A stretch of 64,000 nt of DNA from Yuukianura sp. NJ FZ-2021 (taxonomy: Eukaryota). How positions within the stretch are numbered: position 1 is the stretch's first letter; each line of letters opens with the position of its first letter. A program made the translations under genes and the position numbers. The notes below the pieces were generated by a model, which was not told the DNA's origin, made no database searches, and saw only the letters and a program-made list of their open reading frames with translations. Below, piece by piece: positions 1 to 64,000 of the stretch. The stretch lies in contig CM102287.1 of NCBI GenBank assembly GCA_046563655.1, positions 7,626,001 through 7,690,000 on the forward strand. Direction: 5' to 3'.

Positions 1-1804
1 TTTAACTTTTGTTTCGTCCTTTTTTCAACTGCTTACCTCGTAAAGCTTCCTACAGACGAAACACTCCCTGCCAATTTCGAACAATTCATTGGGTTTGCCA
101 TACAAGTCAGATGGCATGTCCCGTTCAAGCTTGTTCTCCACTAATACTGAAGCCGGCCCACTCAGAGCACTAGCGACGCGACTACAGTTGGCCTTCGTTA
201 TATTCCCGTTTGTTTTGTTAAGTTGTTCCTCATTTTTGCCATCAGTTGCCTCGTTGCTAGCCGACGAGTTTGGATTTGGAGAATCCAAACGTCGTACGCT
301 TCTTCGTGGGCTCGTTCGTCTAGTTGTTTGTAAATCGTCTTGATTTTCATCCGAATTCTGAGCATTATTTGAAACATTAGGGGTTGTTTCAATGTCTGAA
401 GATCGAGTTCGACGCCCTTCAGCGTTTGCGGTGAATCCACTTGGGCTAACTCTTCTGGATTTCTTGGCAGATTCAACCGCTGAAAAACCAATTCAGAATT
501 GATCAAAAGTTACTTTATACCTAAGTTAAAGTTTGCAATAACTAGAAAGTATAAAAGTAATCAGTGTTACATGATTCGCTCGGACTTCGACTTTGAATAG
601 ATCGCTTGCACTTGGGCCCGGGACGACGGCCTGGACGTTTTTGAGTAAATCGTTCCGGTGAGAGTTCCTTTTCCACAGATTCCTGTCTATTTTTGTCATG
701 CTCCAAGCTTTTCATTTCTTCTTCATCCTTTTGCGTAACTGGAAGTACTTTTTCAGAATCTGACGACGAGGATGACGAAGTTGGAGTACTTGCGATCTTA
801 GACTTTACAATAGTTGATTCACTGCTGGTAGTAATTGTTGGTGTTGGTGTATCCTTCTTGGAATCAGCTGATTTATTAATGGAGTTGACGAGACTTTTTA
901 TCTTCTCCAGTTCAACTTCTCTTCCCTTTCCGTTCGCAGTTGTTTTACTTTGTTGTTCGACTTTTGAGGTTGAAGTAGATTTTTCACTGAAATTATTCTG
1001 TTCCGCAGTAACTTTCGAGTCAGACCCAGCTTCACTTCCGCCTTCCGATCCTGCAAATGAACTTGACATGCTTTGATGAAAACTATCTTTAGAATCAGCA
1101 GAAGTATTCCCTGCTCTCAACTCTGGAACTGGAGGCACGTCGTCGTCTGAACCCTGACCAAAACTGTCGCAGTAGTACATAATTGTGGAGATATCTCTAG
1201 CCTCTCCATCAACACTAATACTGGGCACATTGACTTGGAAATACACCAGAAGATCCTTGAGAAGTTCCGCATCTTCCAATGAAGTGATATTGACAAATCC
1301 GTAGTACATGAATTGAACAAGTAGAAACATTTCTTCTACTTTGAAATCCGGCAAGATAACGGTCCTTACTCCAAAATAATTATTTTCCTGGAATTGAAAC
1401 ATACAATGTCATCTCGCATGGCCTTTGATCTGATTTGATTCGATATTCGGAATACTTTACCTGAGACAGGAACACATTTTTGAATACTGTAGAGTTTGCG
1501 GCTAGAAGCGGTCCATGCACGGGAATGCTTCCATCAGTACACATCAAATGGGTGTCCGTCGTCTTCGACAGCCCTTCAACTTGCTGTAATTCCTGAACTC
1601 CATTCCAAAAGCTCTGGAGATTCGTACGCTCTAAAAGAAAATCATGATCACGTTACTAACCCGTCACCCGGCCATAACTATAATAGAACAGGAATTTACC
1701 GTTGTCCTCTACTATGTTTTTCTATGAACAATATTAAATAATTACAAAACTCCAGTTATTTGTGAATAGGCCGACTTACTTTTCATCACTGATAGGGGTG
1801 GCAT
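1..1804 (-). CDS. BTB/POZ-domain protein, probably BTB-zinc finger; multi-exon, 3' end runs off the window
   Basis: Spliced exons 1461-1630 and ~560-1390 give TDTHLMCTDGSIPVHGPLLAANSTVFKNVF...VILPDFKVEEMFLLVQFMYYG, a BTB pattern. A Ser/Glu-rich linker and AT-hook-like KRPGRRPGP follow, with CFVCRK near the window edge. Probable ATG at 1804. Confidence 0.75.
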
Positions 1805-2704
1805 ATTGCTCAGTTTGTTTTACACCTTGTGACAGAAAATGAACGTGACTCCACTTTCCAATCTCGACAAAGAAACAGTATCCAGCAGCAGATCAGGGAA
1901 GATTAGACGTCTGGTATCAAATAAAAAAGTAATAATCAAAACCCGCTGCATGTATAGTGCAATATTCGAGTAAATCAATTAGTAAATATGCAATAACTAA
2001 CCGATAATCGCAATTACCATCGCCTCGATATGAACAGATCGGTAAATTGAGGTTAATAATAATCTCTCTAATGAAATGAATGGAGTCTCGAATTTAAAAG
2101 TAAACAATGAGAAAACACAAATCTCCCACCCAAGCAAGCACACATTCAGTTTGACATACACGCAGCGATACGTTAATAAATGTTTGCCCAATAAGAAATA
2201 CGCTACAAGCAAACCAAACGACAATCGAAGAAATAACTGTAAGGTTATGTTAATGATTTACTACTCAATATTTAGCATTGAAAGACAAAATATCTAGCAT
2301 AAATCGAATCAATGATGAGGATTTATGAAGATTCACATTGGACCACCACCGTGTTCAACACACGCCTGCTACACGGGGGATCTTGCTTACAAAAAATTGC
2401 TAAGTTTAATTGAATTATTAATCACCTCATAAACTAAAGTTATAAAAGTATTCTAATTATCACCTAATTCGTTTTTATATTAAGTTTTCGCAACTTTTGC
2501 ATTGATTAGTTTCTAATTTTGTTATTTTTCCCAACTCCGATGTGGGTGGCGGCCACAGGGAATGTGGAAGGAATTCAAAAAATTGCATAACCCTTCCAGC
2601 CCGTCATTCATTCCATGCCATCCCGCCATCATCTCCTCCTAGGTAATTTCTCAATTTTAGTTCTTATCAATTGTGTAATCGTTTGTTTGTGGGTACTGAC
2701 GAAA

Positions 2705-4107
2705 ATGTGTCCAAGTGTTAGCAGTTGGCAACCTGGGAACCTGCATCAACGAAGACATGATCGTTCACTGTTTAGAAAAGAAGCGGTCATAAAGCTTTAT
2801 CGTTGTGACGATGTCGTCAACCTTCGTCGCAGGCACAACAGTAGTCGCTCTAGGATGCCAGTGGTCATAGACAAGGAGATTGTTGTTAAAGTGTCTCGTT
2901 GTGACGATAATATTACTGCTCACCGTCGGCCTCGTTTTGATCCCTCGATGCTAAAACAACTGGTTATCAGGCTTACTCGCTGCGACGACGTTAATCAAGG
3001 TCAAAAGCCTGTAGTAGCGGATTACGGCCTAACAAACGTAACAGCACCTTCCGACATCAACCTTGGGAGCCGGAAACACGATTTGCAAGAAATTGAGCAA
3101 CAGGATGCGGGCTTGAAAGGAGAAGACGAGCCTCCGCAAAAGCGATTTTGTTCAATTGCTCCGATCGTAAAAGAAATTGAAGATGAAACCAAGCTAGAGT
3201 GAGCCATTTAAAATAATGTAGAAATTCGAAAACTTCACGAATACGTGCATCACTTGATTTATGAGAATTCGCTTAATGAAATGACCGTACATGATTTTCG
3301 ATTTGTTCCAGGGTTCTTGCTAGCGCCATGGAATTGGATACCGAGGTGAATTCAAGATTCGACTGCTACCTCAATTCGGGACTGGACTTCAAAACTGTTC
3401 GTAGCGTAAGACGAACTCCCACAGCGGAAGAGTATAACGTCGTTGCAATACCGTTTCAAAGTTATAATTCATATTTTCGTTTCGTTCCACAGCTTATGCA
3501 ACTATTCGCTGAAAAACCAGTCGACGCCACTTGTGTTTGGGCAGTCTGCGATCTGGTGAAGGGCTACGTCGAGGACATTATGGATGCAGGTAAGAACGGT
3601 AACTCTATGGTCAAGTGGTTCCATGCCATTGTTTCAAATGAATTGTTTCAAACACGAATTGTTTCGAAAGCCTAATTTTCATACCTAAACCTACCCTAAC
3701 TTACATAACTAACCTAAACTTAATTATTCTAATCCAAATTAACCTAATCTAAGCCTTAAACCCTAAACAACTGGTGTTTCGAAGCAATTATTTTTTCGAA
3801 ACAATGGCGTGCTCCCGGTCAAGTGAATCGGAGAAAATGAAATTGAGTCTTAATCGGTTTAAAATGCTGTCGCGTAGCTTTGCAGTATCAACAACATTGG
3901 GAAGAGAGTGGCCCAGTTTCTCCAGAAGCCATAATGGCTGCCACCCTTCAGCTACAAATCGAAGAAAACGTTCGAAATACGGCAGCGGAATCGGGAACAG
4001 CCACTAAAGAAATACTAGAATCAGGAACAGCCACTGCAGAAACACCATACTTAATAGGAACAACCACTGCAGACGCAGAGGCAGCAGCCGCAGTCGCAAT
4101 TCAATGA
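2705..4107 (+). CDS. Divergent TAF11 (TAFII28)-like histone-fold protein with N-terminal triple repeat; exons 2705-3198, 3312-3405, 3493-3589, 3878-4107
   Basis: Removing the in-frame 87-nt GT-AG intron 3406-3492 gives KLEVLASAMELDTEVNSRFDCYLNSGLDFKTVRSLMQLFAEKPVDATCVWAVCDLVKGYVEDIMDAALQYQQHWEESGPVSPEAIMAATLQL. This aligns by eye with the TAF11 histone fold (KMQILVSSF..EQLNRYE.YRRSAF.K..IKRLIQ...K.FVGEVVEEALDV.EKWGE..PL.PKHMREA). All splice phases are consistent. Confidence 0.7.
3617..3815. mobile_element. ~200-bp MITE with GG...CC termini and a 9-bp TSD (Mutator/Merlin-like), in intron 3 of the TAF11-like gene
   Basis: TIRs GGTTCCATGCCATTGTTTC / GAAACAATGGCGTGCTCC, subterminal ATTGTTTC(G/A)AA repeats, central degenerate (AACCT)n tract, and flanking tggtcaagt (3608-3616) / cggtcaagt (3816-3824). 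Confidence 0.7.
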
Positions 4108-4361
4108 ACATCCACGCTATTACTGCGGTTACGAAACTTATACCTAGCTTTTACCGTAGCTTTTTAGTGGTATTAGTAGCGACTTTATATTTCTCTGGAC
4201 TTTATTCTTAGATGAATTTGTTTATAGTTTTGACGCAATTCCTATTTAGTTTAGTTTATTGATAATTTCCTTGCGCGTTAGAATCTAATTATAATTTTCC
4301 AAGTAAAATTCAAATTAAAACAGAATTTAAGAATCCGGGCACATACTAGACAACATTATAA

Positions 4362-5633
4362 TTATTTCCCTACAGAAGAGAGATGTCGACTTTCCTGGAC
4401 CCTGAGAACAACTGGAACACTCATGCAAGGCAGAATGTCAACGTCAGTGATAACTGCTGTGACGAGTTCAGGCGGAGTCAAGTCGTACTTGATCACTGGC
4501 GTAAGCAGTACACCTTCTCTCTGCAAATTGCCAATGACTTGTTGATCTTCATCTGGTCCACTGCTGCCATTTCCCTTGAGACTCTGCACCTTCCCGAATC
4601 CATATCCAAGTTCATTGTGAAAAAACGAATCTGTTGGTGACTTGTCACAAAACTTGTACGTTTCACAGCAAACCAATACGGGGATGTTATGAGCCGAGGC
4701 CATGAGTGCAATCTGAGCCGTTCCGACGTGGGCCAGCACTCCGCCGTTGGTTAGTAGTGCATGAGCTCCAAGAAATACTTTCGTTACAGTGTGGATGATA
4801 CTGCTAAGGCCAGTGATTGACGTATAAGTTAGAGAACTGACGACGTCTTCGTCCAGACCACTGACAACCTCCAATCCTTTTCCTTTACGCTCGTGCGCTA
4901 ACGGACGATCTCCGACCACGACGAGTGAAAACTTGAGTGTTCCTAGTTTGCTGACAGCCACTAATACGTCGGAAATGACTTCGGAGTAGCCGTAAACCAA
5001 TATTGTATCCCCGTCCCGGATTTTGTCAATTGACTTTTCGATAATTGCTTCCTTTGCTTTGATGATTCCCTCGAGATAGTCATTTAGAGCATCCGTCCAC
5101 TCGGCCTTGATGACAGTTTCGCTCAGTTCCAGGCTCTCCGAAGTACCATGACACTTGGAATTGAAGTATTCGATGGCATTATCCATAGATACGGCAAATG
5201 GACGACACTTTTTCAAAAAATTCAAATTAATCTTTAACTGTGTGGCGAATGCATGCCGAAAATCCTTTCCTTCCAGCGTCACGAACTTTCGAATGTATTC
5301 TGTCAGCGTACGAAGAAGAGCAATGCAGCGCTGATTTGAGCCTTGAATGACACCATTGGAGTACTTGAGTCCAAGGGCGTAGAAAAGGGGATCAACTCCA
5401 GTGTGGTCCGAGATAGAAGGACCGAATAGGCTAATCGATTCTACTGATTGAGGTACATAGTCAAACAGCGTTTGAACTTTTGACTGCGATTCGGATATTA
5501 AACGCTTCGGTGGTAATCCGCTGACTGCGCTGCCGGGCTTCCTTGCTTGCCCTGGGGTTGGAGATGTTCTGGATTCTTTAGGTGGGGACTTGGCTTTGTC
5601 ATTTGACACTTCCGAAGCAGCAGAGGATGTCAT
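4362..5633 (-). CDS. eIF2B4: Translation initiation factor eIF2B subunit delta, intronless CDS, 423 aa
   Basis: Motifs GSNQRCIALL, CRPFAVSMDNA, VFLGAHALLTNG, GTAQIALMA, VLVCCETYKF, YDLTPPELVTAVIT and SVPVVLR. Confidence 0.93.
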   Translation of the reverse strand: MTSSAASEVSNDKAKSPPKESRTSPTPGQARKPGSAVSGLPPKRLISESQSKVQTLFDYVPQSVESISLFGPSISDHTGVDPLFYALGLKYSNGVIQGSNQRCIALLRTLTEYIRKFVTLEGKDFRHAFATQLKINLNFLKKCRPFAVSMDNAIEYFNSKCHGTSESLELSETVIKAEWTDALNDYLEGIIKAKEAIIEKSIDKIRDGDTILVYGYSEVISDVLVAVSKLGTLKFSLVVVGDRPLAHERKGKGLEVVSGLDEDVVSSLTYTSITGLSSIIHTVTKVFLGAHALLTNGGVLAHVGTAQIALMASAHNIPVLVCCETYKFCDKSPTDSFFHNELGYGFGKVQSLKGNGSSGPDEDQQVIGNLQREGVLLTPVIKYDLTPPELVTAVITDVDILPCMSVPVVLRVQESRHLSSVGK

Positions 5634-6612
5634 TCTTATTTAGCTAGGAATCAATCCGGAAACTGAAAAATCGTGATGGATTTTCTCTCTCTTGTACTCT
5701 GATATTGGTTATCTAGAGACAATTCAAAATAATTAAAATAGTACTGTATAATTTTGTCTTTCTCTGGGAAATCCTTTCTTTATAGGTAGCTTCATAATAC
5801 AAAATTTTTGTCTTACGGGAGCGGACTTCAGAAACAAGAAGCTGCGCTGAAACTGAAAGGTCAACCTTGAATTACGTAATTCACTTTCCCAGGTCGAATG
5901 ATACAACTTCTATTTGTATCTAAGATTTAATTAGTTAATTATAATCAGAAAACTTTAGGAAAACGAAAAACAAATCTTTTTGAATTGAAATTGAGAATAT
6001 GGTTTCGGTTTGATAAATACTAAAAAAAATCCAATGTTCTCAAAAATGAAAGAAATCTCGGTTGAGGTAAGGATTAACAACCGCCAGTTACCGTAGCCTG
6101 ACAATGTAAGTTCGTCTATAAGTTCCCACGCAAATTCTTCGTCACTTCGAGTAGATATTTTCAATGTTTTTTTTTACAATAATAATGAAAAACGATAAGA
6201 AAATTAAATAGCTTCGTCATTTTTAGTAATCCGAAATTAAAAAGTCAAACTTAATTAAGAAAACATGAATTTAAAAACTCTTTTTTGAGAAGAACGGGCA
6301 TCTTTCAATATTTTAATTGCAAATATTTTATTGGACGTCCACAGTTAACTTGTAAATGCCACCATTATTAAGGCTTATCTTCGGAATCAGTATTGAAATT
6401 ACTAGAAATAGGTTTTTCAATGGAAAATACACAATGAATCGAAATCCCTATGAAAATTGATGCTGAAAATAAGTTAACAAAAGCATAGAGTTAACAACAC
6501 TTCAAGACTTTAACTTTTAAGGTAGAAGCTTGACTTGTGGTTTTTTAAAAAAAAAACTACTTTTAGAAAGAAAAAACTGTTCTATCGTCGGAATGAGAAG
6601 TTTTTCGAAATG

Positions 6613-11510
<4,898 letters not shown>

Positions 11511-13136
11511 TGAGGTCACTTTACTCTAACAAATTAACTAAAACTTAAAGCTGGGACGGTTGGAGACGTTACCATTGTCTGTGTCAGTCAACAACCTTCA
11601 ACGTCAATACTCACTAAAAGTCTAAGCTGAAAACAGCTGTTTGAGCAAATTTTCTTAGCAGTCATCAAAAAACAAAAAGAATTGAGCCAGCACATTCACT
11701 ACAAAACGCAAGAATCTTAAACAATTAACGCCCAATTAAAATTTAATCAGTGTACTAATTTCATCTCCAATGATTTGGAACTTATTTATGTAAAATCGTG
11801 CTCGTGCAAAGCGCAAATGCTCGTGCGTCATTTGAGAAATTTGTTTTGTTTATGTTTACTGTTTACACGCTGACGTCTCCGCATTTGATTCATGTTTTTT
11901 TTCCCACAAGCCGATAAGTCGCGTTTGTTGTTTACTATGTTGAGGTTTCTCGTTTATGTCAAATCCAGTTAACGTACAGTAGTAATTTGTAGCGTAGTTT
12001 GAAAAATAGTGACAACGGTTACGGTAGAGAAAGTTGTGACATTGAAACAATTAACATTGCAATCATGATTTAGTAAATTCATGGGAAAGGAATGATTACA
12101 TTTCCTAATTGTTATTTTATTACACAAGTAAAAGTGAAACGATTGATTGCGGAAACATCGTAAACAACTAACGATAACCAGAACCACATGAGCTATGATA
12201 CTGTAGGCTACAATTTGTAATTGACTGACGAGCTTTCAAGTTCATTTCGTTTATGTAATGAAATATTATTGCCAAACGCAGCCAACCAGGAAATGGAAAC
12301 ATGAGTCATAAAATTCGAAAGTACAAATACTGGAATTTGTCTGAAAGCACAAAGCATTTTTCTTAGAATGACAAAAAGAAATGTGTTAGATCAGATGCCA
12401 AGATATTTTACCAATCTATTACGTTCAATGAAATTAATTGCCTTTGAATTCTAAAAAAACACAACAACAAAATCTACAACTTCTACAATTCTTTGAGAAA
12501 AAAAAACATTTTTACACAGTTTTCAATACGCATTTGAGGTCTGAACTCAACGCAGCTCCCAGCATCTTTTTACCTTGATTGACAAATGTAAAATTTTGTG
12601 AAATGTGAAATTGAAATTGAATGAATGAATTGAATTTCAGCAACATTGGATATTGTACTGACATGAAGTAAGCAATTATTCATATCATGCTGAAGATCGT
12701 ATTGGCAGATCACTTCGGGAAGTTTATTTCTGTCGACAGTGACGCAACTCTTCCAAGATTCCTTTTCTGTTGAAAAGCTTTTTTAAAATGCATCAAGATG
12801 ATCTTGGCTTTGGCCAAATTCGCTCGTCACAAATGCTATAATACCTTCGCGTTCCCATTTTTTGCACAAGTCTTCAAACCGAGGTTACCCACTTCGGATC
12901 CCTCCCACAGTTTTTACTTCCGCTTGCTCAAAGTCCTTGTGCTAAATCAATACAGCGCTGAACAGAAGGCAGACGATGCAAAAAGTAGTGCAAAAGTGGA
13001 ACACGAGTCTGTAGTAAACACGTAGTGCCTGTAAAAGTTCCGTAAACTCACGATTCAGTGGCCTTTCCTTTGTCAATTCATGGAAATTGGCAAAACTATT
13101 TAGTCCAAGGGGCCTTGACCCCTTGGTTCCTACAAA

Positions 13137-14660
13137 ATGCTGCCAAATACACTTGTAGGCCCACTGCGTAGTGTCATTGTGTATAATAGACGGAAAATAT
13201 ATTTGGACAACGTAGTGTTCCGTACGCACTATGTTTGGTAAAAGTTTTTCGAAATTTTGATTCTTTTTGTTGAAAATATTTCGTAATTCTGCGTAAGTTC
13301 GGTTCAACGCCTTAAGCAGTCAAATTGACAGATTAGCTGTGAAAATCTTTGACAGGATTGTGTAAAATTGATTAATCGATTATTTGGAACTTTTTATCGA
13401 TTAAATGCATTCTGTTTACTTTCAGGACTGTGGTTGTTCTTGTAGCTTGTTCCATTCTTATAACCTCAAAGTTATACATTGGTGACCCCATCAACTGCAT
13501 GTCATCGGGCGATATCAAAGCAATTGCTGACCAGTATTGCTTCATTCACTCTACTTTTACTAAGGGAAAACTGGAGAAAGGCCGTTGGATCTACGAACCA
13601 ATCAAAGAGAACGAAATCCATCCTGGAGTTCAGCCAGAGGTCAAAGGTCAAGAAATCATTTACCACACGTACTACCAATGGGTCTGGATTTTCCTAGGCT
13701 TCCAAGCTATTCTCTTTTTCTATCCACACTGGGTTTGGGAAAAAGCTGAAGGGGGCAGAATCAAAATGCTTGTTGGGGACTTAAATCTGCCGATGTTGGG
13801 AGATGAAAAGAAAATGAAACAAAGAGCAAAAATTATTTGGTATTTCAAGCCCAATCGAGGTGAATTTTTAATTAACTTTTCTAAAACTGGAAAAACTGTG
13901 AAAATCGGTAAATGTGTTCTGATTTGTTAGGGCATCACACCAGGTATGCCCTTTGGCACTTCTTCTGTGAAATCCTGAACTTGGTTAACATATTGACCAA
14001 CATCTACCTTACAGACTACTTCCTGAATTACGAATTTTCGAAATATGGACTCAAGCTTTTCTACATGACACAAATGCGACCATACATGAGGGACGACGCT
14101 CTAGCAAGAATATTTCCAACAGTAACGGCATGTCGCATTTCAACTGGCGGAGTAGGATTTGGAATCAACAAGTATGACATCCTCTGTGTCCTACCAATCA
14201 ACATTTTAAACGAAAAAGTCTATGTGTTCCTCTGGTAAGGTCAAAGGTCAAAGGTGTTATGTTCAATTTATGCAAGGTGTACACTAACTTTTACTTTAGG
14301 TTTTGGTTCTGGATCGTCCTGGCACTTTCTGTTCTTGGTCTCATCTATCGCTTCGCTACTTTCCTCATCCCGCCGTTCCGAATTTGGCTAATAAGTCGGA
14401 AAACAAGATTTATGCAGAAGGATGCTGCAGAATCGCTGTGCAAAATTGTCAACTACGGTGACTGGTTCTTAATTTACAAGTTGTCGCAGAACATGGATCC
14501 GGTAGCATATGCTGCTCTTGTCAAAGATCTTATGCAGGATTTCAGTCACTCGGACGTCGAACGTCGCCTGTCACAGCTCGAGCTGCCCCCAAAAGCTCCA
14601 CCGGATAGCCCCAACATTGAATTTGACATGGTTGATTCCAATTCTGCATCTCCTGGATAG
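13137..14660 (+). CDS. Innexin (gap-junction protein)
   Basis: The first exon (absent from the ORF track) is MLPNTLVGPLRSVIVYNRRKIYLDNVVFRTHYVW. Later exons give IGDPINC, YCFIHSTF, YYQWV, FPTVTAC and LCVLPINILNEKVYVFLWFW. Confidence 0.93.
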
Positions 14661-15002
14661 CATAAAGCGATTGCCCAGCCGGGGAAACGTGTAATGTTAA
14701 GACTGCTGCCTCATAAGAAACCTAAACTGAAGATAACTAAAGCAAAATGAAGTAAAACGTAATAACCCGCTAATTCTACCGTGTTCTAATTTTCTATGAA
14801 CCGCTGAAAAATCTTAGCCAAGAACATTGTTGCTTTTTTAACAATATTTTCGATACATTTCAAAATTCCTCTACTGTAAAGGCAGTTTACAAATCGTTAG
14901 AACATACCGCCAACCAGTATTTACTGCGTAGTGAAGAACTTCGATTTAATTCAATTCTAACTCAAAAGGTAGTTAATTTCTGAACACCATCAAAATAATA
15001 CT

Positions 15003-15010
15003 TATCGATA
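15003..15010. promoter_or_regulatory. DRE-type palindrome TATCGATA upstream of SRRM1
   Basis: Exact TATCGATA in the intergenic region ahead of a housekeeping gene; function not shown. Confidence 0.3.
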
Positions 15011-15614
15011 TTCCTCTTTTACCGGCTTTAAAATACTATGTATTCACTTTATGCCACAAAGTTTATGGTGGTAATTTTTACAACAATAATCATGAAAATA
15101 TGATTAGCGATCTAGATAATTAAAAAAAAATGGAATAAAAGCATTGAAACAAAATGGCTTGCCTGTCAGATCGATTGGAGACGAATACAATGTGTTACTT
15201 TTTCGTTTATGTCAACCGAGTTTTTCTCACTGTATTTTTTTGGTGCACACACATTTGAGGTTACATTTTTACATAGCACTCATTTGAATAGAATCAGGAT
15301 CGGATCATCAATCAGGATCAGCTGAAGAAGCAGTAAAGTTAAAAGCACTAAAGTTTTTTTTTAGTATTAAGATTGTAAGGATAAGGAACCGACACTTTAG
15401 TAATTCATCGGTCAAATTACTAACTAAAAGGATAACTTTGAGATCAGACAAGGTAAGATACTCCACTATGCTAAAAGTTACAGAGTCCGCCACGAGCGTA
15501 AAACCTGATTTACTTCTAACATTTTTGGCAGTTGGCAATCAACAACGAAGGATCCTACCCACAGTACTACATATTAATCAGCACTACTACTTACTACTAC
15601 TATTACAGCCGAGG

Positions 15615-17535
15615 ATGGGTGACGCTGGGTATTTTCGGGTAATGCCCCAAGAGATTTATATTCAGTTATCTCTACAAGTACGCTGCGTAAAAAAACACTG
15701 ATGAATGTTGATTGTATGTGTCTTTGATTTTAGGGTACCTCAGCTGAGCAAGATAATCGGTTTAGTGATAAAGAGAAGAAGCTAATGAAGCAAATGAAGT
15801 TTGCAGATTCGACATCTAAAAAGGTAATTGCCGAATTAACTTTTACAGCATGAACATCTGTGTAATTTTCATTGTCTTGCTCTTTGCTCTTGAACAGATT
15901 GACATGAATAAAATAAAGTTGGAAGTGCTAAAGCCATGGATCTCCAACAGAATTATGGAATTACTCGGCATGGAAGATGACGTCCTTGTGGAGTTCGTGT
16001 CAAATCAGTTAGAGGCTGAAAATGTATGTGTCATGTGTTCAAAACTAGGAACTTCATTTGATTGTTGTGGAGTTTGATGGTTTTTGCTTGTTTTCAGTTC
16101 CCGGATGGTCGGCGGATACAAATCAACTTAACGGGTTTCCTCAATGGGAAGAATGCTAGAATATTTACCGGAGAACTCTGGGATCTTCTTCTGTCAGCTC
16201 AAGAGCAGGATTCGGGCATTCCTGCTTCAATTATTGAAGCAAAAAAGGAAGAAATTAAGCAGAGACAGGTACTGGTATCATGAACTACTTTTAGTACTTG
16301 TACTGTAGCTGTTTTCACAAATCAAAACTTAAAAGTTTTTTGTCTTTCTAGGAGGAAAAGCAGAAAGTTAAGGAGACAGTTGAGAGAACACTGGGACATT
16401 TCCTTCCGTCGATTAAGAAAGAACGAGGCTCTTCCCCTTCCGGAAAAGACAAAGACTCAGGCGGAGGAAACGACCATTCTTCAAGTGATTTCAAAAATTC
16501 TAACCGTAGCAGAGACGGGTACGTTTTCATGAACATAGGTAAACAATATCAATGTGATTAATAAAAAGTTGTGATTGTAACTTTGTGCAGCGATCGAGAG
16601 CGTAGGTGGGACCGAGATCGTGATACAGATAAGCAAGGAAGGCAGTACAGGCAACGACCTAGTCGAAGTCGTTCCCGCTCTCCTCAACTCCAGGTTCGTT
16701 TACCATTTACAGTTAATCACATGTTCTCGGAGTTGATTCGTTTGCTTTCTTTGCTCAGACTCCCGTGTTTCTCTTTATAGACGAAGGATCGGAATCGGAA
16801 TTTCGCTGATCGAAACCGTCGCGATAGACGGGGCGAACGGGATGATAGACGCTCAAGTCCAACTCCGCAGCAATTGATTGACGCCGCTAGAGACCGTGAT
16901 CGCCAGGAACGTGAGCGTGAACGGGAACGCGAGCGTGAACGACAAGAACGTGATAGAGATAGACTATACTCAAGGCACCGCGGTGACACCCGGGATGGTA
17001 GAGGTCGCGGTGAAAGTCCTCTACGACGTCGCCAATCTCCGGAACTAGCTCGAGCTCGAAATTGGACTTCAGAAGCAGACGAGAAGGAAAAGAGAAGGAT
17101 AATCGCAGAGCCCAAGATAGTTACAAAGGTAACAATCATCAAGTAAAATATTTTGAACTCTAGTATTAGTATTACTTAGCATAATTTATGTTTTTCGTTT
17201 TCCAGGATGCAGAAAGCAGTTCCGAGTCATCTTCCAGTGCAGAGTCAACGGAGGAACCCGTTGAGCCCAAGAAGAAGAAACGAAGGTCGTCCAGAGAAGA
17301 TTCCTCAGATTCATCCACCCGAAAATCCAAAAAGAGAAAGAAATCCAAGAAAACCAAAAAGCAAAAGAAAACAAAGCAGAAGGAAATGAAAAGTGTAGAA
17401 AGTTCTTCATCTGACGAAGATTCTGAAGGCGGAGGAAACGCAAAAGACCGCGAAGAATTAGAAAGAAGTCTTCGGGAACGCGCTTTAGCCTCCATGAAAA
17501 AACGTCAGGAGAAGGCACAAGAAAGTTCTAACTAA
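15615..17535 (+). CDS. SRRM1: Serine/arginine repetitive matrix protein 1 (SRm160; PWI plus RS domain)
   Basis: MGDAGYFRGTSAEQDNRFSDKEKKLMKQMKF, LKPWISNRIMELLGMEDDV, QINLTGFLNGKNARIF, an RS/RE-rich region and C-terminal LRERALASMK. Confidence 0.92.
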
Positions 17536-18012
17536 CCCGAAGGCTGTTCCTGGTCAAAGGTCAACAGTGCATGTAAATTTCTAAACTAGATTTTCTAATT
17601 GACTATGACATGCGTCAGCTACATCGGTCTGAACCATGTATAGACTAAAAATATTTATGTTAATATGATTTATTTGTTATTTTATATACACTTTTTCTCC
17701 CTCCCCTCAAGGTTATAATGATTTTAGCAGTATCGGGCATGAGGTAAAACCTGACTTTTTATGACAATTGTATAAATCAAGATTTAGATCGGATGAGTAA
17801 ACCCCATAATTTGCGAAACTGTCGTCGTACCATGTGAGTATCATCCTCATAACTTTCATTGTTACTTTCTACAATGTATTTGTGTAGAAGGTAATAATGG
17901 AGTCATTGCCTCTTGACAATGATAACGTTTATGTACTATTGAGATGAGAAATCGTCATGGGTGATTAATCGCTGAACCTGACACAGGACTTCAACTGTTA
18001 ATTTTCCATCGG

Positions 18013-18019
18013 TATAAAA
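18013..18019 (+). promoter_or_regulatory. TATA box candidate
   Basis: TATAAAA about 48 nt upstream of the ATG at 18061. Confidence 0.4.
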
Positions 18020-18060
18020 AGGATGCGACTGTTGTGAATTTGCAGCGTATTCTTGTAAAG

Positions 18061-19364
18061 ATGACCGAATATTTCATATTGCTGTGTCTTGTAGCAATCG
18101 TCAAAGGAATTGCAACACCAAGGGATTCTTGGACAGAAGCATCAAGACATGGATCTAAGTCAACCACACCACTAAAAGGTGCGTTTCAAAATTTCAAAAT
18201 TCAAAGTTTGAGTTAACATTAGTAAAATTTTTGAATTCTGAATTTCAGATAACTTACAAATGGCTACCTCTGACCAGAAAGAAGCTGAAACAGGTCACTA
18301 CGGTCATGACTTTGGAGGTCTGGGGAACGGACATCACGGAGGATACTTCCAGTGAGTGTCAAAAACATTCGTCTGCTTTTGTAATTTTTGTTAATCAATT
18401 GTGTGATTTCCTGAGCGTAATAATAGTTGGATGGACATTTGGCAATCAAAGATGAGTCCAACAAAATATGAACTTGGACATGTCGAAGAGACGCCCAATG
18501 GCTGGGAACAGCGTTTCGAACGAGTTGATGGACATGTTAGACAAGGCAAGGTATCAACTTTGGATTTGTTGCTAATTTCAAAATCTTGGTAGATATGCTC
18601 ATAATCCTGACTACGGTCACTACGAATTTGGCTATCGACGTGGAAATGATTACCACTTTCAAGAACGTTATGAAAAAGCTCATGACTGGAAGTTCAAGAC
18701 GAAAGTAAGTGACAAAGTTTCTCAAAATGTTTCTCAACGATTCAGATCAACTCAAAATTTTAATTCCATATTTCACTTGACTTGGTGTCTTTCAGCTTCC
18801 AGTCTTACGCAAAAATCACTTAAAGAAGCTAATATTTTTTACGATTTCTTTTGTAGGCAAAATGGGGTGACAAGTATGGAGGTTACGGCGAGGTGAGTTT
18901 GAACCTTTTTTTTCGAATTACGATTTTTACGAATTTTTTTCTAGAAAAGATTTTAAAAGCTGGAAATAATGCTAATACGATTTTTTGTTGCTTTAGCACT
19001 ACTGGGACTACAATCACGTTGACAAAGGTTATGGAGGGGATCACGGTCACGGCGGAGGTGACGGTGGCCACGTAAGTGTAAATTCCACATGAACTAATCT
19101 AAATCGAAAATCAAAAATTAAATGTTGACCTGATTGTTTGTGAAACAGGGTCATGGACACTACAGTGAGCAAGTGCCTGTTGTCTCTGAACCTGACAGAG
19201 GCAACAAGAACAGCCGAATTGTACAAAAACGAGAGTCAAAAGGAAAAGAGAATCAAGAAACTGGTGAAATGGGATCAACTTTAAGTCTTGACCCGGTCAC
19301 TGGAAAGGTCACGGACAAAGACACTGGAAAAACATACTGGCTGAAACCAACAGAAGATAGTTAG
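18061..19364 (+). CDS. Secreted Gly/His/Tyr/Trp-rich (cuticle-type) protein with mutually exclusive exons 18427-18550 / 18593-18704
   Basis: Signal peptide MTEYFILLCLVAIVKG. Spliced product contains YEFGYRRGNDYHFQERYEKAHDWKFKTK-AKWGDKYGGYGE-HYWDYNH and GH-rich linkers. All junctions are GT-AG. Confidence 0.75.
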
Positions 19365-19604
19365 AGGTCACCCGATCATTCAGTTTTGTTCCTTTACGGT
19401 CACGCGCAGTTGTTGTTACGCATTTTGGCACTTTGTTAAATGTTCTAAACACAAACGTTCGGAAATTTTGAATTTGTATCAATGTTTGTTTATTGTTTGA
19501 TAAAAACCGATGGCTGAAGCCTCTTTATAATTTCTTTTGGCTAAACTGAATTGGTTTTGGCATTAAGGCAGCCGGAACTTGAGCAATTGTCAGAATTGGC
19601 TTGT

Positions 19605-20233
19605 TTAGTAAGCGTGGTGACCACCATGACCATACTTCACGGGGTGTGAATGATGAAAGTCGGCTCCTTGCCAAATGAACTTGTTATACCTAAAACAAAC
19701 ACAAATTTTGAAATTCGATCCAAAACGTTTTTCAATTTTTGATTTTCGAAAAAGTTTCCTACCCTTTCCCTTGTTCATTGAGTCCGTATTGATACGAATG
19801 TGGATTTTGATAGACGCCGACATTAGCCCAGCCATGGTATTGTCGTCCCCAGCCATGTCCATGACCGCCATACCCTTGTCCTAGTCCGTAGCCGCCGTGA
19901 CCGTGGCCATGACCGTGTCCACCGTGACCATGGCCATATCCACCGTGACCTTGTGAATAGCCCACGGTATGAGAGTGTCCAAACCCACCATGCCCGTGAC
20001 CATGGCCGTGCCCGTGTCCATGCCCATGCCCATGGCCGTGTCCATGCCCAGCATATACCGGTATATTACCTGCCACGAGAGCGAGCCAACAGAGGGCGCT
20101 TAACAAAACCTATAAACGAAACAATTATTCGTAAAAATCATAAACTTGAAAAACTACAAAAACGTTTTCCAATCGAATTCTTCGAAATTTTAAACTGGTT
20201 AGATTCTGAACCTGAACTTACCAATTTGATCAT
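19605..20233 (-). CDS. Secreted Gly/His-repeat protein, 3 exons
   Basis: Signal peptide MIKLVLLSALCWLALVAG, then (GH)n and GGYG repeats, ending ...EQGKG|YNKFIWQGADFHHSHPVKYGHGGHHAY. Confidence 0.8.
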
Positions 20234-20750
20234 TGCAGACTATGTATTGACTGATGCGAACTTAAGTTGGAGTGTTTGAATTGGAAGCCGAAACTTGACT
20301 AATTTCAATCCGTTGTCCTCCGCCCATTAAATACTGTCGGATGAAATGGCGGAAACAAATGGCCACATTGAACTCGCCACTTCAATTAATTAATTAACTT
20401 AGCTCCAACCAAGTTCAACGAGTCGAACATTTTTCTCCCTTGATCTGGTCCAATGATTCCTCAGGCTTTTCTCACTTTCGTTTTTCACCATTTCCTTCTA
20501 TAAAACTTCTGCAATACGTGAACAATTACACAACGCAACTTCAGCGTAATGCTGTGCTCCACTGCCCTACACTCCACGCATTCGTCCAATCAAATAAAAT
20601 AATAAGTTGTAAAGTTGTTCAAAAATTTCTCTCACAGAAATGAAAACAAACGTAACTTGTAATTACATCATCAATTAGATAATCAGTTAAGGTGAAACTG
20701 AATTATTTATTTTGATTTTTGAGAAATTTAAATTGAGGTGTACATTCTCA

Positions 20751-23700
20751 TTAGTGAGTTGGTTTGCCTGAATTTGACGGAGAGGAGGAACGAGAAGATG
20801 AGGAGGAAGCAGAACGACGACGACGCTTGGATGTGTCGCTAGTACGACGTTGCTTGTCTCTACTTCGGGCTGGAGATGTAGATCTGGACTCGTGGCGACG
20901 TTTCTTCCCTTTTCTAGATTTACTGCTACTGCGACTTCTGCGTCTGCTTCGTTTGGATTTGCTGGAACTGCGACTGCGTCGATGGCTGTTTCTGGATGTA
21001 CTGGAACTACGACTCCTTCGTTTACTCTTCGATTTGGACTTGCTTGAACTACGACTCCGACTCTTCTTGTTTTTGGATTTGCTCAAACTGGGACTCCGAC
21101 TGTGCTTGGTCTTTGACTTCGTTTTGCTTGAACTGCGACTGCGTCGTCGCTTATCTTTTTTAGTTTTGCTGGAACTTCGGCTTCTTCTGTCTTTTCTGGA
21201 TTTACTCACACTCCGACTCCTTCTTCTTGCTTTGTCTCTGTGTGATGGAGACGTAGAACGTCCCCTGCTGTGACTTCGACTTCTTCTTCTCCGCTCTCTG
21301 CTTCGACTCCTGTCATGCTTGTCTTCTTTACGCGAAGACATACTGAGTCTACGCGATGATTCGCTGTCTCGCCGACTTCTTTCGTGGCTCCGACTTCTCG
21401 AAGCTCGTCGTCGTTCTGCTTTCTTGTCAACTTTCTCTTCTTCTCCTCGGGACTTTTCAGGCTGAAATGCAATTGGTTTCGTCGTTGATACGGAATGGGC
21501 ACTATGTAAGCTCTTCCCGTTCGTTCCAGGAAAAGAATCTCCAGACTTTGATCTGGATCGGGACATAACTTCGGCACTAGATTTTCCACGCGATTTGATG
21601 TTTTCTTCTTCCTCGTCAGCCAGAAGCTTCATCTCGAAATTCCGCTTCTTCCGCTCGATTTCAGCCTAGAATTGAAATAAATCATGATTATGGTGAGATT
21701 AACTGAGTGAGAAGTAATTTTAGAAGTTTGTGTCATTACAATGAGGCCATCTTCAGAATCAACATCGTTAGCCTCCAGAGGAGCTGCATCGTCAGAGTTG
21801 CTCGAATCGTCCTGATCCTCCGAGTCCGATCCGTAGTCACCCAGGCCTAAATTGAAGGTTGGGAAAACCAAAGCCTCTATAACAAGCTCCTAAACAATTT
21901 ACAGACACATGGGGAAATCGCTAATGCAGTTCACTTAAATAAACTGCATTGCGAAGAATCACGGCAGAGGAACAAGTACAACTCTATTGTTTTTTCTGCC
22001 ATGCAGCATTGGTTTTTCATCTGGCAAATTAACATACTAATATGACTTACCAAGTGGTCCACCCGTGAGGGAAGTAAGGGCTACTAGACTTTGGCCACGT
22101 GATGAGGTCACTTCATGAGAAAAAGAAATTTAGCAAAAACAATAACGGTAGAGCGTATCAAGGATAAGGGATGAAGATGATGCTGGAAGCGCTGGAATTA
22201 AACTCATCTCATAAATTGATGACTGCAGATTCAATTGGAAACTCACCTTCCCAATGTCTATATTTATAATCTTACTTTGGTTCAGAAGTGTATAACAACA
22301 TTGGCTGAGTTTAAACGTTTGTACTGTCCCTCAGCAGCTATAAACGACCCTCTGGAAATGAGGAATTATGGCGGCTTGTCAAAAAAATAGGTCCACAAAA
22401 ATAAAATTCACCGTTTTTCAATAAAGCGGTTTTCCTGCCACAGATTGTTCAAAATTTTTATTCTTTCACAATTTTGAACTTTTTTTTCAAAATTTTGAAG
22501 TTTTTTCAAAATTTTGAACTTTTTCTCAAAATTTTGAAGTTTTTTCAAAAACTAACTTTTTTCAAAAATTTTTCACTTTTTTCAAGATTTTTCAAAATTT
22601 TGACCTTTTTTCAAAATTTTGAAAAAAGGTCAAAATTTTGAAAAATCTTGAAAAAAGTGAAAAATTTTTGAAAAATCTTGAAAAAAGTGCAAAATTTTTG
22701 AAAAAAGTTAGTTTTTGAAAAAACTTCAAAATTTTGAGAAAAAGTTCAAAATTTTGAAAAAACTTCAAAATTTTGAGAAAAAGTTCAAAATTTTGAAAAA
22801 AAGTTCAAAATTTTGAAAAAAGTGAAAGTTTTTGGAAAAAGTTCAAAATTTTGAAAAAAGTGAAAGTTTTTGGAAAAAGTTCAAAATTTTGAAAAAACTT
22901 CAAAATTTTGAAAAAAAAAGTGTTCAAAATTTTGAAAAAAGTTCAAAATTGTGAAAGAATAAAAATTTTGAACAATCTGTGGCTTGTGGCAGGAAAACCG
23001 CTTTATTGAAAAACGGTGAATTTTATTTTTGTGGACCTATTTTTTTGACAAGCCGCCATAATTCCTCATTTCCAGAGGGTCGTTTATAGCTGCTGAGGGA
23101 CAGTAGTAAGAGAATTAGAGTTCCATAAGGAGATGGAGTTCTACATGTAGTACCTTTCTGCTTGGCCTTGGCTCTCTCCAGGGCTTCGACAGCGACAGTC
23201 CTCATCTCCTCATTGGTTACTTCCAGGAGTATCTTGGTCAGCTGCCGGCGGACACTCAGCATCTAGGTCAAAAAATTAGGAATTTTCTATAAGAAGTATT
23301 GGTTAAACTTTAACTTAAAGAAAATGCTTGGTTGAACTCACCACTTGCTCCATTTGTTCATCCTTGGTCAGTGAAGCAAGGATTTCGTCAAGTGATAGCT
23401 GTCGAGGCTGAGATTGCCGGAACGAGCCCTTCAATTTGATGCTGAATCCTTCCTTATCCCCGTCGGCACCGAAAAATACGGCGGGTTCGGGCTCTTCTGT
23501 AGGTTGCGCTTCCGGTTGAACCTGAGGTTGGTCAAAATCGCTTGCCCATTTACTGGTTTCGGTTTGCTCCTGGTCACGCTTACGACGAAGTCGACGTTCC
23601 TCCTCTCGTTGTTCGGCTAGTCGTTCTTTTTCTTCAGCCTTTCGCTTCTCGCGCTCTACTTTCTCCAGGCCCTCGCGTATCCAAGATGGTAAGGCCCTTC

Positions 23701-24605
23701 GCCGTGCTGCTTCAGCTTAAAATACAAAATATTGCGTGGATGAGCCTCGGAAGATGGTGACTAAATTATGTTACATACCTAGATCTTCTTCGTATGTCTC
23801 CTCTTCTTGATAGCTTTGTCTCCTGTCGGTATAATTCGCAGTATATCTTCGGTCATTAACATTGTAGTTGCTAAAGTCAACACCTGAGTGCATCCAACTG
23901 TTGTTTCCATAAGTATTACCGCCTGAAACTTCGGAAGCCGACGACCTTCCTAAATGCTGTAAGATTCGACATCAAAATTGGCAATAAAGGCATGTTTATT
24001 TTGTTTTCGAGTTTTAGTTCCATAAAATACTTGCCTCGTTGATTTGGTTCTGATGAAAAGCAGGTTGAGACCATGTTTGATTCGGTTGATGTTGAGAGAA
24101 GTGACTAACGTTAGGACTGAGCGACGTTCCAATTCCTCCAGCAGCCACTGCCGAAGAGCGAGTGTACAACGGTGCATTGACAGACTCGTCCAAGTCCATT
24201 GGAGCTTCACCAATAACATCCTGGTGATGCTGGTGTTGATGCTGAAACGACGCAGCCTGAGTTTGGTGCTGGTGGTGCTGCGGGACAGGCGGTGCTTGTG
24301 CAACTTCCTGACTTTGACCCTCCACTTGCTGATTCTGATTGACATTGGTCCCCTTCATTTGAATCCATTGTTGTGCCAACGACGCCCAGTCAACTGCAAA
24401 ACGGTTACAATTTATCCAGTGTTCAATCGATCCAGAACGTAATCACTTCGTTAACTTACCTTGATTATGGGGGATTTGCCGGTAATGATTGGGATCTAAA
24501 GACCACGTAGGTGCAGCATTCATTCCTGGCAATTGTTGCCCTAGTTGTTGTGGGATATTTCCTTCCGGATTCCAACCGGACGCAGCCTGTCCACGGCCCC
24601 ACATT
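20751..24605 (-). CDS. PNISR: Arginine/serine-rich protein PNISR (SFRS18)
   Basis: VDWASLAQQWIQMK, RRKLPVWIREGLEK, MLSVRRQLTKILLEVTNEE, LTSLTGG..GLGDYGSDSED and a long RS tail. Confidence 0.92.
22324..23103. mobile_element. 780-bp foldback/palindromic non-autonomous element with TA target duplication, in a PNISR intron
   Basis: About 150-bp near-perfect outer inverted repeats (CTGTCCCTCAGCAGCTATAAACGACC... / ...GGTCGTTTATAGCTGCTGAGGGACAG) flanked by TA on both sides. The interior is built of ~20-bp TTCAAAATTTTGAA units with an axis of symmetry at 22616/22617. Confidence 0.9.
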
Positions 24606-25201
24606 TTAATTTAGTAATTGGCGGCAGTAAAAGTAATTAATCTGATTCACCGTCAAACGTATGAACGAACAGTCACATTCCACGTCAAATCTGTAACACA
24701 AAGGCGAATCGCTGTTAAGTGTTTCAGCGAGTCGATCTAATTACATAACCAAAAACAATCCAAATGAAGGAACGAACCCATCAAAACAAACAAAAACAAA
24801 CTCTTGTTCCTTTCTGCTCGGTGTTCTGTTCATTCCTGCACTGTCCTCGTATTCCTATTCCTAGGGTCCTCTTTTGTGTGTTGCTGTCTTCCTCGGTGAT
24901 TGGATGAGTGCATGGTATGACTATTCCACTGATATCGCAAACTTCCGGGGCAACGTAAGACTCCTCGCCAATTAGATCCAGTTGCATTTGGATTTAAGTT
25001 TTAGACTAAAACTATAACTTTTAGTACTCCTCTAAGTTTAACAAAATTAAGAACTTCATCAAAGATTTTCTACTACAATGTTTAATAAAATATGGTAAGA
25101 ATGAGGTAAGTTCATTGATTTAAATGCAGAAGTCCGAAAACACGTTACATTCCCTGAGAACGGCTTCGATATGCGCAGAAAATCACAGTCCGGCATTTTT
25201 T

Positions 25202-27301
25202 TTAGTGTCGAGTTCCATGAAGCACCGAATTCTGCTGTGAAAACTTCAGATAGATGTCCAGCAATCGAATGAGTTCTGAAGCAGCTTCAATTCTTGTGTA
25301 GTGCAAATTGGGGTTTCCGATTTTTGGATCCTTGCATTTCAGCAAAACTTCGCTGAAGTTCTTCAATTCGGGGTCCGTCGAGAATTCCGCTGGAACAGAA
25401 TGTAAAAGTCCGTCTGGAAATTCAACTGCTAAAGCTCCTTCCGCCAAAAGTCCCTGACAAAAATATCAACAGTATTTAGAATTAATTGTTACTGAACCAG
25501 AATCAGCAGTAGAATGTTGTAGACAAATCGAACTTACCGCACAAATAGCATAGTAGTTATGATCCGTGTGTGGATAAATACAAAGATCCTCAGTTGAAAT
25601 GCCAAGGCATAATTTTTCCATGTTCCCATCTTCTTCGCAAGGCATCGATTCAGACTGAAGGAGTTTATCAAAGCCTGGACTAGAACCTGAAAAGGCCAAA
25701 TAGAACGTTTAGTTTCTAATTGGTAAACAAACAGTAAATGACTAAAAAAACTCAATGAAAACTGCGACATTTACGTTTGTGCATTGCTTCCTTATCCACA
25801 ACAATGAAATTGCCCAAATCAATAGCCCTTAGCTTTCCAGTTTTCTCTTCTACCGCAAAATTGTCTGGGCTGATGTCTGTGAAGTACAACACGAAATTGG
25901 TTGGATTATCGTAAAACTTGGCGGCCATTTCCAACAGCTGTTTCGCCAGCGAAGCCCTCACAGAAAATGGCTCGTCTACAAAAGTCGTAAGCCTGCTTCC
26001 TACATATTCCTCGGCAATTAGTCGTCCGCCTATGATTCAATGATTTAATAAAAATCAATTTATTCTAAAGTTATAAAATTAATGGATTCTCTGAAGTCTT
26101 TAGATACTTACAAGCTCCGTAGTACGACGGAAATGGCCAACCGCCACTTTGAGGAAATGCCTAAAAATAAAATGATACTAAAAAAGGATTAACACCTCTC
26201 AACATTTAAAATTACTAAAGTTGTCGGGTTTAGATTTAAATAAATTCACTCACTTGAAGTAATAACGGTTCCGGATTGAGCAGCAACATTGTAAGAACGT
26301 TTGCGAGGATTGTGTTGTGGTGATGACCTTTCAATCGTTTCTTTCCTGCTTCCAGAAGAAAATCGGTTTTACGATGTGACGGGCACAGAAGGATGTCTGA
26401 TCCATCTACTATTTGCTCTCCGTTTAATATGGTTCGGTTGAAATCACGGTGAGGACCGAATCCCAGAACCTCTAGTTTGTATTTTTCAATTAGATCTATG
26501 ACCGTGTCCGAGACGTCACATTGGTTACGTCCTGTTCCATGATGTTGGGCACAAATTAATTTGTCCAGCCGCTCTAATTCCTCATCGTGTCCCAGCTTTT
26601 TCAATACGATCTGTCAGAAACAAAAAGCGTGAGAGTGCGTGCATCTTAATTAAGTGACTATTTTGTGTTAGTCATACCTGACGTTCGATTCCTTTTGCAT
26701 CTCTCCATGTAGCGTAGTAGACGTTCTTGACATTGACAATTCGACTCATTGCGAATTTATTCCAGTCATTGAGTTCGATTTCTTTGTTCAAAATGGCGGG
26801 ACATAAATTCACCCCGAAACAAGCAGGACACTTGTCACGTTCCGTCAGTACCGCTAAATCGAGAATAATTCCTAGCTGCTGGCCTGTTAATTTAAAACTT
26901 TTAAGCTGAACTGTTGACAGAATTAGAATCAATGGAACGCAAACTAGGATGAAGATCAGCAGAATCCATCGTTGCTTTAGTTTCATGTCCGGTAATTGCC
27001 TAACGTCTGAGGCAGCTGGACGGTAAGGTTTTAGTGTGAAGTATTCAATTAAAGTTCCAATTCTCAGTCTGTGTTTATGAAAAAATGGCTTTTCGTTGAT
27101 CACAATAGTAGTTGATAGCGGGGTTGCTACATGATTAGATGGTGAGGGTTCGAGTTGACCTTGAGGGTTGTCACCGGATGAATTCAATTCAAATTCAACC
27201 AAGGCTTGGCGATCAGTTGTGAGACTCTGGTTGTTGATAATTGACGAAAATGGGATTAGCGAACTTGGAGTCGGAATGTGGAGTAATTCATACTCTCTCA
27301 T
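25202..27301 (-). CDS. DIPK2A: Divergent protein kinase domain 2A-like (DIA1/C3orf58 family); likely ATG at 26986 or 27301
   Basis: Signal anchor, DKCPACFGVNLC, KNVYYA, LCPS, NPEPLLLQ, WPFPSYYGACGR, YFTDISPDNFAV, IDLGNFIVVD, DHNYYAIC and GLLHSVP. Confidence 0.88.
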
Positions 27302-30157
27302 CCTGGAACCGCGGAATCTTGAACGGAAATTAGGTCCTTGGTCATCAACCCGACGAAATAATCATGCCGTTTCCAGTAATTTAAGGTTTCCCCAACCCTC
27401 CTGCCCTAGAAAAAAAATTATTTACCAAAACATTAGCAGAAAGAAAATCATGGATATGCAGCAATCTTACTTCTGTTGTCCAGAACTTCGTGAATATTGA
27501 AATGATGATGTCACTGTCACATCACTGATACTAAGAATGCAAACGACAAAGAATTTATAAACCAACACACTGAAAGAACATTCAAGATCAAAGGTTAGGT
27601 TCACTCAAGCACAAAAGAAGTGATTCACTCACCGTTATATGTGGGAGAATTCACATTCATCAACAGCTAACAGCAGTTAACACACGCGTAATTCTTTTAA
27701 GTGAATTTTTATTATTGGCACGATTTCGACAAGGTCAAGCGGTCAAGGTCAAAGTCCAAGTAAAAACAACCAAAACAAAAACATAACAGTATAAGTGGCA
27801 CGGGGGTGGGATTGAATCTGGCGTGTCTTTTGTTCCACAACGTGAAATTCACCGTTACTTACAGCAAAATTATCAAGTTTGTTAGACCAAAGCCACTTCC
27901 TTCCAAATGCCCACAACCCACTCTCTTCTTACATTTCTCCTGCCAAAAGATGGCAGTGCTAAAAAGCTTCTCCTAAAAGTGAAAGTCAGCGGTGCTTTCT
28001 CCTTATAAAGCCTCCCCACAACATTTTAACCTTTATTAGCTTCTAACCACTGCAATTAATTAAATAAACTTACTACTATTTTATTCCTTTCACCCTCTCC
28101 TCTCCCGTTGCTCTCATGCCCAAAATCCCAGTAACTCAATCTTCGTTTTCCTTGTTTTAGCAAAGAATGTCTTCAATTCCATAACTTACAATCAATCACT
28201 TTCTCTCCTGCTGGACTTGTGAAGCCAGTGCAGTAAAGTAAAAGTTTCCTGGATGCTAAAAGCTTGCCAGAGAAAGTCGGCACCTTATTTATTTGCCTTT
28301 GTGTCTTTTCTTCCTGCCTTTCTCCTAAAATGCTCCCGTGGAGACTGACTTACTTCCAAACATGGAGAAAGCATGCAGAAAGTCAATATTTGGACCCCTT
28401 GTCTGTCTCGCTCTGTAGTTTGCAGTAGTAAGTAGTGTTCATTCAGTAGGTAACCGAACATTAATGGACGGTCACTTCCCAACCAGTACAGTGTTACAGA
28501 ACAACTTAGTAGCTCATTAGCGCGGCAACCATAAGCGCGAATTAGCCAAGTTGGCAACAGTGGTTACTACTAAATGATATTGAGCTCCACTGTGTGCTCC
28601 GTATGGGTTATTTTTCATTGATAATACAGCTTAGTGTATACCGATTTGCTGATTTCGCGCTTATTGTTGTCGCTCTAATGACTTCTGTAATCAATGAAGA
28701 ACCGTTGTTTTGGAACTGATCAATTTTACTTCTGGCTCTGTCAGTCTGTACAGAGTGCTACAGTCCGTAGAAGGCCGTGCTTGAAAGTCCGGTCTAAGGT
28801 TAGTACATGTTGTAGGAGGTGATGTTGCTTTTTGTGGTTATTGGGATGAAGTGAATTGGTATAAATGAGTATAGTGTGGTGTGAAGAGGATGAGTGATGG
28901 AGAATAAAAAGATGAAAAAAGATGAAAGCGGAAGAAGTGAAAGTGTTGGTGGTGAAAGGACTTTTCCATAGGCACAAAAGGAAAAAAAGAAACTCCCAAG
29001 GAAAGCCAAATCCCGTTTCCTTTTGTTCAACTTTCTCGGAATAGTATTTTACAGTAGCACATTTGAAATGTAACTTTCATCTCAATGTAACTCTTTTACA
29101 GAGACATGTTTGGCCAACCCCTAAGCTAGTCCTTGGCTCATCAACAAAGATATGTTTGTAAATTGTTCGATTTGAGTTGACGGCAAACTCAAACTCAAAC
29201 TTTTGGCCCAAAAAGTTATTGATGCGGATAAGCAATTGAAGAAAAATGGAACAAGGTTTCCAAAACAGAAAGTAGAAAACCCAGTTTCAAAAAAAGAAAC
29301 AACGAAAAATTCGGTTTCAAAAACACAAAATAGAAGTTATGAAGAATGACAAAAACAAAGCGAACTGGAAGAAAGCAACACACGGAAATTGATCAGAAAG
29401 TATTTTTGAATAGGAAAAGTGAGTTAACTTTTTTTGTATTAGAATCTGTCGAAATGCTTTCACTCTTGGCTTTTAGTACTCTTCGATTTAGCATCAGTAT
29501 ACTGTTAGGTTTTAGGTATCTAAGTTAGGTGGAAATAATTATGAAGAATTTCACCTTGCTAATTTAATTTCAAAGTCTAATCAAATTTCAGTTTCATAAA
29601 GCCAAAAAGAGCTCTTTGACCTGCTCCCGCATTGGAAGCCACGCGATGGGGGGCTGACGCTACGTGAGGCGCTCCAGCAGCGTCGTGCTTCGTGACTAGC
29701 TTCAGCTCCTGACTTCATATTCCAGAATTTTGACTTGTGTAAAAGCGGGATTCTGGAGAAGCGCTGGTGCTGGAAAGATGCTGGATGCTGCTGGTGAAAG
29801 AACAGCGATCGATTGGATCTTCCTCTTTACTTTAGTACAGACTGAAGCTGTGAAAGACGAAATCAGTTTTGGAAAGTCTTTCCGTTCTTCATCATCATCC
29901 TTCATCCTTCAAGGCCTTGCTTTCACTTGTTCACTTTCACTTGAGCAGAGTGTATCGGCCTTAGTGGACTCCTTTAGCTTTAATGTTATATTCCAAGTTG
30001 CTTTCCACTTAATTACTTCTCAAGCGAGGCTCGTCGGGAGTTCATAAACTTTGCTTCTGAATCTTGATCTCTTGGAACACTTCTAAGCTTGGATTTCTGA
30101 GTTGATTAAAACTAATTACTTTTTAGTTCAAAGTTTTACATTTGTTACGAAAGAAAA

Positions 30158-33100
30158 ATGAATTCTCACATTCTTCTGACTCTACTGTCCCATTTTTCTG
30201 GAAAGTGGATCTCTGGAGCAATTGGGCGTAAGAAAACTTTGTCAATTGTCAATTCCTTAATTTTAAAATCTTTAATAAAATATAAATCTTTAATCTCCTA
30301 ATATTTTTAAAATTTTGTCAAATTTTCGTGTTTGAGTTTTTCCCTCGATTTTTTGCAGAAGATCTCCGCCAGTTTTTAATTTTACAAGAATTCGACTTTA
30401 ACTTTTTTGAAGCAAAGAAAAGTAGACGTTTAGATTATGTTTTAGTTATTTTTTGTTTTTGGATTTTTAATTTTTTGAAAAGTTGTTGAAACTTTCTTTT
30501 TGCATTTTTGCTAGACAAATGTCCCGGACTTATAGCAGATTCCAGAACGTCGTCGCACGGAAACTTCTCGTCTCCAGCATGGCCAGCTCCATACCCACCA
30601 GATGCTGTTTGCAACTACAAACTGCAGGGTGTTCCTTGGGAAGGGGTCAAAATCACATTCTACCACTTTGACCTTGAGCCTCCTTATACTGCTGGATGCT
30701 TGTCGGACTACTTGGAACTGGCCACTGTCGATGTCGAAGGGACACGGACATTTCGCGGCCGATTTTGTGGAAACTCCGTTCCACCGCCAATACTTCTACT
30801 GCATCCTACAGTGGAACTTGTCTTTCGATCTAATCATGCCGTTCATCACGAAGGATTCTTCGCCTCTTATGAATTTATTGATGAAGGTCAAGTTCGGTTT
30901 TAAAAATCATTTTGTTTAGATTTTTAATGTGTGATAAATTGGAATTTCAGTTAATGTTACTCCACCGCGCCTCAACGGAACTTCACCATGTGGAGACGTT
31001 GAAACTGGAATTGGCGGAGTCATCTCCTCTCCAGGTATGCCATCCTGTTCAATTCAGTTCAACAACTTAAATTTTTTTGGAAAAGTAGTTCAAAATTGTC
31101 AACTTTTTCAAAAAATGGAGTAATTTCAACATTTTTTTGAATTGTCAAGGGTATCCCATTGGCTATCCAGCGGGGCTGGACTGTCTCTGGCTCATTCGTG
31201 TTCCCTATTCTCATGCCATTTATATCCGAATTCAACAACTTGAGTTTCAAGGGTCCATTGGTAAAACCTTCAAAATTTAATTCAAAAATTTTTTAAATTT
31301 TAAACGTTTAAGAAACGAAATCAATTCAAATCTGGTTTCGTGTTCAGCAAATTGTGAAAAAGCAGAACTTGGTATTTATGACGGGTATGAGCACTCACTG
31401 GAAAGCGGAGAAGCACTCAAGCGATACTGCGGAGATTTGAGATACTACAAGGTACATGTCGACCTTTGACCTCTAGTTTTTCTGTTTTGTTTTTTGAAAT
31501 TTTGAAAATATTTGGTATAAGGTAACTGCCATTCGATAATATTGAGAATCTGGAATTAGAAAATTTTAACTAAAAGGAACATTTTTTTTCTTAAACGGCG
31601 TCGTAACGATTTGTAACAATTTCCGCGAGGTCTAGGTCGTTTAGCAGGCAGTCTCATTGGTGGAACCATTGGCCAATGGGGAGAGCGTCTTTCATATTAT
31701 TTTTATACAAGATTATATGCAAATTCATACAATTAAATGTTTTTTTATTATTCAACAGGGCGAGGATGAGCGTGTACTGCTGTCTTCCAGGAACAGACTT
31801 TTGATTCGATTCCAAACGCGTGAACCATCCAAACCAGTAGTGACCTCGGGATCTTCCGTTGACCTCAATGTTGGGTTCCGACTGATTTGGTCTGACGTGG
31901 AATTCAATACTCCTGGTAAGCAATATTCCCATGATTGACTCAATTAAAAGTAATGCTCTGCAACAATTAATCTTGGAAATCAAAACTAACAATAAGTAAG
32001 CAAAGATGCTTGAAACTCTAATTTTTTTTTGCAAACTTAGAAAATTGCTCCAAGCAGTCCAGATTCGCATGTACAGAAGCCCGCTTCTGTTTTACGAAGA
32101 ATCACATCGGCGGAACATCCAACTGCCCAGACATTCGTCACTACTGTATCTCCAGTGACCTCGTCTGTGACAACTTGGCACACTGCAGTGAACAAGATGC
32201 TTCAGATGAACAAAATTGTAACAAATCTTCTTTCTGATGTTGAAATTCTTAGAATTGGCTTAAAACGTTTTAACCCAAGTATTTCCGTAGGTTACCGGGA
32301 AGGTACCGTCCTGTTTCTAATTCTGGCGCCCTTGGGACTTCTCCTATTGAGCCTATTTCTGTGCTTCCTTTGTTGTAAACGGGCCGCAGTATTGCAAATC
32401 CCACAAAAGAATGGTCAGCAAAACGTTGTTAAGGCGGATCAAGGGCCCCCGAATTGTTGGAGTAAAGGGTCCGGGCCAGAGAGCAACAAAAGTACGCATG
32501 GTCATGCATTTCTAGGAAATATGGATTTGGCTCCTATTCCAAGGCTCCCTATAACCCTTGGACCACATCCGGAGTAAGATTAAACATCGCTTGACCTCAG
32601 ATGACCTTCCTACAATGTCATGAGTCCTTCTTTTGTCATATTTTAAGGTGCTCCCCTGGGGCCTCGGAAATCGTCTCCCCAGCATCCGGATTTTCAGACA
32701 CCGAATCAGATTCTGGAAGTGGACAATTTCTCCAGCATTTGGCGTACTGTCCAGCACATGGTCCAGTTGGTCCTCTGCGGCACTTTCCACTTCCATACCC
32801 TCTACTTCCGGTATTGCAAGAAGGCAGTGGCTATGGCAGTGAAACTTATGACGAAGGTGGCAGCACAATCTCCAGCCAAAATTCGGAAGATCTGCTGAAC
32901 GTGAGCGTTCTTTACGAAAAGGATTTTGACGAGCCGAGTTCCAAAGCAATTCAAACGTGGCGCCTACATCAACTCCGACGTAGTATCCGTCGCAGTGATG
33001 CTGTTTGCATGTCAGATGATGGCAAAAGTTCTGGAGCCTCAAGTCCATCTCGTATTTGTCCAAGATGTTTAGAAAAGGAAGGTCGAATTGTGAGCACGCA

Positions 33101-33368
33101 GAGTTCATTGACCTCTGCTGGAGTTCAGTTTGACTCTGGTGTGGACTCGTTGAAAAATGTGAGTTTCGACACGGCCACTTCTTCTGACCTCTCCATGTCG
33201 AGACACACTGGGTATCTGGGACATTTCAATAATGCTTCCATTCAGACGGATGACCTTGGAGATTCTTCGACCACCACCAACGACAGTTTTTGCACCACAG
33301 TGACAACATTTGGAGTCAAGGACGCTGGAAGAGAGGTACAGAAAACAGCTAAAGCGACGGATGTTTGA
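30158..33368 (+). CDS. CUB-CUB-LDLa single-pass membrane protein (Neto/Culd-like) with long Ser-rich cytoplasmic tail
   Basis: CUB1 GNFSSPAWPAPYPPDAVCNY...GRFCG; CUB2 GVISSPGYPLAIQRGLDCLW...RYCG; LDLa CISSDLVCDNLAHC; TM VLFLILAPLGLLLLSLFLCFLCC; C-terminal ATDV, a class I PDZ-ligand-like motif. The first exon is less certain. Confidence 0.8.
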
Positions 33369-33714
33369 TGCTCTCGTGTCGTTTAGAATTTCCAAACTGA
33401 ATTTGAAGTATGAATCCAATGAATTGAGTAAACGTTCCCGAAACTGCAATAAAACTACAACTTGAAGTAAACTAGTCAATCATGTGAATATCATGAACCA
33501 ACCATTTTTCCATTTTTCTACCAATCCAATGGCCTACTTTTTCGAATCCTATTTTTGAAAAGGAAACTCCTTAGTTTTTTCCAAACTCCTCACTTCCAGT
33601 TCTTGCTAAATTCAGACCCCACTCACTTCATTTTCTGTCTAGTCAGGAAGCATTAGAAATTAAAAACCAAGTTTAAAAACAATACAATTGAAAATGTTGT
33701 ACTGCGCAGTTTTT

Positions 33715-34465
33715 GACAGTGAACTCCGAAATTTGGAAATTTTCCGAAAACTCCGAAGCACTTTTCGTCTCCAGCATGGCGAGATGCATTACCTCTAGAT
33801 GCTGTTTGTAAGTACAGGCTAATGGGTGCCCTTTGGGAAGGCGCCAAAATCACATTCTACCCCTTTGACCTTGAACCTCCTTATACTGCTAGATGCTTGT
33901 CGGACTACTTGGAACTGGCTACTGTCGATGTTCAGGGGACGAAGACTTTTCGCGGCCAATTTTGTGGAAACTCCGTTCCACCGCTGTTGGATTCTGATTG
34001 ATTTGGTCTGATGTGGAAATTCCACGGTTGAATTCAGTAGTCAAAGTACGCAATAATACATTCTCATGAATGGCTCAATTACGACTGATGCTATGGAACA
34101 ATCTTAATTAATATTGGAAAGAAAAAGTTATGATAAAATTGAAACGGAGTTTTTTCTTTGGAAACGTAGGAAATTGCTTGAAGGAGTCCAGATTCGCATG
34201 AACAGAAGCTCGTTTCTGTTTACAACGAATTACATCGGGGGTACATCCAACTGTCCAGACGTTCGTCACTACTACATCTCCAATGACCTTGTCTGTGACA
34301 ACTTGGCACACTGCAGTGAACAAGATGCTTCTGATGAGCAAATATGTAACAAATCTATTTTTCTCCTGATGTTGAAATTTCTGCAAATGTGTAAATTTTA
34401 ATGTTTAGTAAGAATCCAATGATCGAGTAATCTCCCTCAACGGCAATAAAATTACTCTTTGAAGG
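33715..34465 (+). pseudogene. Degenerate partial tandem copy of the CUB-LDLa gene
   Basis: 33760-33985 matches CUB1 exon 30560-30787, then jumps to the CUB2 exon end. It continues with an intron, the LDLa exon (34170-34346), the next intron start and a 3'UTR-like piece (34410-34465 resembles 33411-33467). Frameshifts and a lost donor are present. Confidence 0.85.
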
Positions 34466-34701
34466 AATGGCTCCATAAAAAGTGTGCGGATAAACCGTCC
34501 AATCGGAGTTCAGCTTCCTTCACCCAGTTTGTAGGTGGAAAAACGAATTACTCCCAGTTCCACCCAATCCCTTATTCTTTAGTAAATTGTCGAGAATTTT
34601 GCTAAAAGATTTTTGCGTCGGTTTGTCAGTAAGGGTCAGAAGTTGAAGCAGGAAAGACAGTTAATCAATTCATTTCAAATCATTTAGTAAAACCAATAAC
34701 T

Positions 34702-35950
34702 ATGTACTATTGCTCGGTGTTTGAGAAGGACAAGAAGCATCTTGGTAGCAGCTTCAGTTTTGCCTATGTTCTTGGCGACACAATAGAACAAGGTGTGCGG
34801 GTGGTTATTGAAAAGCGAAAGTCTGACGGTAATGATCCAATGATTCCATAAAAAATATTTGTCAAACGGATTTGTGAAATTAAAGCAAGGATTGGTATTG
34901 GGCGGAACCCCAGCGTGAATATTTCGCATTCTCGTTCATAACTGAAGAGAATAGTACTTGAGCTTTCATTCGTGTTTTTTTTTTGTTTCAAATTAATAAT
35001 TTTCATGTTTATTTTCAGGATCAACGGTATATGCCAGCGGAGACTTTCAAAAGGGCGGACAAAAAATTCGGATTGTCGAATTACCCGGGATGAAGTTCTT
35101 GCTCCAAGGAGAAATGCGAGTGAAAGATGGACGGGGCGGGTATTCGAATGAGACCGGATGCTCTATGGTGTTGAAAGTAACAAACCAAAGTAAGTTTTCG
35201 AAACTAGATTTCTAAAATTGATATGGAAAGCATTAGTAAGGTACGAAAGCTTTAGTTCTGAAATTTGACTTTTTCCATAGGAGTGTATAACTCCGCAGTC
35301 AAAGCATGGAACGAAAATGTCGAGGACGGTGCCGTTGATAAGATGGTGAGTTGTTAAATCCTACCCTGATTTTTGTTTTGGAGTTACAAGTTAGATTGCT
35401 TGTCATCGCTTCACATTAACTTTAGACCTTGGAATAAATTAGAGGTTTAGGTATTTATGTAGTACGAATTTCAAATGCGTTTATTGGAAGCAAGATTTTT
35501 ATTGATATAATGCTAAATAGATACGGGATACGTCTTTCAGGGGCTTCTAGTAACTGCAACCATTACGGGGTGTACATCATTATAATAGCCAACGGTGGAG
35601 GGTAGAGGGTTGGGTTTGCTTTCTCCACAGTCTACGCTTTCACTTTGCATGAGTTCCAAAGTTTAATCGGAAAACTCCCTTCTTGGTTTACTTCTTTGCC
35701 TGCATTGAATATGAAGTAACATGAACGCATCTGAATTAATTATTAAACACTATCGATTTAATTAACATCTTGATTTTATTATGCCTCTGTATTGCGTGAA
35801 TCTTGGTTCGTTGCTCAAACTATCGCTTTCTCTTTGATTTCAAACGAACAATGTCAATAATTGTTGATTAAAAACTAAATCTGGATTCTGTTGATTCATT
35901 TTCAGGAAGCAGCGAGTCCCGAAGAGGTACGAGACTATGGAGAGTTGTAG
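34702..35950 (+). CDS. Small orphan protein (~135 aa); exons 34702-34828, 35019-35189, 35281-35345, 35906-35950
   Basis: Four exons join via canonical GT-AG with consistent phases (1,1,0) from ATG to TAG with no internal stop. Not in the ORF track; no family recognised. Confidence 0.55.
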
Positions 35951-36187
35951 TTACTATTAATAACAAAAAGCTTTGTTTACAATAAATCATTGCATCAAAT
36001 TGGGAAAAAACACATTTCGAATTTTTACGGAGGTAATGGTTCTTGGTTTATTGTACCCAAACGATCTCTTGGAGTGGAAACACTTTTTGGTAAGACCATA
36101 AGACCAAACGTTTCGTTTACACTAAACGAATAAACGAAACGTTTGTAAGGTTGTGCTCACAATGCACTTTCCTGAGGAATTTTGCTC

Positions 36188-39100
36188 TTAAAGTGTCCAC
36201 TGAAGACAGATACTGCCTATGGTTGCACTCATAACAAGAAGGAGACGCGCAGTAACTGCAAAGCCCGACGCAAGGCGGCACTTGAGCATGTCATAACGCG
36301 TTTTGTTGTTGTTCACGAGGCTAAGGAACTCGGCTTCTACGAGTTGTCCGTCGTAGTAAGTAATCTGGTCCTCAAATGGATACTCGTATCCCTGAAGACA
36401 CTGGAAAAGGTAAGCGGCTATTAATACACAATTCCGAAACAGATTGTAGAATTTCATTACAGATCTCGACTACTAAAAGAGATTTTCACCACTAACCTCA
36501 CATTTGTAGCCACCCGTCTCGAACCAACGCCCTTGAATTGGTACGCAGTACGATGTTTCCCGGTCACATTTGTCCGTTCCCTTAAAAGCATTCGGTGTAG
36601 AATAATCATCCTGGCACTGGTTCATGTCTAATTTGTCTAGTTTCATTGTAACAGTTACAATCCCCCTGAGAACAGAACAGAAATGTCAACCTTTACATTC
36701 AAAGAATTCAAAAAAATTATAACGCGCAGGCCTTACTTGAATTCGAGGTTGATTCGAAGCGAGTCCCAACCGAAGAACGGTGCAGAGTAGGAGATGGACC
36801 ACAACGGAACGAGGCCACCGCAGTCGAAATAAGGTGGTGTCCAGTGCCCATGCTTTATACTTGCTGCTCGGTAAAACGTTGGATACTGTTCAAACTTCTG
36901 AAGAAATCCTCCGGTTTCGTTGTTCCTCAAGTGTAATTTCAAGTAGTGCTTTTCCAAGTCCTCATAATTCGTAGCCCACCGATTTTTGAGTGACTTGAAC
37001 CATGGTTTGTTCAGATAGACTTCCTCTAAACAAAATTTTCAATGAGTTTTATGAAAAAAAAGCGTTTGAAACGTATTTCAAAAAAAAACGCAGTTGAAAT
37101 TACAAAAGCTGGAAAGGTGTGGCTCACTTGTACTGTTAAGACGTGCCAAGTCTTGCATTTTGAATGACCTTGTATTTTCCTCTGTCTTGTACGCGAATGG
37201 TGCAAAAAGTGTCCTGTTCGTAAATTTGTTTCTGTCCCAGTACATTCCCGAACTCCAAATTTTAGAATTTCCTAAAACGATTGCTAGAGTTTCTCCCATC
37301 ATTTGATCTTCCGAAAGATCTTTGTCTAAAATATAAATTCAAACTCTTGAACAACTTCGCATAGAGTTAATTTTCGTGTTGAATTATGTTACCTGGAACC
37401 CGCTTTCCAGGAAATACTTCTTCAGGATCCACAATTTGCAGATACGACGAAAGAAAATTGGCAAGTCGAACAGCCATAAGCGCTTCATTTTCGTATTGTT
37501 CTTCTGCGCCATAGCCAATGTCACCGTTCAGTATCAAATCCTTAGGATTGAACCTGAAAAACCAACAGGATTTCATAACATGTACTTTAATCTCCGAATT
37601 TACTTTTTTATTAGTGTTCTACTTACAATTTACACGTCGTCTCATTCACAACCTTGAGAAATCGAAGAATGCTGTCCACATTCAGATTCTTTTGTTCCAG
37701 AATTGTTGGGTCATTCAAATCTTCCTCTGGTCGAGGGAACCAGCTAAAATTTCGGTAGTTGTAGTGCAGATCCAAGTATTTCTCACGAACGTACCACGGA
37801 GCAACTTCCCATTGTACTGGCAATTTCTGAATCCCTGGAATTCGAACAAAAATTATAGTCATTGTTGTAAGTGAACGAAAATCAGCCTTCTGATTGGTTG
37901 GTCCATCACTTACATCCTATTTTTTCACAATTGAAGTACTTTCGATACTGCTTTTCGGAACTTCGTTCAATAATCTCTCCAAGGTACGGTCTTCTGACCA
38001 AGTAAGGCAGACGATATCCCGGACGACATTCTGAAATCAAAAATTTTTGTTAGAAATTGAAAATTTCCTTGCTGAAGGAACCATCAAGGTTTCAAAATCA
38101 GTTGAAACTTACGGCATTGGTAGCCCCCTCGGCGGAATCCGTATCCTTGAAGGGGATCGCACTAATTAAGTTTTAAGAAATTCAAAATTCAAAAACTAAG
38201 AAAAACTTTCAGGACTTCCAATTTCGAAAGTTGGAATTTAAAACTTATCAAACCTCGGTCGTATCTTCTTTACATTGAGCCGTTCCAGCGAACGGATTTG
38301 GTCCAGGATTTCCAAGTCCAAGTGGGCATTGATTAATGTCAATTCGCTCAAAATCTGGATTCAAAGTTCATAATTTAAGCTAAAGCTAATTCAGTCATTC
38401 AAAATTTCATATTCGAAACTTCATGGATTTGGAAAATATGATTTCAGCTACTATTTTTTCCAAAAGTTGAGAGGTTACCCATTTCCATAACGGAGACAGC
38501 AGTATACGTAGGGTACTCAATATGCCTAAATCCAGTATGTCTTGGGTAAATATCTGCAATTGGCACTACAGCTCCGATGATCCACTTGTTGGATCTTCCG
38601 CAGTCAAAGTAAGGGCGTGTCCACTTGACAGGCCCAATTGGTTCTACAAATTACAGCAAAAAAGCATAAGAAGAGTTCAACTTTAAAAAAAAACATGAAA
38701 TTTTTAACCTTAAGACTTCGTTACCTTCAGCCCCGAGAGGTCCATGGAAGGTGTAAGTTTCGTTGGTGTTGTTCGCGTATCGGATTTCCACTTGATATGT
38801 CGTTTTCGTATCGTGACGGTCAACGACATTGTCCGGCAACCATGCTTTGTACCATTCATTAATTCGGTAGTACTCGGTTGTGTAGTTGAAACTTTGACTT
38901 CCGGGAGGAACTGCACCCAAGTCCTTCACCTCAAACGTATTCAGAGTTGAAATTCGTTCCAAGTGAATCGGATCGTTGTAGTCGTCTGCCCTGAAACGAC
39001 GAAAAAAAAAGAGTTAAAAATCCAACAATTTTGAATTTATCCAAAAATTTCAAATTACTTTACTCACCTAAACGTCCGAGGTGCAAACAATGGAAACGTT

Positions 39101-39567
39101 TTGTTAAAAAACCCGCGATAGGACGGTGAGAACGACGAATTCGGTGAAAAGTAGATGGCACTTGCATTGATTCTTGGATTTGCTGCGACATCAGCCAATG
39201 TTGACAGGAAGTAGTACATCATTCCAGGGTCATAAGTGTCATTAATCGCTGGACGGATGAATCTGGCTTGAAGAATATAAGAATAGTAGAAGGCACGACT
39301 CAGCGCCATGTTATGTAAGTGTAGCAAGGCTGTCCGATTGGGCAGAATTGGATTGATGTTGACCTCTTTGATGTCTGGCTTGTGCGTTACGGTGTCTTCG
39401 GGAAGGAAGAGTGCTGCCCTCTGCATGATTTGGCAGTTGTCAGGCGTCACCATGTCGTATTTGTACTTGATCTCATCAAATCTGTCCCGTGTTTGCCAAC
39501 CAAACTGTGCTTGGGTTATCCAAAAACACCAAACAGTGAACACAACGGCGGTCAAAACTGAAGCCAT
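36188..39567 (-). CDS. Secreted or GPI-type protein with two tandem GPR158-like ectodomain modules (dCache-like plus EGF-like), no 7TM
   Basis: Signal peptide. Repeat 1: WTRPYFDCGRSNKW...IDINQCP...C...GFRRGGYQCRCRPG. Repeat 2: WTPPYFDCGG...LDMNQC...NAFKGTDKCD...GGYKCECLQGY. Hydrophobic C-terminus LLLVMSATIGSICLQWTL. Confidence 0.75.
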
Positions 39568-39985
39568 TTTAAAACCGGAGACAAAGAATGTAATACCGGT
39601 AAGATTAGAAAGCGCGGCTAATTTAAATCCTAAGTAAACTATTCAGCCGTTTAGGTTCACCATTTTAAAACTAAAACCTAACTTTTTGGCACTTTTCTTT
39701 TTTAACTTCCAGCGTACACAACAATGTAATGGACTGAACCCGTCGAATCCGCCCCACCTTACATATCTAAACATCATCAACAATTCCTATAGGAAGAAAG
39801 AAGATGAGTCAACCGAATGCTTAGTAAAAAATACAAAACAATGGGGTTTGTTGGACTCGCGCCACAGAGTTTTCACCTGCTACAAATTCCTTTCCCCCAC
39901 TTAAAAAGAATTGGAAACAGGTACACTACAAGTATTCATGCTGAATCTTAGGTTAACTCTATTCATCCCCCACAGCATTGCTTTA

Positions 39986-40242
39986 GGTGCGTAACCAGAC
40001 ACTTATGCACGGTGACTGATGGACCGATTAGCCGACTGATGGACCGAAGTTCTTAGTCTTATGGACTTTGAATATTTTAAAAAAAAATTCTGTGTCCAAA
40101 GTGTAATTATTGTGCATAGCAGACCATCCATACGACTAATGCGGTCCTTACATGACCGTACATAAGAGTCGCAGAATCAGCCTAACTTAGGCGTTGTAAT
40201 GAATCGGTGGACGGATGGCATTGCCGCCGTGTCTGGTGAACC
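39986..40242. mobile_element. Possible degenerate MITE
   Basis: Short inverted ends (GGTGCGTAACCAGACAC ... GTGTCTGGTGAACC) and an internal direct repeat GACTGATGGACCGA x2; no clear TSD. Confidence 0.3.
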
Positions 40243-40889
40243 AAAACTTTGATCTCTGGAAATCAAAAATAAATTTATTTTCTACACGTATTTAGGATTA
40301 GAATTAATAACCGGACAAAATAGTGTAACTAAGCCGAAAATACTACTAATTTAAAGTTCATCGAAATTTCAGCAGCATCAGTATCCGGATGTACTCCGAC
40401 ATAACCTGAGTGATGATGGGATACCAACTTATTGAATACAGAAAAGAAAAGTATACGCTTATTGCTAAATCTTAAGGGGTTGAAAAGTCGAGGAGTACCA
40501 AATATGAAGAGACGCAAATTGTTAACTTTGTTTTAAAGTGGAGGAGAGTCTGCAATCTGCACGTAAATCGTAACAAAGGAAACTCAGGCTTACATGTTAA
40601 GAGTCGCAATGTCGCTATTTAGGTCTAGTCCAGCTTCGAGGAAGGATGGCAGTTTACACTTCAAATTACTAACGAAACCTAGTATTTTAGTTAACTACAA
40701 AGCAAAAAAAGAGAGGAGCAAATGAATTATGTTGCTTTTCCAGGTATCACATGAAAATTATGATTTGGTAAAAGTTAATGTTGGTTTTACACGTTGACGT
40801 TTGCGTTTCGTTTGTCGTGGAGGAATTAATCGGCTTTGGATTTGATGATGGCGACAACAGAGCGATGGTGTTTTGACGAACCAAGTGGT

Positions 40890-41544
40890 TTAGGCAATGA
40901 CGCAGCTATTGCCGCTTTTGTCCCCTCCTGAAGGTGTATTTGCATCCGCCTTTTCAATTTGCATTAGAATTGACGAAAATATATCCGTGACGGAGTCATT
41001 GTTCTTGGCAGAGGCTTCCAGGAATCCAGCTTTCCAGGACTCGGCAAGTTTCTTTCCTTGTTCCACCGAAACCTTCCGTTCGGAATGAAGGTCTTTCTTA
41101 TTTCCAACAATTGTCAACGGTAGATTCACTTTTCCGGTCATGTCCACCAACTTGTCGTAGATGATTTGAATGACTTCTAGCGAGCGAGGATCAACAATTG
41201 AATAGACGAGAACGTAACCATGAATGTCCATTGAGTACTGAGTTGGAAAGATAGAATACCTATAATACAACAACAATCAATCATCAATCAATCAATGTTC
41301 TTTAAACGTTTTGTATTCTACATTATATTCCAATGGTAAACACTACTTACTCGTCTTGTCCGGCAGTATCGACCAATGTCACCTGGTATTCATCTCCTTT
41401 CACTTTGAACGTTTTTGTGAATGTATTTTCAATTGTTGGCTCATAGGAATCGACAAATTGACCTTCCACAAATTGAATTGTGAGCGAGCTCTTCCCAACT
41501 GATCGGAAACCGAGGACTGCAATTCTCCGTTGTTTGGGAGCCAT
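40890..41544 (-). CDS. Rheb: Small GTPase Rheb, 2 coding exons
   Basis: MAPKQRRIAVLGFRSVGKSSLTIQFVEGQFVDSYEPTIENTF, DTAGQDEYSIFP, VGNKKDL, EASAK and CAAX CVIA. Confidence 0.97.
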
Positions 41545-41595
41545 GTTTCAGATCTAGAAAATTATCAAGTGATTACTTTACATTGTGTGTTTTTA

Positions 41596-41608
41596 AGGTC
41601 ATTGACCT
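41596..41608. promoter_or_regulatory. Perfect IR1 nuclear-receptor element AGGTCA-T-TGACCT (ecdysone-response-element type)
   Basis: Exact palindrome about 50 nt upstream of the Rheb ATG. Confidence 0.45.
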
Positions 41609-42699
41609 TGAGACTAACAAACAACGCAATTTCACAGTTTCAACTTACATTACTTGCGATTTGTGAATTACGAATAGTATACGAAACTGTTAAGTTCTTC
41701 AGACGATATTGAACACCCGAATTTTAGTTACTGCTTACTGCGTAGATAAGGTGGACTTGAATTTAACTGGACAAGTATTACATAAATTGCGATTAACGAA
41801 TTGTAAAAAGTGAAATTGAAAAGTGAATGAAATGAATTCCACTTGCTATAGTGTTGAATTTTCTCACTTTGGAGCCACAATACAAAACGTGATTCTCATC
41901 TGTTCCAAATGTGTCCACACCTTTCTCTGGAAGACTCGTGTCAATTTAGACACAGACGCAAGTGAGGGGCGGAACCCTTCACTATCTTCGTTAACATGAC
42001 ATTGGACAGTCCAATTGGACTTGCATAATGTCTAGGTCACAGGTCAAGGTCATGTCAAATGACCTTGATTATTGATCACATTAGACTCATGTCAATATCT
42101 CTTGACTTTGGTTACAAACGAGACAGTATTTATTTCGTAATTCATAATAAATATAACGTTTAATTTCACACTAAATCTAAACTCAACCATTTTTTAAACT
42201 AAAATGAAAAGTCTTTTAAGTTGTTTGACTTTATCCAGAAAACGACCATCTTTTTAACCCGAGCTAAATTACTAATTACATCAAATAGTACAGAAGACGT
42301 TTTCAAATGTACAAGTTCCAGAAGACTTGTTTCGTTTTTACCCTACTAATCGTGATCAGTTTTTAGAAAACAACTAAAAATCACATAAAATTCTGCAGTT
42401 CAAATCTTCACTATGTTGGTATAAGGTCAACCAAAAAATATAAACGAGAAAAGACCACAAATTATATAAAATCTTTTCAAATGCCTGAAAACAGTTTGAT
42501 CTGTCGTTTTAGATTATCATATCACAAAGACATTTCAAATTAAAAGTTAAACTGCTGAGGAAGTTCACACATATTTAGTATTAAACAGGAGTCAGCATCC
42601 GCCTCCAACCTGTTGTGTGAATTTGTGAACTTTAGTGAGTTGTAAATCGGGATGTCGAGGGGCACTTGACGCCGTGACCTTGAAGTTAAGCTTAACCTC

Positions 42700-45600
42700 T
42701 TAGGCCATGTAGATGAAGTGGTTTATATCAGTTTCATCCCTCTTCATGTACTTGTTCTCGATTAGCCATTCTATTTGTTCTTTGATCATTTTCTTCGACT
42801 GAAAACAGCAAAAGTTGAATTTTGTATTCTCGCACTCCATGTCAAAAATTGGCGAATATAAATCAATTAGAGTAAAATTTTGAAAATAACGCTTACCGGT
42901 TGAAACATGTTCTTCAGAATGTCCACTAATTCAACCTGGAGCTGTGCATTGGAGATACGTTTCCGCATTTTCAGTATTTTTATTATAGCTTCTTGAACTC
43001 GAATGACTCGCAGAAGAGCAATTCCTACAATAAGAATACACAAAATTCGTTTCATTTGAAACGTTTTGTGAAAAAACGCTGCAGTTTTTATACATTATGA
43101 ACATAAATCCTAAAACCGTAACAGAAATTACTGACCTTCGTTGTCTTCCTCTCTCGAACGTTCAGTCGACAACTGTAATCGTCCGATGAGGCTGATTTTA
43201 CCACGCTTCTGGGTTTTTCCGTTTTTTCTAAACATGCACAAACAAAGCTATTTCATTAGTTCAAAGTCCAGAAACAAATAATACACAACACTTACACTAC
43301 GCTAAATGCATCATTGACCCAGAAGCATGAATTTTCGGAAAAGTCTTTCGGAGTTTGTACTTCGGGAGAGTACAACAGAAGCTGCCGTTTTACTTTGGGA
43401 AATGCTACCAGAGACTAATCAGAAAAAAAGAGTCAATTTTAAAACCCTTGAACTTAAAAGCAATGACAACTTTTTCTTTTCAAAAAAGTAGTTTACCCAT
43501 AACGTCTTTCTCAATTCTGGATCAGGCAATTCAGAAGCTAACCGAAGATTCTCGTAGGTAATCTTGTCATGCGGCCTTTGGTTCCAGGCAAAGAGCACAG
43601 CCATTTGGAAAGTAGTTACGTCAAGGTCAAACTTACCAACACGGTTGGAAAAAGTTATCTAAAAGCAGAAGAATAGAAATTAACAACGAAAAAATATTTC
43701 AATTCCAATTCAAATCGTTTCAATCGTTCAACAATTGGAAGAAATGAAGTTACATACGGTGCCATTAGCCATATGATGATACCACTGGAGTTTTCTGCCA
43801 TTGTGCTTCCTTCGGTAGAATTCTTCGACTTCAGGAATATAATCTTCGAGTTCAAGTGGAAGTGAAACCGTAACACGTTCTGAACCACGTGCCCATGCGC
43901 CAGCATTAAGTATTTTTATGTTTATTGAATCTACAAGTTACAAAATCAAAATTAAGTTAACTTGGTTAAACATATTTTATGTCATTAGCTTGTTTATTGT
44001 TACCTGCAATTGGTCCTTTCGTAAGTCGATATTGCTCTTTGAAACTTTGATTGAGATCTTCGGATACCTTGACATCCTGGAACATTCTTCCAAGCTTATT
44101 CACATACTCCGCCGGCATCCCGACTTCCCTCAACCATTCTACCATGTTCTCTTCCTTCTCGGAATCTGCAGAAGCGTCCAGGATAAGACGCCTCGTGAGG
44201 TGGGCTTTGTGGTAACGCATGAAAACGTCTTTGTTCTGGACGTATTTGAGGACTAGAAGAACATCTTTGAGGCGTCCCTCAATTTCATCTGAAGTGAGAC
44301 GCTTACTAAGCGGAGTCTTGCGAAGGAGGAGGTCGCAGTAGTTGGCCAGCAGCTCAGGACAGCGTGACTCGGGAGCAGTTTTAATGGAAGGTCCGACCTT
44401 GGTCACTGGAATATCCAGGCGGAAGACTGAGACATCATTCACACAGAACTTGTAAGCTTTGTCTCTCGATGTAAGGAATCTCGGATCATCCACAAAGGCA
44501 CGAGACACAAGGGTTGAAAAACGATGGAAGAGCTCCAGTAGTCGCTCAACATATTTTTCTGAATCCTGAGTAATTACTTCGGCTACTTGTTTCATGTCTG
44601 CAAAATGAAACACAAAGTTAAGTTAGCTTTAGGTTGTCGTAATTTCTTAAAGTAACGCCGCTGAAATCTTCCCGCGACTTAGTCAATTGCTAACTAAGCT
44701 TACCGTCGAGTCCAGCCGAGATTATATGATCTTCGAGGTCTTTGAGCATTGACTGGATACCATGAGGAACACGATCCATCAGCCGGTACATCAATTCCAG
44801 CTTGTCCGTTTCGTTAGCTTTAATCATTCCAGGACATTCTGCTAGAATCGTATCCTTGAAGGCAGTTACAAGTACATCAACACAGCAATCCATTAGAGCT
44901 TGAATAGAACCACTGGACGGCTCCAAGTATTTCTTCGCTCTACTTTCCTCTTCCTTCAATTTGGCAAAAGCATACTTCATGTAGCACTGTACCCCATTGT
45001 CGCTCAGATAATTCGTGGCTTTCACGCGATAGAAACTTTCAGTAGATTCGATGTATGCTCGCTCGAAGTTCTCCCGATAAATCTTTAGCTTATCCTCTGG
45101 GTCAGAGCTGAGATTCACTGGAAATAGAAAACTGTGCTTCAAGTTATGAATTCAAAGCAGATCTGGTGTGAATTTTTACCATAAGATTCCCGAACTCCAA
45201 TGACTAGAAGAGAATCAAATGCTTCACCATTTCTTTCCGCTCGAACTAATTTCATTGCCGAGGACTGCAATCGTCCTTTAATATTACTGAAGATCTGATT
45301 ATTCCAACTGTCCAGCATCAGCTGTAAAAATCACAGAAAAAATTACCCCAACAATACAGATTTCAATTCGTAATGGGTGGATCAGATACCTTTCGAACAT
45401 CACTTTCATCGTTCTTGTGCTTCTTTGGGGCAGTCGTTTGTGTATTATTGTTGAGTGATATTTCCACAGTATTGAATGGTTTCGGAAGGTAAATACATTG
45501 TTCAAAGAACGTTCGCCATTCACTAATGTAAGCTTTGAGCAGTGCCTGGTCTTCAGAATGAGCAAGGACCCGCTGAAACAAGTACAATGAAACATTGTCG

Positions 45601-46059
45601 TAACGAAGAGGAATGTTGTGTAACTAATTGAATCCAGTCTAACCTGCGTCGCTTGTCCAATGAATTCTGCAATGTTGTCTTGCAGCGCTCGGTAAATTTT
45701 AGGTGGAGCCTTCTCATCCCTGCCAAATGATATCAAATGTACAGGAAATGGAAAATTAGTAAGATCTTTAAAAAATGTTCGTACCAGAGACAAACTTGAT
45801 GAACTGTGTAGAACAGATCTTGCCATTCTGAGCGATTTACTGGTTCTTGTCTTAGAAGTTTCACAATGGAAGGCTGCATCTTGGGCCATTGTTCTTCAAA
45901 TATGATATTGTTTGTCTAGAAAACATAGTTTAACAATAAAGAATCTGTCGGTTCGGGCTTCACGAATCGCTCAAGGCTTTAACGGAGCCATGATCATACG
46001 GAAAGCACAAACAAATGAGAAGGGTATAGAGTTTTTACCTTTGATGAAACACTCGTCAT
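42700..46059 (-). CDS. Cul5: Cullin-5
   Basis: PESRCPELLANYCDLLLRKTPLSKRLTS, KYVQNKDVFMRYHKAHLTRRLIL, HNGRKLQWYHHMANG, RVQEAIIKILKMRK and C-terminal FIYMA. Confidence 0.97.
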
Positions 46060-46861
46060 GGTCCGGGAATTGTCTTGTGCGAATGACCTATGACCTTAGT
46101 CCAGTTACCAGTTTACCGTATCTTATACCAAAAGTGAGTACGACGACGATGAACTACAGACATATGAGATTTGATTTTGAGAAGATAAAAGAGTCAGAGT
46201 GAGAGACTTTACTGTTTTTTTTTTCTTTTTGAGAAGGGGAAAGGGGAGAGTTTATTTTTCCTTTGCTAAAAATTTCAAGTTTTGGAGGATTCTTAAAACC
46301 GTGTGAAAAATTTCACTTCTTTGTCATTCTCATCATCTGATTCTCCAAACTATTCATCCTACCAACAAGATAAACAAAAGTCAAGGACATTACCCCTCTC
46401 ATAATCAATTATTGTGTACTGCTGATAGATAATTAATTGAGGATTTTCCACCTGATTAACACCACTTAACCCTCAACATTTACTTGAATGGTTTCATGAC
46501 CCTACGACGCGCACACGAGTGTGCTAAATAGTGTAGAAGATATTCGAATGGCATGACCTGGGTGATTCTTATTTTTTAAATTGCATACAGCATCAACAGA
46601 GGAAAATGAATGAAATTAAGTTAGATTAATCAAGGAATTAACGAACTAGAATTAGATTTCCAGTAATTAATTCAATCTATTGATTGGTTGCGTGACAATA
46701 GTCGCGTTGTGTTTTGAAAAGTTAAGAGTCGTCTGACACAAAGCGCTTATCTTGCAACAACAAAGCACGAACGACACGTACTAAACATCAGCTGATGTTT
46801 ACAGAAATTTTCTTAAGTTTTTGATTAAAAGTTAATTTGTTGTTCAGGTTTTGTGGTGACG

Positions 46862-49223
46862 ATGCGTTTACGCTTTAAACATTCGGATATTGGAACGTTT
46901 TTTCAGGCAAAACCAATTTTGCAAAATCCGTACACCGGCGATGCTTTCTTACGTCGTTTTCTGAAGCGACTTCTTCCACCGGATGTAAGCTGGGCTAATT
47001 GCTTAAAAATTGTTAAAAATGTATGTTTGAAATATGTGTTGAAGAAGTATTATTCAGAAAATCAATTTAAATTCCAGATTTTCCAACATGTGGAATCAGA
47101 TTTCACAAGATTTGGCACCAGAATTTGCACGGAATTGGATACTTTGGGTGACGCATGCGAATTAAATCCACCGTACTTGCGTCAGTTTGACCCATGGGGA
47201 AACAGAATCGATGAAGTCGGTACGTTCATCATTTTTTGATTTTCTGGAATACATTTTGAATATGAATGGCTCATTTTGATGATTTGATTTTGAATTGGTA
47301 GTGACCTGTGATGCTTGGAAGAAAATGAAGGGAGTATCGGCCGAAGAAGGACTGGTGTCCATACCATACGAAGGGAAGTTTGATCGATGGGCACGCGTTG
47401 TACAATTTGCTAAACTGTACCTGTATCATCCGTCTTCGGGATTATATTCCTGTCCTTTGGCTATGACCGATGGTGCATCAAAGACTATCAAAGTACTGAC
47501 GATTACTGAATTTAGCAATTTAGTTGTTAGATTTTTTACTTGATTTTTGATGATTTTGATTGTTTGCAATTGCTATTTCATTTTAGGAACTGAAGCTCGC
47601 CAATTTGCAAGATGCCTTTAGATCCCTTACGTCACGTTCTCCGGAACGATTTTGGACTTCGGGCCAATGGATGACGGAGGTATCGAAACTAATTAGTGTA
47701 CCTTTGCTTTTAGTCTTTTAGTATTTAGTAAGAGAGTCGAATGCAAACTACAAAGTATTAGCATTTTGCATGAGAAATTCTCGTTTTCTTATTCAGCGGC
47801 GTGGAGGCTCCGACGTTGGCAATGGAACAGAAACCGTCGCAATTCCTATTCCTGATTCCCCTGGAAAATTTGCTTTACATGGATACAAGTGGTTCTCGTC
47901 TGCCACTGACTCTGACATGTCATTTACCTTGGCACGTATTGCAAAAAATGAAGAGGCCGAAACGACTGAGGTACTTGAAATGAACTATGAAAATACTTGC
48001 TAACTTTTTGGATGCAACTTCTTTGCTTTTCATGTTCTAGGGTTCCACTGGACTGTCAATGTTTTTTATCAAAACTCGACGCGACGACGGAACTTTGAAC
48101 AACATCCATGTGATGAAGCTCAAGAACAAACTTGGAACTAGACAACTGCCTACAGGGGAACTGCTTCTGGATGGCACCGAGGCCGAATTGGCCTCAGCTC
48201 CTGGACGAGGCGTTGCCTCAATCTCGAACATGCTTACGATTACAAGGATTCACAACGCTTCAGCATCAGTCTCAAGCATGCGCAGAATAGTTGCTCTTAG
48301 TCGAGACTACAGCCGACGTCGGGAGTGCTTTGGACGTAAAATTGGGGATTTCCCGATTCATGTAGATACTTTGGCCGAACTTGAACTGGAAACCCGAGCT
48401 GGAACGGCTTTATTACTGGAAGTGGCCAGATTGCTAGGGGCAGTTGAGCACGGTGGTTCTGAAGAAGATGAAAATCTACTGCGTCTGCTTACACCAATTG
48501 TCAAGTTGTATACTGGCAAGCGATGTGTTGGAGTCGTTTCGGAAGGAATTGAATCTTTTGGAGGTCAAGGGTATATCGAAGATACTGGACTCCCAAGACT
48601 TTTACGTGATGCTCAAGTAAGTCAACCTTGAAATTAAAAAATTGCACTTAATTTCAATTTAACGTTGTAATCTGATTTACTTTTATTCACAGGTTACGCC
48701 TATCTGGGAAGGCACGACGAATATCTTATCGATGGATGTGCTGAGAGCTTTAGTGAAGTCAAAAGGTCAAGTGCTGACTGCCTTTCAGCGAAACACGCAG
48801 CAGCGTCTTCGGAGCGTAGCAGTGAAAGCGTCTAAATTTCAGCCACAAGTCGACAAGTTGATGGCCTTGCTAGCCGAAGTTCTGGGTGCCACACAAAATC
48901 CTGCCGTAATACACCTTTCAATTAATTAAATACAAAGCCTACCCTTGGTTAATCAACACCTCAAGTTCAATTCTAGCATGTGCTTGTAGGTCTTGGAACG
49001 TGGTGCAAGAGAATTTAGCATCGCAATTGCGCAAGTCAGTATCGGCACTTTGTTATTGGAGCAAGCAACATCTGAAGCAGCGACGCGGTCCGATTGCACA
49101 GCAGCGATTCGCTGGATACAGAAACTGGAATCGCTTAAACTGCGCTTGGAATTGCTAAGTGTCGCTGGAGGAAGTGCCGAAGAGTCGTCGGAATTAGTGT
49201 ACGATGGATTTCACTTGGACTGA
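46862..49223 (+). CDS. Acyl-CoA dehydrogenase, ACDH-11/AidB-like subfamily
   Basis: [75 protein letters not shown]. The 5' end is uncertain. Confidence 0.9.
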
Positions 49224-49534
49224 TTTACGAAAGTCATATTCTGGATTCAAGGTGTGATTTGTTATTATTGCATCCAAGTGCCTGTTAATTGATATGGATT
49301 AAGGTAATAAATGAAATGACGGTGACATTGATTTTTTGCAATGTCAGAAGCACTAATGCGGTGAGTCCACTTTTTAGCAGATTTTTGTTTCATAATCTTA
49401 ATCCGATTTGAGTTGACCTTGGTATTCCAATGAGGCCTTCTCAATTTTTCCACTGTCGGGTGAGTATAAAATGGTCCAGAAAATTACAGATTTAAGTCCT
49501 AATTCTCAGTTGACGAAAACTTGAATCTTTCAGA

Positions 49535-51070
<1,536 letters not shown>

Positions 51071-51225
51071 AACCAATAAATCCGAATTTTGAAAAGTTTG
51101 AATTTGGCACTTTTATTACAGGAAGTTAAGTTAAGCAGTGCTTGACATGACATAAAATGGTGTGACTTAGGCATGTAGAAGACTAGAAAGGAAGCGACAA
51201 GGAAGTTGCAGAAACCATTGAGTCA

Positions 51226-53082
51226 CTAGTTTTTCCCAGATGATGTGGCAGAATTCTTTAGTGGTGAATTGCCTCTTTCGTTTAGGAAAGCAGTGCCGAG
51301 AGGGCGTCGTTTCTAAAGGATTGAAATAACAATTAGTAATTGGCATTTAATTGTTAAAATGGAATTAATTTACTAAAAACTTATTAGAGTAAATGGTAAC
51401 CTGTAGAGTAATACTGTTTTTGGTGGATGGATCAAGGGTAGACAGAAAATGCGGAAGCGATTTTGCAGTCCTGGTACTGTTTTGAAGCTCAATCTCAATC
51501 AAAGTCTTGCGGTCATACTTCAGCTTAGACTTTTCTGAAATCAAAAATTAATATTAAAATCTAAAAAAAAAAATATGTAATGCTTTAGGAATTTCGGAAA
51601 TGTCACCACAATTTTGTAGTCCTCTGGTTGAACCGTGTTCTTGATTGATAGTGACTTCCGAAGTTAGCGGAAGTTCGACGTTAGAGCTGGACGGAGAAGA
51701 ATCGTAGAACAAATGTGGATATTTTTGGAGAAAATGTTCATCCAATGCTAATTTCGCCTCCTAAAAAACAAGGAAACATATTCAAGGTCATCTAAGCTGC
51801 TAAAATGTCAATATCAAATTGGTAGTTGGCAATAAATTGCGATTAGCTCACCTGAACAAATGGCAAGTGAGTCCCCGATATCCGAATGACATTTTCTCCT
51901 ACACGAATGGAGTAGCTAAATTCCGGAGGTTCAGTTCCTGTAGGTGAGACTGAAGTAGGAAACTCTCCTAGGTCATCCTCTGGTTCTGAATCCAATTCTG
52001 GAGATGCATTTCGTCTAATGGTATCCTCAATTAAATCCTTTGCGCGTCTGTTTCAAATCAAACAGGTTAGACTTCGCTTGATTAATTCACAAAATTGTTG
52101 ACTTAGATTTAGTAAGTGTCACTTGCCCCACTGAATCTGTAGATGGACCTACAATCGTCAGTACTCTCTTGTTCAGGTTCGGCTGGAAACAAAAACGAAA
52201 AGTAGTTTCTGAAAATCAATAAGACTGAAAATTTTTGTATAAAGTTGCACAATGAGTTACCTTCTTGAAGGAAATGATCGTATCGGATAAAGTTTCTATA
52301 AGGTGAACTCTCCTCCCTTGGACTCCCATAACTGAAAAAGTAGCAATTTACGTTCAAATAAGGTATTTACATACTTTTACGTACTTTTAGTAGCTGCGAA
52401 TGTGTACATTTTCGTCACCTTTTCCAGAATCGGAGTTCCTTATAGTGATTTCTTGAATGAAACTTCTGCCAGAGTCTGATGCTAAATTTTCGCTGCTTTT
52501 AGAAGGAGACACTGGAGGATTGTCCAGTAGAATTTCATTTCCTTGGAACTGGCTTCTTTGCGAATAGTAATTGCTGGTGTCTTGTGGCAGGCACCAATGT
52601 GAAGCTCTCAATTCCACGAGCTGGAAAATTGCCAGTCGAAGCGATGGTGGAAGCGAAGGTTTCGTGGAAGCATCTCGCATTGACGACATAACTCGGTCCA
52701 GTACATCTAAAACGACAAAAACATCATGGTCAAATCCACAAAAACTAAAAATGCAAAAAGTTACCAGGATATCCCGCTTCTAGTTCTGGACCAAGACGAG
52801 TCAAATCTTGATACATGATCCGAATCTCAAAATGAATTTCTTCTGGTCGTGTTGAATTACGTCCTGTTGCATGTAGCAAGCGTGCCAATGTCTCCAGTCG
52901 TCCAACAACAGCTTCTATTTAAGATTATACAATTCAATTTAGACCTTATGACTTAATGAATTTCATCTTCAGATTAATCGTTTAAACTGTGACTCACCCA
53001 GTGGAGGCGGAGGAACAATTCGAGCCGAATGTGGGAGCGGTGGTCCACGACCTCCACGGTACCCGTCGTCAGCTCGTCGCAT
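51226..53082 (-). CDS. mxt: eIF4E-binding protein Mextli (MIF4G-like, KH domain, 4E-binding motif)
   Basis: LRLAIFQLVELRASHW; KH region EITIRNSDSGKVMGVQGRRVHLIETLSDTIISF...AKDLIEDTIRRNASP; C-terminal YDRKTLI (YxxxxL-phi). Confidence 0.85.
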
Positions 53083-53633
53083 TGTCGTCCGGTCGTATTC
53101 GTCGTTTTGGAGTAAAAAGTTGGTGAACACATGAAAAATCAATGTTCATAAAAAAGCTAAATCGAAAATAAAACGTTTCATTTTGAAATCCAACTTTCAA
53201 AATGTTCAAAAAAGCGTAAAAAATATTTGGCGAAAGCAAAAATTTGGAGAAGTGAAATGAACTCAAGTTTACTTGTTTAAATTCCCGCTGTCAAATCCAT
53301 TCAAACTCCTCATTTGAATGGAATTTCTCTCACGAGTGCAAAGTAACGGGACTTAAAACGGTACATATGCACTGGAGAAGGAGAATGCTGTGTTAAGAAA
53401 TAAACAGAACGTTAAAAATCACAGTCGTTGACGTAATCGGGTGAAGTTAAGTTGCTCTCCGAATTCGGAAATTCAGTGACGTCAGATTAGATTTCTCGCT
53501 CGTAAACGTTTAAGAGCTGGATTCGTAGTTTATTCTGTCCGACACCAGAAACAAAATTGTGCAAAAACGTCGAATGTGAATTTTTTAGCGGTGAGTCCAA
53601 ATATCTAAAGCCTTGGCCTTAATTCCAGTTTAA

Positions 53634-55286
53634 TCATTCGTGTTCCACTGAAGCCGGTGACACCGCTGGTTCCGTTGATGCCGGCACTTGAGGAGCTTTG
53701 GATTTTCCCTTTTCTCCTTGACCTTTGACTTTCTTTTTCTTTTCTGGAGCTGTAAACAACATTGATTTCTTTCACTTTTGTGTTGACTTTAGCACAAATC
53801 GCAACTTGAAGGAATAGGAAAATCAGGTTTAGTCTAGCCGAGGGATAATCGTCACAAAACGTAAGAGCGGGATATTTTATAATATTTATCGCCTATAAAT
53901 TATCGACAAAATTACCTTTGGGTACCGGGTAAGCGTCACTTGCTAACGCCGACAATTCAATGTTGCTACTCCACTCTTGTTGAATTGGAGCAAGTAAGCG
54001 ATTAATGTAATCTCCAACTGCTGCTTTCAAATCCCCGGGGTGTACTTCCTAAAAAATGGAGCGAATTTAGTATGAATAGTATGAATGCAGACACGACGAA
54101 TTACAAACGTTTCAAGTTACCTCCTTCTGAAAGGCAGATTCGAGGTCGGAGTAAGCTATAAATTCTTGAGTTCCGCCAAATTGTGGTTTCCTTTCTACTT
54201 TAAATGGTTCACCCTCCGCGAGCAACGGAAAGATGACGTGTTTTGCAAAAGAGAGAACTCCGTTGTCAGTGATGTTTCCAGGCTCACAGAACGCCTTTTT
54301 CAATTTCTTCTTCACATCGGCAGGACTGTCTAACAGATCAATCTTGGAGTCAACTTCGGAGGAAGACATCTTCCCACCAGCAAGTCCAGGAACTGAATAG
54401 AAGAACAAAAAAAAAGATATGGAAAAGGACAATACACATGCGAATGAAAAAAAAACGATATTGGCTAAAGAAAACCTTACCCATGGGGTTCATAAGATGA
54501 ATCCTCTTGGCGTAACCAAGTTGTGGTAAATACTTTTCAGCCAATGTAAAAATCTTCCTTTGATCCACTCCACCAAATTGTGCATCACATTTAAGATACT
54601 CTTCGTCCAGAGCTTGCAATCCAGGGTAAAGCAGTCCCGAAAGGAGTGGATGTTCCACTTGTTTCACAACTTCAGCACCAGCTTTCTTCGCATCGTGTTC
54701 AGTAATTACTGAAGATAACCGGTAAACATCCATTGTGTACTCCCTAGAAAATACAATCCGAATAAAAATCCATCCGCCTAAACGAATAACGAATCAATCG
54801 GCCATACTTTGAAAACTGGTAGTCAGAACCACGCACGAACTTTAGTTTTTCCAAAGGCACTCCAATCGATTTCAGCATGGACTTGATGATTTCTTCATAA
54901 TATTTTGTTCTAAGTACTAGAAGATCCCAAGGTGCTTTCATGTTGTCCAAGTAAGCATGTAAATCCGCTATCAGTATTGTGACATGACAGCCGGCTTTCA
55001 GAAAGTCAGCAATCTTGGACATTGGAACGAAATAAGCAATGTGAGGCTTCCCAGTTGTCGCTGATCCCCAGTAAACCTGAAGCAAAATAACAAAAACATA
55101 TTGATGTTGGTGTTCTTTTCGCTGTCTGTTAAAGCGATATTTTACAATGTAAAATTACCATACCACGAGATCTCTTTCTTTTAGTATTGCATCCAGTTTA
55201 TCTTCTCCAAGTACTTCTTGAAGGTTTCTAACAATTAGCGTCTTCTTCCGCTGAATATCCTGTTCATCTTGGACTTGTCCGTTCAT
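53634..55286 (-). CDS. YARS: Tyrosyl-tRNA synthetase, cytoplasmic, with no EMAP-II C-domain
   Basis: [56 protein letters not shown] and VHPGDLK, followed by a short Lys-rich last exon and TGA. Confidence 0.96.
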
Positions 55287-57115
55287 TTTATCTTCAATTA
55301 GCACCGAGCCGAGCGAACTACTTCCGGAATTCCACAAAAATGAAACACTTTTCTTCGTAGTTTCTGCAACTCTACAATCTGGCGTGCCGCGTGCGATACG
55401 ATAAGTGTTGACAAGTTCAGGTGAAATCGAAATAAAACTGATTGTGATTGTGTATGGTGTAGTGTGTAGTACCGTTTGAAACGAATAGCAAAAGAGAGAG
55501 ATGCAGATGTGAATGTGATACAAAAATCTCCAAATGTGTCAAAATAAAATTGCAATGTGCGAATTGTACTAAAAGTTACTGCACAACACAAATTTAGTTT
55601 CCGTGCTGGGCAGATGCAGTTCGTATGGAATGTAAATAAGTACATATTTATGAAAAATTTTAATACTATTACCAATCATTTTTTAATTACAATTATGCAA
55701 TTATATTACAATTTAAAAATAGTAAACTTAAGCTGAAGTTTCCTTAACTTAAGTTTTGATGAAGTTTCGTTGGAGAATGTATTGAATATCATTATCAATC
55801 TTCAAATTTCAGACCCCAAAAATTCGCGGGAATTTCATATGTGGTGATTACTAAAAATGTTATTTTTTGAATTTACCTCGAGGTATGAGTTCTTTATTGT
55901 TTTTTGCACATGTGAACTTTTTTACGTCTCTTTCGTTGGAACTTTTATGATGACTATGACTTCAATCAGAATCAGCTCGCAAGACTAAAAATTTTGAGGA
56001 TTTTGCACGTTGTCAGGCGCTCTTCGTCTTCACATCACACCACAGTTTTTGCTGGAAGATCGAAGGTCAAAGGTCAGTTCTATCGAACATGTTAATCAGC
56101 TGTTTTGTGAGTGTTGCTGAATGTTGCGAATCCCTCTTATCAATTATCAACATTTAACCTTGTACCACACGATGATCAAGGCTTTACACACCTTGATAAC
56201 ATGAGCTACCAAAAGGCCGCACGAGGCAATTATTAGTTGATTTTGTAGGAAACAAGTGACGAAGCAAATCAATTTCTTTGCTTCAATAAGGACAGAGGAA
56301 GGTAAAGTTTTTAATATTTGAAGTGGCATTTATCTCGCAATTTCTAAAATCTTGTTCAGTTCGTACTTTCAATTTGGTTAGCGTTATTTCCGCTTTTCCG
56401 TAGGTTTGTAAGGTCTTCGTGACCTACGACCTACCTTATTATAAATTTTCGCTCTTACAAATCCCTGCTAAAGGTCTAAAAGCATACAGTTCTCAGAACA
56501 CTTTTAGAAAAATTGATTTCTTTTTTTTTTCATAATTTGTGGAGCTGAGTGTCACAGCAAAAAGATACACAAAAAAGTAGTGTTAGATTGCCGTTGTCTA
56601 AAAACAACTTTGTAAGAACTTTTGTAAGTTAAGATTTGTCTGAGTTGTGATAAGTTTAGTAGTGTTCTTAGAAGTTATAAATTCCGGTGGTATTGTTTAC
56701 ACATTACAGTTGAAAACCAGTTCCCATTTCCAAATTTTATTTTCTCATAATCAGAGCCGTACTGTATGACACGTCGAATTGAGTGAATTAATTACATCTT
56801 TGAACTAAGTAAGTTATCTTACATGACCTGGCGCGTGTGATAAGTGCAAAGATTGCGTAATTGATGTTGACATAAAAATGAATCCAGCCACTAAAACGCC
56901 AACGCGTATTTAACACGTCACTTTGTTTGTCAGTTTTTTAAAGTTCATGTTACTTTTTACACTTTTTGTGGAAGTAATGGTTACTTTATAATTTGTTTGT
57001 GTTTTTTTCGCAGATTTCTCAATCCCGAACTTGTCTGTTGAAGACGACTAGGGATTTCCTGTTCTGAAAACGTCCTTGTGATGCGAATTTCATCATCACA
57101 AAGAATAGAAACAAA

Positions 57116-58868
57116 ATGTACACCAGCGGAGCCAACTACGAAAGCTCCAAAACATGGGCCCAACGAATTAAGGAACTTGTAATTTGTCACCTTTGCCTCG
57201 CTGTCACTTTTGTTACGACTGGTATTGTTGTGGATCTCGTCCAAGCACTTCTCTACATCACCGTCCGAAATGTCTCTCCAACGTTGTACAGAAAAATTAA
57301 CTACTATCTCACCTACACCTTGAACTCACGTAAGCTCCTTCATTTTGTTTTATTTTGACGGGCTTATTTTCATTGGTGTTTTTTTTTAGAAATCGTATTT
57401 TTGGCAGAATGGTGGTCTGGTAAGGAATTTCATTTTTTACGAAGCGAATTTCTTTTCAGTAATCCATCTATAATCGGTTGTCTTAATTTTCTGTAGGGTC
57501 TCGGACTATTGTTTACGGTGATCCGAAGATCGTCAAAGACTATTTTGGAAAAGAACACGCGGAACTCCTCCTGAATCACTGTTATGAACTGGACTGGCTC
57601 TTAGGATGGCTGGTTTGTGATCGAGTCCAAGTGCTAGGGGTAAATAGCTTAAAAAATTCTGTGGTTGCTTAAACTTTGCTTAACTGTGGGGTTAATTCAA
57701 AACAGAATGCAAAAGTTTACGCGAAGAAAGTCCTACAGTGGGCTCCAATTCTCGGCTGGTCGTGGAAGCTGCAAGAGATGATTTTCCTGGAACGGAATTG
57801 GGAGAAAGACAAGCGAAGTCTCGGGAAGCAACTTGGTCGGCTTGTGGAATATCCCAGTCCATTTTTCGTAAGCATTATTACCAAGAGATACTTGACATTT
57901 TTTGAAAACTAATTTTGAATTTTGAAACTTTAATTTTTCTTTCCCCAACAGCTAGTGATGTTTCCCGAAGGAACAAGATTTACGAAAGCGAAACATGAAG
58001 CGTCGATGGCCGTGGCTCGTGAAAAAGGACTTCCGGAACTCAAGCATCATCTGCTCCCAAGAACTCGCGGATTTGTCAGTGGCTTACCACATCTCAGAGG
58101 GAAAGTTCCCGCCATTTACGATGTCACCGTTGCCTTTCCAAAGTAAGTGCTGAAAGTGTCAATCGCTGCTTCAGAAACCTTAATTACGGTAGTATTCATT
58201 TGTAATACATGTTCTCTGTTTAGAAACTGTTATCCGGAACCTACTGTTTTCAACTTACTGAACGGAATCCCGTTCACTGCATATTTGCTCATGCGCAGAA
58301 TTCCTTTGGAAACTGTGCCCGAGGACCCAGAAGAAGCAGCTCTCTGGCTCCACAAACTTTACCAACACAAGGTATTTTTCGGACATGATTTAAATATTTT
58401 TCAGTTTTAACTTTGTTTCATATTTTTTCACTACTTTAGGATAAGTGCTTGGATAACTTTTTGGAAACTGGGAAGTTTAATCCAAATAACGACATGGAAG
58501 AATACAAGAACTTCGAATACATTGAACTGCCCCGGAGATACTACTCGCTCATCAACATTTGCTGTTGGGCGCTAGTGATTCTCCTGCCACTTGTCTACTA
58601 CTTTACGAAACTCCTCACTTCCGGTTCAATCATCAGCGTCCTTATTGCCTTTGCGATTTTGGGAGGAGGTATGCTGTTCAGCATTTTTTTATGCTAATAT
58701 GGAGTTGTGACTTAGCGTTATTGCTAATTCCTGATTTTTTCAACAGCTTACTTGGGAATGTACAAGTTAATTAACCTAACCAAGATTAGTCGTTCTGCCT
58801 CGTCTTACGGTGGAGCAGGTGGTACCGCTCGAAAACTTGCGTCAGAAGAAGCCAAGAAAGAAACTTGA
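57116..58868 (+). CDS. 1-acylglycerol-3-phosphate acyltransferase gamma/delta (AGPAT3/4-like)
   Basis: NHCYELDW, FLERNWEKD, FPEGTRF, HHLLPRTRGF, AIYDVT and C-terminal KKET (KKxx ER retrieval signal). Confidence 0.92.
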
Positions 58869-59261
58869 ACTGACTGGAATTGATCGAGAGCCGATTAATG
58901 CAAGACGAGTGATCAATTTTTGGCCATAGCAGAGGGGTACACAACAGCAATGTGTATTGTTTACTGCCAGCATTGAGGTAATTTTCCAACTACTAATTGT
59001 TAGACTTTAAGTAGATTATGCCAATTTTTGGCAACATATGGACTTCAAACCGGCATCTTTATTTTTATTGATTCTTCTTGTTACACTTAACCTTTTTAGT
59101 GGAGTAAACTAACATAGAGCTCATAATGAAAGTGACGTTTGAAGTACTAATAAGATGTTAATTGTGAGTGTTAGATTTTTCAGTGGAGAATTTACCAAGG
59201 TCATGGAAAATGGAAGGGTTGGGAAGTTTTTCATTCGTCATGCTCGGTTCTTGTCCAGTAT

Positions 59262-62200
59262 TTACACGTACTTCGTTTTTTGGAAGGGCTCATCGTTATA
59301 AAAATCAGCAGAGTTGAGAAGCCATGGCCAGTAGATGACTGAAATTGAAAATCGTTTACAGGTCAAAGGTCAGCATTAGATGAAGACATTCGACAATTTA
59401 GAAGCCGGCAGCTTACCGTTGAACAGTAGAAAGGAAATTGGGATAATGTTTGAGAATAATTTTTCCACAGTTTTGCTCAATTTGAATCTCTTGGAAGCCT
59501 TTTTGGACAGCATCGATGCAAACTGTGGAGTAAGCGGTGACAGCAGCATATGGTCAGGGGAAATCGCTGTGCTGTTAGTTGGGGAAAGTGCGACTCGATT
59601 GCCCAAGGATACTTGTCCAGCATTCGGACCCAGAAGACCTCCACCAATCATGGGCGAAGGGGGTGAGAGATGGATTGACGCTGGAGGGGTGGGTTGAGGG
59701 TACCGTCGTAACTGAAAAATGTTAGCATTAAGTTAGGTTATTTCCCCAAAGGTAACTTGACAGATTTACCTGGATGTTTGGAGACGAATCGCTTCCGCTA
59801 TCGCTGCTGCGCTGTTCAGCTTTTTTGAGGCCTGCTTTGTAAAAGGGGGTCAAAGGTTCTTGGGATGGACGTGTACTGGGCTTTTGCTTTCCACCTCCAC
59901 GAATCGGCGTCAAATTGAACAAACTCTTGCGCTTCTTCAACTTTTTCTTCTCAGGATCCTTTACTTTGTGGGTAATCTGCTCACGTAATCTACAAAAACG
60001 AAATTCAAGTTTCTATATTTTCGAGAAAAAAATCGAGAATGCCAATTCCAAATTAGTGTCCCAGATTACTTGAGAAGAACCGTGTGTTCCAACAGGGTAA
60101 AGAAGACGCAGAAAATGCAAGTTACCATCCATATGTCCAACCCTAAAAACATCAGAAACTAATTTTTTGAAAAATTCTAATTAAAAAAAAATTAAGTTTG
60201 TCAAAAAAAGCTTGCGTCACCTTTGACCTAGTAAGTAGCAAGAATAAGAAATGTCAAAAAAAAAAAAACAAACCGGATGAATAAATCACGGTGATTGCAA
60301 TAACTGGTTCATTCCCAAATTATTTTTTTAAGTTTTTTAAAAATTGTTGTTTGACGTGGAGCAATGTAAGTGTAATGATTCTGGTCTTACGTAGCTGACG
60401 GTAGGTGTATTTTGTTTCACAGCAGCAAACATAGCCGTCAATGTCAAAAGAGTCCTAGATCAAAGCAAGGCTAAAATTAATTTTCAAAAATAAAATATAT
60501 ACTGTAAGTTATATAATAACAAAGTAACTCTGAGTTATTAGCTCTGCCGTTTAGCGACTTTGGACCTAACGTAATTAGCGTTAACAAAATAACTACATAG
60601 TAGCACAATGTGTTTAGGGTTCGTCACACAGTACGTCACCAAACATTCATCACCCGCAACTTTATGTTACGTTAATGGCAGAAATTAAAAACAGTGTAAT
60701 TCAAACTGACAATTTGCAATTGCAATTAGAAGCAGTAAAGTCATAGCATCTAAACTGCGCTGTTTTCTGCACTCGGCCTCCCGTTCACTAGTGGTGACGT
60801 AATATGTGACACAATCCCATCATTCTAACGTCATGCAGAGGGTGAGACACTCCAGAACATTTTCTCCACTGAGCAGAAACGTCAAGAAGCTGATGACGAC
60901 GAAGAGGCAACTGGGCAAGTATGTCTGGATCATGTGGAATCCCAGAAGACGTCTCAGGATCACAATGAACTTGATCTCAGAGTACGTATCTACATTAAAA
61001 GAGATCAAAAGTCATTGGAATTCGGAAGATTGAGATTCTAAGCCACAGGTCATGCACTACAAGGTCACACGGTCTACTTACTACTTACTCAACTTACTAC
61101 TGGTAGTCTGGATTTTATTGCTCAGCGCTCCACCAATGGCTACCCTGAAATTCGGAAGTGCAATTGCACCCCGCATTGCAGGCTCCTTCCCATCACGCCA
61201 ATTCACAAACACTGTCCCATTGTCGTAGGCATACGACTTGATATTCACTGGACTTTGAAATTCAAACAAAAAGTTAACTTTGACCTTCAAAAAAATTACT
61301 CTCATTTTCACAATTTTAGAAAAACTGCCTTTGTGGTTCATTTTTTTCAAATTCAAAACTTACCAACGCTGTGTGTCTTCATTACGATTCAAACAAAATA
61401 TTTATGTGAAACATCAAAATTTTACATTTCAACAATTTAGAAAAATGAAAGCGTAATTGGGTAATACCTGCCGGATAATAATGGAAGTCCATTTGACAAG
61501 CTATTTTTGTTGTAAATCTGGAAATCGTTACAAAACCAAATTTTCAAATTTCAAAAGTTCGAAATTTCACAATACTTCACTGATTCAGTAGAATAGATTT
61601 AAAATTACTTTCAATTTCTAAAGAATTTTCTCCGAATTTGAAAAAACATAAACACTGTGTCCGTAAATCGATTCAAACTTTAGTTATAGTTCTCAAAAAA
61701 TTGCAAGTTTGGAGAAAAATCCAAGCGTTTCAACTACAACAAAATCATATGAATTTGCAAACCTTCCAGAAAACCGAAAAGTTCCATCCTTGAAGTAGAC
61801 GCGCAGGGATGCCGGTGTACTAAGGACCTGATGCTGATCCATTTGTTTCACGTAATCTTAAAATACAAAATCAGAAGAAAAATGAGAAATTGGGCTTCGT
61901 AAAACTTATGTTTTTGAAATTTTGAAATCCGTCCGTGAACAATTCACCTATGAAAGTGTCTGGAATCCAAATGTCGCTGAGGAGTGTAGGACTGAGCACT
62001 TCGTACTTTATGCGCTTCTCCTTGGCGTTTTTGAATATGGACGAATTTCTGTCCCACTGGGTCAGACGTTCGTCCTTCCAGAAGATCTGCAAGTTGTACT
62101 CTATAACCAATTCCTGAAATATTTTCAAAAATACAGTCCCCCACTTTTTTTAAAAATAAAAAGAGTTTTCAAAATTCATGGTAAAGTTCATTGGAAGTTG

Positions 62201-62999
62201 CGGTTGCTGAAAAACGTTAAACTTTCAAATGCTTGAAGTTTGGCGCCGATTGATGCTTTCTACGTCAGTGTTTTGGATTGATTATTTATACATTAGGTTA
62301 ACTGGTAATCCAATATGCTTTGTTAAGTTAGTTTTTAGATTAGGTTAGTTAGCCTAACTTTGCAATTAAGCAATTAACCAATTGAATTACCTCTTCCACT
62401 TCATTGATGTCTCTAATATCCACCAACAGTATGTAAAAATCCACTTGAACTGGCCCTCCTGAATCAAAAAACAAAAACAAAAAAAACTTTTTTCTGAAAA
62501 TAATTTTTCATTTTTTAATTTTGGTGTGAAAATTAATGCCAGAGCAGTTAGGATGATTGTACTTACCTTCTTTTGGTCTTGGCGGAATATCCTTGTTGTA
62601 CGAATCAGTCAGTGTGATCAGTGGATACCTGTCGTACACTCCAGACGATTTAACTCCATTATTTTCAGTTTCACCAGACGCGGTAAATTTTGAAGCTTCA
62701 CCAGCACTGCTTTCTCCCGTAACAGTTTCATTGTCCGCCATTTTATGGTGAAGCGTCCCCGGAGTTGGCATGGGCAGCGTCGCTAATCTCTCAGACTCCA
62801 GAATATTTGCCACTTTGAAACCCGGAGTAGGTCTTCTGTCTAGTAAAACCGCCGGAGGCGTCACTTTTCCTTCCAGAATAATATCGGCTACTCTGACTCC
62901 AGCGATGACGTCGAGCGACGACAGCATCACCGTCAAAAATGTCGCCATGACTGGCCAATGTCGCTGTCGCTGGAACTTGACGCTCTGGAATTTTTCCAT
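59262..62999 (-). CDS. Cys-loop ligand-gated ion channel subunit (GABA/glycine/anion-type family, divergent); includes 13-nt (61364-61376) and 7-nt (60221-60227) microexons
   Basis: YNKDIPP, WKDERL, IWIPDTFI, Cys loop CQMDFHYYPADTQRC, LRR..GFHMIQTYLPSCL (M1), TTLLTLTAM (M2), PTVSYVKGLDIWM (M2-M3) and M4 IPISFLLFNVIYW. Confidence 0.9.
60617..60818. mobile_element. Probable ~200-bp MITE (Harbinger-like ends) in the intron splitting M2 of the channel gene
   Basis: GGGTTCGTCACACAGTACGTCACCA pairs with TGGTGACGTAATATGTGACACAATCCC. TTA is present on the left only. Confidence 0.45.
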
Positions 63000-64000
63000 A
63001 ATCTTCAGTGGTAGAAGTAACTGTCTCGCTGGCTTTCGGATTCAAACTGACTAATTATTCGTTTTGTTCTTGAATAAGGTGATCTTGACCAAAGCTTAAA
63101 ATTTGAAACGGAGAAAGTAGTGGAATGGCTAGGCTGAGCGGTTGGAGAGTTAGCGCGCTCTTATTGGAGAAAGGACGCAAATAATGTGTCATGGACGTCA
63201 TAACACAGTTTCCAGTGCCCCTTTGTTCTTTGAATTATGATCCAAAGTGTCCAGAAACTTTACAATTTCCATGTTTTAAACTTCCTCTGCTCTAAAAACT
63301 ATGTTCAGGAAGGTTAATCTAAAGCTAATGTAGAATGTTGCAGAAAGGGGCTGACCTGACACGACCATTACTAAAAAGGAGGAACATCAATCAAATTAAG
63401 CGAAACCGGACAGACTGCAATGAAATTTGTTTTGCGTGTTTCGTTTAGGTTAGGGTGCTGTTAGTAGGCTAGCATTTTAAAGCCTAAAATTTTGGGTTTT
63501 AGGTTTTAGATGATTTAAGATTAGAAATGTAGAGTTTCGTGCTACTGGGTTATTTAACCAAGAGAAATTAGCTTTCCTGCTTAAAACTCGGAATTTAAAT
63601 CAACCCGCTTTCTGAAATGTCACCAAATTGGTCTCTGGAACCTGAACTTCCACTTATGACATTCATTTCCATTTGTTAGGCTTAAACCTAAACCTTGTTT
63701 CCAGGAAAGTTAAGGCTAACCTAAGCTTGTGTAATGGACCTCATTCCTTATTTTAGCACAGCTCATGCGATTTTTACTTTTTTTTTCATGTATTTTTGTT
63801 GGGTTTTTGACGCCTCTGTTTTTTTGCTAATTTAAAAATGTGCCAATGTGGCAATTTTTTATCTGATTCGAGTCTATTAAAACTCGCAACCTGTTGCTAA
63901 AAAATATCCTGCAATTTTGTAACATAACATGTCAAGATGCAAGAGAAATTTGGTCATTTGCGAAAAAATGAGACTTTTTTTTATCGTTGTTGCGAAATGG

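Follow-up and report, generated by a model that had tools for sequence, protein, structure and literature searches.

A highly diverged TAF11-like gene with a tandem N-terminal motif array: a candidate chromatin-tethered TFIID variant

Background

Few paralogs of basal transcription factors are known to work in specialized chromatin contexts, and they came to light singly, as in the case of the fly testis TAFs and Moonshiner. The latter, a Drosophila paralog of TFIIA-L, resembles the protein considered here in being a basal-factor paralog that is taken to heterochromatin. It differs in that it belongs to the TFIIA-L rather than the TAF11 family and is recruited via an adaptor rather than by a direct chromoshadow motif; moreover, it has a link to the germline and piRNAs that the sequence of the present gene does not itself reveal. 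To our knowledge, none of the TAF paralogs and heterochromatin-recruited TAFs noted below has been described as a TAF11-family protein with a tandem array of docking motifs.

Other reports connect TAFs with duplication or with chromatin readers. Drosophila has testis TAF paralogs and stalk-eyed flies have expanded sets of basal-factor genes (PMC4824122). In C. elegans, a reader of H3K27me3 was reported to bring TAF-12-containing machinery to piRNA clusters (PMC12658099), and a reference listed by its title in PMC7465937 concerns the interaction of HP1 with human TAFII130. TAF11 itself forms a pair with TAF13 that binds TBP (PMC5690282). As is predicted for the protein described here, TAF11 has a C-terminal histone fold behind a disordered N-terminus, but the present protein differs in the acidic character of the fold, in the motif array of the N-terminus and in scoring only 12-17 bits per contiguous piece against the family profile.

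Two classes of short docking motif are relevant to the array. The HP1a Access Code (HAC), an expanded form of PxVxL, is described in PMC12526061 as having a hydrophobic residue at -2, V or I at 0, an aliphatic residue at +2 and a basic residue at +4, with three to six basic residues in the interval from -4 to +4. It sits in disordered regions, and its 14-position consensus excludes acidic residues at -3 and W or Y at +3 (PMC12526061). The SUMO-interaction motif (SIM) is given in PMC12751080 as a core of four residues, three or more of them V, L or I, together with an acidic or phosphorylatable stretch, and tandem SIMs, as in RNF4, are said there to provide avidity for polySUMO.

Results

Gene structure

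The gene was located on the + strand of the window, the whole 64-kb stretch of DNA that was analysed, and extended from an ATG at 2705 to a TGA stop at 4105-4107. Its four exons summed to 915 nt and encoded 304 amino acids. Exon 1 (2705-3198, 494 nt, residues 1-165) was an open reading frame ending at the donor AGA/gtgagc and encoded the N-terminal region, predicted to be disordered, that bears the motif array. It was followed by intron 1 (3199-3311, 113 nt, phase 2, gtgagc..ttccag, GC 0.34) and by exon 2 (3312-3405, 94 nt), assigned to the opening part of the histone fold, with its first helix and a loop. Intron 2 (3406-3492, 87 nt, gtaaga..ccacag) was in frame and without a stop, lying within an open reading frame at 3295-3675, while exon 3 (3493-3589, 97 nt) corresponded to the long central helix. 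Intron 3 (3590-3877, 288 nt, phase 1, gtaaga..gcgtag, GC 0.36) contained a CCTAA-rich tract and 10 in-frame stops. Exon 4 (3878-4107) encoded the region of the third helix, to about 3981, and a Thr/Ala/Glu-rich tail (3982-4104) with direct repeats of 30-33 nt, and ended with the TGA. All three introns had GT..AG termini, and the GC content was 0.46-0.51 in the exons vs 0.34-0.40 in the introns. An alternative in-frame acceptor for exon 4 is possible at 3848; the acceptor at 3878 was favoured because it is supported by the corresponding junction of the ortholog described below.

A syntenic ortholog, the only relative found for comparison of the motifs and of conservation, was present on a metagenome contig, L001, where it was convergent with the same eIF2B-delta gene. 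The window gene matched L001 in a tblastn search with an E value of 1e-21, and the reverse search gave 9e-12 and 2.5e-6. The positions and phases of all three introns were identical in the two genes, exon 3 was 97 nt long in both, and both reading frames were intact, that of L001 encoding 445 amino acids. The L001 introns were 96, 81 and 84 nt in length, and the 81-nt counterpart of intron 2 had a stop. The original prediction that the histone fold is hidden by an in-frame 87-nt intron at 3406-3492 was borne out, the intron being in frame and free of stops. These observations show that the region is a real, conserved, spliced four-exon protein-coding gene, and a pseudogene or chance open reading frame was rejected, since both species have retained the gene in intact form. 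No missed upstream exon resembling the long N-terminus of the L001 protein was found, and a scan of the 64-kb window for Rfam families and tRNAs returned none.

The histone fold

The exons of the histone fold were 51-53% identical to those of L001 (exon 2 alone 45%, exon 3 alone 63%). In exon 4, the ESGPVSPEAI block was kept in L001 and the Thr/Ala/Glu-rich tail was missing there. For the fold, pN was 0.28-0.30 and pS was 0.74, which is saturated, so that no dN/dS ratio could be computed; the disparity between the two values indicates purifying selection on the fold.

The Pfam family PF04719 (TAFII28) was the sole family found at E≤10, and it was matched by 5 of the 12 histone-fold-bearing queries, from both species. 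The scans were made on contiguous pieces rather than on the whole spliced protein, so the bit scores apply to parts of the domain, for which the Pfam gathering score is 27 bits. In the window, the matches were to 3313-3675 (E 0.059) and 3313-3588 (E 0.048), in each case with exon 3 at profile positions 29-61. In L001, they were to the exon 2 open reading frame (E 0.0044) and exon 2 alone (E 0.014), both at profile positions 5-36, and to the exon 3+4 open reading frame (E 0.17). The matches of exons 2 and 3 were therefore collinear. The highest-scoring contiguous piece, the L001 exon 2 open reading frame, reached 17.4 bits and the others 15.8, 14.1, 13.8 and 12.3 bits, all below the cut-off of 27, although two L001 pieces, at 17.4 and 12.3 bits, together roughly exceed it. 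The remaining 7 of the 12 queries, including exons 2, 3 and 4 of the window gene taken alone and exons 3 and 4 of L001 taken alone, had no Pfam match.

Among the sequences of the PDB no TAF11 chain was recovered; phmmer gave 0 matches for exon 2+intron+exon 3 and for exon 4 of the window gene, and the profile searches A4, which retained intron columns as positions, and A3 gave 1 and 7 noise matches, respectively. The protein-language-model neighbours (Atlas) of the L001 exon 3-4 open reading frame were headed by two TAF11 clusters (0.87 and 0.85), a match that was treated as a lead only because the score lies below 0.9; the corresponding query with a piece of the window gene gave no usable match. 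For the L001 open reading frame that runs from exon 3 through the intron into exon 4, AF2 modelled helices in both of the exonic parts, at a mean pLDDT (53.8) too low to serve for a fold search.

Taken together, this weak but concordant evidence suggests that the C-terminal ~97 residues, encoded by exons 2-4, form a very diverged TAF11 histone fold. The expectation that the spliced product would be TAF11-like held in both species, with PF04719 the sole Pfam match and TAF11 clusters the nearest neighbours, as did the expectation of high divergence, given the 17.4 bits of the top contiguous piece against a threshold of 27. The profile check proposed at the outset had a divided outcome when run on pieces, since no family other than PF04719 was matched and no piece reached 27 bits. 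The canonical TAF11 fold is basic, unlike the fold here, which has a net charge of -10 in the window protein and -9 in that of L001, and contacts with TBP, TFIIA or DNA may have been lost.

The N-terminal motif array

An AF2 single-sequence model of the exon 1 region had a mean pLDDT of 32.6 with no element above 50, which is weak evidence of disorder, and the N-terminal 165 residues appear to be disordered. Exon 1 had no Pfam family. No relatives of it were found among 1.84e9 representatives, the lone match, P0001, being a spurious bacterial repeat protein, nor among longer proteins, and a search with exon 1 of L001 returned only itself.

The region carries three tandem copies of a 12-residue unit, in agreement with the three copies of one motif that had been placed at about 2778-2989. 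Copy 1, KEAVIKLYRCDD (2777-2812, + strand), is centred on I29, copy 2, KEIVVKVSRCDD (2873-2908, + strand), on V61 and copy 3, KQLVIRLTRCDD (2954-2989, + strand), on I88. The tetrapeptide RCDD occurred three times in the six frames of the 64-kb window, each time in exon 1, which is far above chance. At the DNA level, the copies retained only one exact repeat, of 13 nt at a spacing of 96 nt.

The copies had been described in the original prediction as PxVxL-like. They were compared here with the HAC consensus, which applies to Drosophila HP1a; the organism is not a fly. The core and basic positions fitted in all three copies, which have a hydrophobic residue at -2, V or I at 0 and an aliphatic residue at +2 (AVIKL, IVVKV and LVIRL), with K at -4, K or R at +1 and R at +4, making three basic residues within -4 to +4. 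The full consensus stood in only one of the three; copy 3 matched the printed form completely, whereas copy 2 had one violation (Glu at -3) and copy 1 had two (Glu at -3 and Tyr at +3). The C-D-D that follows the motif, conserved among the copies, is also not part of HAC. At least one full HAC match was present in 24% of shuffles, so a single match is not significant. The strict pattern had 3 occurrences vs 0.005 expected in shuffles, with the qualification that the copies go back to duplication of a single unit and so amount to one sample.

Conservation of the motifs in the relative was likewise partial. The RCDD form was not kept in L001, and the EAVVRL segment that MAFFT aligned to copy 2 failed the HAC consensus; two tandem near-HAC copies of another form, KDFPVSVKK and KDFPVSAKK, were nevertheless present there at a place not aligned with the window copies. 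A common pattern set post hoc, [KR][DEQ]-hydrophobic-x-[VI]-x-aliphatic-x-[KR], occurred three times in the window protein, twice in that of L001 and not at all in the 11,751 residues of the other long open reading frames of the window, with a shuffle P(≥1) of 0.02-0.03. These comparisons suggest that the HP1 docking idea is better founded than expected. No HP1 gene was found in the 64-kb window.

The array is followed by a conserved block, PPQKRFCSIAPIVKEIEDETKLE (3131-3198, + strand), which aligns to ESKFCSIAEVDIDDEGKLE of L001 and ends at the same donor position. It begins with PPQKRF (3131-3148), for which a role as a nuclear localization signal had been suggested. This suggestion was rejected; L001 keeps K-x-F-C-S-I-A there and not the basic pair, and the element was read instead as part of the conserved block that precedes the histone fold.

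Discussion

The explanation preferred here, to which a probability of roughly 0.4 is tentatively assigned, is that the gene encodes a variant TFIID-type subunit of the TAF11 family that is tethered by its N-terminal docking array to HP1-marked chromatin. The diverged fold would still pair with a histone-fold partner of the TAF13 type, as TAF11 does, and given this presumed pairing the protein would work as a variant TFIID-type subunit. The array would consist of short docking motifs that bind a partner by beta-strand addition. For the window copies, the most likely class of partner would be an HP1-type chromoshadow dimer; in these copies, basic residues at -4, +1 and +4 flank a hydrophobic-x-V/I-x-aliphatic core. 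Docking of this kind would hold the variant subunit on chromatin marked by HP1. The gene would most likely be an additional, fast-evolving copy that accompanies a canonical TAF11.

The gene could instead be the sole TAF11 ortholog of the organism, evolving fast while doing an ordinary job in TFIID, with the motifs a lineage-specific decoration of a variable N-terminus. Several observations lend this somewhat unlikely alternative its weight, 1) the predicted layout, in which a C-terminal histone fold comes after a disordered N-terminus, is that of TAF11, 2) the gene is of some age, being syntenic in a pair of species with saturated synonymous sites, 3) no second copy of the gene, or of the motif, was found in the 64-kb window and 4) fast evolution may be lineage-wide in a lineage that is poorly represented, the best named match of eIF2B-delta having only 46% identity. 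However, the dN of the fold was 0.36-0.39, approximately 2.5 times that of the adjoining eIF2B-delta (0.15), and the canonical TAF11 fold is the slower-evolving of the two. The acidic fold and Pfam scores far under those of ordinary members also argue against a sole ortholog, and TAF11 duplicates exist elsewhere, with Sphyracephala beccarii, a stalk-eyed fly, having two copies (PMC4824122) and human having TAF11-like arrays (PMC3018141).

A different partner for the array is envisaged if its units are SUMO-interaction motifs that recruit the TAF11-like subunit to (poly)SUMOylated chromatin proteins rather than to HP1. This appears rather unlikely overall, but the SUMO-interaction-like motifs of L001 make it a serious rival to the HP1 reading; VITIDTGSEDES and VITVDTESVDE each have four acidic residues within the seven that follow the core and no basic residue. 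These two motifs are near textbook. As in the four SIMs of RNF4, V/I-rich cores of four residues recur along the array with acidic residues after them, and the region is predicted to be disordered. The window copies have the cores VIKL, VVKV and VIRL, so that the core definition holds in three of three, and DD comes after each. They differ from the RNF4 motifs in the basic residues around the core; two lie in or around each core, some inside it, and DD is reached only after x-R-C, with the Arg preceding it. Such residues should weaken SUMO binding because the groove of SUMO is lined with Lys and binds the acidic residues of SIMs (PMC12751080). In addition, the SIM-like motifs of L001 were not aligned to the window copies, and SIMs are loose and common by chance.

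It is less probable still that the histone fold acts outside TFIID, with another fold partner or in a role beyond transcription initiation. The extreme divergence and the apparently reversed charge would be in keeping with this, as would the Atlas neighbours that follow TAF11 (0.87), namely TAF13, CENP-S and archaeal histone clusters, all histone-fold families, which at 0.81-0.85 are nearly its equal. Drosophila TAF11 reportedly has a role in RNAi, which offers a parallel. Pfam, by contrast, returned TAFII28 and no other histone-fold family. Finally, the proposal that exon 1 is a separate or upstream open reading frame and that the TAF11-like protein begins at the exon 2 Met (ATG 3329) is very improbable, for although exon 1 has its own stop at 3200-3202 and this Met a good Kozak context (GCCATGG, 3326-3332), the stop falls within the donor consensus GA/GTGAG, the L001 frame ends likewise inside GA/gtaaat at the homologous KLE, exon 2 follows in a compatible phase in both species and coding similarity to L001 begins at the acceptor, ahead of the Met.

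By analogy, direct tethering of a TAF11-family variant to heterochromatin might be an independent, non-dipteran origin of transcription initiation that depends on heterochromatin, comparable to Moonshiner, with an array that would switch rapidly between motifs of the HP1 and SUMO types among related species, although this is a long shot. If a chromatin-tethered TAF11 variant is the correct reading of the gene, it would connect a heterochromatin reader, or SUMO, directly to the part of TFIID that loads TBP, in an invertebrate lineage with hardly any sampling. Should the gene be merely the fast-evolving TAF11 of this lineage, it would still show the range over which a normally rigid fold can drift.

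Gene structure and surroundings

The TAF11-like gene on the forward strand (window positions 2705-4107) was resolved into four exons, 2705-3198, 3312-3405, 3493-3589 and 3878-4107, and the spliced frame is open over 304 codons. All three introns are of the GT..AG type with good consensus sequences (gtgagc..ttccag, gtaaga..ccacag and gtaaga..gcgtag), and the GC content is 0.46-0.51 in the exons versus 0.34-0.40 in the introns. The gene is convergent with an eIF2B-delta gene on the minus strand (4362-5639; PF01008, E 2.9e-51). The other genes in the window are ordinary animal genes (ABC transporter, innexin, PNISR, CUB, cullin, acyl-CoA dehydrogenase, allantoicase and TyrRS). Two stretches on opposite strands, 22359-22436 and 22991-23068, about 550 nt apart and adjoining the PNISR-like gene (23318-23716), gave the same weak tblastn match, which suggests an inverted duplication.

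The closest named relative of the eIF2B-delta ORF was a springtail protein with only 46% identity, while two metagenome/Logan proteins were 75-77% identical, a pattern indicating that this invertebrate lineage is barely represented in protein databases. The metagenome contig encoding the 75% relative, designated L001 (5644 bp), was chosen for comparison. It carries a syntenic ortholog of the TAF11-like gene, in the same convergent position relative to eIF2B-delta (tblastn from the window, E 1e-21; reverse, 9e-12 and 2.5e-6), with minus-strand exons at 4899-3866, 3769-3682, 3600-3504 and 3419-3301 that encode 445 residues. The positions and phases of all three introns are identical in the two genes, the L001 introns have GT..AG ends, and exon 3 is exactly 97 nt in both.

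The comparison also bears on the gene model. The 87-nt intron postulated in the original prediction is in frame and stop-free in the window, but the homologous L001 intron 2 carries a stop, which supports its assignment as an intron rather than coding sequence. In both genes the exon 1 frame ends only within the donor consensus that follows a conserved K-L-E, which argues that exon 1 is part of the gene. An alternative in-frame acceptor at 3848, 30 nt upstream of 3878, would give 10 extra residues; the L001 junction favours 3878, and alternative splicing at 3848 is possible.

Two repetitive features were observed. Intron 3 contains six CCTAA pentamers in about 100 nt (3671-3766) versus a window mean of 0.06 per 100 nt, and TRF reported 16- and 24-nt arrays at 3628-3716. 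In reverse complement this tract is a degenerate TTAGG, the arthropod-type telomere unit, and it may be an interstitial telomere-like tract. The last 41 or so residues (3982-4104) form a Thr/Ala/Glu-rich tail encoded by 30-33-nt direct repeats (families D1 and D3), which is absent from the L001 ortholog in the protein alignment.

Over exons 2-4 the two TAF11-like proteins are 51-53% identical (pN 0.28-0.30, pS 0.74), compared with 78% for eIF2B-delta (pN 0.14, pS 0.77); synonymous sites are saturated, so that dN/dS cannot be given. The TAF11-like gene is clearly under purifying selection, yet its rate of change is about 2.5 times that of eIF2B-delta.

Probable membership in the TAF11 family

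Pfam scans were made on contiguous pieces only, with a report limit of E<=10. Five of the 12 queries containing histone-fold sequence gave a match, in every case to PF04719 (TAFII28): window 3313-3675 (E 0.059) and 3313-3588 (E 0.048), the L001 exon 3-4 ORF (E 0.17), the L001 exon 2 ORF (E 0.0044) and L001 exon 2 alone (E 0.014). The remaining seven, including window exons 2, 3 and 4 (exon 4 in two queries) and L001 exons 3 and 4 taken alone, had no match. All contiguous pieces scored below the 27-bit cut-off; the two L001 pieces (17.4 and 12.3 bits) sum to approximately 30 bits. Exon 2 matched profile positions 5-36 and exon 3 positions 29-61, so the matches are collinear; for two independent exons to match this family only, and in order, among 24,736 families would be very unlikely by chance.

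The nearest protein-language-model neighbours of the L001 exon 3-4 ORF were two TAF11 clusters (0.87 and 0.85), followed by TAF13, CENP-S and archaeal histones, a lead only, since all scores were below 0.9. Against this, another Atlas query, with a window piece, came back blank, neither pieces nor small profiles retrieved a TAF11 chain from PDB sequences, and the AF2 model of the L001 piece was too uncertain for use. The histone fold carries a net charge of -10 in the window protein and of -9 in its L001 counterpart, opposite to that of the canonical TAF11 fold. It was concluded that the gene is a putative TAF11 family member, highly diverged as originally described, with all contiguous pieces below the formal cut-off.

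The N-terminal motif array

The three motif copies of the original prediction are present in exon 1 on the forward strand at 2777-2812, 2873-2908 and 2954-2989, and the RCDD that they contain occurs nowhere else in the six frames of the 64-kb window. The only trace of the duplication in the DNA is a single 13-nt exact repeat, 96 nt apart, indicating that the duplication is old and was kept at the protein level. Exon 1 matched no Pfam family and, among 1.84e9 representatives, had no relatives except one spurious bacterial repeat protein; its single-sequence AF2 model lacked confident structure (mean pLDDT 32.6). L001 exon 1 (4899-3866, minus strand) encodes 345 residues, twice the length in the window, and matched only itself in a database search. 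Its internal repeats pair an acidic motif resembling a SUMO-interaction motif (SIM) with an Arg/Thr/Ser-rich stretch, and it has a tandem KDFPVS[VA]KKRG pair.

The N-termini align only near their ends, where the window block PPQKRFCSIAPIVKEIEDETKLE is paired with ESKFCSIAEVDIDDEGKLE of L001; copy 2 is aligned with an EAVVRL segment. PPQKRF, originally described as resembling a nuclear localization signal, lies in the conserved block with its basic pair outside the conserved part, and this assignment was not upheld.

The HP1a Access Code (HAC), an expanded HP1a-binding consensus described in a 2025 study (PMC12526061), has a core in which position -2 is hydrophobic, 0 is V or I and +2 is aliphatic, requires a basic residue at +4, 3-6 basic residues within -4 to +4 and a disordered location, and bars acidic residues at -6, -3, -1, +1 and +5. 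Scored against the printed 14-position pattern, copy 3 is a full match, copy 2 is violated only at -3 (Glu), and copy 1 at -3 (Glu) and +3 (Tyr). Lysine at -4, lysine or arginine at +1 and arginine at +4 are common to the three copies. At least one full match occurred in 24% of shuffles, so that of copy 3 is not significant alone; a stricter shared signature is significant, observed three times against 0.005 expected in shuffles, but the three copies are one duplicated unit. The L001 protein has no full match, but KDFPVSVKK and KDFPVSAKK, in tandem, come near to one. A pattern common to both proteins, defined post hoc, occurs three times in the window protein and twice in that of L001, is found in 2-3% of shuffles, and is absent from all other long ORFs of the window (11,751 residues).

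A live rival is that the array consists of SIMs instead. A SIM has a four-residue core rich in V/L/I with an adjoining stretch that is acidic or phosphorylatable, and polySUMO is read by SIMs in tandem (PMC12751080). The L001 segments VITIDTGSEDES and VITVDTESVDE, devoid of basic residues, fit this definition very well, and the window copies have V/I-rich cores of the SIM type followed by DD. However, the window copies are basic around their cores and should be disfavoured by the lysine-lined groove of SUMO. The two motif classes share a binding mode, beta-strand addition, and HP1 and SUMO are each marks of silent chromatin; turnover of the array from one class to the other may occur. An HP1-type identity of the window copies is plausible, and by the HAC and common-pattern tests the HP1 proposal appears to stand up better than the bare label "PxVxL-like" implies.

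Precedents and significance

TAF11 duplicates are described in one stalk-eyed fly, with two copies (PMC4824122), and as human TAF11-like arrays (PMC3018141), so a paralog in itself would not be new. Heterochromatin-linked basal factors also have precedents in Moonshiner (PMC8321551), in C. elegans, where an H3K27me3 reader is reported to recruit TAF-12-containing machinery (PMC12658099), and in HP1 with human TAFII130, the last from a title in the reference list of PMC7465937. The literature search on TAF11 paralogs brought up no paper describing a family member with such motifs. The observation is confirmed and its interpretation partly supported, paralogy and a germline role being conjectural parts of it; if true, the combination of a TAF11 paralog with an array of docking motifs would be new.
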